From positions 8,088-72,087 of the forward strand of contig JAUYFM010000049.1 of assembly GCA_030690945.1 (NCBI GenBank): a stretch of DNA of 64,000 bases. The letters are read 5' to 3'. This document shows positions 1 through 64,000 of this stretch, one piece after another. The position numbers were made by a program, and so were the translations under genes. Within the stretch, counting starts at the first letter, position 1. Each line of letters opens with the position of its first letter. The notes under the pieces are model-generated. The model was not told the origin of the DNA. It ran no database searches and saw nothing but the letters and a program-made list of their open reading frames with translations. Origin of the DNA: Smithellaceae bacterium (GTDB lineage: Bacteria > Desulfobacterota > Syntrophia > Syntrophales > Smithellaceae).

Positions 1-127
1 ACTTTTAATTTCAATCTATTTCGTCTTCATGATCCAAAATTCACTTGATTAAATACTTTGTAAAGCGTATCGGAAATTCTACAAGCAATCCTGGAGAGAA
101 TGGAGGACAACACCTATCTATCGCCGA

Positions 128-1138
128 GTGACCTTATCACGTGTGTTACAAATCAGCGCGCTTTTGCTTTTATTGTTTGTCATACTTAGCCTTGCCGCGC
201 TTTGCCTCGGCGCGATCCATATCGCTTTCTCCGATGTGGTCAGGGCCATCGTGAGCGCGCTTTCCGGTAAAACGCCTGCGTCTGAAGAGGAACTGATTTT
301 ATTTTCCGTACGTCTGCCGCGAATTTTGTTTGCCGGAATTGTCGGTGCGTCTTTATCATTGGGCGGTGTGGTTTTTCAGGCGCTTTTGCGCAATCCGCTT
401 GCTGATCCTTACGTGCTGGGCATTTCCGGCGGGTCAGCGCTGGGGGCCATCATTGGAATTGTTCTCGGCGCGTCTTCCTTTTATCTGGGCGTGCCGTTTC
501 TGGCTTTCTCGGGCGCGCTGATTACCGTTTTTCTGGTTTTTATTGTAGCGGGCGGCCCCAGAGGTGTGCTGCTGGATAATTCGCTATTGCTGGCCGGCGT
601 GGTGGTTAACTCTTTTTTTTCCGCGGCGATTCTTTTTGCTCTGTCCATCGTCAACAGTATGGAGTTGCATAGTATCAGCTTCTGGTTGATGGGCGATCTT
701 TCCCGCGTGGCATTGAAAGAAATTGCCGTTGCCGCTTTATGCCTGGTTGCCTGCTTTGCAATTCTTTACATGCAGGCACGCAAACTTAATTTAATGGTGC
801 AAGGCGAAGAAACCGCTCTGCAGTTGGGCGTCAATGTCCGGGCAACAAAATATGTACTCCTGATTGTGACATCGCTCATTACGTCCGTGGTTGTTTCGCT
901 TGCGGGCATCATCGGCTTTGTCGGCATCATGGTGCCGCACATGATGCGTCTGGTGTTCGGCTCCGATCATCGATTGCTGATGCCTGCGGCGGCGCTCTTC
1001 GGCGCGTCTTTTCTGGTTGTGGCCGATACGCTGGCGCGCATTGTTATTACGCCCGCCGAGTTGCCGGTCGGCGTGATTACCGCACTCTGCGGCGCTCCCT
1101 ATTTTATTTTTCTCATGAGAAGGAAGGGCCGCGATTAA
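128..1138 (+). CDS. FecCD/BtuC-family ABC transporter permease (probably cobalamin)
   Basis: Hydrophobic 336 aa with RLPR, LLRNPLADPYVLGISGG and GIIGFVGIMVPH motifs; upstream of a B12 riboswitch and a TonB receptor. Confidence 0.9.
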   Translation: MTLSRVLQISALLLLLFVILSLAALCLGAIHIAFSDVVRAIVSALSGKTPASEEELILFSVRLPRILFAGIVGASLSLGGVVFQALLRNPLADPYVLGISGGSALGAIIGIVLGASSFYLGVPFLAFSGALITVFLVFIVAGGPRGVLLDNSLLLAGVVVNSFFSAAILFALSIVNSMELHSISFWLMGDLSRVALKEIAVAALCLVACFAILYMQARKLNLMVQGEETALQLGVNVRATKYVLLIVTSLITSVVVSLAGIIGFVGIMVPHMMRLVFGSDHRLLMPAAALFGASFLVVADTLARIVITPAELPVGVITALCGAPYFIFLMRRKGRD

Positions 1139-1914
1139 TGTCGATCCTTTACGCGCAAAACATTTCTTTTCGCTACACGAATAAACCCGTCATAACCGAT
1201 GTGTCGTTTGCTCTTGACGAGGCGCGGATCGTCGCGGTGATCGGACCCAACGGCTCCGGCAAAACCACGCTGCTCAAAATTCTCAACGCCACGCTTTTTC
1301 CAAATACCGGCCAGATGTTCATCGAAAGTCGGGACACGCAACATTGGTCGCGTCAGGAAATCGCCCGAACGGTGGCGATTGTTCCGCAGGAGTCTCCGGC
1401 GATTTTTTCATTCTTCGCGGAAGAAATTGTACTGATGGGACGGTTTCCTCATTTAAGTTCCTGGGCGTTTGAAGACAAGAAGGATTACCGGATCGCCCGT
1501 GAAGCGATGGCTAAAACGGATTCGCTGCCGTTTGCCCGCTGCCGTTTTAATGAACTCTCCGCCGGCGAAAGACAGCGTGTGCTGATTGCCCGCGCTCTGG
1601 CGCAGGAACCGAAAATTCTGCTTTTGGATGAAAGCACCGTTTTTCTGGATTTGAAACATCAGTCGCAGTTTCTGTCCTTGCTTCGCGAGCTTAACCGCGA
1701 GCAGCATTTGACCGTTATCTTTGTGACGCATGATGTCAATCTGGCCGCACAAAACGCCGATCAGATTCTTTTGCTTTACAACGGGAAAAAATATGCTATA
1801 GGGACTCCCGCGGACGTTCTTACCGCGCGAAACATAAAAGAGGTTTACGATGTCGACGTGGGGATCGATCAGAATCCCTATAACGGATCGACCCGTGTGA
1901 CATTATTGACCTGA
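1138..1914 (+). CDS. ABC transporter ATP-binding protein (BtuD/FepC type)
   Basis: Walker A GPNGSGKT, signature LSAGERQR, Walker B LLLDE; TAATG overlap with the permease. Confidence 0.92.
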   Translation: MSILYAQNISFRYTNKPVITDVSFALDEARIVAVIGPNGSGKTTLLKILNATLFPNTGQMFIESRDTQHWSRQEIARTVAIVPQESPAIFSFFAEEIVLMGRFPHLSSWAFEDKKDYRIAREAMAKTDSLPFARCRFNELSAGERQRVLIARALAQEPKILLLDESTVFLDLKHQSQFLSLLRELNREQHLTVIFVTHDVNLAAQNADQILLLYNGKKYAIGTPADVLTARNIKEVYDVDVGIDQNPYNGSTRVTLLT

Positions 1915-1920
1915 TTAGAT

Positions 1921-2180
1921 TGTCCACTGAAGGAAGCCGGTTAAAGTCCGGCGCTGCCCCGCAACTGTAAGCGGAACGAAATCCACATTTTATCTTTTGA
2001 TTTCAAAGGATAACGCGGCGGCAAGGAGGAGGCAACAAGGCGTATTAAATAATACGCTGAGGAAGCCGACGACGATGCCAACAAAGTTAGCCAAAGAAAG
2101 CAAAAGATATTAGCCACTGACGCATGACGTTGGGAAGGCGTGGAGAATAGGTCGCCGCAAGCCAGGAGACTTTATGGACA
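1921..2180 (+). ncRNA. Cobalamin riboswitch with a ~120-nt insertion
   Basis: AAGGAAGCCGGTTAAAGTCCGGCGCTGCCCCGCAACTGTAA core, then GCCACTG...TGGGAAGGC and B12 box AAGCCAGGAGAC; P1 TGTCCA/TGGACA; directly upstream of the btuB-like gene. Confidence 0.92.
1991..2109. mobile_element. Palindromic MITE/REP-like insertion inside the riboswitch
   Basis: Terminal IR TATCTTTTG/CAAAAGATA, inner arms GGATAAC/GTTAGCC, apical hairpin GCGTATTA-AA-TAATACGC. Confidence 0.65.
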
Positions 2181-2222
2181 GTTTCAATAAACCTTATTCC
2201 CGAGGGGGGAAGGAGAAGTTCC

Positions 2223-4286
2223 ATGAAGAAGTTCCTGCTTTTTGTTCTGTGGTTGTCTTTCATTTCTGCTTTATCAGCACATGCTCAAAACCAAAAAGAA
2301 GATGAACCTGTTAAAATGGGAGAGGTCGTGGTCACGGCCACACGCGATGCGCAGGAAGTCCGCAAAACACCTGCGAATGTCACCGTTATTACCGCCGAAG
2401 AAATAAGCCTGTCCGGTGCGACAACCGTTGTTGAGGTGCTCGAAAAGCTCGAAAGCATTCAGTTCCGGACTTACAGCGGCAATGCCTCACAAGCCATGAT
2501 CGACATGAGAGGGTTCGGCGGCGACAATCCTTACGGCAAAACCCTGGTGATGCTCGACGGTCGGCGGCTCAACCGGACGGATATGGCCTCGATCAACTGG
2601 CTGTCGATGCCGATCCATATGATTGAGCGAATCGAAATTATCCGGGGGCCGGGCAGCGTGCTTTACGGCGACGCAGCGATAGGCGGCGTGATCAACGTCA
2701 TCCCCAAAAAAGGCAAAAGCAAACCTGTCTTCAACGCCTCGGCGCTGGCCGGGAGCTACGGTCTGCACAACGAGCGGATTGGCGTTATCGGTGCGACGGA
2801 TAAATGGACATATGCCGTTACCGGTGAAAATAATTTCCTATCCGGGTACCGGGATCGTTCAAAATATTCGGCACAGGGCGGCGGCGTTGATGTGGGCTAT
2901 GCGGCTCACGATCTGTTCAACGTGTCGCTGGGCGTTTCCGTAAGCAGGGCGGATTATCAGTTGCCTGGCGCTCTCACCAAAGCCCAGATGCAGCAGGACC
3001 GCCGTCAATATCAGCCCGCCATGCCCCTGTATTGGATGAACGCCAATGATGACAACGATGGCCGCGACAAACACACCAACATCAATCTGGGTGTAAAATC
3101 CTTCTGGGGACCCTTCGGACAGATGGAAGTGAACGTCACGTATGGCCGGAAAGATCTGCAAAGCAATTGGCCGTCCTGGTATTCCTATAAATATTCTGAT
3201 ACGAAAGCAGATACTTACGGTATTTCGCCGAAATATATCCTGGACAAAGAAATTTTCGGATTTCACAACAAGGTCGTCGTTGGTGTGGACTATTATAACG
3301 AACCTTACAAAAAGGATATTTTCAACGACCGGGAAAGAACCTATCAATTAAGCGCGGCGAATTTTACGCGGGAAAGCCTCGGATACTACATACGGGATGA
3401 ATTCAGTCTTCTGAAAAGCCTGACTTTGAGCGCCGGTTGCCGATTCGAACAGATGAAGATTAAAGGGATGAACGTCGATTTCTCCATGCCCTCCAACAGC
3501 TTTGACAATGAAAAAAATTTCAGTGCCGGATCTTATGAGGCGGGACTTACCTGGCTTTGGGGAAAAAAATCAAAATCCTTTATCAAATACGCAACCATTT
3601 ACCGCGTCCCCTTCCTGGATGAAATTGCGTCATTTAACGGGTTTGGCGGGTCGTTTCTCACCACGCTGGAGCAGGAAAAAGGAACCAGCCTGGAAGTGGG
3701 CGCGGAATACTATCCCCTGGAAAATCTCAAGCTGGGGATAACGCTGTTCCGTATCGACATGCAGGATGAAATCGAATACGTCTATACGTCATTGTATACA
3801 GGCTATAATCAAAATGTCGGCAAGACGCGCCACGACGGCGCGGAAATTTCCGCTTCCTACTTGTGGCAGAAGTATCTCAAAGTTTACGGCAATTTAACCT
3901 ATCACAAAGCGACTTTTGAAAACGGCATCAACGAAAAGAAAGAAATGCCAATGGTGCCCAATCGCATTGTTAACGCCGGTCTGGAAATCTACCTGCCCTA
4001 TAATGTGACGCTCAAGCCGGAAATTCGGCACGTGGGCGAAGCGTATTTGTCCGGCGACAACAACAACAATGCCGAGAAACTTGAATCATTCACGCTTCTG
4101 AATGTCTATGTGCATTATAAACCAACTTTCGGCAGGCTGAATCTGACTGTATTTGCGGGTGTTGAAAATCTCACCGATACAATGTATTCGTCTTTTGGTA
4201 TCGATTACGCCCAGTATGGGATGGACAATTTCTACTACCCTATGCCGGGGAGAACCTTCAAAACCGGCATTTCTTTTGAGTTTTAA
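2223..4286 (+). CDS. btuB: TonB-dependent receptor, BtuB-like
   Basis: Signal peptide, TonB box EVVVTATR, plug motif IERIEIIRGPGSVLYG, C-terminal Phe; B12 riboswitch upstream. Confidence 0.85.
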   Translation: MKKFLLFVLWLSFISALSAHAQNQKEDEPVKMGEVVVTATRDAQEVRKTPANVTVITAEEISLSGATTVVEVLEKLESIQFRTYSGNASQAMIDMRGFGGDNPYGKTLVMLDGRRLNRTDMASINWLSMPIHMIERIEIIRGPGSVLYGDAAIGGVINVIPKKGKSKPVFNASALAGSYGLHNERIGVIGATDKWTYAVTGENNFLSGYRDRSKYSAQGGGVDVGYAAHDLFNVSLGVSVSRADYQLPGALTKAQMQQDRRQYQPAMPLYWMNANDDNDGRDKHTNINLGVKSFWGPFGQMEVNVTYGRKDLQSNWPSWYSYKYSDTKADTYGISPKYILDKEIFGFHNKVVVGVDYYNEPYKKDIFNDRERTYQLSAANFTRESLGYYIRDEFSLLKSLTLSAGCRFEQMKIKGMNVDFSMPSNSFDNEKNFSAGSYEAGLTWLWGKKSKSFIKYATIYRVPFLDEIASFNGFGGSFLTTLEQEKGTSLEVGAEYYPLENLKLGITLFRIDMQDEIEYVYTSLYTGYNQNVGKTRHDGAEISASYLWQKYLKVYGNLTYHKATFENGINEKKEMPMVPNRIVNAGLEIYLPYNVTLKPEIRHVGEAYLSGDNNNNAEKLESFTLLNVYVHYKPTFGRLNLTVFAGVENLTDTMYSSFGIDYAQYGMDNFYYPMPGRTFKTGISFEF

Positions 4287-4287
4287 A

Positions 4288-4329
4288 ATTCATGCGTGAC
4301 AGCGCCTTTGTGCCATGCCATGCATGAAT
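4288..4329 (+). terminator. Hairpin after btuB, possible terminator
   Basis: ATTCATGC...GCATGAAT inverted repeat followed by a T-rich tract. Confidence 0.4.
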
Positions 4330-4359
4330 CGGGTTTTATTACGGAGTTCATGTGATTGA

Positions 4360-6131
<1,772 letters not shown>

Positions 6132-6217
6132 ATTAAAGGTCAAATGACGTGTGTATTTATATGATGTCTCGCATACCTATGGAAAACGAAGCCGGTATGT
6201 ATAGCGGCGGCGCTTTT

Positions 6218-7060
6218 CTAGTGGCTGGTTTTTCTGCGAGAGAGCGTCAGTAAAACACCGCCCAGTCCAAAGGTAATGGCAAAAACTTTTATCAGCGTCC
6301 CAATATAGAAGGGTATCCAGCCTAGAAGCCATAGCAAACCCAAGCCCACCAATGTCTCTTTAACCATTGATTTCTTATGTCCTTGAAATAATTTGGTGAT
6401 GATAAAATTACCCAAGAGTGAACTAAACGCGATGAAACCGATAATAGCCGCCAGAAGGAGAGCTGTAAACGCCAGCGGCATTAAAAAAATACCGATAATG
6501 GATATGGCCAGCAGCATAAAAAAGGGTACAATCATCAGCGTCGCCAGAAAACCCCATAAAAAAGATTTTATCTTGTTTGTTTGAATGGCATCGGCAATAG
6601 CGGCCAATGACCGGGGAATCAGCAATGCCATGATCAGCGCGATAATCAGGATAATGGCGAAAAAACACAGAGAAATAACATTTAAGATTAATGACCAGCC
6701 TTCCGATTCACCCCGCAGGGCGGAGGCAATGGATGATGACAGGGTGGATGAGTTTATTTCCGTAATATCGCCGAAAATCATAGAACCACTACCCTTGGCT
6801 ACAACACCACCTATGACGATCACTTTGCCCCGAACAACGGCTTTATTGGTCAATACAACGGAGCCGGCAACGGCCAGAACATTTTGCTCAACAAGCCCGT
6901 TCACCGTGATCTGTCCGCCAACAGCAACAACGTTATCCACTTTTTGCCCTTCTGCTATGGTGATATCATGGCCTAGTTTAAAAATATTTTTTGCTTCGAC
7001 GGGTAGTGATAAAAACATTATAAATGTTATGGCGATGATGGCAGTTAGTTTAAATCTCAT
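6218..7060 (-). CDS. Membrane protein with N-terminal bactofilin-like repeats
   Basis: Signal peptide, V/G-rich repeats (VVAVGGQITVNG, VLAVAGSV, VIVIGG), then several TM helices. Confidence 0.7.
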   Translation of the reverse strand: MRFKLTAIIAITFIMFLSLPVEAKNIFKLGHDITIAEGQKVDNVVAVGGQITVNGLVEQNVLAVAGSVVLTNKAVVRGKVIVIGGVVAKGSGSMIFGDITEINSSTLSSSIASALRGESEGWSLILNVISLCFFAIILIIALIMALLIPRSLAAIADAIQTNKIKSFLWGFLATLMIVPFFMLLAISIIGIFLMPLAFTALLLAAIIGFIAFSSLLGNFIITKLFQGHKKSMVKETLVGLGLLWLLGWIPFYIGTLIKVFAITFGLGGVLLTLSRRKTSH

Positions 7061-7063
7061 TAA

Positions 7064-7726
7064 TCAACCTTCCCCTGTTGCCTTTCGTCGGGCAATGAAT
7101 TTTTGACGGGCATATGCAATAAAACCCGGCATGACGGAAATAATAACGATGACAATGATCACGACTGTAAAATTGCTTTTAACTGTTGGTATATTACCGA
7201 AAAAATATCCGCCCAGCAGAAAAAGGCCAATCCACGCAATGCCGCCGGTGATATTAAATAATATGAATTTAGAATAACTCATGGCGCCGACACCGGCCAC
7301 GAAAGGAGCAAAGGTGCGGATAAACGGCATAAAACGGGCAATAATAATGGTTTTGCCACCGTGCTTTTCATAAAACTCATGCGTTTTCAGAAGATATTTC
7401 TTTTTAAAAAAACGGCTGTCTTCATAACTAAACACTTTCGGGCCGATATAATGTCCGATCGCATAGTTGACACTGTCCCCGGCGATGGCGGCAACGCAAA
7501 GTAAAATCAATAGCGCTTCAATATGCAACGCCCCCAGCGCGGCCAGCGCGCCCAGAGCAAAAAGCAGCGAATCCCCCGGGAGAACCGGCGTTACAACCAG
7601 GCCGGTTTCGCAAAAAATTACAATAAACACAATAACATAAACCCATACACCAAAGCCCTCAACGATCGCCGGCAGGTACTGATCGAGGTGGATAAAAAAA
7701 TCTATAAAATTGAGGATTATATCCAT
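7064..7726 (-). CDS. dedA: DedA family membrane protein
   Basis: FCETGLVVTPVLPGDSLLF, GDSVNY, ARFMPFIRTFAPFVAG. Confidence 0.93.
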   Translation of the reverse strand: MDIILNFIDFFIHLDQYLPAIVEGFGVWVYVIVFIVIFCETGLVVTPVLPGDSLLFALGALAALGALHIEALLILLCVAAIAGDSVNYAIGHYIGPKVFSYEDSRFFKKKYLLKTHEFYEKHGGKTIIIARFMPFIRTFAPFVAGVGAMSYSKFILFNITGGIAWIGLFLLGGYFFGNIPTVKSNFTVVIIVIVIISVMPGFIAYARQKFIARRKATGEG

Positions 7727-7848
7727 AATTATGTTATACTCCGATCAGGCAGAAGAATTTTAAAAATTACGCAAGATATCCTATATAGGGTTAATAGCAA
7801 GAGTGTCAATCTGAAAAAGATTATCTATAAGAAAGGGAGAGGACAAGC

Positions 7849-9354
7849 ATGAGAACAAAAAAAGATTACATCAAAGGACTTACAAAGATGAAGCGTAATT
7901 TGTACTTCGACGGCCAGCTTATCGACCGCGACGACGAATTACAGATGCGGTGTCTCAACACCATCGGCACGACCTACGACGAGGCGGAAAAACCGGAAAA
8001 TCAGGATTTAATGACGGCCATCTCGCATCTGACAGGTGAACGCATCAATCGGTTCACCCATGTTCATCAAAACAAAGAAGATCTGCACAAGAAGCAGGAT
8101 ATGACGCGCATGCTCTGTCAGAAGGTTGGCGGCTGCATCCAGCGCTGCATGGGCATCGACGCCACCAATGCCATCTACAATGTCTCTTTTGAAGCCGACA
8201 AGATGAATAACGGAGCGACACAATATCACGAGAATTTCAAAAAGTGGCTGACCCGCTTCCAGACGGAAGATCTGATCGGCTGCTGCGCTCAGACGGATGT
8301 GAAGGGCGACCGGATGCTACGTCCTGCGGACCAACCTAATCCAGGCTCCTACGTATACATCAAGGAACGGCTAAAGGACGGCATCGTTGTGGAAGGCTGT
8401 AAGGTCCATATCTCCGAAGCCTCTGTGGCGGATGAAGTTCTGGTCGTACCCACCCGCGCCCTGCGCCCTGAAGATAAGGACTATGCGGTAGCCTTTGCAA
8501 TTCCCGGCGACTGGGATGGTCTCAAACAGGTCGTAACCATCCATTCCCTGCGGGAACGGGAACATTACCAGCGCGGTTTTATGCCGGGATCTACGGACTC
8601 TTATATGATCTTTGAAAATTGTTTTATTCCCTGGGAGCGAGTCTTTCTGGCCGGGGAATGGCAGCATGGCGGAGTCAATGCCCTTCTTTTTGCACTGTTT
8701 CACCGACATTCCTATTCCGGTTGCAAACCCGCTATCGGTGACGTTATCCTTGGCGCGGCAGCTCTGGCCGCCGAAGTAAACAATATCCACAAGGAATCGC
8801 ATGTCAGGGAAAAACTGGCGGAAATCATTATGGTTACAGAGCTGGGCTATGCCGCCGGTTATACGGCATCCGATCTGGGCGGCCCTCAGGTTTTCATGCC
8901 CGGCAAAGGCTTTGTCCCTTATGGCCCAGGAAGTTTTATTCCCCATTCGATTTACTGCAATGTCGGCCGCTGTCTCTCGGGTGAATCGGTCTGGCGTGAA
9001 TCAGAGATTCTCTGCGATATCTCCGGTGGCGTTACGGCGACTTTCCCGCACGAGAAAGACTTTATGAATTCCGAAACGGGTGACCTGCTGCTCAAATACA
9101 CAAAACGCAATCCCAATATGTCTTCCGAAGATCAGGCACAATTCTGGCGCTATCTCGGCGATTCGCTGTGTTCGGCAACCGGCGGTATTCGCAACATCGG
9201 CGCTTATCATGGCGGCGGTTCGCCGATTATGGAGCAGATTGCCATTACCACACAATACGATATCGAATCGCGGAAGAAGCTGGTCAAATACATGGCTGGT
9301 ATGAGCGGAGGCGATCGCGAGGCACTCAGCAAAAATTTTACTAAAACAAAATAA
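7849..9354 (+). CDS. 4-hydroxybutyryl-CoA dehydratase/vinylacetyl-CoA isomerase-like (HpaB/AbfD family)
   Basis: CIQRC and HRHSYSGCK (the three Cys plus His Fe-S ligands of AbfD), QTDVKGDR, HGGGSP. Confidence 0.85.
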   Translation: MRTKKDYIKGLTKMKRNLYFDGQLIDRDDELQMRCLNTIGTTYDEAEKPENQDLMTAISHLTGERINRFTHVHQNKEDLHKKQDMTRMLCQKVGGCIQRCMGIDATNAIYNVSFEADKMNNGATQYHENFKKWLTRFQTEDLIGCCAQTDVKGDRMLRPADQPNPGSYVYIKERLKDGIVVEGCKVHISEASVADEVLVVPTRALRPEDKDYAVAFAIPGDWDGLKQVVTIHSLREREHYQRGFMPGSTDSYMIFENCFIPWERVFLAGEWQHGGVNALLFALFHRHSYSGCKPAIGDVILGAAALAAEVNNIHKESHVREKLAEIIMVTELGYAAGYTASDLGGPQVFMPGKGFVPYGPGSFIPHSIYCNVGRCLSGESVWRESEILCDISGGVTATFPHEKDFMNSETGDLLLKYTKRNPNMSSEDQAQFWRYLGDSLCSATGGIRNIGAYHGGGSPIMEQIAITTQYDIESRKKLVKYMAGMSGGDREALSKNFTKTK

Positions 9355-9368
9355 TTCCATCCAACCCG

Positions 9369-9393
9369 GGTGCGGCAGTCTAACTGCCGCACC
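9369..9393. terminator. Hairpin between convergent genes
   Basis: GGTGCGGCAG-TCTAA-CTGCCGCACC perfect 10-bp stem. Confidence 0.6.
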
Positions 9394-9397
9394 TAAA

Positions 9398-9884
9398 TTA
9401 GAAATAGTACGCCATAAAAGTAACCCGGAAAACAAGCTGGGGGAATTTTTTGCTCTCCACTTCTTCAAATCCCAGCTTTTCATACCAATCGCGCAATTCC
9501 TGATGATCATCGATAATTCCGATTTCCACGCGATGGGCATCAAGAAGCCGGGCGGTTGATAAGACTTGCTTCACCAGCGCTTCGCCAAATCCCCCGCCGG
9601 CGCTGCCCAGGCAAAACCGCCAACCGTTCCAGATAACACACTTCATCATTTATTTGCTCCAGAGCAACACATCCCACCGGTTGCCCTTCATTTTCCAGAA
9701 TATAGAAGATGACGCCGCGATTCAACTCGCGCAGCAGCCATTCGGCGCGGCAATTGAAGGGATGGGTCGTGCTATTTTACAAAGTCAGTCCGAAGCGTTC
9801 AGCAACATCCTGAAAAGCGTTTTGAATCATATCGACCAGGACATCGATGTCCGCCTTAGTGCCGAGACGAATCTGATATGCCAT
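9398..9884 (-). pseudogene. GNAT acetyltransferase pseudogene
   Basis: ATG 9884 with GAGGT RBS reads MAYQIRLGTKADIDVLVDM...; in-frame TAA at 9777-9779; frameshift near 9591 in the QRRRG/GFG acetyl-CoA motif; C-terminus WYEKLGF lies in another frame. Confidence 0.85.
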
Positions 9885-9973
9885 TGTTCAACCTCGATCT
9901 TAGGGTACAGCAAAGATCCCCAAAATACTGGATTCCAGTTAAAGCCCGGATTGACTGAGGCATCGGGATGGTG

Positions 9974-10712
9974 CTAGTCTTCATAAGGTCCGAGGAAACG
10001 CTCACCATTAAAGTGGATCAAGTGTGTTGGAGACTCGTACCAAGTTGCATTCAAAGGGTAACAAATCAATGTAGTCCGAACCTTTAGGTTCGCGTGTTTA
10101 ACGGGTCTAAAGACCCATACTACTGTTGACTTTTGACGGCGACTTGGTATCGGCAATCCAGACCTCTGTTTCCCATGAAATATCGTTTAAATATTTCAGC
10201 ATGGCGTGCCGATCCATAAAGGCTGTCACAAAAACCAATCCGGCTGACGATCCGGCAAATAATTTCTTTAATTCCTGCCGTCGCTTTGGATTGACCGGCC
10301 TATGACTGGTCACTGCTTCAATCAGCACCAGCCAGTTTTTCTCAATATAATGCACAACAACATCCGGCATCTTGCCGTGTTCTTCTATTATGACACCAAG
10401 CGCCGCCAGTTTCACAGCATCGTAATAAGCCCATTTTGAGTGTGTATCTCCGACATAGATTAGATTGCCACCGGGCGTGAATAGCGCACACAAATCTTTG
10501 AGGATTTTCTTTATTAGAATATTCTGCCCGCCTGGAGAAAGCTTGATTTTCTGACCTTCTGCAAGCTGGACGGGCAATCTCTGCATCTCCCTATTTTTGT
10601 TTATTGCTTTTACCACCGTCCGTGCACTTCCTTTTAGTTCAGAATACTGGCATGATTCAAATCTCTGTTTGATTGCTGAAATGTTAGCTGGATCAGAATT
10701 AACATAAATCAA
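9974..10712 (-). pseudogene. BsuBI/PstI-family type II restriction endonuclease C-terminal remnant, interrupted by a MITE
   Basis: [34 protein letters not shown], then [18 protein letters not shown] in a separate frame; the N-terminal half is missing. Confidence 0.85.
10038..10149. mobile_element. 112-bp MITE with 3-bp target duplication (TCG)
   Basis: Terminal IR TACCAAGTTGC/GCGACTTGGTA; TCG at 10035-10037 and 10150-10152; removal restores WIAESPTH in frame. Confidence 0.88.
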
Positions 10713-10750
10713 CCTAACACTGCAACCAATTCAGCAATTACCTTCATTCT

Positions 10751-10867
10751 TATTCCCGTTCGGTAATCATATCACCCCTGCCAGCTATATTTTCAGTAAT
10801 ATGCCCGATCGGTAATATTTTACTTGACAGAAAGCTTTTGTATATCTATTATACCCGAACGGTAATA
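10751..10867 (+). promoter_or_regulatory. hipBA promoter with three HipB-type operators
   Basis: TATNCCCGNNCGGTAAT at 10751, 10800 and 10850; TTGACA 10824-10829, 17 bp spacer, TATTAT 10847-10852. Confidence 0.85.
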
Positions 10868-10894
10868 ATATATTAGAGGTTAAAGGAGGCATAC

Positions 10895-11116
10895 TTGAAG
10901 CAAGAAGCAACATCAAGCGCAGATATCGGAAACATGATCAGGGAGAAACGAAAGGCGGATGGACTAACCGTCGCGCAGGCCGCAGCACTTTGCAATGTCG
11001 GTTACCGCTTTCTTTCCAATCTCGAAAATGGAAAACCGACAGCACATATCGGTAAAGTGCTCCAGGTGTTAACTGGTTTGGGCCTCGAAATAACAATCAA
11101 ACCAAGAGGCTGGTAA
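10895..11116 (+). CDS. hipB: HipB-like XRE HTH antitoxin
   Basis: 73 aa HTH (LTVAQAAALCNVGYRFLSNLENGKPT); AGGAGG RBS with TTG start; 1 bp before hipA. Confidence 0.88.
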   Translation: MKQEATSSADIGNMIREKRKADGLTVAQAAALCNVGYRFLSNLENGKPTAHIGKVLQVLTGLGLEITIKPRGW

Positions 11117-11117
11117 A

Positions 11118-12365
11118 ATGACAAATCTGCAAGATAGCAACAGACTGACGGTATATCTACAAGACGAACTTACCGGTCATCTTTGGCAAGATGAGCGTAA
11201 ACGGTTTGTCTTTCAATATGATCCGCAAATACTGAAAAGTTCCGCGAGTAACGCATTATCTATATCTTTGCCTCTTCGGGCTGAACCTTATACCGACGAT
11301 ACAGCGCGTCCGTTTTTTGCCAATATTCTTCCTGAATCGGAAATTCGGAGAGTCATCACCAGGCGGATGGGCATTTCCGAGCAAAACGATTTTATGCTTC
11401 TGAAAATTATCGGAGGCGAATGTGCCGGCGCCGTCTCTGTTTTGCCGGAAGGTATTTTGCCGCAGGAAAAGCCTGGCTACCGGGAACTTTCCGATGATGA
11501 ACTGCACGGAATTATCACTGAACTTCCGGCAAAGCCGCTTCTGGCCGGAGAGAAGGGCATTCGCCTTTCACTGGCCGGAGCACAAAATAAGCTTCCGGTA
11601 TATATCAGGAAGGACAAGATATTTCTCGCCACCGGCAATGCGCCCAGCACACACATTATCAAACCGCCGGTTAGAGAACTGGAAAGTCTGGTTTTTAACG
11701 AAAGTTTTTGTATGATGCTGGCCCGAAAAATGGCAATGAATGTGCCTGATGTAATTATTCGGCAAAGTCTTGATACGTTATTTGTCATTCAACGTTTTGA
11801 CAGAACAATAAATGCTAAAGGTAAAGTGACCAGACTGCATCAGGAAGACTTTTGTCAGGCTTTGGGTATATTACCCCAGCAAAAATACGAAACTGAAGGC
11901 GGCCCATCGTTAGCTCTTTGTTTCGAGCTGATCTCCAGAGTCAGCATAAGTCCCGCAGCAGACAAGCTGGCTCTTTTGAGATGGGTAGTATTTAATGTTC
12001 TAATCGGCAATGCCGACGCTCACGCCAAGAACCTGGCCATCCTTTTGACCGGCACGGGGCCGAGGCTTGCGCCATTTTATGATCTTATCTCCACAGAAAT
12101 TTATGACAATCTGACAAAGAAACATGCGATGAAAATAGGCAATGAAGACAGGCCGGATTGGCTGCAACCCAGGCACTGGAAAAAGTTTGCTGATTCAGTC
12201 CAAATGAAGCAAAATCTTGTTCTGAATACCCTGACGGAAATGGCCGGTGATATTCTGCCACGTGCCCGGTTCATAGCAGAGGAACTCTCCAACGTTCATG
12301 GCAAAGATAAAGTTTTTGAAAAGATCATTAGCGGAATAGAAAAACGCTTGCGGAAGCTGTCATAG
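11118..12365 (+). CDS. hipA: HipA family Ser/Thr kinase toxin
   Basis: SLAGAQNK, HQEDFCQALG, GNADAHAKN, LAPFYD; N-terminal HipA couple domain. Confidence 0.95.
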   Translation: MTNLQDSNRLTVYLQDELTGHLWQDERKRFVFQYDPQILKSSASNALSISLPLRAEPYTDDTARPFFANILPESEIRRVITRRMGISEQNDFMLLKIIGGECAGAVSVLPEGILPQEKPGYRELSDDELHGIITELPAKPLLAGEKGIRLSLAGAQNKLPVYIRKDKIFLATGNAPSTHIIKPPVRELESLVFNESFCMMLARKMAMNVPDVIIRQSLDTLFVIQRFDRTINAKGKVTRLHQEDFCQALGILPQQKYETEGGPSLALCFELISRVSISPAADKLALLRWVVFNVLIGNADAHAKNLAILLTGTGPRLAPFYDLISTEIYDNLTKKHAMKIGNEDRPDWLQPRHWKKFADSVQMKQNLVLNTLTEMAGDILPRARFIAEELSNVHGKDKVFEKIISGIEKRLRKLS

Positions 12366-12494
12366 CTCATATTATCGTGAATCCCGCGGGAGGTCGCGTT
12401 GTTAATGGGAGCCTCCGGCTCCTGCCGGAGGGAGCTCCACTGAAATATTTTTCCGGTAAGACAAATTATGGTAAATTTCAAAATCCAGCCACCC

Positions 12495-12529
12495 TCTGTC
12501 ATTCCCTGGCTTGACCAGGGAATGACAGA
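12495..12529. repeat. GTCATTCC-type REP hairpin
   Basis: TCTGTCATTCCCTGG-CTTGA-CCAGGGAATGACAGA, perfect 15-bp stem. Confidence 0.75.
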
Positions 12530-12669
12530 AATCTTTAACCGTCTGAAAGCATCTACTGGCAGTGGTTTGCGTTGTTCGTTAATTGCAATTGTCAGGAATA
12601 ATTGATGCCAGTTTTGACCGAAATAAACAGGGCGCTGTCCCTCGTTCCCCCAATATTTTCTAGGAATTA

Positions 12670-12870
12670 TTATTTATTTTTAGAATAATGTTCATCAAAT
12701 TTTTTTACAATATTAGGACTATAATAATCTTTTCTAGCACCTTGGGGATTATTTGGATCAAGATATCTTGTTTTACGTAAGTTCCCATCCTTCATGAATT
12801 CTTTTCGTAACTCGTGAAAAGTACTTTTTGTTTTAAAATCTGTGTATCTTTCGGTTAACTCCTTTACCAA
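12670..12870 (-). pseudogene. C-terminal fragment resembling DUF3644-family proteins
   Basis: ERYTDFK...RYLDPNNPQG..KDYYSPNIVKKFDEHY resembles that family from memory; AT-rich; no proper start. Confidence 0.5.
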
Positions 12871-13072
12871 ATGGCGGGAGATAAAAACCCATAGGATTGT
12901 TTGATCAAATCGACGGCATCCTGTTGGGGAAGAGAGCAAAGATCAACAGACTTTGCGGGATCGAGGATAATATGCTTCAAAGGAATAATGATGGTGATCA
13001 TGAAAAGGGGGCATGTCCTCTCTGCGAATCTCAATATACTACAACAAACATTAAGCCTGAAATTATCCTTAA

Positions 13073-13342
13073 CTAATATACTTCACCGTGACTGCCGATA
13101 TCGATTAATAACACTTCACTGTCGTTTATAAAACGAAATATAACACGACAGTCATACGAAACAGAAAATGACCATAGACCTTTGAGCTTGCCGGTCAATT
13201 TGTGTGTTCGCAACTTGGGATCGAATGGATTCTTAGAAAAATTTGACACAGCTTCCCAAAAGCTTTTCTTGAGTTCAGTATTGAGGGTAAATATTTATTT
13301 GTATTTTCTTTTGAATGCCTGATCCCAGACAAGGTTAACCAT
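13073..13342 (-). pseudogene. YafQ/RelE-family toxin with internal stop
   Basis: Manual translation MVNLVWDQAFKRKYK*IFTL...LRTHKLTGKLKGLWSFSVSYDCRVIF...IDIGSHGEVY; TAA at codon 16 (13295-13297). Confidence 0.88.
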
Positions 13343-13547
13343 TTTCAAGATCCTTATACAAATCTTTCACAGAACCTTTTTTGATTGCGCCCTTTTTAAG
13401 ATTGGATGAGACTGTAGTTGCACGCTTTGCTATTGCATCTCTTCTGGCATCTATAAGCTGCTTTTTCACAACATCAACAACATATTCCCTGTCATCTAAA
13501 GGAAGATGAGCGAAATCTTCAATAATGTGTTGCACACTTGCTTTCAT
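13335..13547 (-). CDS. Putative antitoxin of the YafQ-like toxin
   Basis: 70 aa; GGAGG RBS; overlaps the toxin start by 8 bp. Confidence 0.75.
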   Translation of the reverse strand: MKASVQHIIEDFAHLPLDDREYVVDVVKKQLIDARRDAIAKRATTVSSNLKKGAIKKGSVKDLYKDLENG

Positions 13548-13669
13548 TATTTATTCCCTCCTGCTATCCAATCATGCGGTTATAAGAAGTATAACAGAGT
13601 TTGAACATCCAGTTAAGTATTTTATTTGCCAGCTTTGTTATTAACGGTCTCACAATAGTATCTACATCA

Positions 13670-13733
13670 CTCATTCCCGCGAAGGCGGAAATCTAGGCTT
13701 ATGCACAGACCCCGGCCTTCGCCGGTGTGACGA
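13670..13733. repeat. TCATTCCCGCGAAGGCGG-type REP element
   Basis: CTCATTCCCGCGAAGGCGGAAATCT...CCCCGGCCTTCGCCGGTGTGACG, two-hairpin palindrome after the alaS stop. Confidence 0.65.
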
Positions 13734-13795
13734 TCATGCTGCAAAAAACTGGTCATATGTCGTTACTATTATTGGATTGTTAATAACACCTATAT

Positions 13796-16438
13796 CTACT
13801 TCGTCAACAACTTTTCCAGTCCTGCAATTGCCTGCCCCAGATTCTCCGGCTGCGTGCCGCCGGCCTGGGCCATGTCGGGGCGGCCTCCGCCTTTGCCGCC
13901 GACTATCGGGGCCAGTTCCTTGATGATGTTTCCGGCATGGAATTTCGAAACCAAGTCTTTGGAAACCATGCACAAAAGCAAGGCTTTATCATCGGCCTTG
14001 CTGCCCAACAGGATAACACCGGAGGCCATCTTGTCGCGTAACTTATCGCCGAAATCGCGCAGGGTCTTGGCGTCGGCAATGTTTACTTCCGCAGCCAATA
14101 CCTTCACACCGGCGATTTCGCGTACCTGGCTCATCAGATCACCGGAATCTTTGGCAGCAAGCTTTCCTTTGAGGGCTTCAATTTCTTTTTCCAGATCTCT
14201 TACATGCTTGAGTATTTTGTCGGTACGGTCATAAACTTCCAATGCACCAGCCTTGAACAGTCCCGCCGTGCGTTTTAATTCTGCTTCAGAACTTTGCAAA
14301 TGCGTGAGCGCTTCCTTGCCGGTAACGGCTTCGATTCTGCGCACGCCTGCGGCAATGGCCGACTCATGAACTACTTTGATCAAACCGATATCGCCGGTGC
14401 GCTGCACATGCGTGCCGCCACAAAGCTCCATGCTCATTTCGCCCATTTTAACAATGCGGACCGTTGCGCCGTATTTTTCATCAAACACCGCTGTCGCGCC
14501 TGTTTTGAGTGCATCTTCGAGCGCACAGACTTCCGTACGGACGTCCAGATTGCGGCGAATGATGTCGTTGGCAATATCTTCCACCCGCTGCATTTCCTCA
14601 TCGCTGATTTTGGAAAAATGGGTAAAGTCAAAACGCAGCCGTTCGGCATTGACGAGCGAGCCGGATTGCTTGAGGTGATCGCCCAGGACGGCCTTGAGCG
14701 CCGCCTGTAAAATGTGTGTGCCGGAATGGTTGGCGGCAATGGCTTTTCGTCTTTCCTGATCGATCACCAGCCGTGCTGTCGAACCGATTTTTATTTCGCC
14801 TTCCCGGACAATGCCTTTGTGCACAATAAATTTGTCAATGGGTTTTTTCGTATCCTCAACGGTAAAGTTGAAACCAGCGCCTTCCAAATAGCCTGTGTCA
14901 CCGGCCTGTCCGCCGGATTCTCCATAAAAAGGCGTGGTATCCAAAACGATCTCTGCCTGCTGGCCAACGCGTGCCGCATCCGCCGGTTTGCCGTCCACAA
15001 AAATGGCCGTCACCTTGGCCGCGTCTTTGCTCCTCTCGTCATAGCCGCAAAACTCCGTGACGATGCCGGAGCTGGAAGACTTTAAATAACATTCGGAAAC
15101 TGCCTCTTCGCCGCTTCCTTTCCATGCGCCACGCGCTCTGACGCGTTGCTGCTCCATTTCGGTTTCGAAGCCTTCGGTGTCGAGCGATATGTTGTCTTTT
15201 TTAACGATGTCCGCCGTCAAATCGACGGGGAAACCGAAGGTATCATAGAGTTTAAAGATCAGCGCACCGGGCAAAATGGATTTGCCCTCTTTCTTCAATG
15301 CGGCGGTTTCATCCTGCAAAATGCGCAGTCCGGCATCGAGCGTTTCCATGAAACGCTGTTCTTCGTTGAGAATGACTTTGGTAATGAAGGACGCTTTCTC
15401 CACCAGATCGGGGTACACACCTTTCATCATATCGATGACGACCTGCGCGCTTTCATTCAAAAACGGTCGGTTGATGCCCAGCATTTTCCCATGACGCGCA
15501 GCGCGGCGCAGGATTCTTCTGAGCACGTAGCCGCGGCCTTCGTTCGCGGGCATAATGCCGTCGCCGATTAAAAATGTTATGGCACGACTGTGATCGGCAA
15601 TGACCCGGATGGAGACATCATTGTCGGCATTTTTGCCGTAGGTCTTGCCGGATGTTTTTTCCATAAAGCGGATGATGGGAGCAAACAGGTCGGTATCGTA
15701 ATTGCTTTTCATGCCCTGAATGACGGCCGTGAGGCGCTCCAGCCCCATGCCGGTGTCGATGTTCGGTTTGGGAAGCGGCGTTAACTTTCCGGTTTCATCA
15801 CGGTCGAATTGTGTGAAAACGTTGTTCCAGATTTCCAGATGGCGGTCGCAATCACAGTTGACATCGCATTCGGGACGTCCGCAGCCGGTGTCTTCGCCCT
15901 GATCGTAAAGAATTTCGGAGCAGGGGCCGCAGGGGCCGGTTTCGCCCATCATCCAGAAATTGCTTTTTTCTCCCAGGCGAACAATGCGGTCTTTGGGCAC
16001 TTTCATTTTATCATGCCAGATGGCAAAGGCTTCATCGTCATCCGTATAAATGGTCACCCAGAGTTTTTCTTTAGGCAGCTTGACCACATCAATTAAATAT
16101 TCCCAGGCCCAGGCAATGGCTTCTTCTTTGAAATAATCGCCGAAGGAAAAATTGCCGAGCATTTCGAAAAAAGTATGATGACGAGCCGTGACGCCGACAT
16201 TTTCCAGGTCGTTATGTTTGCCGCCGGCGCGTGCGCATTTCTGGCAGGTGACCGCCCGTGTGTAGCCGCGATTTTCCAATCCTAAAAAAGCATTTTTAAA
16301 CTGCACCATGCCCGCATTGGTAAAAAGCAGCGTGGGATCCTCTTTAGGAATTAAGGACGAACTTGTCACCCTCGTATGTCCTTTGCTTTCAAAAAACTTT
16401 ATAAAACTTTCCCGTATCGCGTCACCCGTCTTCACCAT
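13796..16438 (-). CDS. alaS: Alanyl-tRNA synthetase
   Basis: LLFTNAGMVQFK, HHTFFEMLGNFSFGDYFK, DTGMGLER, ELCGGTH, GGKGGG; start moved to ATG 16438. Confidence 0.99.
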   Translation of the reverse strand: MVKTGDAIRESFIKFFESKGHTRVTSSSLIPKEDPTLLFTNAGMVQFKNAFLGLENRGYTRAVTCQKCARAGGKHNDLENVGVTARHHTFFEMLGNFSFGDYFKEEAIAWAWEYLIDVVKLPKEKLWVTIYTDDDEAFAIWHDKMKVPKDRIVRLGEKSNFWMMGETGPCGPCSEILYDQGEDTGCGRPECDVNCDCDRHLEIWNNVFTQFDRDETGKLTPLPKPNIDTGMGLERLTAVIQGMKSNYDTDLFAPIIRFMEKTSGKTYGKNADNDVSIRVIADHSRAITFLIGDGIMPANEGRGYVLRRILRRAARHGKMLGINRPFLNESAQVVIDMMKGVYPDLVEKASFITKVILNEEQRFMETLDAGLRILQDETAALKKEGKSILPGALIFKLYDTFGFPVDLTADIVKKDNISLDTEGFETEMEQQRVRARGAWKGSGEEAVSECYLKSSSSGIVTEFCGYDERSKDAAKVTAIFVDGKPADAARVGQQAEIVLDTTPFYGESGGQAGDTGYLEGAGFNFTVEDTKKPIDKFIVHKGIVREGEIKIGSTARLVIDQERRKAIAANHSGTHILQAALKAVLGDHLKQSGSLVNAERLRFDFTHFSKISDEEMQRVEDIANDIIRRNLDVRTEVCALEDALKTGATAVFDEKYGATVRIVKMGEMSMELCGGTHVQRTGDIGLIKVVHESAIAAGVRRIEAVTGKEALTHLQSSEAELKRTAGLFKAGALEVYDRTDKILKHVRDLEKEIEALKGKLAAKDSGDLMSQVREIAGVKVLAAEVNIADAKTLRDFGDKLRDKMASGVILLGSKADDKALLLCMVSKDLVSKFHAGNIIKELAPIVGGKGGGRPDMAQAGGTQPENLGQAIAGLEKLLTK

Positions 16439-16916
16439 TAAACTCTTCCTCCGCTGCCTTCCCAATTTTGTTTAAAATCAAGCCCGGCGGGAAACCTCGC
16501 CCCATCAGGCTTTGAAATATTCTCTGTTTTTCTTTGATATCAAAAGCAGCCGATTTCTTCTTGGCTGCCCTTTTTTTGACCAAAATCGCTATCGCTTCTT
16601 CTTCCGAAATTTCTAGCCGGGCAGCAGTAACAGCATCATTAATTAATTGTGCCCACACACCTTTTTCCTGCAAGCTGGCAATAATTTTTCGATTGCCCCA
16701 AAGCTTATTGACAGCCAGATTGCGCGCCCATTGAACCGCAAAAGACGCGTCATTGAGATACTTCAAATCGTGGAGTTTTTCCAGCGCTTCTTTAATGACA
16801 ACTGCGGGAAAACCTTTTTCCCGCAGCTTTTTTCCCAGCTCTTTTTCCGAATGCGGCCTGAGCGACAAAAGGCGATACGCTTTTTGAAGGGCTGTCGCCA
16901 GATCTAAAACTTTCAC
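16422..16916 (-). CDS. recX: Recombination regulator RecX
   Basis: AYRLLSLRPHSEKEL, YLNDASFA, LMGRGF; directly after recA; probable GTG start 16916. Confidence 0.9.
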   Translation of the reverse strand: MKVLDLATALQKAYRLLSLRPHSEKELGKKLREKGFPAVVIKEALEKLHDLKYLNDASFAVQWARNLAVNKLWGNRKIIASLQEKGVWAQLINDAVTAARLEISEEEAIAILVKKRAAKKKSAAFDIKEKQRIFQSLMGRGFPPGLILNKIGKAAEEEFNGEDG

Positions 16917-16917
16917 A

Positions 16918-17934
16918 CTATTCTTCCTGGTCTTTGGGCACAACACCCAGCTTGGCGCGGACTTCGCTATCAATCTGCGCCATAATATCATGATTTTCTT
17001 TTAAGAAAATGCGCGAATTATCGCGGCCTTGTCCTATTCTGTCACCCTTGTAGGAATACCAGGCGCCACTTTTTTCAACAATGCCGTTTTCCGCCGCCAG
17101 ATCCAGCACATCGCCTTCCCTGGAGATGCCTTCGCCAAAAATGATATCAAATTCCGCTTCCCGGAAAGGCGGGGCCAGCTTGTTTTTTACCACTTTAACT
17201 TTGGTTCGGAAACCGACCACCTCCTGACCGTTCTTGATGGAGGTCATTTTGCGGATATCGAGGCGCTGCGATGAGTAGAATTTCAGAGCGTTGCCACCCG
17301 TGGTTGTTTCGGGATTGCCGAAGAAGACGCCGATTTTCATGCGCAGTTGATTAATAAAAATCACGGTGGTTTTGGATTTGCTGATGCTGCCGGTGAGTTT
17401 GCGCAAGGCCTGTGACATGAGGCGTGCCTGTAACCCCATCTGCGCGTCACCCATTTCGCCTTCGAGTTCCGCTTTGGGAACCAGCGCCGCCACGGAATCC
17501 ACAACCAGAACATCCAGCGCGCCGCTGCGCACCAGCGTTTCGGCAATTTCCAGGGCCTGTTCGCCCGTGTCCGGCTGGGAAATCAGGAGCTCGTCGGTGT
17601 TCACACCAATATTTTTGGCATAAGTGACATCCAGAGCGTGCTCGGCATCGATATAAGCCGCGATCCCATTCTTTTTTTGCGCTTCAGCAACAATGTGCAA
17701 AGCCAGCGTGGTTTTTCCGCCGGATTCCGGCCCATATATTTCGATCACCCGGCCGCGCGGAACGCCGAAGGTTCCCAGCGCTATATCCAGGCTCAGCGAC
17801 CCGGTGGATATTGCCGGAACATCCGCCACGCGCTCCGAACTGCCCAGCTTCATAATCGATCCCTTGCCGAACTGTCTTTCAATCTGCGTAATTGCCAAAT
17901 CCACGGCTTTTGATCTGTCCATATCTGCACACAT
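16918..17934 (-). CDS. recA: Recombinase A
   Basis: [46 protein letters not shown]. Confidence 0.99.
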
Positions 17935-18059
17935 AAAATGACCTCCTTCACACTGTAATTTTTACATAATTAATTTTATTTCTTCTTTTAACTTTTACAC
18001 GCATATATCATTTCCATGACTAGAAAGGCGCGGATGTCTTTTGTTGAATTGGTCATAAA

Positions 18060-19304
18060 CTATTTCTCCTGCAAATAGTTTTTCAGCATCATGAGCGCCG
18101 TTTCTGTAGAAACCTGCTTGTTTCTTTTACGATCCCAGCGGAATGCGTGATGACGACAAACGGTCTGGTTCACGTCGGCAAGTGCCACATAAACCGTGCC
18201 GACAGGCTTTTCTTTGGTGCCCCCGGTGGGGCCCGCAATGCCGGTGGAAGACAACCCCAACGAGGTTCCGGCAAGCTTGCGAACGCCCTCAGCCATCAGA
18301 CGCGCCGTTTCCTCGCTGACGGCTCCGTGCTTCTCAATGATTTCAGCGGGAACGCCCAGCATACTGATTTTGGCTGCGTTCGAGTAGGTCGTAAGCCCGC
18401 GTTCAAAATAGATGGAACTGCCTGATACATCCGTAAGACGATTGGCAATCAAGCCCCCCGTGCAGGATTCCGCCACGGCAATGGTCAGTTTCTTTTCCGT
18501 GAGCGCCGCCGCGATGATTTCTTCCAGCGTTTGCTCACCGTATGAAAAAATACAATCATGCAGGCGCGCCGTCACTTCGTCCTGCGCCTTTTGCAGATTC
18601 TTTTGCGCCTTCTCCCGGGAGTCGGAACGCGCAATCAGCACCAGATGATTTTCGGGGAAGACGGGATAAAAGCCGACGCTCACTCCCAGGGTATTGAAAT
18701 TCACCTCTGCCAGTCTTTCATCCACCGCCGCCTCGGAAAGACCAAATGTTTTGATGGTCTGTTTGATCGCGTGCTCGACAGGTTGCGGAAAGTGCCGGTG
18801 CAAAATGGGAATAACGCCTTCCGGCAACATCCTGTGCGTTTCGGATGGAACACCGGGAATGACAAAAACCAGCTTATCTGCAACCGGCAGAACAAATCCC
18901 GCAGCAGTACCTACTGGATTGGCAATGACTTCCGCACCTTGTGGGAACAAAGCCTGCTTGGCGTTATTCTCCACCCAGCGTAAATTGTATTTTGTGAATT
19001 TGTCTTTGATGCCCTGTAAAACAGCCTGATCGGTATATAAGGGCAGATCAAAAGCCTGAGCAATGGCGGCAGTGGTAATATCGTCAGCCGTCGGCCCCAG
19101 GCCGCCGGTGCAGATCACTGCGTCGGCAAAGGTCAGCAAATAATGCAAGCGGCTTTTGATGGTGGCAAAATCATCGCCGACCGACATCATAATCTCTACT
19201 TGCCAGCCCTGTAAATTGATTTCCCGTGCGATAAACGACGAATTGGTATCGGCGGTCCGCCCGTTCATTAATTCATTTCCAATAGTCAAGATGCCGATTT
19301 TCAT
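18060..19304 (-). CDS. cinA: Competence/damage-inducible CinA (NMN deamidase fusion)
   Basis: IGNELMNG, TGGLGPTADD, AESCTGG, TGIAGPTGG. Confidence 0.95.
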   Translation of the reverse strand: MKIGILTIGNELMNGRTADTNSSFIAREINLQGWQVEIMMSVGDDFATIKSRLHYLLTFADAVICTGGLGPTADDITTAAIAQAFDLPLYTDQAVLQGIKDKFTKYNLRWVENNAKQALFPQGAEVIANPVGTAAGFVLPVADKLVFVIPGVPSETHRMLPEGVIPILHRHFPQPVEHAIKQTIKTFGLSEAAVDERLAEVNFNTLGVSVGFYPVFPENHLVLIARSDSREKAQKNLQKAQDEVTARLHDCIFSYGEQTLEEIIAAALTEKKLTIAVAESCTGGLIANRLTDVSGSSIYFERGLTTYSNAAKISMLGVPAEIIEKHGAVSEETARLMAEGVRKLAGTSLGLSSTGIAGPTGGTKEKPVGTVYVALADVNQTVCRHHAFRWDRKRNKQVSTETALMMLKNYLQEK

Positions 19305-19768
19305 AAAACACCTGCCAGCGTCAATAAAAACAAAATTAATCCGGCGTAAACGCCCGCACCGAGATCATCGGCCACCACGCCCCAGCCGCCGTGAAACTTC
19401 TGAAAATGCTCCAATGGGAAAGGCTTCCAGATATCAAAAATCCGGAACAGAACAAACGCCAGGCACAGATGCAGGCCGGTAATCGCCACCGGCAGCATCG
19501 CCACCTGTAAGCCCGCGATTTCATCGATCACAATCCGTTGATCGTCCGTTTTTCCGTAAAGCGTCTCCGCTTGCCCCGCAACATAAATGGAGAGAACCGA
19601 TATTGCAATCACAAAGAGCAGGCGAAAAACCCAGGGCATGGGATAACAAAGCAGGCAGATCAAAACGCCAACCAACGTGCCTGCGGTTCCCGGCGCAACA
19701 GGTGACAGACCCGCGCCGAAACCCGTCGCCAGTATTTTGATGAATTGATCTTTCCCAGCGGCCGTCAC
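19301..19768 (-). CDS. pgpA: Phosphatidylglycerophosphatase A
   Basis: APGTAGT, IVIDEIAG, FRIFDIWKP, GVVADDLGAG. Confidence 0.95.
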   Translation of the reverse strand: MTAAGKDQFIKILATGFGAGLSPVAPGTAGTLVGVLICLLCYPMPWVFRLLFVIAISVLSIYVAGQAETLYGKTDDQRIVIDEIAGLQVAMLPVAITGLHLCLAFVLFRIFDIWKPFPLEHFQKFHGGWGVVADDLGAGVYAGLILFLLTLAGVL

Positions 19769-19897
19769 AGGAGTCCTTTCATAATGTTATTTATTATCAA
19801 CAAGTTAGGTTTTTAAAACCTAGCTTCTTTTTTACCGAGTGTCAAACTATTTTCGTTTAACTTAACCCATTACAGACAAAATTTGCCAGACTTGCTA

Positions 19898-19915
19898 ATA
19901 GAACGATCGTTCTAT
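19898..19915. promoter_or_regulatory. Perfect 18-bp palindromic operator candidate
   Basis: ATAGAACGATCGTTCTAT in the divergent pgpA/mobB promoter region. Confidence 0.6.
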
Positions 19916-20027
19916 ATCATACAGTTTTCAGGGATGTCAAGCAATCTTAATGGGTGGGCAGTTAAAAATTTGGCATGGTCCCTATAATATGGTATGTAGC
20001 TGCCAAATAAAGGAATTTAAGAGAAAA

Positions 20028-20522
20028 ATGACCATACCTATCGTATCCATTGTCGGTAAATCCAATACCGGGAAAACAACGCTCCTGGAAAAACTTATCG
20101 CCGAGTTGGTCGGCAGGGGCTGGCGTGTTGCTACGATCAAGCATAACAAGCATGGTTTTAACATTGACCACGAAGGGAAAGACAGTTACCGCCACAAGAA
20201 AGCGGGCGCGCATATCACAGTTGTTTCATCACCGCATCAACTGGCACTCATCTCGGACGTGGACCATGACTATTCCTTCGAGGAAATCCGTGATAAATTT
20301 ATTTCCGGCGTCGATATTATTTTAACCGAAGGCTTCAAGGTAAATGACTATCCGAAAATTGAAGTGTTCCGCGCGGAACTCAAACAGGAATTGATCAGCG
20401 CCAAAGATGGTAACCTGTTGGCTGTGGCCTCGGATGAGCAACTGGACGTGGATGTCCCCTGCCTTGATATCAATGAACCAAAGGCAATCGCTGATTTTAT
20501 CGAAAATAAATTCTTAAAGTAA
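20028..20522 (+). CDS. mobB: Molybdopterin-guanine dinucleotide biosynthesis protein B
   Basis: VGKSNTGKTT, IKH, DHEGKDSYRH, LTEGFK; start moved to ATG 20028. Confidence 0.93.
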   Translation: MTIPIVSIVGKSNTGKTTLLEKLIAELVGRGWRVATIKHNKHGFNIDHEGKDSYRHKKAGAHITVVSSPHQLALISDVDHDYSFEEIRDKFISGVDIILTEGFKVNDYPKIEVFRAELKQELISAKDGNLLAVASDEQLDVDVPCLDINEPKAIADFIENKFLK

Positions 20523-20545
20523 AATTTTGTGCTTTGAATACATTG

Positions 20546-20989
20546 CTACTTTACTCTCGTCCAGTAATGACTTTCGCAAAGAAACATTAAACAGGCCGTG
20601 ACTTGTAACTTGTCCGGGGTAATCTGGACCAAAGAGCATTTGTATTCGGAGCCCTCTTCAACTTCATATATTCTTCCGTCGACATACCGGCCGGCTTCTT
20701 TTTTAAGGCCCCAGAGAATCAACATCCCCAACAGCGGTTTATCTTTTCTGTCTTTTTTGCATGTTGTACACAACGCATTCTCGGGGACTGTGGTCAGTTT
20801 CACAATTTTGCCGGAGTAAATCCCGTCCTTTTCAAATATTTCGACATTTGATCTTTCCTTGCCCTTGTCCTTGCCTTTGAGAATCGGCAAAGACCATACG
20901 CCGATAATGGATTTATCGGCCGCATAACTCGTAAAAGAAAACGTTATAACGAAAATGAACGTCGTCAAAAAAAGTATCGTTTTTTTCAT
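20546..20989 (-). CDS. DUF2147 family exported protein
   Basis: Signal peptide, IIGVW, CTTC...DKPLLGMLIL, GRIY...YKC, WTRVK. Confidence 0.8.
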   Translation of the reverse strand: MKKTILFLTTFIFVITFSFTSYAADKSIIGVWSLPILKGKDKGKERSNVEIFEKDGIYSGKIVKLTTVPENALCTTCKKDRKDKPLLGMLILWGLKKEAGRYVDGRIYEVEEGSEYKCSLVQITPDKLQVTACLMFLCESHYWTRVK

Positions 20990-21059
20990 ATTTGCCCTCC
21001 TGCTGTAATCCTGTGAATAACATCAACCTCCTGCAAGCATATGAGTAATATCCTTTGAC

Positions 21060-21440
21060 CTATTTACCTATTTCCTTAAATTTGATCGGATCGGTCGCGT
21101 AAAGGACGGCACGCTCGACACCCTCCTCGCGGAAATGATGGGTTTTTAGATAATCGGGATTATTGGCCATCGCAAGGAACGCTTTGCGTGACGGGTATTG
21201 CACCAGCATGAGCAAATCCCACGTTTCTTCGCCATTGAGCAACTCGTCGGGTTTCCCCAGATACAAGACTTTTCCCCCAACGCCTTCGACAAATCCTCCC
21301 GCTTCTCTGGTGTAGCGCGCGTAAGAGGCTTGACCTTCCACACCTCTGAACTTCAGCAGATTAAGCATGACCACCGGCCCATCATGGGGATTCTTGGCCA
21401 ATTTGCGGAATTCTTCGGGGTTGGATTTAATTTCAGTCAT
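21060..21440 (-). CDS. DUF1330 family protein
   Basis: GPVVMLNLLKFR, WD..LVQYPSRKAFLAM. Confidence 0.85.
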   Translation of the reverse strand: MTEIKSNPEEFRKLAKNPHDGPVVMLNLLKFRGVEGQASYARYTREAGGFVEGVGGKVLYLGKPDELLNGEETWDLLMLVQYPSRKAFLAMANNPDYLKTHHFREEGVERAVLYATDPIKFKEIGK

Positions 21441-21479
21441 TTTAGTTTCTCCTTCTTTGAAAATATTTCATGTGGGTGA

Positions 21480-22697
21480 TCAATCATATCTTTTCAGTTC
21501 AAAAAGTTTTTTATTTTGCGTGGAAACGATGTGGTAGAAACGGTCCTGCGGGATATAAATATAAGGAACATCAACGTCGCGCCGGTAAAGAAAATGCGAC
21601 AGGATCAAACGATTAACAGCCTGATGGCCGACAATCATAATGTTCTCCGCACGCCGGTTGAGAAAGAATGATTTTTTAATTCCCGCCTCGATTCTCGATT
21701 TCATCGCCGCGTAACTTTCACCCCCGGGATACACATAAGCGTATTTATGGGCTTCGCGCTCACGGAAGACCTGCGGCACCTTTTTTTCAATCTCGGCATA
21801 GGTCATGCCCTCGCAGACGCCGGCATTGATTTCATCAAACTCTTTGAGCGCGATAATCCGACAATCGCTTTGTTTTTCTGCGATAGCTTCCGCCGTTCTT
21901 TTAGTTCTCAGCTTGCTGCTGGTAAAGATGTAGGATATTTTCTTTTTGATAAAAAATTGCCCCAAGGCTTCGGCCTGTTCCATTCCTTTTGCAGTAAGAT
22001 TGGAATCGCCGCCAATGCGGTCCTCCACGTTATACTCCGTTTGGGCATGCCGGATCAGAAAAAGATTTTTAACTTCGTCTGTGACCAGATAATCGCGCAG
22101 GCGTGCGTAAAGGGGAATCGAATCGGTGTGCTTTTCTTCGATAATCTTGTTTTGCAGTGAATCCAGGCGTACATAATTTCTTTCCACTTTCAAGGAAACA
22201 TAGATCATTTTATAGTAATTAATTCTTTTCAAAAACTCCGCTTCCGCCGTCCTGCTGTCCAGTTGCGCGAACTCCGGCAGTTTCGTTTTTTCCAGAATGC
22301 TCAGAGGCACAATATCATCATCATCATTCACGCACTCGATAAAGAACAGGGGATGGTCATCAAGATATTCCTCAATCATCTCCCGGCGACAACGGCCTGC
22401 GTTGGTCGCGTCCAGAATAGCCACCTGTCCGGAATTGCGCAGATAGGCCTTTGCTCTTTCCATATTCATGCAGGCGAATTTTTTTCTCAGCGCCACGGCC
22501 GCCGGATTATTCGGAGAATAAAACTCGGCACAGGATGTTTCCTTAAGCGGCCTGTAGATCCGGCGCAGATTGCCGTTATTGAATATCCGGGTATGAATGT
22601 TATCTTTGTGGAAAGCCTCCCTCAAGCGCACGGCCAGCGTGGATTTGCCACGGGCAGGCAGCCCCATCAGGACAATATAGAGTTTGTCATCGCTCAT
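21480..22697 (-). CDS. Bifunctional 6-phosphofructo-2-kinase/fructose-2,6-bisphosphatase (eukaryote-type)
   Basis: Kinase: MGLPARGKS, FNNGNLRR, LDATN. Phosphatase: RHAQTEYN..RIGGDS, EINAGVCEGMTY, YPGGESY, GHQAVNR. Confidence 0.9.
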   Translation of the reverse strand: MSDDKLYIVLMGLPARGKSTLAVRLREAFHKDNIHTRIFNNGNLRRIYRPLKETSCAEFYSPNNPAAVALRKKFACMNMERAKAYLRNSGQVAILDATNAGRCRREMIEEYLDDHPLFFIECVNDDDDIVPLSILEKTKLPEFAQLDSRTAEAEFLKRINYYKMIYVSLKVERNYVRLDSLQNKIIEEKHTDSIPLYARLRDYLVTDEVKNLFLIRHAQTEYNVEDRIGGDSNLTAKGMEQAEALGQFFIKKKISYIFTSSKLRTKRTAEAIAEKQSDCRIIALKEFDEINAGVCEGMTYAEIEKKVPQVFREREAHKYAYVYPGGESYAAMKSRIEAGIKKSFFLNRRAENIMIVGHQAVNRLILSHFLYRRDVDVPYIYIPQDRFYHIVSTQNKKLFELKRYD

Positions 22698-22730
22698 AAA
22701 CTTTCGACCACACCTTTGCCGTCCAAACTC

Positions 22731-22760
22731 CGTAGAGACATTGCATGCAACGTCTCTACG
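22731..22760. repeat. GTAG-type REP
   Basis: CGTAGAGACATTGCATGCAACGTCTCTACG, near-perfect palindrome. Confidence 0.8.
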
Positions 22761-23330
22761 TTATCTGACCATTTTACAACCGATGTCAAAAGCCCGCTCC
22801 AGAAGCTCCTGGTTTCCGGTCGCGGGTTTCTCTGCGCTGTCTGTATGAATAATTTTCCCCACAACATCCATGCCCAGACCGCTGCCAGTCATACCGGTCA
22901 GATACATAATGGATTTCTGATATTGTACGGGATCGGGCGCGCCCTGAGAAATCGCCAGCGCGTAAGTTTTGCCCGGAGGCACCATGGATTTGTAGCCGCC
23001 CTGCGGTAAATTGGCATAAAGAGAATAAATGCGATCCACAAACAGTTTCATCTGCCCGGAAATACGGTACATGTAAATGGGGCAACCGAGGACCATTCCC
23101 GTACAGGTTTTGATCGCCTCAAGATAAGGACTAAGATCATCTTTCGCGCTGCAAAACCCTGGATTTTTCCGGCAACCCAGACAGCCCAGGCAGCCCTTGA
23201 AGTTAATGTCGTGAAGCCGCACCTCGGTGGTCTGGGCACCGCGCGATCGCCCGCCCTCCAGCATGGAGGCAACGATGGCGGATGTGTTTCCCTGAGAACG
23301 TGGACTTCCATTGAACGCTAAAATTTGCAT
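22761..23330 (-). CDS. Iron-sulfur flavoprotein (NADPH-dependent FMN reductase family)
   Basis: NGSPRSQGNT, CLGCLGC...C, PIY..SGQMKLFVDR. Confidence 0.9.
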   Translation of the reverse strand: MQILAFNGSPRSQGNTSAIVASMLEGGRSRGAQTTEVRLHDINFKGCLGCLGCRKNPGFCSAKDDLSPYLEAIKTCTGMVLGCPIYMYRISGQMKLFVDRIYSLYANLPQGGYKSMVPPGKTYALAISQGAPDPVQYQKSIMYLTGMTGSGLGMDVVGKIIHTDSAEKPATGNQELLERAFDIGCKMVR

Positions 23331-23374
23331 AAAAAACTCCTTTAGGGGTTTAGGCTATTGGCCTATCGTCTTTT

Positions 23375-23399
23375 ACCTTCAGCCTTCGGTCTTCAGCCT
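23375..23399. repeat. Inverted-repeat arm downstream of pyk
   Basis: ACCTTCAGCCTTCGGTCTTCAGCCT matches the reverse complement of 24849-24873 at 24 of 25 positions. Confidence 0.85.
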
Positions 23400-23404
23400 T
23401 TAGC

Positions 23405-24811
23405 CTATTTCAACCTTTTTACTCTCAACATATTCGTCGTTCCCGACACCCAGATCGGATGGCCGACAGTGATGACAATCAAATCTCCCGGCTTTGCTTC
23501 ACCGGACTCCAAGGCAGCCTGAGAGGCTTTTTCAATCATATCATCCGTATCATGCGGATCGTTGACCAGACGGGGAAGACAACCCCAGCTTAAAGCAAGA
23601 CGCCGCACTGTCTTTTCATTGGGTGATAAGGCAACAATCGTCTGGCTGGGGCGAAAGCGGGATATGTAGCGGGCTGTCCTGCCGGACTGGGTATGGGCAA
23701 CAATAGCCTTTGCCTCCAGATGACTGGCCAGAACACAGGAGGCGTGAGCAACCGATTCGGAAATATCCTTCTTGGGGGTCATAGCCAGAAATTCTTCAAA
23801 CGGAAAACCTCTCTCAGCAGCGGAGACCAGACGGCTCATATACAAAACAGCCTCCACCGGATAGTCGCCGGATGCTGTTTCTTCGGAGAGCATCACGGCA
23901 TCGGTGCCGTCGAGCACGGCGTTAGCGACGTCAGCGGCTTCGGCACGGGTAGGCCGCGGCGAGGAAACCATCGAACGCAGCATCTGTGTCGCGGTGATGA
24001 CCGGCTTACCTGCGGCGTTGGCTTTGGCAATCAACTTCTTTTGAATCAGCGGAACATCTTCCAGCGGTATTTCCACACCCAGATCACCGCGCGCAACCAT
24101 GATGCCGTCCGAAATACCCATGATGGCGTCAATGTTATCAACGGCTTCATGTTTTTCTATTTTGGCGATCACCGGGGTGTCTTTGCCCTTTGCGGCAATA
24201 ATGTCTTTGACCATTTTGATGTCGTCCGCAGTTTTAACGAAAGATAAGGCGATAAAATCAACCCCATTTTCCAGACCGAACAGCAGATCGCTGCGGTCTT
24301 TTTCAGTGAGGGATGCTGTGCGGATTGTACCAGTCGGCAGGTTAATTCCCTTATGCGACGTCAGGAGGCCACCGGTGACTACTTTGCAGACAATATCGAT
24401 ATCATTCGCCTCTTCAACGACTAGCTCCATTAAGCCGTCGGCCAAAAGCAGCCTGTCTCCGGTTTTCACTTCCCTCGGCAAATCTTTATACGTGAGCGAC
24501 ACTGCCTCTATGCTGCCTTCGATCGGGCGGCTGGTTAAAATAAATTGATGGCCCGGCGTCAGTACAATGCCGGGAGCAGGAATCGTGCCGATTCGAATTT
24601 TCGGTCCGGCCAGATCCAGCAGAATCGCAACTGGCCGGTCAAGTTTCCCGGACAGCGCACGAATCGTTTTGATCTTTTGCAGATGGCCTTCGTGCGAGCC
24701 ATGCGAGAAATTCAGCCGCGCCACATTCATGCCGTTCAAGATCAAGGCTTGAAGAACGTCTTCCTTTTCGGAAGCCGGTCCGATGGTGCAGACAATTTTT
24801 GTTTTTTTCAT
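23405..24811 (-). CDS. pyk: Pyruvate kinase
   Basis: TKIVCTIGPAS, ARLNFSHG, IAKIEK, MVARGDLGVE, TATQML, DAVMLSEETA. Confidence 0.99.
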   Translation of the reverse strand: MKKTKIVCTIGPASEKEDVLQALILNGMNVARLNFSHGSHEGHLQKIKTIRALSGKLDRPVAILLDLAGPKIRIGTIPAPGIVLTPGHQFILTSRPIEGSIEAVSLTYKDLPREVKTGDRLLLADGLMELVVEEANDIDIVCKVVTGGLLTSHKGINLPTGTIRTASLTEKDRSDLLFGLENGVDFIALSFVKTADDIKMVKDIIAAKGKDTPVIAKIEKHEAVDNIDAIMGISDGIMVARGDLGVEIPLEDVPLIQKKLIAKANAAGKPVITATQMLRSMVSSPRPTRAEAADVANAVLDGTDAVMLSEETASGDYPVEAVLYMSRLVSAAERGFPFEEFLAMTPKKDISESVAHASCVLASHLEAKAIVAHTQSGRTARYISRFRPSQTIVALSPNEKTVRRLALSWGCLPRLVNDPHDTDDMIEKASQAALESGEAKPGDLIVITVGHPIWVSGTTNMLRVKRLK

Positions 24812-24848
24812 AGACTCCTTTTGCGCTTCGCGCAGGCTATAGGTTCAT

Positions 24849-24873
24849 AGGCTGTAGACCGAAGGCTGAAGGT
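24849..24873. repeat. Inverted-repeat arm upstream of pyk
   Basis: AGGCTGTAGACCGAAGGCTGAAGGT; partner of 23375-23399. Confidence 0.85.
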
Positions 24874-25041
24874 TGTTTTGTAAGGGCGCTTTGCGCCCCG
24901 CTCTTTTTTACAAGAGATCGGTCTGTTCTTCTTTTCATAGCAAATAAATTGGTTTACTTCAACATCACAAATTCCTTTGCAGCCATCATGTCTTAGGCCA
25001 CTCCCTTGTCGAATACGCCTTCATCGCCAGGGAGAAATGGA

Positions 25042-25070
25042 TTGACAACCCATAGGCTTTTGTTTAATCT
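25042..25070 (+). promoter_or_regulatory. Putative sigma70 promoter of gap-pgk-tpiA
   Basis: TTGACA, 17 bp spacer, TAATCT; 28 bp before the gap ATG. Confidence 0.55.
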
Positions 25071-25098
25071 TTTTTACCTAATGATTGAGGAGGAGAAT

Positions 25099-26097
25099 AT
25101 GGCTGTAAAGATCGCAATTAACGGATTCGGAAGAATCGGCCGACTGGTATTTCGCGCCGGTTATAAAAGCAAGGATGTGGAATTCGTGGCAGTCAATGAT
25201 CTGGCCGACGCTAAAACACTGGCTCACCTGCTCAAATATGATTCTATTCACGGCACACTCAATGCTGAAGTAAAATCCACACCCAATGCCATCATTGTTG
25301 ACGGCAAGGAAATGAAGGCTTTTTCCGCAAAAGACCCGGAAACACTGCCCTGGAAAGACCTGGGGGTAGATGTTGTTCTGGAGAGCACAGGAAGATTCAC
25401 CGATAAAGACGGAGCCGAAAAACATCTGAAAGCCGGCGCCAGAAAAGTGGTGATCTCCGCACCCGCCAAAGGGGCGGACGTGACGGTTGTTTTCGGCGTC
25501 AATCCGCAGGACTATGACAAATCGAAGCATCACATTATCTCCATGGGCTCCTGCACCACCAACTGCCTGGCGCCGATCGTCAGAATTCTGCATGAGGAAT
25601 TCGGCCTGGAATACGGTCTGATGACGACGATTCATTCCTACACCAACGATCAGGTGGTTCTCGACGAGCCGCACAAGGATTTGCGCCGGGCGCGCGCCTC
25701 CGCGCTTTCCATGATTCCCACAACCACCGGCGCCGCCCGCGCCATTGCGGAAGTCATTCCCGAAATGAAGGGCAAGCTTGACGGCCTGGCGATCCGCGTG
25801 CCCACACCCAATGTTTCACTGGTCGATTTTGTGGCGACACTGTCGCGCGAAACGAGCAAACAGGAAGTCAATGAAAAACTCAAAGAGTATTCGCAAAAAG
25901 CGATGAAGGGTATTTTGTTTTGCTCTGAAGAAGAGCTGGTGTCGCGCGACTTTAACGGCAATCCGCATTCATCGATTGTGGATTTGCCCAATACGACCGT
26001 CATCGGCGGCAAAATGGTGAAAATACTTTCATGGTATGACAACGAATGGGGCTTTTCCAATCGCATGCTGGAACTCCTGTCGTTCATCATGAAATAA
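25099..26097 (+). CDS. gap: Glyceraldehyde-3-phosphate dehydrogenase (type I)
   Basis: INGFGRIGR, SCTTNCLAP, WYDNEWG; GAGGAGGAG RBS before ATG 25099. Confidence 0.99.
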   Translation: MAVKIAINGFGRIGRLVFRAGYKSKDVEFVAVNDLADAKTLAHLLKYDSIHGTLNAEVKSTPNAIIVDGKEMKAFSAKDPETLPWKDLGVDVVLESTGRFTDKDGAEKHLKAGARKVVISAPAKGADVTVVFGVNPQDYDKSKHHIISMGSCTTNCLAPIVRILHEEFGLEYGLMTTIHSYTNDQVVLDEPHKDLRRARASALSMIPTTTGAARAIAEVIPEMKGKLDGLAIRVPTPNVSLVDFVATLSRETSKQEVNEKLKEYSQKAMKGILFCSEEELVSRDFNGNPHSSIVDLPNTTVIGGKMVKILSWYDNEWGFSNRMLELLSFIMK

Positions 26098-26148
26098 AGA
26101 TTTATTTAGTTTTTTATGGCAACGCAAGGATACCAATTATTACAATCT

Positions 26149-26235
26149 TTGTCATTTCGAGGAGCGCAGCAACGAGAAATCCTAAAACCCCGCGATATTC
26201 GGGACAAAGATTTCTCCCGGCGATCGAAATGACAA
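26149..26235. repeat. GTCATTTCGA-type REP element
   Basis: TTGTCATTTCGA...TCGAAATGACAA ends with inner GAGAAATC/GATTTCTC; related copy at about 49557-49632. Confidence 0.8.
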
Positions 26236-26262
26236 TATGAATAAAAACAGAGAGGTAGAATC

Positions 26263-27438
26263 ATGAAGTACTTAGATCAGATTGATGTCAGCGGAAAGAA
26301 GGTATTGGTGCGTGTGGATTTTAACGTGCCGATGGACAAGTCAGGCAACGTCACAGACGATACACGTGTCAAAGCGAGTTTAGCCACCATCAATTATATC
26401 CGGGAAAAGGGCGCCAGAGTGATTGTTACGTCCCATCTCGGGCGGCCCAAGGGAAAGAGAGTTGAGGAATTTTCTTTGAAACCGGTTGCTCCGATTCTTG
26501 CCTCCCTGCTTAAAAAAGACGTTCTATTCGTTGATGATTGCATCGGCGAAAAAGCTCTGCAGGCTGTAGCCAACATGAAAGCAGGCGACGTGATTCTGCT
26601 GGAAAACCTGCGCTACTATCCGGGTGAAGACAAAAACGATGACGCGTTTGCCCAGGAACTCGCCAAGCTTTGCGACGTTTATATCAACGACGCGTTTGCC
26701 GTGTCGCACCGCGCGGCGGCTTCCAATACCGCCATCACCAAGTTTGTGCCCGTGTGCGCCGCAGGGTTCCTGCTGAAAAATGAAATAGAGTATTTTAATA
26801 AGGCCATGGGCAATCCTGCGCGGCCGCTCGTCGCCATTATCGGCGGAGCCAAAGTGTCCGACAAGATCAAGGTTTTGGAAAATGTCATCGATAAAGTAGA
26901 CCGCCTTATCGTGGGCGGCGGCATGGCCTTTACCTTCCTGAAAGCCCAGGGTCTGAATGTCGGTAAATCCCTATGTGAAACGGAAATGCTGGACCTGGCC
27001 CGTAAAATCATGGAGAAAGCGAAACAAAAGAACGTTCAGTTTTTATTGCCGGTCGATGTGGTGATCGCCAAGGCGACCGTGGCGGACGCTGAAACAAAAG
27101 TTGTCGCCGTCAAAGACATTCCCGATGAATGGATGGGTCTGGATATAGGCCCCGCAACCATCGCGGCGTTTTCCGACGCCGTAAAAACGGCCAAGACGAT
27201 TGTCTGGAATGGGCCACTGGGCATGTTTGAACTCGCCCCTTTTTCTTCAGGAACATTTAAACTGGTGGATGCAGTCGTGGCTTCCGGCGCGCTGACGATT
27301 GTCGGCGGCGGCGATACCGATACCGCTATTCACAAAACCGGTAAGAGCGATAAAATATCTTACATCTCAACCGGCGGCGGCGCGTTTCTGGAACTTTTGG
27401 AAGGCAAGACCCTGCCGGCAGTGGCCGCTCTCGGATAA
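26263..27438 (+). CDS. pgk: Phosphoglycerate kinase
   Basis: RVDFNVP, SHLGRP, LLENLR, GGAKVSDK, STGGGA. Confidence 0.99.
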   Translation: MKYLDQIDVSGKKVLVRVDFNVPMDKSGNVTDDTRVKASLATINYIREKGARVIVTSHLGRPKGKRVEEFSLKPVAPILASLLKKDVLFVDDCIGEKALQAVANMKAGDVILLENLRYYPGEDKNDDAFAQELAKLCDVYINDAFAVSHRAAASNTAITKFVPVCAAGFLLKNEIEYFNKAMGNPARPLVAIIGGAKVSDKIKVLENVIDKVDRLIVGGGMAFTFLKAQGLNVGKSLCETEMLDLARKIMEKAKQKNVQFLLPVDVVIAKATVADAETKVVAVKDIPDEWMGLDIGPATIAAFSDAVKTAKTIVWNGPLGMFELAPFSSGTFKLVDAVVASGALTIVGGGDTDTAIHKTGKSDKISYISTGGGAFLELLEGKTLPAVAALG

Positions 27439-27443
27439 ACCGC

Positions 27444-27496
27444 CTCGCGAACTCGCTGCGGCGAATTAACGCTTGTCCCGCAACAGCGGGATTAAA
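27444..27496. repeat. Dispersed ~53-bp repeat, copy 1
   Basis: GAATTAACGCTTGTCCCGCAACAGCGGGATTAAA is nearly identical to sequence in 47450-47503. Confidence 0.75.
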
Positions 27497-27509
27497 ACGG
27501 AGGAAACAA

Positions 27510-28256
27510 ATGAGAAAGTGGATTGTCGCCGGCAACTGGAAAATGCACAACACCATCAGTGAATCCGTGGCGCTGGCTTACGCGATTAAAGAAGGAACAA
27601 CCGGTTTGAAAAACGGCGAGGTCGTTGTGGCTCCGCCGTTTACCGCTTTGCATAGCGTCGGCGAGGCCATCAAAGGTTCCGCCGTGGCACTTGCCGCGCA
27701 AAATATGTATTATGAAGATAAAGGCGCGTTCACCGGTGAAGTTTCTCCGTCAATGCTCACAGATGCCGGCTGTAAATATGTTATTATCGGGCATTCCGAG
27801 CGTCGCAAATATTTTAATGAGAGCGATGAAAATGTAAATTTAAAAGTAATGAAAGCGTTGGCAACCGGCTTGAAGCCGATTGTTTGTGTCGGCGAAACGG
27901 ATGGCGAAAGAAACAAAGGCGTTACGCAGAGTGTCGTGAACCGCCAAGTCCGCAAAGCGCTGGCCGGTGTTAATAAGATTGATCACATTGTTATCGCCTA
28001 CGAACCGGTCTGGGCGATTGGAACGGGTAAGGTGGCCACCTCCGCTCAGGCCGAGGACGTTCACGATTTCATTCGCCGTCTTCTCGTTGAAATATATGGC
28101 TGTATGGCTGATGACGTTCGTATTCTCTATGGCGGCAGTGTGACGAAAGATAATATCGGCGAGTTGATCGCGATGGAGGATATCGACGGCGCACTGGTCG
28201 GCGGCGCTTCGTTAAAGCCGGACGACTTTTTAGGCATCATCAATAAAATGCCGTAA
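27510..28256 (+). CDS. tpiA: Triosephosphate isomerase
   Basis: AGNWKM, GHSERR, AYEPVWAIGTG, LVGGASL. Confidence 0.99.
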   Translation: MRKWIVAGNWKMHNTISESVALAYAIKEGTTGLKNGEVVVAPPFTALHSVGEAIKGSAVALAAQNMYYEDKGAFTGEVSPSMLTDAGCKYVIIGHSERRKYFNESDENVNLKVMKALATGLKPIVCVGETDGERNKGVTQSVVNRQVRKALAGVNKIDHIVIAYEPVWAIGTGKVATSAQAEDVHDFIRRLLVEIYGCMADDVRILYGGSVTKDNIGELIAMEDIDGALVGGASLKPDDFLGIINKMP

Positions 28257-28329
28257 GAAATCTCCCCCGGTCATTGCGAACAATTTACCCGGAGCTATGC
28301 ACCGGGTTATTAATGGAAGAAACGGTAAT

Positions 28330-28415
28330 CTCCCCTCCCTCGATGGGAGGGGCAGGGGGAGGGTGAAAGCAAAGCTGCCCCCTCCCCTCAATCCCCGCCC
28401 ACCAGGGGCGGGGAA
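28330..28415. repeat. CCCCTCCC-type double-hairpin REP
   Basis: TCCCCTCCCTCGATGGGAGGGG...CCCCGCCCACCAGGGGCGGGGA. Confidence 0.7.
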
Positions 28416-28469
28416 GTTTCTTAGGAGACGACTCTCAGGCGCCTTGGCAATTTTACAATGTCATTTTTT

Positions 28470-28537
28470 GTAGGGAACGGTCTTGCCACCCGCATGGGTG
28501 GTCGCGATAACCTAAAGGTCACAAGACCGTTCCCTAC
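28470..28537. repeat. Expanded GTAG-type REP with two internal hairpins
   Basis: 16-bp IR GTAGGGAACGGTCTTG/CAAGACCGTTCCCTAC enclosing CCACCCGCATGGGTGG and TAACCTAAAGGTCA. Confidence 0.8.
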
Positions 28538-28553
28538 TCCTTTGTGGCAACCT

Positions 28554-29009
28554 ATGACCCGCATATTAATCGTTTACTATTCCCAGACCGGCCACACAGA
28601 GCAAATGGCAGAGGCCATCGCCGAAGGCGCAAAGGCCATCGAAGACGTAACAGTCATCCTGAAAAAAGCCGGCGACGCGACACTCGATGACCTTCTAGCC
28701 TGCAACGGTCTGGCTATCGGCACGCCGGAAAACTTCGGCTACATGTCCGGCATGATCAAGGATTTTTTCGACCGGACCTACGCTGGGGCGCAGGACAAAG
28801 TTTTCCGCAAACCCTATGTCGTTTTCATCAGTGCGGGCAACGACGGCTCAGGCGCGCTCAAAGCCATCGAGCGCATCGCCCTGGGATACAAATTCAAAAA
28901 CGTTTTCACCCCTGTCATTGCCAAAGGAAAAATCACCGGAGAAATCCTAGAACAATGCCGCGAGCTGGGCGGGACGCTGGCCGGCGGGTGTGCAATGGGA
29001 ATCTATTAA
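28554..29009 (+). CDS. Flavodoxin (WrbA-like)
   Basis: YYSQTGHTEQMA, GTPENFGYMSGMIKDFFDR; start moved past the REP. Confidence 0.88.
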   Translation: MTRILIVYYSQTGHTEQMAEAIAEGAKAIEDVTVILKKAGDATLDDLLACNGLAIGTPENFGYMSGMIKDFFDRTYAGAQDKVFRKPYVVFISAGNDGSGALKAIERIALGYKFKNVFTPVIAKGKITGEILEQCRELGGTLAGGCAMGIY

Positions 29010-29040
29010 AAGGCTGGCCCTATTTTCTGACCTGACCACC

Positions 29041-29073
29041 TGATGACCTGGAGGTCACACGAGGTGGCGCGAG
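29041..29073. repeat. 33-bp dispersed repeat, copy 1
   Basis: TGATGACCTGGAGGTCACACGAGGTGGCGCGAG; reverse complement at 50692-50724 with one mismatch. Confidence 0.8.
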
Positions 29074-29159
29074 GCTGTAAGTTTTTAGTAAAGCTGACGG
29101 GGTAACGAGTGGCGGAAAAACCAAAACATTTCCCATCAACTGGATATTATTGGAGCATC

Positions 29160-29792
29160 ATGAAAGAAACTAAATTGTCACCGGTAAAAACAAAATCAAA
29201 AATTAGAGAATTTGTTGAAGCAATCCTGACGGCTTTCCTGATCGCCGCCTTTATCATCTCATTTGTGGTCCAGGCGTTTAAAATACCGTCCGGCTCCATG
29301 ATTCCGACCCTGCTGGTCGGCGATCATCTTTTCGTCAACAAATTTATTTACGGCGTAAAAATCCCGTACTTCAGAATAACGATCATACCGATTACCGATC
29401 CAAAAAGAGGCGACGTCATCGTTTTTATTTACCCGCAGGACCGATCCAAAGATTTCATCAAACGCGTCATCGGCACAGCCGGCGATAAGATTGAAATGAA
29501 AAACAAAAAACTATTCATCAATGATCAGGTTTATACGGATACTTTCGGCATTTATAACGACGATGCGATTTATCCGGCCGATGCGCAGCCGCGTGATAAT
29601 TTCGGGCCGGTGACGGTTCCGCAGGGTTCTCTTTTTGTCATGGGTGATAATCGCGATCATAGTCTGGACAGCCGCTTCTGGGGATTTGTCGATTTGAAGG
29701 ACGTTCAGGGCAAGGCATTTATTATTTACTGGTCATGGGATGCAGAAGAAAAGAATGTCCGTTGGGACCGCCTGGCTAAACTGATCAAATAA
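29160..29792 (+). CDS. lepB: Signal peptidase I
   Basis: IPSGSMIPTL, DFIKRVIG, MGDNRDHSLDSRFWG. Confidence 0.97.
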   Translation: MKETKLSPVKTKSKIREFVEAILTAFLIAAFIISFVVQAFKIPSGSMIPTLLVGDHLFVNKFIYGVKIPYFRITIIPITDPKRGDVIVFIYPQDRSKDFIKRVIGTAGDKIEMKNKKLFINDQVYTDTFGIYNDDAIYPADAQPRDNFGPVTVPQGSLFVMGDNRDHSLDSRFWGFVDLKDVQGKAFIIYWSWDAEEKNVRWDRLAKLIK

Positions 29793-30200
29793 CGGCGGGG
29801 GATCATAATATGAACACGTTAGGACGGAGTGCAGGGCAGCGAATCCATAAAAAGCTGGCTATTTGTAAGCACCTACCTATACACTTTTGAGTTTGAAATT
29901 GCATTGAGGATTACCACTTCAAATTAGCAACCTTTCCTGACTCGGCCAGTTTGTGGAGGAAGTTACAAATACTGTCTCCACGAATTCACGGCATACCTCT
30001 TTGATTCAGAACCTTATTCCATTTCGAATAATAAGATCAGCTAATTTTCATCAAATTTGAGATTTGGCTCCAAATCTCTGGCATACATTTTCATTGCGTT
30101 AATCAAAGCCACTTCTTTCGGCTCGGTTTTGCAATGCCTTTTATATATGCGAGAATTATTTATATATCTATTTTAGCATTACAGAAAAACTTTCAAGGTT

Positions 30201-31487
30201 TTAAATCAATATGTGATGAACCTCGTATGCCTTTTTTTCGAGTTTACCCCTTATATCGGGATGAGCGATATTGATGAGCGCCTTCATCCTGTCGCGGACG
30301 GTTTTGCCTCTGAGAGAGGCAATCCCGTAATCGGTTACTATATAATCCACGTCATTCCGTGAAGTCGTAACTGCCGCACCTTCTTTAAGGGTTGGAACGA
30401 TCCTTGATAGGCCACCTTTTGCTGTCGCGGGAAGAGCTATAACTGCTTTCCCCCCCTGCGACATACGTGCGCCCCTCACAAAATCGAGCTGTCCGCCTAC
30501 ACCACTGAATTGTTTCGGGCCTAATGTGTCCGCACACACCTGTCCTAGGAGGTCAACCTCAATGGCCGAGTTGATGGCAACCATGTTTTTGTTCTGGGCA
30601 ATAATATATGGATTATTTGTATAGTCAACGGTACGCATCTCAATAATGGAGTTATCATCAATCCAGTCGTAGAACTCTCGCGAACCCATGAGAAAACTGA
30701 CGACTATTTTTCCTTTATGAAAATTTTTCTTCCTTCCATTAATAATGCCCTTCTCTACAAGGTGTTTCACCCCATCGGATATCATCTCCGAGTGGATACC
30801 GAGGTCTTTCAGGCCGCCAATGTTTTTCAATACTGCATCAGGTATTCCGCCAATGCCCAATTGGAGACAGGAACCGTCTTCTATGAGTTCAGTCACATGT
30901 TTCCCAATAGTTCTTTCCACTTCTGTCATTTCTGTTCCTTTGAGTTCTGCTATGGGCACATCCACTTCGACAAAATAGTCTATTTCTGAAACATGCACAA
31001 AGGACTCTCCGTGGGTTCTCGGCATCGTTTTGTTTATCTCTGCAATAACAATTTTTGCACATTCCACAGCTTTCTTTGTATAGTCAACAGACACCCCCAG
31101 ACTGCAATAACCGTTTTTGTCGGGAGGCGAAACAGTTACCATTGCTACGTCCACCGGGAGCAGCGTATCAAAGAGAAAAGGAATCTCGCTGAATATATAG
31201 GGAATATAATCTGCCCTATTCTCCCATATGGCCTCTCTCGTTGGCGCACCGGAAAATAATGCAACATGCCTGAAGCTTTTAGCGTATTCGGGACGGCAAT
31301 ATAAGGCTTCACCCATGGGTACCATGTGAACAATCTGCACGTCATTCAGTTCATTCACCCTTTTCATTAATTCGCCCGGCAAAACTCTCGGTTCTCCGCA
31401 CGCATGGGAAAATACAATCCGGTCACCTGATCTGACCTTTTTTACGGCCTCATAAGCGGAGCACAAACGTTCTTTGTAACTATTCAT
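30201..31487 (-). CDS. Acetyl-CoA hydrolase/transferase family, 4-hydroxybutyrate CoA-transferase-like
   Basis: LQLGIGGIP, GIHSEM, SGVGGQLDFVRGA, VTDYGIA. Confidence 0.9.
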   Translation of the reverse strand: MNSYKERLCSAYEAVKKVRSGDRIVFSHACGEPRVLPGELMKRVNELNDVQIVHMVPMGEALYCRPEYAKSFRHVALFSGAPTREAIWENRADYIPYIFSEIPFLFDTLLPVDVAMVTVSPPDKNGYCSLGVSVDYTKKAVECAKIVIAEINKTMPRTHGESFVHVSEIDYFVEVDVPIAELKGTEMTEVERTIGKHVTELIEDGSCLQLGIGGIPDAVLKNIGGLKDLGIHSEMISDGVKHLVEKGIINGRKKNFHKGKIVVSFLMGSREFYDWIDDNSIIEMRTVDYTNNPYIIAQNKNMVAINSAIEVDLLGQVCADTLGPKQFSGVGGQLDFVRGARMSQGGKAVIALPATAKGGLSRIVPTLKEGAAVTTSRNDVDYIVTDYGIASLRGKTVRDRMKALINIAHPDIRGKLEKKAYEVHHILI

Positions 31488-31861
31488 CCTTTCCTCCTTT
31501 ACTGGGGCTCACGTCGCCCTCTCCCCGGGCAAAGCCACGACCCGCAAGCGGGTACCCCGACCTTCCTTTCTCGCTCGCGAAACTCGCTAAATAACTGCTT
31601 AAACGATTCATCCAGAACTTCTTGCTAACTCAGGATAATGGTCATACCTTTAGCATTATCAACCGGGTTTTCTTAGTTAAACAAGCTCTGGAACATTCAT
31701 TCACCATTATTGATATGTTTTCGCGGGGGATATCATCGGTGAGAAGGGCTTCCAAGGCTTTCTTTACATCTTTCGCGTGTACACGGTGTGATGCGGATAT
31801 GCATCAGATAAAAACATCGGGTTTGTTGTTTACCTCAAAACTCATAACTCAAAACCGTCTT

Positions 31862-32572
31862 TTACACTGCCAGATATTGTTTCTTTATGGCATCGTCTTT
31901 TTTGAATGTTTCAATATCCGCTTCATACCTGATGTGGCCTTTATCTATAATGGCAACACAGTCTGAAACAGCCATGGCGAATTTGATATTCTGTTCTGAA
32001 AGCAGTATCGTAGTTCCCACCTCTTTCAGTTTTAAAACGAGGTCTTTCAAGGTTTTCACCATAACAGGGCTCAGCCCTTCGGTAGGCTCATCAAGAAGGA
32101 GCACCACCGGATTCCCCATGAGGGTTCTCGCTATGGTAAGCATCTGCTGCTCGCCGCCGGATAACGTTCCGCCCTGCCTGGACTGGAAATCCTTCAAAAC
32201 AGGGAAGAACTCATACACCAGATCAAGGTTCCAGATACCTTTCCTACTTTTACCCATTGAAACACCCAGAATCAAATTTTCTTTTACCGTGAGAGGCCCG
32301 AAAATCTTACGGTCTTCGGGAACAAGACCAAGGCCAAGGCGGGCAATCTTAAACGTTTTCATCCCTGTAATATCCTGCCCCTTAAAGTATACTTTCCCTT
32401 TTTTCGGCACAATATCCATAATAAGGGTTTTAAAGGTTGTACTCTTACCGGCGCCATTCCGGCCCATGAGACAGAGTGTCTCACCTTCGTTGACGGTCAA
32501 GTTTACGTCGAACAATATGTGGCTTTTCCCATAATAGGAATTTATATTTTCAGCGACCAGAAAATCAGCCAT
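31862..32572 (-). CDS. Liv-type ABC ATP-binding protein (LivF-like)
   Basis: GRNGAGKS, LSGGEQQML, LLLDEPTEGL. Confidence 0.93.
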   Translation of the reverse strand: MADFLVAENINSYYGKSHILFDVNLTVNEGETLCLMGRNGAGKSTTFKTLIMDIVPKKGKVYFKGQDITGMKTFKIARLGLGLVPEDRKIFGPLTVKENLILGVSMGKSRKGIWNLDLVYEFFPVLKDFQSRQGGTLSGGEQQMLTIARTLMGNPVVLLLDEPTEGLSPVMVKTLKDLVLKLKEVGTTILLSEQNIKFAMAVSDCVAIIDKGHIRYEADIETFKKDDAIKKQYLAV

Positions 32573-32573
32573 T

Positions 32574-33329
32574 TTACAATACCTCTTTTCCTAGATAGGC
32601 TTCTATTACCGTTTCGTGCTGTCGTATGTAATCGGGCGGTCCTTCAGCAATAAGCTGTCCCTGCACCAATACCCTGATAATTTCTGCAATACCGAAAACT
32701 ATATCCATATCGTGCTCGATGAATATCGTTGTTAACTGGAAATATTCATGGAGTTCTTTCAGGAGATGCATCATCTTGATCCGCTCATCGGGGGCCATCC
32801 CTGCAGTCGGTTCATCAAGAAGCAGTATTTTCGGGTTCAATGTTAATGCTATTGCGATATCGAGAATTTTTGTATCTCCGTGTGATAATTCTGAAGCCTT
32901 CAGGTCTTTGCAATGAGAAAGTCCTATTTTATCAAGGATAAACCCTGCATGTTCACGGGCATCCTTGAAAGCCATTCTATCGGCAAAAATCTTTGCATTC
33001 TTTCTGAAATTCGAAAGGGCTGCCAGATATACATTATCAAAAACAGTTTCCTCGAGAAAAAGGCTCGACACCTGAAAGGCACGCACCATCCCAAGCTTTA
33101 CTATCTTCTCCGGTTTTTCACTTGTTATGTCCTGATCTTCATATATAACGGTACCATCGTCAGAGGGGATAAAACCCGTTATAAGATTGAAAAAGGTCGT
33201 TTTCCCCGCCCCGTTAGGCCCGATAATCGCTGACATCTCGCCCTTTTTGACACTGATACTTACATGGTTTGCCACATGAATGCCGCCGAAATGCTTGTCA
33301 ATGTTTTTAATTTCAAGAATTACAGACAA
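32574..33329 (-). CDS. Liv-type ABC ATP-binding protein (LivG-like)
   Basis: GPNGAGKTT, LSHG, LLLDEPTAGM, IEHDM, EAYLG. Confidence 0.93.
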   Translation of the reverse strand: MSVILEIKNIDKHFGGIHVANHVSISVKKGEMSAIIGPNGAGKTTFFNLITGFIPSDDGTVIYEDQDITSEKPEKIVKLGMVRAFQVSSLFLEETVFDNVYLAALSNFRKNAKIFADRMAFKDAREHAGFILDKIGLSHCKDLKASELSHGDTKILDIAIALTLNPKILLLDEPTAGMAPDERIKMMHLLKELHEYFQLTTIFIEHDMDIVFGIAEIIRVLVQGQLIAEGPPDYIRQHETVIEAYLGKEVL

Positions 33330-33349
33330 CTTCCGTCTCCTTTCCCTCT

Positions 33350-34279
33350 TTAGTTCTTGTTGCCAGCCAAACGCTTAATCCCCAGTACGCCTCTCGGGAA
33401 GAGCAGGACAACGATGAGCACCACCACGCCGATACTGAACGACCAGTATTCGGTGTATTTTCCTACTATTGTCTCTAATCCGGTAAGGATGCCGGCGCCA
33501 ACAACAGGACCAAAGAAAGTCCCCATACCGCCTATGGTTGCCATGAGAATTGCATTCCCTGATGTCGGCCAGTGCAGCATATCAGGATGGATACTTCCAT
33601 CAAGACCGGCGTAGAGCCCGCCTGCTACACCCGTAAAGAAGGCCGATATAACAAACGCCTTGAGCTGATTTTTATATACGTTTAAACCAAGGAAGGTTAT
33701 CCTTTGAGGGTTCTGCCTTATACAATTCAAAACGGACCCGAACGGGGATCTTCGTATCCTCCATAGAATATACATGCAGATAGTGACCACTATGAAGCAG
33801 AATAGATAATACTTCGTTACACTTCCGGCAAGCATGGCAGGTTTTGCTATTGCCTGAATACCGTCATCGCCGCCCGTGAAGTGATAGAGTTTGAAGGTAA
33901 GACCCCACGCCAATTGCGCAAAAGCCAGCGTAAGCATAGTGAAATAGATGCCTGTTAACCTGAGGGTCAAGAGCCCGATAAAAACAGAGACAAGAGCGGC
34001 TCCGGCTGCACCGAGTACTATAAAAAGAAGAAAGAATTCCGGGCCTGTTGCCTTGACAAGCATACCGGTAATATAGGCGCCTATGCCGTAAAAAAGCGCA
34101 TGCCCGAATGATACAAGCCCCGTTGTTCCATATAAAAGATTAAAGGCAACAGCATAAAGACTGAAAATGATAACCCTCGCAACGAGGTGAATGTAATGGG
34201 TACCTGGATCTACAATAAGTATTCCAAGAAAGAATACGAAATAACAAACCCAGGGCAGGTAATCTTTCAATTTTTTCAA
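33350..34279 (-). CDS. Liv-type ABC permease (LivM-like)
   Basis: GLVSFGHALFYGIGAY, YFTMLTLAFAQ, TGGDDG. Confidence 0.92.
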   Translation of the reverse strand: MKKLKDYLPWVCYFVFFLGILIVDPGTHYIHLVARVIIFSLYAVAFNLLYGTTGLVSFGHALFYGIGAYITGMLVKATGPEFFLLFIVLGAAGAALVSVFIGLLTLRLTGIYFTMLTLAFAQLAWGLTFKLYHFTGGDDGIQAIAKPAMLAGSVTKYYLFCFIVVTICMYILWRIRRSPFGSVLNCIRQNPQRITFLGLNVYKNQLKAFVISAFFTGVAGGLYAGLDGSIHPDMLHWPTSGNAILMATIGGMGTFFGPVVGAGILTGLETIVGKYTEYWSFSIGVVVLIVVLLFPRGVLGIKRLAGNKN

Positions 34280-34283
34280 AGCG

Positions 34284-35168
34284 TTATTTCCTCCCCACCA
34301 TTTTTTTCGATAGAAGTCCTTCAGGTTTTACGATCAAGACTATAATCATAACGATAAAGGTAAGGACGGTAGCCATTTCAGGCATCCAGAGGATTCCGAA
34401 AGAGAGAACTTCACCAATAATTAAAGCACCAAGCAGGGCACCCCAGAAATTGCCAAACCCTCCAATAACTACTACAATCATAGAGTCAATAATTATTTCA
34501 ATTCCAGCACCGGGCGTAACTGTTCTCAAAGGTGCTGCCAGCACGCCGGCAAGTCCACCCATGGCCGTTGCCACTCCAAAAACGAGTGTCATGATCATGG
34601 GGACATTCGTTCCGAGCAGACCGAGCATATTTCTGTCGAGAGACGAAGCCCTCACCATTTTTCCTTTGTCCGTTTTCGTGAGAAAATACCATGCGAACAA
34701 AACAACGAGCATGCCAACCACGATGATGAAAATATTGTAAGTCGGAACAATTGTTGTTCCTAAGTTCAAAGAGCCCATAAGGGCATCGGGCTTAGGTATG
34801 GTCTTATACTCAGGGCCCCAGATAAACTTTACCACGTCGTCGATGATGAGTATGAATGCGTATGTCATGAGTAATTGAAACGCGCCTTCCTGATCCCTCC
34901 CGTAAATGCGCCTGAGAAAAAGGACCTCAATCACCATTCCTACTATCCCCGCACCTATAACACCAACGAGAAGCCCTACCCAGAAATTATTAAATACCTG
35001 CATAAGCTGATAGGTAAAGTATGTACCCAGGAGGTAGAAGGAACCATGCGCGAAATTCAGGACATTTACCACGCCGAATATGAGGGTAAGGCCGCTTGCG
35101 ACAAGAAATAACAACATGGCAACGGAAAGACCACTGACAAACTGTGCAATTAATGTATTAAAATCCAT
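34284..35168 (-). CDS. Liv-type ABC permease (LivH-like)
   Basis: ASGLTLIFGVVNVLNFAHG, VVVIGGFG, KPEGL. Confidence 0.92.
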   Translation of the reverse strand: MDFNTLIAQFVSGLSVAMLLFLVASGLTLIFGVVNVLNFAHGSFYLLGTYFTYQLMQVFNNFWVGLLVGVIGAGIVGMVIEVLFLRRIYGRDQEGAFQLLMTYAFILIIDDVVKFIWGPEYKTIPKPDALMGSLNLGTTIVPTYNIFIIVVGMLVVLFAWYFLTKTDKGKMVRASSLDRNMLGLLGTNVPMIMTLVFGVATAMGGLAGVLAAPLRTVTPGAGIEIIIDSMIVVVIGGFGNFWGALLGALIIGEVLSFGILWMPEMATVLTFIVMIIVLIVKPEGLLSKKMVGRK

Positions 35169-35192
35169 ACCTGAGCCCTATTCCTTTGCTGA

Positions 35193-36437
35193 TTACTTAC
35201 CCTTTACCTTCGTCATATAGTCAATGTATTCAAAATTCGGCCAGAGTTTGTCGGCAGGATACACTTTAAGGTTGCCCAGCATAAACTTTGCGGGCGGGAA
35301 TTTATCATTCTTTACCGTTGTACCAATGGCCTGTACCTGGACAATCTGATGTGTCTTCGGATCGATATAGGAGGTAAATCCCGGTGGATCCTCAGGACAC
35401 TGAATCTTCATGCCTTCCAGAGCTTTCACAAGTGCCTCTGTATCGTTTGCATTGCCGACCTTCCTTATGGCCTCAGCGATCATGTGGATACCCACATAGG
35501 CGCCTTCCGCTGCATAGGAGGGATATCTGCCGGCAGCCTTGTAAAATTTGTCTACATAAGCCTTGTTTGCAGGAGTCTCAGGCCAATTGTTGTGGTGGCG
35601 AGCAGACATAATAATGCCTTCAGGCATATCGGAGCCGAGTGCAGCCATTGCCTCATAGTTTCCGCCTGCATCAACATGGAAATATTTCATCTTGCCGAAA
35701 AGGCCGTACGGTTTTGCCTGTTTGATAAAGGAAACGGTGTCTCCACCCCAGAAACCAACTATCAGAATATCCGGGGCTGCTTTCATAATCGCGGTAATAT
35801 AGGATGTATAATCCGGTTCATAGAGTTTCGGCCAATATTCACCGACAACTTCATACTTTACTCCCAGCTTGTCGAGACCCCACTTTACTTCCATCCACTG
35901 GTCTCTTCCATACGCGTAGTCTGGGCCGATATAGGCGATCTTCTTCCAGTTCTTCACTTCATCCTTCAGGTACATGGCGCCCGCCATCATCGACTGAAAG
36001 GTGTTATTGCTGCTTCTGAAATAGTATTTATGAAATTTGTTGGCCGTTAAATCTGTTGCAGCGTGGTCTGAACCGACAAAGATAACCTTATTCTCTTTAC
36101 TGACCTCCGTTACAGCAAGGCCGATCGCCGATGAAATAATACCAAAAAGAAATTTACATTTTTCATCGGTGATATACCGTTTCGCAACACTGACAGCATA
36201 CAGGGGGTTCTTGTCATCGGTAATGATTACTTCTAATTTAGCGCCATCTGGCAACCCCTTTGCATTTACTTCATCCAGTGCAATCTTGATGGCAACCTCC
36301 GAGTCCTTACCATACTGTCCTCCACGGCCTGTCATGGTGTAGAGCGCACCGATCTTGATTGTCTCGGCACCATAGACGGCTGTAAGAGGGGACAATACTG
36401 CTAAAATAAGCAATAACGAAATAAGCTTGTGTTTCAT
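35193..36437 (-). CDS. Liv-type ABC substrate-binding protein
   Basis: Signal peptide, IKIGALY, PDYAYGRD, DYTSYIT; AGGAGG RBS. Confidence 0.9.
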   Translation of the reverse strand: MKHKLISLLLILAVLSPLTAVYGAETIKIGALYTMTGRGGQYGKDSEVAIKIALDEVNAKGLPDGAKLEVIITDDKNPLYAVSVAKRYITDEKCKFLFGIISSAIGLAVTEVSKENKVIFVGSDHAATDLTANKFHKYYFRSSNNTFQSMMAGAMYLKDEVKNWKKIAYIGPDYAYGRDQWMEVKWGLDKLGVKYEVVGEYWPKLYEPDYTSYITAIMKAAPDILIVGFWGGDTVSFIKQAKPYGLFGKMKYFHVDAGGNYEAMAALGSDMPEGIIMSARHHNNWPETPANKAYVDKFYKAAGRYPSYAAEGAYVGIHMIAEAIRKVGNANDTEALVKALEGMKIQCPEDPPGFTSYIDPKTHQIVQVQAIGTTVKNDKFPPAKFMLGNLKVYPADKLWPNFEYIDYMTKVKGK

Positions 36438-36491
36438 GAAAACCTCCTGTTTAAATTTTATTTTGAAGTAATCAAACCACGTTCTTTATTT

Positions 36492-36507
36492 AGCAATTTA
36501 TATGCCA
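36492..36507 (-). promoter_or_regulatory. Sigma54 -24/-12 promoter
   Basis: TGGCATATAAATTGCT on the minus strand (GG-N10-GC), 55 bp upstream of the binding-protein gene; EBP gene adjacent. Confidence 0.85.
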
Positions 36508-36767
36508 CTGGACATATGGACATATTTCTGTCAAACAGATCAAAAAAGTAATTTTGTTCTTGAAATCTATGCTCTATAATCCCAAATTCCAAATAAACTC
36601 CAATAATCACGAGCTAAACTGCACATGTTGAATGCTTTTCCTACCTAGTTATTGTGATTTGTGATTTGTCTGTAATTTTATGTACCCACCTGCGGCGGGT
36701 GTTGGTTATTGGTTATTACATACATGTGCTTGGAGTTTAGAATTCAGCACCTTTTATGATACTTTTT

Positions 36768-36797
36768 TCAAAATGATGCATTATTACATCATTTTGA
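36768..36797. promoter_or_regulatory. Inverted repeat: candidate EBP upstream activating sequence or terminator
   Basis: TCAAAATGATG-N8-CATCATTTTGA immediately after the EBP stop, about 260 bp upstream of the sigma54 promoter. Confidence 0.5.
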
Positions 36798-36799
36798 TG

Positions 36800-38212
36800 C
36801 TAATCTGCATCGGATGGCCTGACATTCAATTTTTTCATCTTACGGACAATCGTGCTCTGGCTGATTTTCAGGTTTTTCGCAACCTTATGGGTACTCCCGT
36901 ATTTATCGATTGCGTTCTTGAGAACCCTGTACTCCATGAGATTCACGATTTCGTTATACGACCTGTTTTCACTATCTATGAGGATACGTTGCGAATCCAC
37001 GGCACCCCTCACATGAAGAGGGAGATCCTCAACTTCTATCAGGTCGTTCTTGCTGATCAGAAAAGCCTGCTCGATAATGTTGGAAAGCTCCCTCACATTA
37101 CCGGGAAATGGATAAAACATGAGCAGCTGCGTAGTCTGAGGATTGAAATGTTTTTTCATGTTGTACCGCTCATTAAGCCGTTCGGTGAAATATTGTATCA
37201 GGGGTATTATATCTTCGGTGCGCTCCCGCAATGGCGGGATGATAAAAGAGATCGTGTTAAGGCGGAAATATAAATCCTGCCTGAACTTTTTATGCTCAAG
37301 AAGGATGGGCATATCCTGGTTCGTGGCAGATATGATCCTTATATTAAGCTTTACTGTTTTCGTGGAACCAAGCCTCGTCATCTCTTTCTCTTCAATAACA
37401 CGTAATAGTTTTGACTGGAGTCTCAGGCTCATATCGCCTATTTCATCCAGAAAAACCGAGCCCTTATCGGCTACTTCAAGAAGTCCTTTTTTCCCTTTCG
37501 TACTCGCACCGGAAAAGGCACCGGGGTCATAGCCGAAGAGCTCGCTTTCAAAGAGGTCTTCGGGGATGCCGGCACAGTTAATCACGATAAATGGCTGGTC
37601 TTTTCTGCTGCTCGATTCATGGATGAGCCTTGTCATGAGCCCCTTACCCACACCGGACTCGCCCATTATCAGAATATTTGAATCGAATTGGGCGGCCTTT
37701 ATTGCCAGTTCCAGAATTTCAAAAATCTTTTTACTCTTTGTTGCAAACTTTATCTTCTGCTGCTGAAGGATCTTAATCTTGTCAAGCTCTGCCAGATAAC
37801 GGTTCGCTTCAAGCGTCCGCTCATGCAGCTTGTCCTTTAACTCCATGAGTTCCGTGATATCCCTTACATTCGTCACAACGAGGGCGATTGCGCCTTCGTC
37901 TTCATCAAAAACAGGACTCCCTGTTACAAGCACCTTTTTCCCGTTCCTCAATTCCTGCATAATGGTAACCGGCTTCTTCTTATCTATTACCTCCACACTC
38001 ACGGAACGGTCAATCACACCGGAGGCAACAAGGTCCCTCATGTTTTTTCCGAGCACCTCTTCACGTTTGATACCGGCTATTCTCTCGTAGGCCTGGTTAA
38101 TCATAAGGGTATTGGCATCACCGTCTGTGATATAAAGCCCGTCGTAGGTATTTTCTATGATAGCTTCGAGGTCTTTTGCAAATTTCAGAATATGTTTTCT
38201 GAGTTTTTCCAT
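36800..38212 (-). CDS. PAS-domain sigma54-dependent transcriptional activator
   Basis: N-terminal PAS, GESGVGK, ESELFGY, GAFSGA, FLDEIG, FPGNVREL, C-terminal Fis HTH. Confidence 0.95.
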   Translation of the reverse strand: MEKLRKHILKFAKDLEAIIENTYDGLYITDGDANTLMINQAYERIAGIKREEVLGKNMRDLVASGVIDRSVSVEVIDKKKPVTIMQELRNGKKVLVTGSPVFDEDEGAIALVVTNVRDITELMELKDKLHERTLEANRYLAELDKIKILQQQKIKFATKSKKIFEILELAIKAAQFDSNILIMGESGVGKGLMTRLIHESSSRKDQPFIVINCAGIPEDLFESELFGYDPGAFSGASTKGKKGLLEVADKGSVFLDEIGDMSLRLQSKLLRVIEEKEMTRLGSTKTVKLNIRIISATNQDMPILLEHKKFRQDLYFRLNTISFIIPPLRERTEDIIPLIQYFTERLNERYNMKKHFNPQTTQLLMFYPFPGNVRELSNIIEQAFLISKNDLIEVEDLPLHVRGAVDSQRILIDSENRSYNEIVNLMEYRVLKNAIDKYGSTHKVAKNLKISQSTIVRKMKKLNVRPSDAD

Positions 38213-38639
38213 CCCTCACAATTCCCCTACAAAACCTTCTATGCGTCCACTCCCTTTCTTAATTCTCCTGTAATTTTAATTAATTTACAAGCGAAAAATC
38301 TTATTAAAGAAAAGGGGGTAGTCGGTTAGCGTCACCTGAGTCGAGTAGACAGATTTCTTCCGATATTTAGGTTGATGTTTGTTTTCTCCGTTGGCCTTCA
38401 TAAAACAGATTAACCTTTTCAAGATTATTAAGGAAACAAAATCATTGATAATGATTCGAAGTCTTGCATTTTCGTCAAGGTTGGATGGTTGTGGATAGCA
38501 GGAAGACATGCTCAAGCGCGATTCTTGATGGGGGTTGCCTCTACGTCAAACTAAAAAGCCGACCGGAAATTCATTCCAGCCGGCTTTCTGTTCTTCAGCA
38601 ACCCGGCAAACACCGGGATCATAATTTCCCTACATTTTT

Positions 38640-40541
38640 TTACTTTTTCCCGTAACCAATCGCCTTGGCCGATTCCGTAATGGCCGGCAGAACCGCCGGA
38701 TCGTCGATGGTGGATGGAACAACATAATCCTTGCCGTCCACGATTTTGCGCATGGTACTGCGCAGGATCTTACCGGAACGGGTCTTGGGCAGCGCCTTGA
38801 CCACGGCGGCTTCCTTGAAGCAGGCGAGTGCGCCCAGTTCCTGCCGCACCATCTTCACCAGCTCCGCAATGATGTCTTCAGGTTTGCGATCCACGCCGGC
38901 TTTCAAAACAACAAAACCTACCGGCACCTGGCCTTTGAGTTGGTCGTCCGCACCCAGCACGGCACATTCCGCGACGTCCTTGTGCTTGGAAACGATTTCT
39001 TCCATCGATCCTGTGGAAAGCCTGTGGCCGGCCACATTGATCACGTCGTCAATGCGTCCCATAATGTAAACGTACCCGTCCAGATCGAAGCGGCCGCCAT
39101 CTCCGGTAACATAATAGCCGGGTCTTTCGGTGACATATTCCAGATAGCGTTTGTCGTCTTTCCACAGCGTGGGCAGACAGCCCGGAGGCAGGGGCAGTTG
39201 AATTACAACAGCGCCTTCCTGGCCGTTGGGCAGAGGTTTACCGTCGAGATCCTGGATCTGAATGTTATAGCCGGGCACCGGCTTGGTGGGCGATCCGGCC
39301 TTGATCGGAAAAGGTTCAATGCCCATGCAGTTCGCGGCTATCGGCCAGCCGGTTTCGGTCTGCCACCAGTGATCGACAACAGGAATCTTCATCATATCAC
39401 TGGCCCAGTGATACGTGTCGGGATCGAGCCGTTCACCAGCCAGAAACAAATATCTCAGACAAGCAATGTTGTATTTTTTCAGATAATCCCCGTTGGGGTC
39501 TTCCTTTTTAATGGCGCGAAACGCCGTTGGTGCGGTAAATAGGATGGACACGCCATGTTGGGAAATAACCCTCCAGAAGGCGCCGGGGTCGGGAGTTCCC
39601 ACGGGCTTGCCCTCATATAGAATCGTGGTGCAGCCGTAAAGCAGCGGCGCATACACAATATAGGAGTGGCCGACAACCCAGCCGACGTCGGAGGCAGCCC
39701 AGAAAACTTCGCCAGGTCGGATGTCGTAGATGTATTTCATCGACCATTTCAGAGCGACGGCGTGGCCGCCGTTGTCGCGCATGACGCCTTTGGGCTTACC
39801 GGTTGTACCGGATGTATAAAGAATATAGAGTGGATCCGTTGCGGCAACCGGAACGCAGGGGACAGCCTTGGCGCCTTTGACCAATTCTTCCCAATCCAAA
39901 TCGTGTCCCGCCGTCAACTCGGCCTTCACCTGCGGGCGTTGATAAATGACACACTTTTGAGGTTTGTGCGAGGCGATCTTAATCGCCTCGTCCAGAAGCG
40001 GTTTGTAGGCGAGAACTTTTTTGCCTTCTATGCCGCAGGAAGCGGAAATCATAACTTTGGGTTTGGCATCGTCAATCCGGATGGCCAGTTCATTGGGCGC
40101 AAATCCGCCGAAAACGACGGAATGCACGGCGCCAATGCGCGCGCAGGCGAACATCGCCACCACGGCTTCCGGAATCATCGGCATATAGATAATCACCGTG
40201 TCGCCTTTCGTAACGCCTAAACCGGCCATCGCCCCGGCGAATTTGGCAACGAAGTCGAGGAGTTCTCCATAGGTGATCTTTTTGACGGTATCGGTGACGG
40301 GACTGTCGTAAATAATGGCGACCTGGTCTTTTCTACCTGACTCCACCTGATAGTCAAGCGCGTTGTAACAGGTATTGAGTTCGCCGCCGGCAAACCAGCG
40401 ATAAAAAGGCTTATTGCTGTCGTCAAGAACTTTATCCCATTTTTTCGTCCACTGAATTGCTGCGGCTGCTTTACCCCAGAAAACATCGGGCTGGTTGATC
40501 GACTGCTCATACGCAGCTCTGTATTTCAACGAATCAGACAT
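38640..40541 (-). CDS. prpE: Propionyl-CoA synthetase (AMP-forming)
   Basis: YTSGTTGKPKG, WAASDVGWVVGHSY, DHWWQTETGW, PKTRSGKILR. Confidence 0.9.
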   Translation of the reverse strand: MSDSLKYRAAYEQSINQPDVFWGKAAAAIQWTKKWDKVLDDSNKPFYRWFAGGELNTCYNALDYQVESGRKDQVAIIYDSPVTDTVKKITYGELLDFVAKFAGAMAGLGVTKGDTVIIYMPMIPEAVVAMFACARIGAVHSVVFGGFAPNELAIRIDDAKPKVMISASCGIEGKKVLAYKPLLDEAIKIASHKPQKCVIYQRPQVKAELTAGHDLDWEELVKGAKAVPCVPVAATDPLYILYTSGTTGKPKGVMRDNGGHAVALKWSMKYIYDIRPGEVFWAASDVGWVVGHSYIVYAPLLYGCTTILYEGKPVGTPDPGAFWRVISQHGVSILFTAPTAFRAIKKEDPNGDYLKKYNIACLRYLFLAGERLDPDTYHWASDMMKIPVVDHWWQTETGWPIAANCMGIEPFPIKAGSPTKPVPGYNIQIQDLDGKPLPNGQEGAVVIQLPLPPGCLPTLWKDDKRYLEYVTERPGYYVTGDGGRFDLDGYVYIMGRIDDVINVAGHRLSTGSMEEIVSKHKDVAECAVLGADDQLKGQVPVGFVVLKAGVDRKPEDIIAELVKMVRQELGALACFKEAAVVKALPKTRSGKILRSTMRKIVDGKDYVVPSTIDDPAVLPAITESAKAIGYGKK

Positions 40542-40571
40542 ACCTCCTCCTTTTATCAGATGAAAATTTTT

Positions 40572-41129
40572 TTAAGCAAAAGATTTCTGAAACAAATCCT
40601 GGATCGCTTTTTTACCGTTTTCTTCCAGAAAGCGCGTGCCACCGCCGGCAAAATGCGCATAGGTAATAACCGGTTCATCGCCTTTTTTTCGTTCGACCCA
40701 GGTAAGCTTATTCCAGGTGAACCAGGCATTTTTTTTCTGATCGAATACATGCAACGGCTTGTTGCAGATTTTGCTGAATTCCGTACCCCAGCCTGTGCCG
40801 CCCTTGACGGTTTTGTCCGGCAGAATTTCTCCGATGATAAAGACTTCCTGCCCATTGTTAATCTGATACCAGATCGTCTGCAGGATTTTACGGAAAGTCG
40901 CGTTGTCCGTATAGCGGCGGTTCATCAGGCGGGAAATATATTCCAGCGAAACGTCGCCATTTTTCAGTTCTTCGTGATTAAGCACTCTTAAGCCCCGATG
41001 GCGAATGATAGTATGACCTTCAAAAGTAAAGTTTACTTCCTCTATGCCCAAGTGCTCGGCGTTGGCTCCAAATTCCGCTTCCGCGCCCTGCGCTCCGCCG
41101 CTGAATAAAATACAATCCTCTTTCTTCAT
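40572..41129 (-). CDS. Conserved hypothetical protein, possible SLOG fold
   Basis: LFSGGAQGAE and GGTGW motifs; co-oriented 30 bp upstream of prpE. Confidence 0.7.
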   Translation of the reverse strand: MKKEDCILFSGGAQGAEAEFGANAEHLGIEEVNFTFEGHTIIRHRGLRVLNHEELKNGDVSLEYISRLMNRRYTDNATFRKILQTIWYQINNGQEVFIIGEILPDKTVKGGTGWGTEFSKICNKPLHVFDQKKNAWFTWNKLTWVERKKGDEPVITYAHFAGGGTRFLEENGKKAIQDLFQKSFA

Positions 41130-41315
41130 TTTTTGTTCCTCTCCTCTATTTCTTTTATTGATGAATTAACCAGAAAATCTAATGATGCGAAAAAACAACG
41201 ATTATCATGTCCATATGTGTTTTTAAGTTGTCCTATAAACAGCTATCTGTCAAGAGGAAAATTGGCCTGAATAGCGCTATTGTCATGGCGCCGGACATAG
41301 GATATACAGGCGGGC

Positions 41316-42401
41316 ATGATCCGGGATTTCGCTAAAATCAAAGATATTTTCAGACGTCGGTTGTCAGCCTGGTACAGGCGCCATCAACGTTCCCTTCCCT
41401 GGCGAAAGACGAGCGATCCATACCGTATCTGGATTTCGGAGATCATGCTCCAGCAAACCCAGGTGGATACAGTGATTCCCTATTATCATCGTTTCCTAAA
41501 AGCCTTCCCCGACGTTTACGCGCTGGCCGCCGCCCCTTTGCAGGATGTGCTCAAAGCCTGGGAAAATCTGGGGTATTATTCCCGTGCCGGTAATATTCAT
41601 GCCGCCAGCCACATCATCGTCAATCAATGGGGTGGGCGGATTCCCGACACACCCGAAGCAATTAAAACGCTTCCCGGCATCGGCAAGTACTCAGCCGGCG
41701 CTATTTTGAGTATTGCTTATGGGCAGGTCCTGCCCGCCGTGGACGGCAATGTCCGCCGGATTTTGTGCCGTGTTTTTGCCATCCGCAAACCAATGGATGA
41801 TCCCGGGGAACAAAAGAAACTGCTTGAGCTGGCCGCGGCGCTGGTTCCCGCCAAACATCCCGGCGACTTTAATCAGGCGCTGATGGATCTGGGGGCAACG
41901 ATTTGTAAGGCGAAAATCCCCGATTGCTCGAGTTGCCCCATTGCCTCCATTTGCCGTGCGCGTCTTCTCGATTTACAAAACATTCTACCGATAACCCGGA
42001 AAGCTCCGGCCATTCCTCACCGCCAGGCGGTTGCCGCCGTCATCCGCAATTCAGAAGGCATGCTGCTGTTTGTGCAGCGGCCGGCCACCGGATTGCTGGC
42101 GTCTTTATGGAAATTGCCTGGTGGTTTTATCGACGATATTGAAAATATGGAAACCGGATTGCAGCACAGGGTGAAAGAAGAATTGGGTATTGCAATCCGG
42201 GTGGGAAATAAGCTGGCAATGGTCCATCATGCTTATACTCACTTTCGCGCAACGCTTCAGGCATACGATTGTTGTTTACTGAAAGGCGCCCCTAAAGCGC
42301 TTGGCTGTCAGGAATGGCGATGGGCGTCACCTTCTGATTTAAAGAAGCTGCCCTTGTCGAAGATCGACCGGATGATTCTGGCGGCTATTGCATCGTGCTG
42401 A
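41316..42401 (+). CDS. mutY: A/G-specific adenine glycosylase
   Basis: SEIMLQQTQV, LPGIGKY, VDGNVRR, C-x6-C-x2-C-x5-C cluster, C-terminal Nudix-like domain. Confidence 0.97.
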   Translation: MIRDFAKIKDIFRRRLSAWYRRHQRSLPWRKTSDPYRIWISEIMLQQTQVDTVIPYYHRFLKAFPDVYALAAAPLQDVLKAWENLGYYSRAGNIHAASHIIVNQWGGRIPDTPEAIKTLPGIGKYSAGAILSIAYGQVLPAVDGNVRRILCRVFAIRKPMDDPGEQKKLLELAAALVPAKHPGDFNQALMDLGATICKAKIPDCSSCPIASICRARLLDLQNILPITRKAPAIPHRQAVAAVIRNSEGMLLFVQRPATGLLASLWKLPGGFIDDIENMETGLQHRVKEELGIAIRVGNKLAMVHHAYTHFRATLQAYDCCLLKGAPKALGCQEWRWASPSDLKKLPLSKIDRMILAAIASC

Positions 42402-42477
42402 AAGAAGATTGGAATCCATTGGCTTTCTTTTTTCTCGAATCGCGTAAATCTTGTACCATAGGAATCCTCCTCTTTAT

Positions 42478-42933
42478 TTATGATACTTTTTCAAAGTAAG
42501 CATCCGTTATCCCGTCCAAAAGTTGCAACGCCTTTACTTTAACAACAATAATTTCCGCGGCAGGATCGGTAAAAAACTCATTTAAATCGGGATGTCGCTC
42601 AAGCAGTGCTTTACGAACAGCCGTTCTTCTCTGCTCATCCATGCCGTCCTGAAAGGTTCCCGTAACGGTCAGCGCTTTGGTTTTGGCCTTCTTGTCTTTG
42701 CCGCCCGTCTCTCTGGAATCGATAAGAAGACTGACGGAAGGATTGGCGGCGAGATTCCGGTATTTTTTTGTATCTTTGTGTGTCGCCATATAAATTTCAC
42801 GACAGTCTTCATCCGCCGCATAAGACATCAGCGAACAATGCGGCTCTCCTTCCGACACGGTGGCCAGAACACATACATGATTTTCCTGAATCAGTTTCTT
42901 GATGTCACCGCGCATATCGACAACTCCTTTCAT
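42478..42933 (-). CDS. Pyridoxamine 5'-phosphate oxidase family protein
   Basis: CVLATV..PHCSLM, TKKYRNLAANPSVSLLIDSR. Confidence 0.85.
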   Translation of the reverse strand: MKGVVDMRGDIKKLIQENHVCVLATVSEGEPHCSLMSYAADEDCREIYMATHKDTKKYRNLAANPSVSLLIDSRETGGKDKKAKTKALTVTGTFQDGMDEQRRTAVRKALLERHPDLNEFFTDPAAEIIVVKVKALQLLDGITDAYFEKVS

Positions 42934-43072
42934 GATGGGGTGAAATATTGGCGGTAATTATAGCACAAAAGCGCTTAAAAGATTAAGCAGGTTCTTTGCC
43001 GTAAACATGCAAGTTGAATTATTTAAATAAATCATGGTAGCTTCATTTAGAATTTTTTTGAGGACATGCCGA

Positions 43073-43264
43073 ATGAATGGAAATAACCGCGCTGATATTA
43101 GAGTGGGCGCCCGTGTAAAAGTGGTGCAGAAGCAGGATCAACGTACAGGCCATGTCACCTGCGGCGTTGTGCAGGCTATTCTGACAAAATCAGGCACGCA
43201 TCCGCACGGGATCAAAGTGCGCCTGGAGGGCGGGATAGTGGGCCGGGTCAAAGAAATCTTTTGA
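43073..43264 (+). CDS. YwbE/DUF2196 family protein
   Basis: KQDQRTG..T.GVV..ILTKS.THPHGIKVRL..G.VGRV. Confidence 0.88.
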   Translation: MNGNNRADIRVGARVKVVQKQDQRTGHVTCGVVQAILTKSGTHPHGIKVRLEGGIVGRVKEIF

Positions 43265-43332
43265 TACGCCACAAGACCAACACTTGAGAGGTAGTTCATC
43301 TCGATTGCGGTTGCGACGGTGTGCTATAAATC

Positions 43333-45441
43333 ATGCTTATGGAATCAGGAGGTATTTTCGTTTTGAAAAACAACATCACAACACTCAATGAATTTGAAGG
43401 GGCAACCCTGCTCAGGCAGTGGGAAATCCCTGTTATTGACGGTATTCTGGCCAATGATTATTTGGAAGCCGCTACGGCGGCCAATAGGCTTGGCTTTCCG
43501 GTCGCGCTGAAGATTTGTTCCGAGGCTGTCCCTCACAAAACCGAACGGGGCGGGGTTGTCCTGAATATCAAGGATACATCCGCCCTGAGCAAGGCCGTCC
43601 GGGAGATGAAAAACAAATTTTCCGGCATTCCCCATGCGCTTCTGGTGCAGAAGATGGCCCGGCCGGGCACTGAACTTATCCTGGGGGTCAGGCGCGATCC
43701 CGTGTTCGGCCCCGTGGTCCTCGTAGGGATCGGCGGCATCTTCACCGAAATCTTCCGTGACACGGCCATCGATCTTGCTCCCGTGGACGAAAAAGCCACG
43801 CTCGCCATGCTCCGGCGCCTCAAAGGCATCGCCCTTCTTGACGGCTACCGCGGCCAGGAACCCCTGGATATTGTCGCTATCTCCAGGGCCATCTCGGCGC
43901 TCTCCCGGCTCATATCCGAACGTCCGGATATTCTCGAAATTGATGTGAATCCCTTCATCGCTTACCCGGATGGGGCCGTGGCCGTGGATGCCCTGGTGCG
44001 ATTGGATTCCAGCCCTTCCACGCCAATCCGAAAACGCCCCGACCCTGCAACCGTAGCACCGTTTTTCAATCCGTCATCCATGGCCGTGATCGGCGCATCA
44101 AGAAGTCCGGGAAAAGGAGGTAACATCATCCTGCGCAACCTACAGAAGGCGGGTTTCAAAGGCGCTCTTCATCCCATCAATCCCACCTGCAAGGAAATCC
44201 TCGGGCTTCTCTCCTATGCCAGAGTCTGTGATGTTCCGGGGCCGGTGGATCTGGCCATGATTGTGATTCCCAAGACTGCGGTGCCCGAGGCCTTGGAGGA
44301 CTGCGCTGCCAAGGGAGTCACCAACATCATCCTGAGCACAGGCGGCTACTCGGACATGGGGGAAGCAGGCGCTCTGGAGCAAAAAGTCATTATCGATCAG
44401 GCTAAGCGGGCGGGCATCCGGATCATGGGACCCAACAGCATCGGTACGCTCAACCCATCCGCCGGTATGGCCACGTCCATTGTGGGCCTCGATCCGATCA
44501 AACCGGGCGGCGTATCGATCATCGGCCAGTCCGGCGTTTTCTCGTCCGGCTGGGCGCGCTGGATAGCAGACACTAAACCCTTCGGGCTGGCCAAGGTGGC
44601 CTGCATTGGAAACAAGGGCGACATCAACGAAAGCGACCTTCTGGAATACCTGACCGATGATACCCAGACCTCCACTATTGGTATGTACCTGGAAGGCGTG
44701 ATCGAGGGACGGCGTTTTGTCAGGGCCGCCAAAACGGCTTGCAAAAGAAAACCTGTGGTCGTAATGAAAGCCGGCCGCAGTGAAGCCGGAGCGGTCGCCG
44801 TGGCTTCACATACCGGATCGCTTGCCGGGTCGGACGCAGTGTTCGATGCGGTCTGCCACAGAACGGGCCTGGTTCGGGTGAATAACCCCGAAGCTTTCTT
44901 CGATACCCTGTCGGCATTTGAAAAGCTTCCTGGGCCAAGGGGAAACCGCATGGGCGTTCTCTCCATCACAGGCATGGGCTGCGTCGCCGCCACGGACGCA
45001 GCAGAGGAGTATGGCATCGTTCTGCCCGCGCTCCAACCTGCAACACTGAAACGACTGGGCGAGGTGATGCCTTCCTGGGCACCGGTGCGCAATCCCATCG
45101 ACACCTGGTCCGCCATTGAGCAGCACGGCTCAAAAAAAGCCTCCAGCCATATTGCCCGGTGCCTGATGGACCAGAAGGATGTGGATGCCCTTTTGATTAC
45201 TTTCGTGCTTATGCCGGAAAGTATGTTCGACATTTCCGAGGCTTTTGCCGAAATTTTCAGCCGTCATCCGGACAAGCCGGTTTTTGCCAGCTACTACGGC
45301 GGCACAACCAGGGAAATCGCCCACATCCATGAGGGCTTTGCGAAGCTTTGCGTGCCCTGCTACCCCACACCGGAACGCGCCATATTTGCGTTTAGCCGCA
45401 TGGTGGAGTACGCACGATTCCGCGGACTGATCCGCCTATGA
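43333..45441 (+). CDS. ADP-forming acyl-CoA synthetase, beta-alpha fusion
   Basis: N-terminal ATP-grasp (PHKTERGGV, DPVFGP, EIDVNP), then CoA-binding domain (VIGAS, MGPNS) and SHTGSLAG phospho-His. Confidence 0.92.
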   Translation: MLMESGGIFVLKNNITTLNEFEGATLLRQWEIPVIDGILANDYLEAATAANRLGFPVALKICSEAVPHKTERGGVVLNIKDTSALSKAVREMKNKFSGIPHALLVQKMARPGTELILGVRRDPVFGPVVLVGIGGIFTEIFRDTAIDLAPVDEKATLAMLRRLKGIALLDGYRGQEPLDIVAISRAISALSRLISERPDILEIDVNPFIAYPDGAVAVDALVRLDSSPSTPIRKRPDPATVAPFFNPSSMAVIGASRSPGKGGNIILRNLQKAGFKGALHPINPTCKEILGLLSYARVCDVPGPVDLAMIVIPKTAVPEALEDCAAKGVTNIILSTGGYSDMGEAGALEQKVIIDQAKRAGIRIMGPNSIGTLNPSAGMATSIVGLDPIKPGGVSIIGQSGVFSSGWARWIADTKPFGLAKVACIGNKGDINESDLLEYLTDDTQTSTIGMYLEGVIEGRRFVRAAKTACKRKPVVVMKAGRSEAGAVAVASHTGSLAGSDAVFDAVCHRTGLVRVNNPEAFFDTLSAFEKLPGPRGNRMGVLSITGMGCVAATDAAEEYGIVLPALQPATLKRLGEVMPSWAPVRNPIDTWSAIEQHGSKKASSHIARCLMDQKDVDALLITFVLMPESMFDISEAFAEIFSRHPDKPVFASYYGGTTREIAHIHEGFAKLCVPCYPTPERAIFAFSRMVEYARFRGLIRL

Positions 45442-45489
45442 CCTTCGCCTGTAAGCAGTAGTATCTCATCCTGCTAATTAAATTAAATA

Positions 45490-45518
45490 TTGACAACTGT
45501 ATATGATGTATATATACT
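45490..45518 (+). promoter_or_regulatory. Sigma70 promoter of brnTA
   Basis: TTGACA, 17 bp spacer, TATACT; only 6 bp before the ATG, so the transcript is probably leaderless. Confidence 0.75.
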
Positions 45519-45524
45519 TAATTC

Positions 45525-45857
45525 ATGACAAAAGAAAAAGGTAAATTAGATATCCTGTCCAAGTGTACAGGTCTTGAATGGGATGATCATAATTCTAACA
45601 AGATATGGATTAAACACCATGTTTCTCCTTCCGAATGTGAGCAGACATTTCTTAATATTCCTTTAATAATTTTTGACGATATGGATCACTCTGCCACAGA
45701 GAAACGCTACTATGCACTCGGCTGTACTGATGGGATAAAATATTTATTTATTGCTTTCACTTTAAGAAATCAAAAAATCCGTGTAATTTCTGCCAGAGAT
45801 ATGAATCGAAAAGAAAGGAAAGAATATGAGTTCCATAAAGAAAATACCAAAATTTAA
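45525..45857 (+). CDS. BrnT family toxin
   Basis: LEWDDHN..K...KHHV, HS..EKRY..LG, IRVISARDMNRKER. Confidence 0.9.
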   Translation: MTKEKGKLDILSKCTGLEWDDHNSNKIWIKHHVSPSECEQTFLNIPLIIFDDMDHSATEKRYYALGCTDGIKYLFIAFTLRNQKIRVISARDMNRKERKEYEFHKENTKI

Positions 45858-46098
45858 AAATGAAGATGAAGAAAGAACTTTTTGGGCAACACATGATTCA
45901 ACAGAATATATTAATTGGAAAAAAGCAAAAAAAGTTATGTTATCAAATCTTAAGCCTTCAGTAAAATCAATTTCACTTCGTCTCCCTGAATCAATGATTG
46001 AAGAGCTTAAGCTTCTTGCAAATAAAAAAGATGTTCCATATCAGTCTTTGTTAAAGATATTTCTTGCTGAAAGAATCGGAAAAGAATTAAAAATTTAA
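45826..46098 (+). CDS. BrnA/CopG family antitoxin
   Basis: IPKFKNEDEERTFWATHDST, ISLRLP, VPYQSLLK. Confidence 0.9.
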   Translation: MSSIKKIPKFKNEDEERTFWATHDSTEYINWKKAKKVMLSNLKPSVKSISLRLPESMIEELKLLANKKDVPYQSLLKIFLAERIGKELKI

Positions 46099-46222
46099 AA
46101 TGGTATACATGCTTGTTGGGATTTAAGCGTTCGCATACCATGGAGCGCTAGGTTTTACCGGTTGCCGGACAGAAAAACAAATTGGTTACCTTTTCTAAAT
46201 TCTGGGAGGGGGGTACAATACG

Positions 46223-46744
46223 ATGGAAGGTTGGACGGAAGAGGAGATAAAAGACAAGAATCTGATGGCGCCCTGCGGTCTGTATTGCGGCGCCTGTGGC
46301 GTTTACATTGCAACAAGGGATAAAAACGAAAAATTCAAGGAGGTCATGGGCAACCTCTACAAGACAAAGACCGAAGACACGGAATGTTACGGCTGCATGC
46401 AAAGCGAACCGCCGAAGAAGCTCTACGGCTATTGCACCCTGTGCGCGATCAGGAATTGCGTCCGGGGAAAAGGTTATTACTCCTGCCACCAATGCAGCCA
46501 GTGGCCCTGCAGCATGATAGAAAATTTCGGTCTGGCCACAGGTGAGCGGGTGATGAAAAGGACCATCCCCTTATGGCGCGCCAAAGTAGCCGAGCTGGGT
46601 GATGAGCAAGGCAGCGTGGAATGGGCCCGGGCGGAACTAACACGCTATCACTGTCCTGCCTGCGGAGAACCGCTCTTCAGGGGGGCAAAGCGCTGCCGGG
46701 CCTGTAAGGCGGAAGTTGCCGAGGCGCTTGACGGGACGCTGTAA
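46223..46744 (+). CDS. DUF3795 Cys-rich protein
   Basis: APCGLYCGAC, CYGC, CAIRNC, CHQC..WPC, C-terminal CPACG...CRAC. Confidence 0.85.
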   Translation: MEGWTEEEIKDKNLMAPCGLYCGACGVYIATRDKNEKFKEVMGNLYKTKTEDTECYGCMQSEPPKKLYGYCTLCAIRNCVRGKGYYSCHQCSQWPCSMIENFGLATGERVMKRTIPLWRAKVAELGDEQGSVEWARAELTRYHCPACGEPLFRGAKRCRACKAEVAEALDGTL

Positions 46745-46804
46745 ACCCGGAAAGAATCACCTATCATTTATTGCCTTTAGCCTTTCTCCCGGCGATTTTC
46801 AGCC

Positions 46805-46838
46805 TTGACGTGGTGTACCATAAGTGTTACACTTATGG
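46805..46838 (+). promoter_or_regulatory. TA promoter with palindromic operator over the -10
   Basis: TTGACG, 17 bp spacer, TACACT; CCATAAGTGT-T-ACACTTATGG at 46818-46838. Confidence 0.8.
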
Positions 46839-46865
46839 CCACATTAAAGAAGAAGGAATTGAAAC

Positions 46866-47093
46866 ATGCCTACCCAAAACCCACGTATTAATATCGTTGT
46901 TGAACCACCGCTCTACGGCGTCATGAATGACCTGGCCACCAGCGAAGGCGTCTCCATGTCCACCCTGGCCCGCGATCTGATCCGCGAAGCGCTTGATCTG
47001 CGTGAAGACATGGGCCTTGCGGCATGGGCATCTGCAAGAGAGAAGACGTTCAGCAAGAAACGTGCATTATCACACGAAGAGACGTGGAAATAG
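46866..47093 (+). CDS. RHH antitoxin
   Basis: PRINIV...GVSMSTLARDLIREAL..ED, LSHEETW; precedes RelE. Confidence 0.85.
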   Translation: MPTQNPRINIVVEPPLYGVMNDLATSEGVSMSTLARDLIREALDLREDMGLAAWASAREKTFSKKRALSHEETWK

Positions 47094-47096
47094 AAC

Positions 47097-47372
47097 ATGC
47101 CTTTTACCCTGCGCTACCATCACGCCGTTCGTAGCGAAGATTTACCGCTCATCGACGAGAAGACGAAAACCCGCATTCGCAAAGCTATCGAAACAAGGCT
47201 TCAAATCGCGCCTCACCAATACGGAAAGCCTTTACGTAAAACCCTGAAGGGCTACTGGAAACTCCGTGTCGGTGATTACCGGATTGTTTTCAAAATTATA
47301 GAATCAGAAGTCTGGATTCTTGGCATCCGGCATCGGAAATCGGTATATTCGGAAATTGGTGCGAGGCTGTAA
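47097..47372 (+). CDS. RelE/ParE family toxin
   Basis: YGKPLRKTLKGYWKLRVGDYRIVF, IRHRKSVY. Confidence 0.92.
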   Translation: MPFTLRYHHAVRSEDLPLIDEKTKTRIRKAIETRLQIAPHQYGKPLRKTLKGYWKLRVGDYRIVFKIIESEVWILGIRHRKSVYSEIGARL

Positions 47373-47449
47373 TCAGAAGAAGCCCTGATGGGTCTGGCTT
47401 CAGCATGAGATATTTTGAGGGAATTCCGTTTCCTCTTCAAATCAACCAT

Positions 47450-47503
47450 CTCGCGAGCAAGCTCGCGGAGAATTGACGCTCGTCCCGCAACAGCGGGATT
47501 AAA
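47450..47503. repeat. Dispersed ~53-bp repeat, copy 2
   Basis: CTCGCGAGCAAGCTCGCGGAGAATTGACGCTCGTCCCGCAACAGCGGGATTAAA; compare 27444-27496. Confidence 0.75.
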
Positions 47504-47660
47504 CCAAGTACCATGTCAGTCCAGCGGCTGCGCCTTTCACATCACATCCATTGCAATGTTCATGAGCAGAGACTCCCCCAAATTCAGTTTTCCTTCTTGA
47601 CAAAAGCTGAAAGTTTTGCGCTCTTATGCGTCGCAAAATTCAATTTCAGGCAGGTGTTTC

Positions 47661-49028
47661 ATGGAACTCTTCTTCGATCCCAAATCTGTTGTTGTTATCG
47701 GCGCTTCCAATGCCCCCCTCAATCTCGGAGCCACAATTTGTAACATGCTGAAGGATTACCTTCGCTATACCGGGGCCGTCTATGCCGTGAATTCCAAAGG
47801 AGAGACGGTGAACGGTTACCCGGGTTATTCATCGATTCTGGATCTTCCGGAAGCACCCGATCTGGCGGTAATCATTGTGGCGGCACGCAATGTTCCCGGT
47901 ATTATCCGGGACTGCGCGCAAAAAGGCATCAAGCGCATCGTCATTGAGAGCGCCGGTTTTTCCGAGGGCGGAGAACTCGGCGAGGCGATGCAGCGCAAAA
48001 TTGACGAGATCGCGAAAGCCAACGGCATCCGCCTGATGGGACCCAACTGCCTGGGAACGCTGAGCACGCGCACCAAGTTCTGCTGTTTTTACGGCGTCAA
48101 CCCGAGCTTAGTCGAGATGAATCAAATCTTCGAGTCGCCGGGCACCATGTCCTACATAATCCAGAGCGGCGGTGTGGCCGTTCTGGTCATGGAATCGCTT
48201 TATTACGATCTGGTCGGCATCAACAAGGTGGTCAGTATCGGCAACAAGTGCGATGTTGATGAAGCGGACCTGATCGATTATTTTCAAAACGACGAGACCG
48301 AAGTCATCGGCATATATCTGGAGAATGTGGCCGACGGCCGCAAGCTCATGGAAGCCGCTAAAAAATCCCGCAAGCCTGTCCTGATCTATAAGGTGGGCAA
48401 AACCAAAGAGGGGGCTATGGCCGCCATGTCTCACACGGCGGGAATGGCCAATAACGATTCGATCTTCGATGCCGCATGCAGGCAGGCTGGAATTATCCGT
48501 CTGCAATCCATCGACGAACTCCACTCGCTCCCCAAAATGTTCACGGAAATGCCCCTGCTGAAGGGGAAACGGATCGCGGCGTTCACCAACTCCGGCGCCT
48601 TCGGCAGCATTGCCGCAGACCTGCTGGTAGAAGCGGGTTTGCAGATGCCGCACCTTGCCCCGCATACTCAGGAACGGCTGAAGAAAGCCGGACAAGTTTT
48701 CAACATCAAGAACCCCGTGGATATCGGCCCCGCTCCTCCGCAAACCTATCTCGACATTTTCGATATTCTTTTGTCCGCGGATGAAGTGGACGGCCTTTTG
48801 CCGCTGCTCAGCGTCTGGCAGCCTTTCGTGATTGACACGCTCCTGGAGCTTTTGAAAATGTGTAAGCATTACGATAAGCCCGCGGCCATTTACACACCAA
48901 ATGCCATCGCCAAATCCATTGCCATTCGAGCCAAACACCGTATCCCCATCTTCGAAACGTCGGAACAGGCGGTGCGGGCACTGTCCGTTTCCCATACGTA
49001 TTATGAATCTCTCCTGAAAAGGAAATGA
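47661..49028 (+). CDS. ADP-forming acyl-CoA synthetase alpha subunit
   Basis: FFDPKSVVVIGAS, SAGFSE, MGPNCLG, SHTAG, TNSGA, NPVD; start moved to 47661. Confidence 0.9.
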   Translation: MELFFDPKSVVVIGASNAPLNLGATICNMLKDYLRYTGAVYAVNSKGETVNGYPGYSSILDLPEAPDLAVIIVAARNVPGIIRDCAQKGIKRIVIESAGFSEGGELGEAMQRKIDEIAKANGIRLMGPNCLGTLSTRTKFCCFYGVNPSLVEMNQIFESPGTMSYIIQSGGVAVLVMESLYYDLVGINKVVSIGNKCDVDEADLIDYFQNDETEVIGIYLENVADGRKLMEAAKKSRKPVLIYKVGKTKEGAMAAMSHTAGMANNDSIFDAACRQAGIIRLQSIDELHSLPKMFTEMPLLKGKRIAAFTNSGAFGSIAADLLVEAGLQMPHLAPHTQERLKKAGQVFNIKNPVDIGPAPPQTYLDIFDILLSADEVDGLLPLLSVWQPFVIDTLLELLKMCKHYDKPAAIYTPNAIAKSIAIRAKHRIPIFETSEQAVRALSVSHTYYESLLKRK

Positions 49029-49525
49029 TCAACAGAGGTTTTATGAAGATATTTATCGACGCGGATGCGTTTCCGAATGTGATCAGAGACATCCTGATCA
49101 AGGCCTCGCAGCGTCTGAATCTGTCGCTGATTTTTGTAGCCAATAAACCTTTGCGCCTGGAGAAACTGTCCAACTTATCTTTGATCCTGGTACCGGAAGG
49201 GCCTGATGTGGCCGATGACCGCATCGCCCAGCTTGTGCAGCCGGGCGACCTTGTCATTACCGCCGATATTCCGCTGGCCGACCGGGTTGTGACAAAAAAT
49301 GCCTTTGCCATGAATCCCCGCGGCATGCTCTACACGGAACATAACATCAAAGACCGGCTGTCTATGCGCGATTTACTGGGTGAACTGAGAGATAGCGGCA
49401 TGATCACCGGCGGCCCGGCCGTCTTCTGTAAAAAAGACCGCCAGGCCTTTGCCAATCAACTGGATAGTTTTTTAGTCAGGCAGCTCAAAATCGAAAACGC
49501 AACGCAAAGGAATCCTGTTCGCTGA
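49025..49525 (+). CDS. YaiI/YqxD (DUF188) family protein
   Basis: IFIDADAFP, ADDRI, VITADIPLA, FANQLD; the start may be 49043. Confidence 0.9.
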   Translation: MINRGFMKIFIDADAFPNVIRDILIKASQRLNLSLIFVANKPLRLEKLSNLSLILVPEGPDVADDRIAQLVQPGDLVITADIPLADRVVTKNAFAMNPRGMLYTEHNIKDRLSMRDLLGELRDSGMITGGPAVFCKKDRQAFANQLDSFLVRQLKIENATQRNPVR

Positions 49526-49530
49526 CTATG

Positions 49531-49670
49531 GAGACCTTTGAAAAATACCGATTCTCTGTCATTTCGACCGAAGGGAGAAATCTTATTAATTTGAAATCGT
49601 TAAGATTTCTCGTCGCTGCCGCTTCTCGAAACGCGTGACCTGAAAGGTTATGACAAAATTCAAAGGTCTC
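49531..49670. mobile_element. 140-bp MITE with 4-bp target duplication (TATG)
   Basis: Perfect 12-bp TIR GAGACCTTTGAA/TTCAAAGGTCTC; TATG at 49527-49530 and 49671-49674; carries a GTCATTTCGA REP. Confidence 0.88.
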
Positions 49671-49671
49671 T

Positions 49672-50619
49672 ATGACACGAACACGAATCATCACATCCAG
49701 GACTCCGCCTCTGCCATCGGCCCAACGTCTTGACGGTTACTGCGCCGGTCGATTTACCTATCTGACAGAAGATCAATGGCAACAGGAGATTCTTGCCGGA
49801 AAGTTATCGCTTGATGGCTTGATAGCCACTGATTCCGCGACAATGCTGAAGGGCGGAGAATTGCTTGCCTGGGACGGCAGCGGAATCGTTGAACCGGATG
49901 TCGATGCAGGGATCACCATTCTCTACGAGGACGAATGGTTTGTTGCCGTCAATAAAACGGGAAATTTGCCGGTCCACCCTTCGGGACGGTATTTTAACAA
50001 TACACTGGTTGCCTTGCTTGATGATCACTACGGGCGCAAGGTTTATCCGGTGCACCGCATCGACCGTGAAACGTCGGGTGTCATCCTCCTGGCCTTCGAT
50101 GGAAAAAGTGCGGGCGTTCTGTCCGAATCGCTGGCGAAAGGATCAAAAGAGTATCTGGCTCTGGTGCATGGGAAATTCCCCAATGAAGAGATGGTCGTCG
50201 ATTTGCCCTTAGGACGTGATCGTGAATCCGCCGTAAGCAAGAAGCGCAGGGCGTGGACGGGTGGAACCGAAAAGGCTCTGACGCGATTCCGGAAAATCCT
50301 GACCGCGGGCGACGTTTCCCTGCTCCGGTGCTTCCCCGAAACGGGGAGGCTTCATCAGATACGCGTCCATTTGCTGGCCGCGGGTTATCCGGTTGTCGGC
50401 GATAAACTCTACGGTCGGGATGAAACCGCTTTTCTCACTTTTATCAAACAAGGACTAACCGCCGAACTGCAAGAGCGCCTGGTGCTGCCGCGCTCGGCAT
50501 TGCACGCCACCAGGCTGGTCTTTCTGCATCCGCAGACCCAAAAAGAAATGATCCTCCGCGCACCGCTCCCCAAGATGTTTGCCGATTTTATCCGTTCATT
50601 GCGAGCTCATCACCCATAA
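49672..50619 (+). CDS. RluA-family pseudouridine synthase
   Basis: VNKTGNLPVHP, HRIDRETSG, TGRLHQIRVH, GDKLYG. Confidence 0.95.
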   Translation: MTRTRIITSRTPPLPSAQRLDGYCAGRFTYLTEDQWQQEILAGKLSLDGLIATDSATMLKGGELLAWDGSGIVEPDVDAGITILYEDEWFVAVNKTGNLPVHPSGRYFNNTLVALLDDHYGRKVYPVHRIDRETSGVILLAFDGKSAGVLSESLAKGSKEYLALVHGKFPNEEMVVDLPLGRDRESAVSKKRRAWTGGTEKALTRFRKILTAGDVSLLRCFPETGRLHQIRVHLLAAGYPVVGDKLYGRDETAFLTFIKQGLTAELQERLVLPRSALHATRLVFLHPQTQKEMILRAPLPKMFADFIRSLRAHHP

Positions 50620-50628
50620 CCGACAATC

Positions 50629-50658
50629 CGTAGGGAACGGTCGCGACCGTTCCCTACG
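50629..50658. repeat. GTAG-type REP (minimal form)
   Basis: CGTAGGGAACGGTCGCGACCGTTCCCTACG, perfect palindrome. Confidence 0.85.
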
Positions 50659-50691
50659 CTTCGCACCCCAACAAGGGTTTCCATCTTCGCT

Positions 50692-50724
50692 CTCGCGCCA
50701 CCTCGTGTGACCTTCAGGTCATCA
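50692..50724. repeat. 33-bp dispersed repeat, copy 2 (inverted)
   Basis: CTCGCGCCACCTCGTGTGACCTTCAGGTCATCA; compare 29041-29073. Confidence 0.8.
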
Positions 50725-50729
50725 TGTGG

Positions 50730-51266
50730 TTAGATCCGCAAGGGGGTCGGCCTACTCTTAATATCCAGCATCGTGCCCCGGCAGCCGGAGGCGCCGCACA
50801 GGCAGGCATGTTCCTTTTTGACTTTAGGGGTTTTACGACCTTCGATGATGAGACTATAGTCATAAAAGAGTTCTTCGCCGGGGTCGATATCACGCAGGGC
50901 TTTGAGAAAGACGCGGTAACCGTCCTGAGAGGCTTCCAGATTCGGTTCGCAGGAGTGATTGATCCACTTGGCGGAGTTGCCATTATACTTGGCGTCGATG
51001 ACATGGCCTTCATCCAGGTGAAAGTAAAAAGTGTGGTTGGGTTGGCTGGGGTCGTGGGGGTGGCGGGCCTGGGCCTTGCGCCAGGTGATGATCTCGCCTT
51101 TGTATTCCAACACCCGGTCGCCGGCCTTGATGGGACGGAGAGCATAAACGCCCTTGCCGTGAACACCCGATTCGCGCACCTGTGTGCGACGGCCACCGGC
51201 TGGCTGGCCCCAACTGTAATGGGTCTTCCGGTCGGCGGGTTTGAATCTGTTTTTGGCTTGCGTCAT
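50730..51266 (-). CDS. SET-domain protein-lysine methyltransferase
   Basis: SGVHGKGVYA, WINHSCEPN, EELFYDY, post-SET CLCGASGCRG. Confidence 0.93.
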   Translation of the reverse strand: MTQAKNRFKPADRKTHYSWGQPAGGRRTQVRESGVHGKGVYALRPIKAGDRVLEYKGEIITWRKAQARHPHDPSQPNHTFYFHLDEGHVIDAKYNGNSAKWINHSCEPNLEASQDGYRVFLKALRDIDPGEELFYDYSLIIEGRKTPKVKKEHACLCGASGCRGTMLDIKSRPTPLRI

Positions 51267-51555
51267 TTAATCAAAACTTTCACAGACAACAGAGATTATC
51301 TTTTATTGATGGCCGTTTTATGCTAATATACCCGCCAACTGACTAAACAAGATCAGGATATTTCACAATCTTCCAAAAATCATCAGACGGCTAACTGTAA
51401 CACGCAAGCCCGGATAAGCAACTGATTTCTCTTTTGTACATGCAACAAAATGAAATTTATTAAGAACAACGATACCATGATTGCTTGATTAACATATTCA
51501 CGCAAAGTTCGTAACAAAAACCATTAACCACACTTTGATGGAACAGGAGGCGACT

Positions 51556-53058
51556 ATGAATATTGCAAAACTCAATGAAGACAGAGGCATTGAAAAACCG
51601 GATTTGATAAAAATCATTTACGAAGATCGGCAAATATCCAATAGGGAGATTGTCCGTGAGGGAAGAAAACTGGGCGCCGCCCTGAAGAATCTGGGGGTAA
51701 AGCGCGGCGACCGGATTATTGTGCAGGCGCCCAATTGCCCGGAAGTTTTATATGCTTTTTCCGCCGCCTGGAGGCTGGGCGCCGTGATCGTTCCCATCAA
51801 CCATATGATCGGCGAGGAAGAAACCGCTCACATCTATAAGGACTCCGGCGCAAAAATAGTCATCAGCAGCAAAATGTATCTGCCCAAAATCCGCGCCTGC
51901 CAGGCCAAGGCGCCTGATATGAAAACCGTCATTCTCATTGAAAATGAGGCGGTGGAAGGAACTTTCTCCTACCATTCGCTTGTGGACCAAAGCCCGGAAG
52001 ATCCGGCTATTGTGGACACGGGCGATGATGATATCGCCGCCCTGATTTACACCGCCGGCACCACCGGCAAGGCCAAGGGCGTCATTCACACCCACGGCAC
52101 GCTTTACGCAAACGCCGCCATGCAGCACCAGACTTTTCCACCCACGGACGGCATGACTTATATCAGCATTCTGCCGCTTTGCCATTCCTATGGCATTGCA
52201 TCGACCAACATGAGCCTGTTTCGATCTAACAGAAGCGTCCTGCTCAATTCCTTTGACCTGAATGTTATTTTTTCTTCGATTGAAAAGTATTCAGCCAACA
52301 TCCTGGCCGCCGTCCCGACCATGTACGTCTATATGCTGCTGTATCCGGAACCGAAGAAATTTAACTTAAGTTCCATGAAATACTGGGTTTCCGGTTCAGC
52401 GCCGCTGGCTGTGGAGACCTGGAACAAATTCAAGAATATGTATGGCTTTGAGATCATCGAAGGCTGGGGACTCACCGAAGCCGGCGCCAACAATTCCTGC
52501 AATCCCATGCATGGTTTAAAAAAGATCGGGTCCATAGGCCTTCCCATGGTCGGCACGGACATGCGCATTGTCGATGACTACGGGAAAGAGCTTCCCGCGG
52601 GCGAAAAAGGCGAAATTGTCATCCGCGGGCCTCAGATTATGAAAGGATACTGGAATCGGCCCGATGAAACAGCGCAGGCGATCCGCGACGGCTGGCTGCA
52701 CACGGGCGACGTCGGTTATGTTGACGGCGACGGCTATTTCTGGATCACGGACCGTAAAAAAGATCTGATCATTAAGGGCGGTGAAAACATTTCGCCGCGA
52801 ACCATTGAAGAAATTCTCTACACGTGCCCGTACGTGTCGGAAGCGGCGGTCATCGGCGTGAAGGATGAAAAATACGGCGAGGAGATCAAAGCCTTTGTCG
52901 TCCTGCATCCGGGTGAAAAAGCCACAGCCGACGATATTCTGGCTTTCAGCAAATCCAAGCTGACCAACTTCCTGCTACCCAAATATATCGTTTTTCTGGA
53001 AGCCATGCCCAAGAGCCTGGTCGGGAAAATATTGAAAACCGAGCTACGGAAGATGTGA
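51556..53058 (+). CDS. Long-chain fatty-acid--CoA ligase (AMP-forming)
   Basis: YTAGTTGKAKG, EGWGLTE, WLHTGD, DRKKDLII, GKILK; AGGAGG RBS before 51556. Confidence 0.93.
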   Translation: MNIAKLNEDRGIEKPDLIKIIYEDRQISNREIVREGRKLGAALKNLGVKRGDRIIVQAPNCPEVLYAFSAAWRLGAVIVPINHMIGEEETAHIYKDSGAKIVISSKMYLPKIRACQAKAPDMKTVILIENEAVEGTFSYHSLVDQSPEDPAIVDTGDDDIAALIYTAGTTGKAKGVIHTHGTLYANAAMQHQTFPPTDGMTYISILPLCHSYGIASTNMSLFRSNRSVLLNSFDLNVIFSSIEKYSANILAAVPTMYVYMLLYPEPKKFNLSSMKYWVSGSAPLAVETWNKFKNMYGFEIIEGWGLTEAGANNSCNPMHGLKKIGSIGLPMVGTDMRIVDDYGKELPAGEKGEIVIRGPQIMKGYWNRPDETAQAIRDGWLHTGDVGYVDGDGYFWITDRKKDLIIKGGENISPRTIEEILYTCPYVSEAAVIGVKDEKYGEEIKAFVVLHPGEKATADDILAFSKSKLTNFLLPKYIVFLEAMPKSLVGKILKTELRKM

Positions 53059-53071
53059 AGTGAAAGGTCAA

Positions 53072-53902
53072 TCAGATTTTTTCGTATCTCACTTTTTTGC
53101 GGCTGACGGTTCTGAGATACTTAACATTGGGATGCCCGAAGACCATCATAAAGATGACCGATTCACCCTCGCGAATCCCGACCCTTTGTTTTAATTCGGG
53201 TGACATAGCAAACGCAAATGTTCCAAAACCCATTAAGCAGGCGCCAAGGCCGAGCGCGTTAATCATCAGCTCCAGATGACCCGTATTGAAACAGCCGTCC
53301 ACCTCATTACAGGTACGGCTGACAATCAGCAGCGCGTTGGGTGCGCCATGGAACAATAAATCCCTCTTTGTTTTCTGATAAACCTGATGCCATTTAATCC
53401 AGGTGGATTGGAAATCCAGGTATTGATACGGCACCCGCATCGCTTTCTTATCGACATTTTTGACATCAAGCTCTGCCAAAGTTTTTAAAGCAATCGGCGT
53501 AATCTCCTGAAGCGTCTCTTTTGTCAGCACGATATAACGCAGAGGCTGAAAATTCGCGCCCGTTTGTGTGTATCTTCCCATCTCCAGTATGCCGGCAATA
53601 TCCGCATCGCTCACCGGGTCATCAGTAAACTGACGGACGCTTCGTCGGAATTTAACAAAATTCAGGAGCCGATCCGGCGTAATCCCGAACGTCTTCGGAT
53701 CGTCATATTCGAGGACCTCGGAAGGATCATAATCGCCAAGCAACGTGACGGCTTTCTGCTTGCATACCGCCGTGCAGTGTCCGCATTCCAGACACCATTT
53801 GCCGGGAACGGCCTTACCGTCTTTGACGGTAATAGAAAAGATATTACAGTCCGCCGCGCAGGTACCACATCCAATGCACTTCTCTCCATCAACTTTTACC
53901 AT
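53072..53902 (-). CDS. Nitroreductase with N-terminal 2x[4Fe-4S] domain
   Basis: CIGCGTCAADC, CLECGHCTAVC, FRRSVRQF, ALGLGAC. Confidence 0.9.
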   Translation of the reverse strand: MVKVDGEKCIGCGTCAADCNIFSITVKDGKAVPGKWCLECGHCTAVCKQKAVTLLGDYDPSEVLEYDDPKTFGITPDRLLNFVKFRRSVRQFTDDPVSDADIAGILEMGRYTQTGANFQPLRYIVLTKETLQEITPIALKTLAELDVKNVDKKAMRVPYQYLDFQSTWIKWHQVYQKTKRDLLFHGAPNALLIVSRTCNEVDGCFNTGHLELMINALGLGACLMGFGTFAFAMSPELKQRVGIREGESVIFMMVFGHPNVKYLRTVSRKKVRYEKI

Positions 53903-53966
53903 GATTATTCTCCACTAAGCCGTCGTTCAATAATAACTGTAACATTTTAATATCATAACCGGCATA

Positions 53967-54040
53967 AGGGGCCGTAACGTAATGGATAGAAATGTAACAG
54001 TCTTGCCACCCGCATGGGTGGCTATTTCTTAACGGCCCCC
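53967..54040. mobile_element. Short MITE-like element
   Basis: GGGGCCGT/ACGGCCCC termini flanked by TA(A); contains the GCCACCCGCATGGGTGGC hairpin also seen at 28485. Confidence 0.6.
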
Positions 54041-54122
54041 TAATATTTCAAGATAAGCCAGGAAGAGACTTGGCCCGTGCTTTCAACTTCATCGTAAGTC
54101 AAATGCAGACCCCCTTTTCCTT

Positions 54123-55577
54123 CTACGTCGCAGGAACCGCTGCTTTGTGTTTTTTATGGTAGCCCGCAAACTTGCTCAACGCCAGAGCCGCCCGCTGTAT
54201 CGAGGGGAAGACGGCAATCCCTGCCGCCGATAAATCCTTGGCTGCATCAAGGGCAAGCTTCCGCATCTCCGTGGAACTGTAGCTGTGCAGGATAACCGCC
54301 AGCGGTTTGTTCATCTCCTTTTTGATTTGACTGATTAGCTGGAGATACACGCCTATCATTAATTCCTTTTCCTGGATGGAAATCAGGCCGAAATGGTCAA
54401 ACGCCACGTGGATGACGAGCAGGTCCGCTTCTTCACTCTGGTCAAGTGTTTTCATTGTCTTGAAAAAATTTTCAGGACTTTCAAAATTGTTGAGGTCGAT
54501 GGGATTTTTAAAAATTCTGCCGGCTTCTGAAGAAAACAATTCAATCAGGCTTTGCCGCAGCTTGTCGCTTAACCTGGGGAGCACCAGTCCTGTGTGGGTA
54601 AATTCATCCGCCAGGAGAACACTGGCGCCTCCTCCAATGCCGATAATCACAATCTTGTTTCCCGTGGGAACCTGCATATGCTGAAAGGCCAGAGTGATGT
54701 CCATCATTTCTTCAATACTGCCGGCGCGAATGGCCCCTGCCTGCTTAAGCACGCCGTCCCATACTTGATCGGAACCGGCCAGAGCCGTTGTATGCGATAT
54801 CGCCGCCTCGGCCCCTGATGCGGATGTGCCAACTTTTAATATGATGGTTGGTTTGGTCTTTGCGGCTGTTTTCAGAGCTTTGAAAAATCGGGGGCCTTGT
54901 CTGACGCCTTCGATGTAGGCGGTAATAATTTTCGTTTCCTCATCCTGCGCCAGATATTCCAGGTAATCCGATTCGTTCAGATCGGCGCCATTCCCCATAC
55001 TGATGACCTTACTGAAAAACACGCCTCTGCTGTTGCCCTCCTGCACGCAGTGCGCGGCATTACCCCCGCTCTGAGAGATCATGGCGACCGAGCCGCTTAC
55101 CTTTTCAAAGTCGGCATTAAAAGAAAGGCCGCCCCCGGGGCAATAAAGGCCCAGGCAATTTGGTCCGATCACACGGATTCCGCCGGCTTTTGCTCTGGCC
55201 ATGATATCCGCCTGCAGACGTTTACCTTCAACATTTTCAATCTCACTGAAGCCCGAGGTAAAAAAATGGATAGCCCGGACACCTTTTTGGGCCGCATCGG
55301 CCACGAGTTGTGGCGTATAAGGGGCGGGAATGGCGGAAATAATAAAATCGACTTTATCCGGGATATCTTTCACGCTTTTATAGATGGTCATCCCCATGAT
55401 CTCGCCGCCGGTGGGATTCATCGGATAGACCTTTCCCTTGAATCCAAATTGCATCAGGCCTTCCAGGTACTTCAGGCCGGCATTGAATTGTTTGACCTTC
55501 TCCGACACACCGGCAATAGCGATTGTTTGGGGATGGAATAAGAAATCGAGATTTTCCGCAGTCTTCATGGCAAGCAT
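54123..55577 (-). CDS. ADP-forming acyl-CoA synthetase alpha subunit
   Basis: LFHPQTIAIAGVS, TSGFSE, IGPNCLG, SQSGG, SHTTALAG, NPID. Confidence 0.9.
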   Translation of the reverse strand: MLAMKTAENLDFLFHPQTIAIAGVSEKVKQFNAGLKYLEGLMQFGFKGKVYPMNPTGGEIMGMTIYKSVKDIPDKVDFIISAIPAPYTPQLVADAAQKGVRAIHFFTSGFSEIENVEGKRLQADIMARAKAGGIRVIGPNCLGLYCPGGGLSFNADFEKVSGSVAMISQSGGNAAHCVQEGNSRGVFFSKVISMGNGADLNESDYLEYLAQDEETKIITAYIEGVRQGPRFFKALKTAAKTKPTIILKVGTSASGAEAAISHTTALAGSDQVWDGVLKQAGAIRAGSIEEMMDITLAFQHMQVPTGNKIVIIGIGGGASVLLADEFTHTGLVLPRLSDKLRQSLIELFSSEAGRIFKNPIDLNNFESPENFFKTMKTLDQSEEADLLVIHVAFDHFGLISIQEKELMIGVYLQLISQIKKEMNKPLAVILHSYSSTEMRKLALDAAKDLSAAGIAVFPSIQRAALALSKFAGYHKKHKAAVPAT

Positions 55578-55729
55578 CCTTCCTTTTTAAAAGAAAATTC
55601 CGTTAACGATATAATGGCGATCGCTCTACTATCATTATTTGGTGATTAGGGACAGCTGCATAAGCTCCCTATTTTGAGTGATCAAACGTCAAGAGTAAAG
55701 ATTTGACCTCTATTACACTTTTGCTCCTC

Positions 55730-56722
55730 TCAAACCGGAACAAAATCGGATGGTCGAACCTCTTTGAGCTTTAAGGCTTCCGTCGGGCAGACGACTGTAC
55801 AAACACCGCATCCCAGGCACTTTTCAGGATCTACGGCGGCCAGATCATCCTTCATGGAAAGAGCGTCGAAAAAACATCGGTCCATACACACTTCGCATCC
55901 ACTGCAAAGATCGGCATGGACAAAAGCCTCGAAACGGCTGGGCGCCACCCATTTCTTTGGTCCCTTCATAATAGCCCAGTTCAGGCAGCAATCATTACAG
56001 CAATTGCAGATGACATGGCCTACGGTCTGGCGATTATCAACAACATGCACCAGCCCTTCCTCCCGGCACATTTTCAGAATTTCGACAGCTTCGCTTTTGG
56101 ACAACGCCCGTCCCGTACCACGATCGATATTGTATTCGGCAGCGCGATCGACCTGCATGCAAACTTCCAGCGGCTTTTTACAATCCCCGGAAATCACGCG
56201 GCAGGAACAATTTGTAACGGAAAGCGTCTTCGCATCCTCGATAATCTTGACGACATCGTCATAGGCAAGAATCTGTGATTGCGGTTCGACACTTTCATTG
56301 ACGGGGACAACCCGCATGATGGCACCAGGCAGGAAATCCATGATCATCTGACCGTAAGCCGGCCATTCGTTCTGCATATACTCTTTCCAGAGGTCCAGCA
56401 CCTGCCGGGAAATTCCCGGGGTCAGACTGGTGGAATCGTGCATTTGTGGAATTGATTTTACGCGATAGAATTTCTTTTCGCCGCCTTTTGTGGCTTTAAA
56501 GATCAACCCGCGGTGGAATAAGGAATCCATCATCGTCATGATTGCATCCCTGGACAATCCCGACTTTTCCGCTAATTCTTCTACAGTTGCCGGGGGGGTC
56601 GCCAAAAGCATGACCTTTGCCTCATCATCATTGACCAGGGCCTCAAAGATCTTTGGAACCAGCGGCGATTCTCCTGCCCCAACGGCTTGGGACAGTTTCT
56701 TACACAATGTCATGTCCACCAT
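55730..56722 (-). CDS. Fe-S protein (N-terminal HTH-like region, CxCR/CNCC motifs, C-terminal ferredoxin)
   Basis: CSCR, ICNCCNDCC, CSGCEVCMDRC, CLGCGVCTVVCP. Confidence 0.85.
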   Translation of the reverse strand: MVDMTLCKKLSQAVGAGESPLVPKIFEALVNDDEAKVMLLATPPATVEELAEKSGLSRDAIMTMMDSLFHRGLIFKATKGGEKKFYRVKSIPQMHDSTSLTPGISRQVLDLWKEYMQNEWPAYGQMIMDFLPGAIMRVVPVNESVEPQSQILAYDDVVKIIEDAKTLSVTNCSCRVISGDCKKPLEVCMQVDRAAEYNIDRGTGRALSKSEAVEILKMCREEGLVHVVDNRQTVGHVICNCCNDCCLNWAIMKGPKKWVAPSRFEAFVHADLCSGCEVCMDRCFFDALSMKDDLAAVDPEKCLGCGVCTVVCPTEALKLKEVRPSDFVPV

Positions 56723-56846
56723 AGTAACAGATCCTCCGTTTCAAAGAATTGTGGAAAGTATCGGGAAAAATATCTTTCATGTCAAGAACAAATAGGCGAT
56801 GACTTGACTCTTTTTTCCCCTTACTATTGATGAATAAAATCAAAAC

Positions 56847-57320
56847 TTACTTTTTCTTTTTAGATGGTTTCTGGGGGGTTATGCAAGCATTTTGATATAA
56901 TCGTTCTCCTCCGCTGTTGGGTATAATACTTTCCCATTCACTCTTGTTATATCTATAACGGTCCAACACTTTTCCGTTCTTGTCAAAATCGATAAACTCT
57001 TCCATCATGATCAGTCTATTCTTACAATCAATATTCCACAAAACAGTTTCGTGGTGATAGCTTTGGTATTTTATGGATTTCTCTAAATCATATTTCTTTA
57101 CTTCTTCAACCCTCTTTTCCCTGGTATCATCCGTCATAGTCTTATATGTCCAGACTAATAGAACGTTAGGTGATTTCGTGATAATTTTTTTATTGTAATA
57201 TGAATTATAGTTAAGAGGCGCCCAGATTTTAGGATTTGGTTGTTCTGCAAAACAGATGAATGGAAGCGAAACAATGATCATCATCAATGGTATGAACAGT
57301 AATTGGAATTTATTTTTCAT
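56847..57320 (-). CDS. Exported protein, surface-adhesin-E-like
   Basis: Signal peptide, VWTYK, IDCKNR, WESIIPNS...AC; AT-rich; start moved to 57320. Confidence 0.65.
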   Translation of the reverse strand: MKNKFQLLFIPLMMIIVSLPFICFAEQPNPKIWAPLNYNSYYNKKIITKSPNVLLVWTYKTMTDDTREKRVEEVKKYDLEKSIKYQSYHHETVLWNIDCKNRLIMMEEFIDFDKNGKVLDRYRYNKSEWESIIPNSGGERLYQNACITPQKPSKKKK

Positions 57321-57370
57321 AAGTCCTTTTTTACAATGAGAATGCCCCCCCCAAAAAAATCCAAAATCAT

Positions 57371-57718
57371 TTAGGATATCGGGGACGCCCTTTGCACACG
57401 GTTGCGGCGCTCTGAGTATCGGCATAGATTAGCAGCGGCTTTGACCATTGCGTCCAAAGTGGCATACACGGGAAAGCCCCTCGCGGTGAAAGTTCTTTTG
57501 AGAAGAAGATTGTAATGCCTGTCTTTCTCATCTTCCAGAATGCCCGGGTAGCATTTTTTGCCCAGCAGTTCCGTATATTTGGGGTTCACGAGATACAGGT
57601 GTTCCCTCATTTTTGTTTTCATGTGCGCCTGCGTTGCCAGGTCAAAAGGAGATGCCCCGATAATCGCTACGGCGCGAGGATTAAATATGTAGTCAAACAC
57701 ATTGGCTCCTGTTTCCAT
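57371..57718 (-). pseudogene. Internally deleted acyl-CoA synthetase alpha subunit
   Basis: GGAGG RBS; N-terminus IFNPRAVAIIGAS...LVNPK...CYPGIL joined directly to the C-terminal GFPVYATLDAMVKA; only 115 aa against about 460 in paralogs. Confidence 0.8.
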
Positions 57719-57894
57719 GTGACCTCCTGAAGGAACGTAGATGCGATTTTTCATATCACAAGTCACTGAACAACCGTAGGATAAAAACAGCCCTCGGCAT
57801 TATTCAAATACTGTAGAATCCTGACTTAATATGTGGTACAAATTTCACAGGAGGCAAGTTAGAGCTTGCCGTATTGAGTAAGTGGGGAAAAGAC

Positions 57895-58572
57895 ATGATC
57901 CGAGCCGTATTGATTGCTGTGATACTCAGTGTTTCTGCGACGGTTGGCGCACAACTGCCCCCGTCCGCTCTCGATGTCTCCACCCGACCCATTGACCGTA
58001 TCATCAAGACGCCGAAGACAGCCGAATGGGAAGGAGAGTGGGTGTCCGTTTCCTCACAGATCGATTATCTGGACCGGCTGGGGGTCTTTCAAAAGGCAGC
58101 GTCAGCAGCAAAAGGGCCTGCCGCTGACGATATCAGGCGGGCATTTCTGAGGCGATTCAGCTCGGAGATGGGAAGGGTCAGAATTGCCGCGGGACGCTTT
58201 ACATTTCTTTCGCCTGACGGTTCAATCGTTATCGGCACCGCGCAATACGCCTATACCGGATTTGTGGAAAAGATGAGCGAGGGCCGGGAAATTCAGTGGC
58301 ACAGGTTCATCCTCACCGGCGGTTTTAATAAGTATCCTGTACTGGTCTGTTCAGAACCGTATGGCGTATTGGGCCAATGGATGATTGTTCATGGCGATTC
58401 AGTCGTCGGGATGAAAGCCGGACGCTACGATTCGATGGAAGAGCAGGCCATGATGCTTCCCGCCGATCTCTCTGCCGAGGCCCTGGGCAGCGTCCTGGAC
58501 ACGCCCGAGTTTGTATCCTTCCTCCTGTCGCTGCCGATCTCGAAAAAGAACGAAGGGAGGGGGGGACCGTGA
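57895..58572 (+). CDS. Exported ZinT/AdcA-like protein
   Basis: Signal peptide; WEGEWVSV and YAYTG resemble the ZinT barrel; His-poor. Confidence 0.55.
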   Translation: MIRAVLIAVILSVSATVGAQLPPSALDVSTRPIDRIIKTPKTAEWEGEWVSVSSQIDYLDRLGVFQKAASAAKGPAADDIRRAFLRRFSSEMGRVRIAAGRFTFLSPDGSIVIGTAQYAYTGFVEKMSEGREIQWHRFILTGGFNKYPVLVCSEPYGVLGQWMIVHGDSVVGMKAGRYDSMEEQAMMLPADLSAEALGSVLDTPEFVSFLLSLPISKKNEGRGGP

Positions 58573-60503
58573 CGGTTACAATCCGCGTAATCCGATCCTT
58601 TCTGATCGTTGCATCCTGTTTCGGGCTATTATGCTGTGAGATGATTCAACCCACTCTGACGACGGATACGAAGTACCGTATCTGCAACCGGAGCGGTGAT
58701 CTCAAAGAGGTAGCGGCTGCGGAAGCCATCCATAATGCACATCAGGGCATCATCGAGGGCAGCAACTGGGAGTTCGATAAAAAGGGAAACATCTTTCTGG
58801 AGGTGCATGTCAGAATAGCCGCCCCCGGCGACTATGAGATAGCGCTGGATTTTCACGAACCGTTTGAGTACCTTCGATTGCACACATCTCTCGGGTTCGT
58901 AACCGCAGGCCGGAAAGAGACATTTCGCATCGGTCCACTGCCCTATGAATTCCCTAAGCCTAGCTTTGCCGAAGTCTCCCTGCATCTCCTGAAGAAAGAC
59001 GCCGGCGGCAAGGCGTTACTCATCGACGAAGTGGACACCTATTTCCTTTTGGATGCCGAGCAGGTCAATGACGCCGCGCTGAATGGACTGGATACCCGCG
59101 GCCTCACGGCCCAGGCGCTTCTGGACAAGTATGCCCCCATCCTGAAAACAGATATCATCACCAATCCGAACACGGGCATCGTCTTTTTCGATTTGCCCCC
59201 CAAGAATATCGCCGCCATCCTTTCCGGTCCGCCTGAAAAGGGCGGAAAGGAACAGGCCATGATCAAATGCGATCTTTGGGACGATCAAGTATTCACTGAA
59301 TTGCCGACATCCGCAAACCGGCAGGAATTTAACGGCCGTAAGGACGATTATTTTATCGACCTCCCGCAGCCTTTCAACAGCATTGCTGACCCTTGGCGGG
59401 ACATCGTCAACCGTTATCCCAACGCCATTTATGGGCGGCTCGTCAGGACTCCGCTTATCTGGGAAGGCGCTCTGCACAGGGATGCCGTTGTTTTGCAGTA
59501 CTGGCTGCCCTATTACGTCAACCACCTGTCTATCTTGAAAACCGATCTTCAGGGCAGGAGCTGGGTATGGGGCGCGGGCAATTATCATGAGGGCGAGGCG
59601 GAAAACATCGCCATCGTCCTGATCCCGGGGCCTCGTGGGCTCGAGCCGCTGTGCGCGGCATATTCCAAGCATTTCAAGGGGACGGCCGAACCCTGGGAGA
59701 ATGTGAGAAAACACGCACCGGACGGGATTCCCACGACACACCCCGTCGTTTATGTGGCCAACGGTTCGCATGCCTCGTTCTTTTCTCCCGATGCCAGTGA
59801 AGTGTCTTGTGGAAGCGGTATCGATGCCGCCATGCATGGAGGCGGAGGGTTCTGGTACGATGAAGGGGACTTCGGGAAGGTCAGGATGATGCCGCGTGTA
59901 AACGAGATAAAATTCGGGAATGAGTATGATTTTCTGCTTTTCACGGGGCGTTTCGGCGGATCATACATTAAGGGCGCGGCAAATATGTTTAACCGCAGCC
60001 CCTATATGTTCCCCTATATCCTCTATCCGAAATTTTCGATTACCGGGAGCTGGATTGCTGGTTCCGGCGTCAACCGGTGGATAGACCCCGCTTCGGAAAT
60101 CCAGTATCAGGCGAAGATTCCCTCAAAACTCGGATACGACAACAGCAGAGCGCAGTTCAGGTTTGATACCAGCCATGTCCGCATCAAAAAAGAACCGGGG
60201 CGGATCCGCATCGAGGATCTGGGATTCGTCTTTGAAAAGGATGGCCCGTCTCCTGCGAAAACGGTAGCCGTTTTTTTTCGGGATCGAACAGGAAAGCTCC
60301 AGAAGCTGGCCACTTTTAAAGCCGGTGTTCAACCACCTTCACTGATTTATATCCCCGCGGATGCTGTTCAGAAAGAAAAAATCGAACTCGTCGCCTGCGA
60401 CATAGTGGTCCCACCGTCACCTAAGCCACCTCTATCGAAGGAGCGTCACCAGGGAATATTCGAATCCTTTCTTACGACAACAATGACTCTCGCTATCCCA
60501 TAG
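58569..60503 (+). CDS. Exported hypothetical protein with Vps62/NPP1-like core
   Basis: KYAPIL, LQYWLPYYVN, HEGEAENI, YSKH, HPVVYVANGSHASF; GTGA overlap with the upstream gene; signal/lipobox-like N-terminus. Confidence 0.65.
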   Translation: MTVTIRVIRSFLIVASCFGLLCCEMIQPTLTTDTKYRICNRSGDLKEVAAAEAIHNAHQGIIEGSNWEFDKKGNIFLEVHVRIAAPGDYEIALDFHEPFEYLRLHTSLGFVTAGRKETFRIGPLPYEFPKPSFAEVSLHLLKKDAGGKALLIDEVDTYFLLDAEQVNDAALNGLDTRGLTAQALLDKYAPILKTDIITNPNTGIVFFDLPPKNIAAILSGPPEKGGKEQAMIKCDLWDDQVFTELPTSANRQEFNGRKDDYFIDLPQPFNSIADPWRDIVNRYPNAIYGRLVRTPLIWEGALHRDAVVLQYWLPYYVNHLSILKTDLQGRSWVWGAGNYHEGEAENIAIVLIPGPRGLEPLCAAYSKHFKGTAEPWENVRKHAPDGIPTTHPVVYVANGSHASFFSPDASEVSCGSGIDAAMHGGGGFWYDEGDFGKVRMMPRVNEIKFGNEYDFLLFTGRFGGSYIKGAANMFNRSPYMFPYILYPKFSITGSWIAGSGVNRWIDPASEIQYQAKIPSKLGYDNSRAQFRFDTSHVRIKKEPGRIRIEDLGFVFEKDGPSPAKTVAVFFRDRTGKLQKLATFKAGVQPPSLIYIPADAVQKEKIELVACDIVVPPSPKPPLSKERHQGIFESFLTTTMTLAIP

Positions 60504-60584
60504 ATGACAGAGGGACACTGGGCGATGCGATGAGCGGATGGCGGGCGACCGTGATTTTGTCAAACAGGCTTTAGAACAGATTGC

Positions 60585-62141
60585 TTACACTTTTACGGTT
60601 ACATCATAAACCCGGCCGTCTTTGATCACACGCTGCGGGAAGCGGCAGGCCTCAATCTTTTCCAGCGGATTTTCTTTCAGCACAACCATATCCGCAAATT
60701 TCCCGATTTCAATCGTCCCGATTTTATCCGCCATCTGCAGAATCCGGGCATTATTAATTGTAGCGCACTGCAATATTTCCTTGTTGCTAAAGCCCACACG
60801 CGCCAGCATCTCCATTTCCCGCCAGAGTGTTCCGTGATACACGAACGGTACCCCCGAATCCGTGCCGCAGCCGATCAACACGCCTGCCTGCTTCATCTTT
60901 AAAAGATTTCCCGGCCCCTTAAGCAGAATATTAAAATATGTTTCCGGGCGAGGTAAAAATAATCCTTTTGAATATAAATTTTCGCAGCCATACTTTTGAT
61001 AATTTTTCAGAGAGGCCATGTTGGCTTGATGAATCGACGGCTCGATATCATCGCTCAGTTGTGAATTCAGGTATTGACGGCGGATAGCCATTTCATTGGT
61101 AATAAAGTCCGTGCGGTATTGCGGGGGAAGTGCCCCGTAAGCTTCCTCGGCAGCCAGCATCTGCGCAATAATCATCGTGGGAACAATGGCAATTCTCTTT
61201 CGAGCCATTTCCAGGACTTCCTCGTCGGAAAGCCCGACATCCGCAATCGAATGTTCCATTGAATTGAGTCCATAGCGCAGCGCGCGGTCAAAACCAAACT
61301 TTGTGTGAATATGTCCGGCGGTCGACAGATGATGCTCCCGGGCAAATTTCATAATCACGCCCAGATGCTCATCGGAATAGACGGGAATATCCGAAAGCCC
61401 GCACATCACTGATTTATTATCCATCGTCAGCTTGATAAACGACGCGCCGCCGGCACTGTTTTGCTTCATCCCCTTTTCCAGTTCCCGGGTATCTTTAAAC
61501 CATAAACAGGGATTGCCGGCAAAAGCCATGGCAATACCGGCAAAGATAGAGACATCTGCAGGATCAATGTCCGGATGACCGCCATGAATATTGGTAAACG
61601 CATTACAATAGACAACCCGTGGTCCTACAATATCACCTTTGGCGATCATATCCAGACCATCCTGAAGCAGTTTGGGCATCGCCCCCATATCCCGAATGGT
61701 CGTCACACCATGGACGAATTGTTGAATGAAATTTCTTTTGAACTGCCGAAGCGTTGTGAAGACGTCGAAAACATTTAACTGTGCTTCGCCGGTCAGAGTG
61801 ACATGGCAATGAGCATCAATCATTCCCGGCATCAAATATTGATTTTCCAGATCAAGGACGACAGCCCCTTGCTCCGGCGCCGGCAGCCCATCGGTTATTG
61901 CATCTATCGTACCCAGGCGGATCACCACGGTTTTGTCCAGATGAACAACACCCTGAATAACGTCGATGATATTACAATGGACAAGATACAAAGCCTTGTT
62001 CTCTGACGCTGTCATTGCGTTGTATCCGGGCAGCGCACCACACTCAGCGCTAGAGGGAAAAGCGAAATACAGGCCGGTTGCTACTCCCGCCTTCAGAAGT
62101 TGCCGTCTGTTCATTAAACCGGTTTTATTTTTATTTTCCAC
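60585..62141 (-). CDS. Tat-exported metal-dependent amidohydrolase
   Basis: NRRQLLK Tat motif, PGMIDAHCH, GVTTIRDMG, EH, GTDSG, GKFADMV. Confidence 0.9.
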   Translation of the reverse strand: MENKNKTGLMNRRQLLKAGVATGLYFAFPSSAECGALPGYNAMTASENKALYLVHCNIIDVIQGVVHLDKTVVIRLGTIDAITDGLPAPEQGAVVLDLENQYLMPGMIDAHCHVTLTGEAQLNVFDVFTTLRQFKRNFIQQFVHGVTTIRDMGAMPKLLQDGLDMIAKGDIVGPRVVYCNAFTNIHGGHPDIDPADVSIFAGIAMAFAGNPCLWFKDTRELEKGMKQNSAGGASFIKLTMDNKSVMCGLSDIPVYSDEHLGVIMKFAREHHLSTAGHIHTKFGFDRALRYGLNSMEHSIADVGLSDEEVLEMARKRIAIVPTMIIAQMLAAEEAYGALPPQYRTDFITNEMAIRRQYLNSQLSDDIEPSIHQANMASLKNYQKYGCENLYSKGLFLPRPETYFNILLKGPGNLLKMKQAGVLIGCGTDSGVPFVYHGTLWREMEMLARVGFSNKEILQCATINNARILQMADKIGTIEIGKFADMVVLKENPLEKIEACRFPQRVIKDGRVYDVTVKV

Positions 62142-62247
62142 GATATCACATTGCTCCTTGTATTTTCTGCCTATTTATCCATCGCGTATTCTCCATGGTG
62201 TCAAGGGTAATTCGTGAGCTGGTACAGCCGTCCCCAGTTATATTGAG

Positions 62248-63372
62248 TTAGAGCCAGCGTTTAACATGTAACAGGAGGTGTCCAAACAGTTTTCTCCACC
62301 ACGGGCGTTGTGGGCAATCATCGATGGTTAATTCTTCAGCATGGGTCAGGTCGTTGAGGAATTGGTCCTCAATGGTTTTCTTTGTCTGGGTCAAAGAGAC
62401 GACGATTTCAGCTTCCAGATTTCGAAAAAAACTCAGATAGTCAAGATTGCTGGAGCCGACCGTTATCCAGTCATCCAGAATCATAATTTTTGCATGCAGC
62501 ACGCCGCCCGTGTATTCATAAATTCTGACACCGGCTGTCAGAAGCGCTTGATAAAACACAGCTGACGCCCATGTCATGAAAAATATATCCGAGTTTCCGG
62601 GAAGCAGTATCCGCACGTCAACACCCCGCCGTGCCGCTTTTTTCAAATACCGGAGAACAGAGGCAATGGGCACAAAATAGGCGTTGGTGATCCAGATGCG
62701 TGTGCGGGTCTGAGCCATCCGTTTTAACAGATCAAGGCGCAACTTGCGCCGATGCATATGATTTAAGCGGAAAGCCATCGGAGAGAATATCTGCCTGGGT
62801 ATCAGGGATCGGTCATTGTCCCAGGCGCTGTTGAAGGCATACAGCAAATGCTCCATATCCAATCCTTCCAGTCGCAAAGCCGTATCGCGCCAATCCATCC
62901 CGCCCTGTGCGGCAGGAAGATGGAGATGGGATACATTGAAACTGCCCACCCAGACCAGGTGTTGATCAATCATGCAGAGTTTACGGTGATTGCGACTATG
63001 GATGCTCGAAAGTAGACGTTGAAGCTTGGTCAACCATGGAAGACGGGGTACCGCCAATTCCCAGTGGCGGACATTCCAGGGAAGGGGATGATAAATGCGC
63101 ACCTGCACACCGGCATCGCTCAATTGCCGGGCCAGCGCGCCACTCGATTTAGACGAACCGGCACCATCCAACAGAAGCCGAACCGCAACACCCCGGCGGC
63201 TTGCCCGAGCCAGATGTTCGGCAACTTTCCTGCCCAAGGGATCCAGATCAAATATATACGTTTCAAAATCAATATGGGACGCGGACTGTTCAATATCCTG
63301 CATCAGAGTTGCATAGTACTCACCGGCTTCGGTAAAAACAGTTTCTTTGATCTTTACAGTTTGCTGTGACAT
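62248..63372 (-). CDS. clsB: Cardiolipin synthase ClsB-like (PLD family)
   Basis: Two HKD motifs, RNHRKLCMID and LHAKIMILD; ITNAYF, VGSSNLD. Confidence 0.85.
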   Translation of the reverse strand: MSQQTVKIKETVFTEAGEYYATLMQDIEQSASHIDFETYIFDLDPLGRKVAEHLARASRRGVAVRLLLDGAGSSKSSGALARQLSDAGVQVRIYHPLPWNVRHWELAVPRLPWLTKLQRLLSSIHSRNHRKLCMIDQHLVWVGSFNVSHLHLPAAQGGMDWRDTALRLEGLDMEHLLYAFNSAWDNDRSLIPRQIFSPMAFRLNHMHRRKLRLDLLKRMAQTRTRIWITNAYFVPIASVLRYLKKAARRGVDVRILLPGNSDIFFMTWASAVFYQALLTAGVRIYEYTGGVLHAKIMILDDWITVGSSNLDYLSFFRNLEAEIVVSLTQTKKTIEDQFLNDLTHAEELTIDDCPQRPWWRKLFGHLLLHVKRWL

Positions 63373-63446
63373 TGGACAATGTTCTTCCGTTACTAAGGGG
63401 GGACATCCTAGATTGTCCCCATCTGCTTATTGACGGGGTCCACTTT

Positions 63447-63749
63447 CTAAAGTGCGTGGCAAGCCGAGCATTCCAATTTAGTCTTCTCGCCCTGGTGGAC
63501 TTTGTGAATTTGCGTCGAAAACTTTGTTGCTTCAGCTCTGGCGGCATCAGGAGCATGGCAGGATAAACAGGCTGCTCCTTTACCGACATCCGGATGCGTT
63601 TTGGGTATGATGGCGCCGTAGTCCTTGTGACAGGCGGCACATGCATTGTTCTTTAATGGCAGTCCGGCGGCGTTAACAATCGTGATGAACGTGGCGCACA
63701 TCAACAAAATTCCGCAAGTATAAATAACTAGTTTTTTCCAGACATCCAT
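63447..63749 (-). CDS. Small triheme c-type cytochrome
   Basis: Signal peptide; CAACH, CLSCH, CSACH; three further His. Confidence 0.85.
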   Translation of the reverse strand: MDVWKKLVIYTCGILLMCATFITIVNAAGLPLKNNACAACHKDYGAIIPKTHPDVGKGAACLSCHAPDAARAEATKFSTQIHKVHQGEKTKLECSACHAL

Positions 63750-63855
63750 AATATTTATTCTCCTTGGTCATTTTTTACAGTTTTCGTTGGTGAAGATAAA
63801 AGGGCTAAAGGAGACAGTACAACCTCTTTTGCCTTTTTTCGGTTTGTGATCGAGT

Positions 63856-63999
63856 TTATTCCGAACCAATAATCGCAGCAGGTCCCAGTGGTTCATCGGA
63901 GCCAATCGTCAATACAAGCTTGTTTAATTTTGCATCAATGATTTTGATCCCCCGTCCCGCATCGGCCACAAGTATTTTGTTTGCGGCGGCGGTAATACC
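63856..63999 (-). CDS. C-terminus of a gene running off the window (beta-propeller-like)
   Basis: Manual translation GITAAANKILVADAGRGIKIIDAKLNKLVLTIGSDEPLGPAAIIGSE*. Confidence 0.5.
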   Translation of the reverse strand, partial: GITAAANKILVADAGRGIKIIDAKLNKLVLTIGSDEPLGPAAIIGSE

Positions 64000-64000
64000 G

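What the first reader, a model, noticed from the sequence alone, without database searches (positions are those of the whole stretch)
21480..28256. Eukaryote-type PFK-2/FBPase-2 in a bacterial glycolytic cluster: possible fructose-2,6-bisphosphate signalling
Seen: a 405-aa protein with both the PFK-2 kinase motifs (GLPARGKS, FNNGNLRR, DATN) and the FBPase-2 motifs (RHAQTEYN..RIGGDS, EINAGVCEGMTY, YPGGESY, HQAV), with both catalytic His retained. It is co-oriented two genes downstream of pyk (gaps of 74 and 63 bp) and divergent from gap-pgk-tpiA. Established: Fru-2,6-P2 is regarded as a eukaryotic regulator of PFK-1 and FBPase-1, and it activates pyruvate kinase in trypanosomatids. To my recollection homologous ORFs have been noted in a few Deltaproteobacteria without a demonstrated role. 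Inference: the linkage suggests a real Fru-2,6-P2 (or related sugar-bisphosphate) switch between glycolysis and gluconeogenesis, possibly acting on the neighbouring Pyk.
Basis: partly seen in the sequence, partly recalled or inferred. Interest (0 to 1): 0.82.

Follow-up and report, generated by a model that had tools for sequence, protein, structure and literature searches.

The report
Bacterial fructose-2,6-bisphosphate kinase/phosphatase gene
A syntrophic bacterium carries an intact copy of the two-headed enzyme that makes and destroys fructose-2,6-bisphosphate, the sugar signal that textbooks assign to eukaryotes, and the same gene turns out to be common in its phylum and linked to sugar-metabolism genes, so whether bacteria use this signal can now be tested.

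Summary
Window 21480-22697 (-) encodes a 405-aa protein with a 6PF2K domain and a His_Phos_1 domain. It aligns end to end with human PFKFB2 (E 1.1e-63). Every catalytic and sugar-phosphate-binding residue I checked is kept.

It is not a rarity. I found it in 69 of 101 genomes of the same family (Smithellaceae by hit names) and in 51 of 401 sampled genomes of the phylum. A scan of species genomes gave 573 relatives, including anammox Planctomycetota. On a tree, these bacterial proteins form one clade, separated by a fully supported long branch from all 14 labelled eukaryotes. This is therefore not a recent import from eukaryotes.

Other glycolytic links recur: divergent gap-pgk-tpiA, a gap-pgk-PFKFB row, an adjacent PFK, and class I FBPase upstream in 21 of 65 loci. 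Class I FBPase co-occurs in 50 of 51 carrier genomes, against 166 of 350 non-carriers.

Most likely this is a tail-less enzyme that sets Fru-2,6-P2 levels, acting on FBPase and perhaps PFK. Activity, metabolite and target are all untested. A Desulfovibrio homologue has been in print since 2004.

The parts
21480..22697 (-). [quoted passage not shown] It is the catalytic core only, without N- or C-terminal regulatory tails.
   Evidence: It aligns over residues 4-389 with residues 37-422 of human PFKFB2 (5htk) at E 1.1e-63. AF2 model pLDDT is 91.9 and the top 26 Foldseek matches are all PFKFB entries.
22179..22694 (-). Codons for the 6PF2K kinase domain (residues 2-173), including Walker A GLPARGKS, FNNGNLRR, DATN, K137, R158 and Y162.
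   Evidence: Pfam PF01591 at 1.1e-34. K18, R45, R46, R71, D96, N99, R104, R105, K137, R158 and Y162 are invariant in 34 of 34 bacterial-clade rows.
21570..22064 (-). Codons for the histidine-phosphatase (FBPase-2) domain (residues 212-376), including R216-H217, E289 and H358.
   Evidence: Pfam PF00300 at 2.9e-39. R216, H217, N223, R264, E289, Y300, R314, K318, Y329, H358 and R363 are invariant in 34 of 34 rows. Rat liver bisphosphatase domain 1tip/1fbt: TM 0.91-0.92, rmsd 1.9-2.0 A.
22761..23330 (-). FMN_red/flavodoxin-like protein between pyk and the gene. It is probably a passenger.
   Evidence: Pfam PF03358 at 1.4e-16. Present at this place in only 5 of 10 same-genus loci.
23405..24811 (-). 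Pyruvate kinase, the first gene of the co-oriented row in this genome.
   Evidence: Pfam PK and PK_C; NCBIfam TIGR01064 at 562 bits. Upstream of the gene in 4 of 10 same-genus loci and 0 of 30 others.
24938..24963 (-). Conserved block in the pyk-gap intergenic region. Read on the - strand it has a promoter-like TTGAAG, a 17-nt spacer, then TATGAA. It is the candidate promoter of the row that contains the gene.
   Evidence: Core TA[GAC]CA[AG]A and ACTTCAA kept in 13 of 13 aligned same-genus loci, whichever gene (pyk, FMN_red or PFKFB) comes first. Located. Promoter function is inferred.
25042..25070 (+). Promoter of gap-pgk-tpiA: TTGACA, a 17-nt spacer, then TAATCT.
   Evidence: Conserved in 13 of 13 aligned loci. 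Located. Function is inferred from the consensus.
25099..26097 (+). gap (glyceraldehyde-3-phosphate dehydrogenase), with the corrected ATG start.
   Evidence: Pfam Gp_dh_N and Gp_dh_C; start. Divergent from the gene's row in 9 of 10 same-genus loci.
26263..27438 (+). pgk (phosphoglycerate kinase).
   Evidence: Pfam PGK at 6.1e-164.
27510..28256 (+). tpiA (triosephosphate isomerase).
   Evidence: Pfam TIM at 1.7e-96.
21060..21440 (-). DUF1330 protein, 39 bp downstream and co-oriented. No known tie to the gene.
   Evidence: Pfam PF07045 at 8.6e-10. Present in 4 of 10 same-genus loci.
20546..20989 (-). DUF2147 protein further downstream and co-oriented.
   Evidence: Pfam PF09917 at 5.2e-21. Downstream of the gene in 9 of 10 same-genus loci.

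Best explanation
The gene encodes a working, tail-less PFK-2/FBPase-2. The N-terminal P-loop domain would phosphorylate fructose-6-phosphate at C-2 with ATP to give fructose-2,6-bisphosphate. The C-terminal histidine-phosphatase domain would hydrolyse it back through a phospho-His217 intermediate, with E289 and H358 assisting. The protein lacks the N- and C-terminal tails that carry the phosphorylation sites of the animal isozymes. The kinase/phosphatase balance would therefore be set by metabolite levels and by transcription, here from a conserved promoter-like block divergent from gap-pgk-tpiA. The Fru-2,6-P2 level would then steer the F6P/FBP node. It would most probably inhibit the class I fructose-1,6-bisphosphatase, and possibly activate the short PFK whose GGED motif resembles the PPi type. 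The cell would thus switch between glycogen-fed glycolysis and gluconeogenesis from acetyl-CoA or pyruvate without futile cycling. Shown here: domain make-up, colinearity with solved enzymes, conservation of residues, distribution, phylogenetic separateness, gene neighbourhoods and co-occurrence. Inferred: the activities, the existence of Fru-2,6-P2 in these cells, the targets and the sign of the effects.
For: Identity:
- Both Pfam domains score far above cut-off.
- The protein aligns full length with human PFKFB2/3 at E 1e-58 to 1e-63.
- The AF2 model has pLDDT 91.9, and the top 26 Foldseek hits are PFKFB entries.

Constraint:
- 22 residues are invariant in 34 of 34 rows of the bacterial clade, which is down to 45% identical to the query. 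They are the Walker A Lys, DATN, the ATP Lys, the Arg/Tyr of the F6P site, the RH motif, Glu, the second His, and the Arg/Lys/Tyr that I recall as the 6-phosphate pocket.

Long residence:
- 69 of 101 same-family genomes carry it, at 66-96% identity.
- 51 of 401 phylum genomes in 11 families carry it.
- One clade is separated from all 14 labelled eukaryotes by a branch with SH-aLRT 100 and length 0.91.

Tie to the pathway:
- gap-pgk-tpiA lies divergent in 9 of 10 same-genus loci.
- A gap-pgk-PFKFB row occurs in L112.
- A short PFK is adjacent in L081 and L132.
- Class I FBPase lies 1.2-5.4 kb upstream on the same strand in 21 of 65 loci outside Smithellaceae.

Co-occurrence in one 401-genome sample:
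- FBPase I: 50 of 51 carriers against 166 of 350 non-carriers.
- Any PFK: 50 of 51 against 252 of 350.
- Short PFK: 38 of 51 against 135 of 350.
- All 11 carrier families are among the 66 of 111 families with FBPase I (my count).
- Within Smithellaceae, the gene and the short PFK go together in 80 of 101 genomes: both present in 58, neither in 22.

Need for a switch:
- The genome holds two PFKs, class I FBPase, Pyk, PPDK/PEP-synthase-type genes, glycogen synthase and glycogen phosphorylase.

Weak hint of expression:
- Contigs about 95-96% identical to parts of the gene occur in two wetland metatranscriptome runs from two studies.
Against: - No enzymatic, metabolite or genetic data exist for any bacterial member, as far as my searches reach.
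- A 2022 paper's introduction states that Fru-2,6-P2 has not been found in bacteria except Desulfovibrio desulfuricans, citing Rider 2004 (PMC9721465, passage).
- A 2025 review reports that Acetivibrio thermocellus PFK was tested with 11 metabolites without effect, and names only plant PPi-PFKs as Fru-2,6-P2-activated (PMC12203962, passages).
- Neither PFK type is universal in carriers: the long type is missing in 18 of 51 and the short type in 13 of 51.
- FBPase I is also common in non-carriers (166 of 350), and related genomes are not independent, so the association may reflect shared ancestry or lifestyle.
- The FBPase neighbourhood is separated by 1-4 genes on the other strand. It may be inherited synteny within one clade.
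- The genome's own FBPase is a divergent class 1 member (358.6 bits, below the 521-bit cut-off of its best model).
- Small departures from the eukaryotic pattern occur: Ser in place of Thr after the Walker Lys (33 of 34 rows), R102 variable, and Gln359 replaced by Arg in 20 of 34 rows.
- The AF2 monomer places the two domains differently from the crystal structures (whole-chain TM about 0.5, rmsd about 16 A).
- Contigs in RNA libraries do not prove transcription.
Confidence: 0.6

Rival explanations
1. One reading: the enzyme makes Fru-2,6-P2, and its main target is the neighbouring pyruvate kinase, as in trypanosomatids.
For: pyk lies two genes upstream in the same orientation, with gaps of 74 and 63 bp. 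No terminator-like site stands in the two gaps between the three genes. A conserved promoter-like block lies upstream of the row. pyk is also upstream in 4 of 10 same-genus loci.
Against: There is no pyk within 8 kb in 6 of 10 same-genus loci or in 30 of 30 loci from other genera and families. In several same-genus loci PFKFB directly follows the conserved block with no pyk. The closest solved pyruvate kinases are those of Staphylococcus, Geobacillus, Mycobacterium and E. coli, with none from trypanosomatids among the 60 listed. I could not judge the effector site from sequence.
Confidence: 0.12
2. The protein belongs to the family but is in effect monofunctional in vivo (as I recall for yeast Pfk26/Pfk27/Fbp26), or it acts on another sugar phosphate. 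In that case no Fru-2,6-P2 signal exists. It might, for instance, be a broad phosphatase/kinase, as the JGI name 'broad specificity phosphatase PhoE/predicted kinase' implies.
For: No bacterial activity is on record in my searches. Sources name it inconsistently: 'histidine phosphatase family protein', 'Phosphoserine phosphatase 1', '6-phosphofructokinase'. Ser replaces Thr in Walker A, and Gln359 is Arg in 20 of 34 rows.
Against: Both active sites and both sugar-phosphate pockets are invariant across 34 of 34 diverged rows. That is not what is seen in labelled eukaryotic rows that have lost a site, such as the single rows with H217T, E289K or Y162C. NCBIfam models for cobC, PspA, GpmB and other histidine phosphatases all score far below their cut-offs; the best is 96.6 bits against 162.9. 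The two domains are fused in every clade member examined.
Confidence: 0.2
3. The gene is a recent horizontal acquisition from a eukaryote, or an assembly contaminant, with no integrated role.
For: The family is best known from eukaryotes. One genome of the phylum (G198) does carry a 779-aa form that groups with plant enzymes (SH-aLRT 100). So eukaryote-like copies can appear in such assemblies.
Against: The window's gene sits between bacterial genes on a 64-kb stretch with ordinary composition. Orthologues are present in 69 of 101 family genomes, including closed or near-closed contigs of 2.8-5.2 Mb. The whole clade is separated from all 14 labelled eukaryotes by a fully supported long branch.
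Confidence: 0.03

Closest known systems
Animal PFKFB1-4 (6-phosphofructo-2-kinase/fructose-2,6-bisphosphatase; solved structures 5htk, 2axn, 1bif, 1k6m)
   Same: Same two domains in the same order. Colinear over residues 4-389 at about 32-35% identity. The same catalytic and substrate-binding residues are kept.
   Different: This protein has no N-terminal extension of about 30 residues and no C-terminal tail. The alignment starts at residue 37 of PFKFB2 and the protein ends shortly after the phosphatase core. The phosphorylation-based hormonal control, which I recall from the literature, therefore has no counterpart here. Ser replaces Thr after the Walker Lys. The protein belongs to a separate bacterial clade. 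The head-to-head dimer was not tested.
Plant F2KP (about 750 aa, with a CBM20-containing N-terminal extension) and plant PPi-PFK (PFP) activated by Fru-2,6-P2
   Same: Same catalytic core. In plants the signal acts on a PPi-dependent PFK (PMC12203962, passage). This genome has a short PFK whose GGED motif carries Asp at the fourth position, as in the GGDD signature of PPi-dependent PFKs (review passage).
   Different: This protein has no long N-terminal extension. The bacterial short PFK (365 aa, NCBIfam 'PFK_mixed' subfamily) is not the long alpha/beta PFP type. Its phosphate donor and its response to Fru-2,6-P2 are unknown.
Trypanosomatid system, in which Fru-2,6-P2 activates pyruvate kinase (recalled)
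   Same: A PFK-2/FBPase-2 family enzyme occurs together with a pyruvate kinase, which is a neighbour in this window.
   Different: The pyk linkage is confined to part of one genus. The Pyk here is closest to Firmicutes, Mycobacterium and E. coli enzymes among solved structures.
Desulfovibrio desulfuricans homologue noted by Rider et al. 2004, and the evolutionary survey of Michels & Rigden 2006
   Same: It is a bacterial (deltaproteobacterial) member of the same family. A Desulfovibrio sp. protein (P0128, 45% identical) lies in the same bacterial clade as the window's protein.
   Different: I saw only a citing sentence (PMC9721465), and neither paper is held. From that sentence, the record is a single exception. 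Here the gene is found in 11 families of the phylum and beyond, with conserved neighbourhoods and co-occurrence patterns.
Stand-alone bacterial histidine phosphatases (CobC alpha-ribazole phosphatase, PspA/PhoE, GpmB)
   Same: The C-terminal domain has the same fold and the same RHG/His mechanism. Foldseek matches have TM 0.73-0.84 on the target length.
   Different: All NCBIfam models of these enzymes score far below their cut-offs. Identity is only 18-26%. They are not fused to a 6PF2K domain and lack the conserved Arg/Lys/Tyr pocket kept here.

Membership tests
PFK-2/FBPase-2 (PFKFB) bifunctional enzymes | N-terminal 6-phosphofructo-2-kinase domain (Pfam PF01591) above the gathering score | tested here: met
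   120.2 bits against a cut-off of 27, residues 2-173. The same result comes from the genome-wide scan.
PFK-2/FBPase-2 (PFKFB) bifunctional enzymes | C-terminal histidine-phosphatase domain (PF00300) fused on the same chain, colinear with solved enzymes | tested here: met
   135.2 bits against 21.7, residues 212-376. A single alignment covers residues 4-389 against 37-422 of 5htk_A at E 1.1e-63.
PFK-2/FBPase-2 (PFKFB) bifunctional enzymes | Kinase catalytic set: Walker A Gly/Lys/Ser-Thr, the Asp of DATN, and the ATP or transition-state Lys | tested here: met
   G12, K18, S19, D96, N99 and K137 are present. K18, D96, N99 and K137 are invariant in 34 of 34 bacterial rows. The roles of these residues are recalled from the PFKFB literature.
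PFK-2/FBPase-2 (PFKFB) bifunctional enzymes | Fructose-6-phosphate pocket of the kinase domain (Arg of FNxGxxRR, Arg71, Arg104/105, Arg158, Tyr162 equivalents) | tested here: met
   All are present and invariant in 34 of 34 bacterial rows, and kept in 13-14 of 14 labelled eukaryotes. The assignment as F6P ligands is recalled, not tested.
PFK-2/FBPase-2 (PFKFB) bifunctional enzymes | Phosphatase catalytic triad: His of the RHG motif, Glu, and the second His | tested here: met
   R216-H217, E289 and H358 are invariant in 34 of 34 rows. The motif reads RHA rather than RHG.
PFK-2/FBPase-2 (PFKFB) bifunctional enzymes | Fru-2,6-P2 pocket of the phosphatase domain (Arg264, Tyr300, Arg314, Lys318, Tyr329, Arg363 equivalents) | tested here: met
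   All are invariant in 34 of 34 rows. Gln359 is Gln in 14 rows and Arg in 20. The roles are recalled.
PFK-2/FBPase-2 (PFKFB) bifunctional enzymes | Three-dimensional fold of both domains | tested here: met
   AF2 pLDDT is 91.9 and pTM 0.86. Ranks 1-26 in the PDB are PFKFB entries at E 7e-34 to 6e-31. The isolated bisphosphatase domain gives TM 0.91-0.92 at 1.9-2.0 A. The relative placement of the two domains differs from the crystals (whole-chain TM about 0.5).
PFK-2/FBPase-2 (PFKFB) bifunctional enzymes | Regulatory N- and C-terminal tails with phosphorylation sites (a feature of the animal isozymes, not of the whole family) | tested here: not met
   The protein begins 3 residues before the aligned core and ends at residue 405. 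The alignment starts at residue 37 of PFKFB2. All bacterial-clade members are about 400-410 aa.
PFK-2/FBPase-2 (PFKFB) bifunctional enzymes | Head-to-head homodimer through the kinase domains | not tested
   I ran no complex prediction and make no claim about the oligomeric state.
PFK-2/FBPase-2 (PFKFB) bifunctional enzymes | Measured synthesis and hydrolysis of fructose-2,6-bisphosphate | not testable with these tools
   This needs enzyme assays.
Fru-2,6-P2 regulatory system (signal plus responsive enzymes) | Presence of the classical responsive enzymes (PFK-1 family, class I FBPase) in the same genome | tested here: met
   Two PF00365 genes are present (365 and 433 aa) and one PF00316 gene (312 aa). 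No GlpX was found.
Fru-2,6-P2 regulatory system (signal plus responsive enzymes) | Response of a host enzyme to Fru-2,6-P2 | not testable with these tools
   Only indirect evidence is available: co-occurrence and gene neighbourhood.
CobC / PhoE / PspA-type stand-alone histidine phosphatases (the names some sources give it) | Score above the curated cut-off of the family model | tested here: not met
   Best scores: TIGR03162 at 96.6 bits against 162.9, PspA at 72.6 against 350, GpmB at 65.3 against 261.

The most novel reading that the evidence does not exclude
Fructose-2,6-bisphosphate signalling is not a eukaryotic invention. The fused kinase/phosphatase would be an old, mostly vertically inherited bacterial enzyme of Desulfobacterota, passed sideways to anammox Planctomycetota. 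It would control class I FBPase and a PPi-type PFK in anaerobes, and the eukaryotic enzyme would descend from such a bacterial fusion. The tree does not exclude this. The bacterial clade is not nested in any eukaryotic group, and with midpoint rooting further groups lie between it and the eukaryotes (a Myxococcota protein and a marine group of unresolved origin). However, the root is not determined.
Probability: 0.2. Interest if true: 0.85.

Novelty: new member of a known kind. Interest (0 to 1): 0.6.

Why it matters
Fru-2,6-P2 is taught as the eukaryotic master switch between glycolysis and gluconeogenesis. Recent reviews of PFK diversity and of prokaryotic glycolysis evolution do not mention a bacterial enzyme for it (term searches of two reviews).

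Here the enzyme is intact, under strong constraint, and common in a large phylum of anaerobes. It is repeatedly placed next to gap-pgk, PFK or class I FBPase. That makes a decades-old gap directly testable with a handful of recombinant proteins and one metabolite measurement.

If confirmed, it would add an allosteric second messenger to bacterial central-carbon control. That would matter for syntrophs, sulfate reducers and anammox bacteria used in waste treatment. It would also bear on where the eukaryotic system came from.

Tried and rejected
- **Conserved pyk linkage.** Looked for and not found beyond the genus.
- **Conserved operon partner across the phylum.** Pfam scans of the two genes on each side in 30 loci gave variable neighbours. 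Only lineage-specific ones recurred: Bax1-I and radical SAM in f40/f74, GGDEF-PAS and AHAS in f47, and a response-regulator-TPR protein in f49.
- **Promoter and terminator scan of 20300-25300.** 11 promoter-like sites against 6.6 +/- 3.0 expected, and 8 terminator-like against 6.3 +/- 2.5. It was not informative by itself.
- **Rooting the tree with a paralogue.** The genome holds only one other His_Phos_1 match (C1, 31% identity over 153 residues). A single distant outgroup would attach to the longest branch whatever the truth, so I did not build a rooted tree.
- **Expression.** Two metatranscriptome runs hold small shares of the stretch (0.12 and 0.05). Laid contigs cover parts of the gene at about 95-96% identity. 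These are contigs of close relatives in RNA libraries, with no strand or level information, so I treat them as a weak hint only. Parts without cover say nothing.
- **Identity of the marine AT-rich group on the eukaryote side of the tree.** One member carries a RefSeq 'Methylobacterium sp.' label, and one relative sits on a 6-kb contig of a giant-virus bin. This stays unresolved.
- **Literature.** Eight searches found no paper characterising a bacterial member. Rider 2004 and Michels & Rigden 2006 are not held. Supplementary tables of the PFK review, which list donor-specificity signatures, could not be seen.
- **Complex prediction.** None was run.

Full report
**What is there**

The ORF at 21480-22697 on the minus strand gives a 405-aa protein, P0001. 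Pfam finds a 6-phosphofructo-2-kinase domain (residues 2-173, 120 bits, cut-off 27). It also finds a branch-1 histidine-phosphatase domain (residues 212-376, 135 bits, cut-off 21.7).

Against all PDB sequences, the best matches are the bifunctional human, bovine and rat PFKFB enzymes. One alignment covers residues 4-389 against 37-422 of human PFKFB2 at E 1.1e-63. An AlphaFold2 model built on a 33-row alignment has mean pLDDT 91.9. Its 26 best Foldseek matches in the PDB are all PFKFB entries. The isolated rat liver bisphosphatase domain superposes at TM 0.91-0.92 and 1.9-2.0 A.

The whole-chain TM is only about 0.5, because the model places the two domains differently from the crystal structures. 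I draw no conclusion from that.

NCBIfam models of stand-alone histidine phosphatases (CobC, PspA, GpmB and others) all score far below their cut-offs. The names 'PhoE' or 'phosphoserine phosphatase' that some sources give therefore do not fit.

**Neighbours in the window**

- Upstream on the same strand lie an FMN_red-type flavoprotein (22761-23330) and pyruvate kinase (23405-24811).
- Downstream lie a DUF1330 gene and a DUF2147 gene.
- Divergent from pyk lie gap, pgk and tpiA.
- The gap gene most likely starts at ATG 25099, not at the TTG of the listed ORF.

**Are the active sites intact?**

I aligned the window's protein with 60 other sequences and read out the positions that I recall from the PFKFB literature as catalytic or substrate-binding. 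In the 34 rows of the bacterial clade, which are down to 45% identical to the window's protein, the following are invariant:

- Kinase domain: K18, R45, R46, R71, D96, N99, R104, R105, K137, R158, Y162.
- Phosphatase domain: R216, H217, N223, R264, E289, Y300, R314, K318, Y329, H358, R363.

The departures are minor:

- Ser in place of Thr after the Walker Lys (33 of 34 rows).
- A variable R102.
- T98 as Thr, Ser or Ala.
- Gln359 replaced by Arg in 20 of 34 rows.

By contrast, single labelled eukaryotic rows show losses such as H217T, E289K or Y162C. This is the pattern expected of an enzyme whose two activities and two sugar-phosphate pockets are both in use.

The protein has no N-terminal extension and no C-terminal tail. 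Control by phosphorylation, as in animal isozymes (recalled), has no counterpart here.

**Whose genome, and how common is the gene?**

Named close hits are Smithella, Smithellaceae and Syntrophaceae MAGs. Several are already annotated at NCBI as '6-phosphofructo-2-kinase/fructose-2,6-bisphosphatase'.

- In whole-genome searches the gene is present in 69 of 101 genomes of the same family, the window's own included. Among genomes at least 90% complete and at most 5% contaminated, the figure is 47 of 68. Identity is 66-96%. Four of seven genera have it: g4 0 of 13, g5 0 of 1, g7 0 of 1.
- In an even sample of 401 genomes of the phylum, 55 pass the Pfam cut-off. Of these, 51 have a strong match (E at most 4.1e-30) in an ORF of about 400-560 aa, spread over 11 family codes.
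- I did not count the other four (27.6-34.8 bits, ORFs of 192-557 aa).
The best 80 are Smithella/Syntrophaceae, Desulfobacteraceae, Desulfatiglandales and Desulfovibrio labels. At 55-58% identity there are also four Candidatus Scalindua records and one Brocadiaceae record.
- A search of 1.84 billion cluster representatives gave 253 clusters at E at most 1e-30. Looked-up members include a Desulfovibrio sp. MAG (45%), a Myxococcota MAG (36%), a MAG labelled Nanobdellota archaeon (44%) and many eukaryotes.

**Tree**

I built a maximum-likelihood tree with IQ-TREE (LG+C20 PMSF, short search, 404 columns) from 61 rows:

- the window's protein;
- 17 of the 80 named loci;
- 30 of the 150 listed representatives, 14 of them labelled eukaryotes. 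These are fish, duck, nematode, two insects, a crustacean, a choanoflagellate, a breviate, an ancyromonad, a fungus, a red alga, a streptophyte alga, a legume and one MMETSP protist.

A branch with SH-aLRT 100 and length 0.91 separates two groups. One is a 34-row clade holding all sampled Desulfobacterota families, the anammox sequences nested inside, and two unlabelled or oddly labelled rows. The other 27 rows hold all 14 eukaryotes, the Myxococcota protein and a marine AT-rich group.

The bacterial clade is thus not nested in any eukaryotic group. Recent transfer from a eukaryote, or contamination, is excluded for the window's gene. The tree is unrooted and the search was the quick one. The direction of any ancient transfer is open.

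**Gene neighbourhoods**

I fetched 8 kb on each side of the gene in 40 genomes and searched them with the window's proteins.

- In the 10 same-genus loci, gap-pgk-tpiA lies divergent from the gene's row in 9. pyk is upstream in 4 and the flavoprotein in 5.
- In 10 loci from three other genera of the family and 20 loci from other families, none of pyk, gap, pgk or tpiA is within 8 kb: 0 of 30.

Alignment of the 330 bases upstream of gap in 13 same-genus loci shows two conserved elements:

- a gap promoter, TTGACA-17-TAATCT, at window 25042-25070;
- about 100 bases further upstream, a block at window 24938-24963 that reads as TTGAAG-17-TATGAA on the other strand.

The second block is kept whether the first divergent gene is pyk, the flavoprotein or PFKFB itself. 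I infer that it is the promoter of the row that always contains PFKFB.

Adding the genome's own FBPase and PFKs as queries, and the 80 named loci as subjects, gave further links. Several named loci are the same contigs as earlier ones, for example L095 = L064, and I do not count them twice for the genus.

- One Syntrophaceae MAG has gap, an intact pgk and PFKFB in a co-oriented row with gaps of about 18 and 97 bp (L112).
- A Desulfobacteraceae MAG has PFKFB followed 168 bp later by a short PFK that is 76% identical to the window genome's (L132).
- A genome of family f51 has a 385-aa PFK immediately upstream (L081).
- In 21 of 65 loci outside Smithellaceae, a class I FBPase lies 1.2-5.4 kb upstream on the same strand. 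Among loci with at least 5 kb of upstream flank the figure is 18 of 45. At least one contig, L094 = L127, is counted twice in the denominators. The labels are Desulfobacteraceae, Desulfobacterales, Desulfatiglandaceae/-ales and Desulfacyla.
- The genes between FBPase and PFKFB are on the other strand. This is a neighbourhood, not an operon, and it may be inherited synteny.

**Co-occurrence**

I searched the same 401-genome sample for four gene types: PFKFB, class I FBPase (Pfam, E at most 1e-10), the 433-aa PFK and the 365-aa PFK type. I transcribed the handles into a script.

| Gene type | PFKFB carriers (51) | Non-carriers (350) |
|---|---|---|
| Class I FBPase | 50 (the exception is 80% complete) | 166 |
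| Any PFK | 50 (the exception is G198) | 252 |
| Short PFK type | 38 | 135 |
| Long PFK | 33 | 138 |

All 11 carrier families are among the 66 of 111 family codes with FBPase I (my count). By a hypergeometric estimate of mine this has a chance of about 0.002. Families are still not independent.

Inside Smithellaceae the gene and the short PFK are both present in 58 and both absent in 22 of 101 genomes. They are discordant in 21, many of them incomplete MAGs. The three genera without the gene also lack the short PFK. In the same order, five genomes of four other families lack both but keep the long PFK and FBPase. One genome has the short PFK alone.

**The candidate targets in this genome**

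- The 433-aa PFK passes NCBIfam's equivalog for ATP-dependent PFK (634 bits against 400) and has the GGDG motif.
- The 365-aa PFK fits the 'mixed-substrate' subfamily (384 bits, below its 430 cut-off). It has GGED, with Asp at the fourth position, followed by PKTIDGD.
- A 2025 review states that ATP-dependent PFKs have an invariant Gly in GGDG where PPi-dependent ones have Asp. It adds that the P(G/K)TID motif alone is not decisive (PMC12203962, passages). The donor of the short PFK is therefore probably PPi, but this is unproven.
- The FBPase is a divergent class 1 member. No GlpX was found.
- The genome also has glycogen synthase and glycogen phosphorylase side by side, and PPDK/PEP-synthase-type genes. 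Flux through the F6P/FBP node can therefore run both ways, and a switch would be useful.

**What is in print**

I saw the following:

[quoted passage not shown] 2004 (passage).
- Passages of the PFK-superfamily review PMC12203962 name eukaryotic ATP-PFKs and plant PPi-PFKs as activated by Fru-2,6-P2. They also report one bacterial PFK as insensitive to 11 metabolites.
- A term search of the review of prokaryotic glycolysis evolution, PMC12525153, found no mention of PFK-2.
- A term search of the 2026 comparative genomics paper on Smithellaceae, PMC13685792, found no mention of fructose, glycolysis, gluconeogenesis, pyruvate kinase, glycogen or trehalose.

Rider 2004 and Michels & Rigden 2006 are not held. 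My memory that the latter discusses a Desulfovibrio sequence is recall only. Eight full-text searches turned up no characterisation of a bacterial member. The library lacks most subscription journals, so this is not proof of absence.

**Verdict**

The protein is a bona fide member of the PFK-2/FBPase-2 family, in a distinct, old and widespread bacterial clade, and it lacks the regulatory tails. The most likely function is synthesis and breakdown of Fru-2,6-P2, which I put at about 0.75. The class I FBPase is the best-supported target and the short PFK is second. The whole chain as stated gets 0.6. The Pyk idea rests on a linkage that is not conserved (0.12).

The finding is not new as an occurrence: one Desulfovibrio case is in print, and database names already exist. 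However, the breadth, the neighbourhoods and the co-occurrence pattern make a clear, cheap experimental question out of a textbook 'eukaryotes only' statement.

Noticed in passing
L035 (G198:C51:1-3473); protein cluster P0174: One complete genome of the phylum (G198) carries a 779-aa PFKFB-like ORF with the best Pfam score of all (E 1.6e-65). It groups with a streptophyte alga and a legume at SH-aLRT 100, not with the bacterial clade. The same genome was the only carrier without either PFK type. It is either a plant- or alga-derived transfer or a contaminating contig (the contig is short).
   Followed up: partly
L142, L151, L161, L165, L169 (Candidatus Scalindua and Brocadiaceae records): Anammox Planctomycetota carry the gene at 55-58% identity. 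In the tree they sit inside the Desulfobacterota clade, next to a Desulfatiglandales-type pair (support 89). This looks like transfer from Desulfobacterota into anammox bacteria. None of the queried glycolytic genes was found within their flanks.
   Followed up: partly
P0195 cluster, P0146, P0191, P0212, P0229, P0249; L175: A group of AT-rich proteins of about 400-411 aa from marine metagenomes (contigs up to 64 kb) branches on the eukaryote side of the tree. One member has a RefSeq 'Methylobacterium sp.' label, and a 64%-identical copy lies on a 6-kb contig of a giant-virus bin. Their host is unresolved, yet it matters for rooting the family.
   Followed up: partly
P0130: A 405-aa member of the bacterial clade (44% identical) is labelled 'Nanobdellota archaeon' at NCBI. 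This is either mis-binning or a transfer into a DPANN archaeon.
   Followed up: no
window 24884-24908: A perfect 6-bp GC stem (GGGCGC TTT GCGCCC) followed by a T-run sits on the + strand in the pyk-gap intergenic region, between the two divergent promoter-like elements. Similar GC hairpins appear at the same place in some, but not all, aligned same-genus loci. It may insulate the two divergent units, or it may lie in the pyk 5' leader.
   Followed up: no
window 28458-29792: A flavodoxin-like gene and a signal peptidase I (LepB) follow tpiA. The flavodoxin is kept downstream of tpiA in 9 of 10 same-genus loci.
   Followed up: no
window 20546-20989: A DUF2147 gene stays downstream of PFKFB in 9 of 10 same-genus loci, even where pyk, the flavoprotein and DUF1330 are absent. 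No functional tie is evident.
   Followed up: no
G439:C27:1294-5052 (not fetched as a locus): In one carrier genome of family f49 the short and the long PFK genes lie next to each other and divergent (coordinates).
   Followed up: no
model mf05f5f582822: The AF2 monomer model is confident (pTM 0.86). Even so, its two domains are arranged differently from all PFKFB crystal structures (whole-chain TM about 0.5, rmsd about 16 A, while single domains fit at about 2 A). This could be a modelling artefact of a monomer, or a real difference in quaternary arrangement.
   Followed up: no
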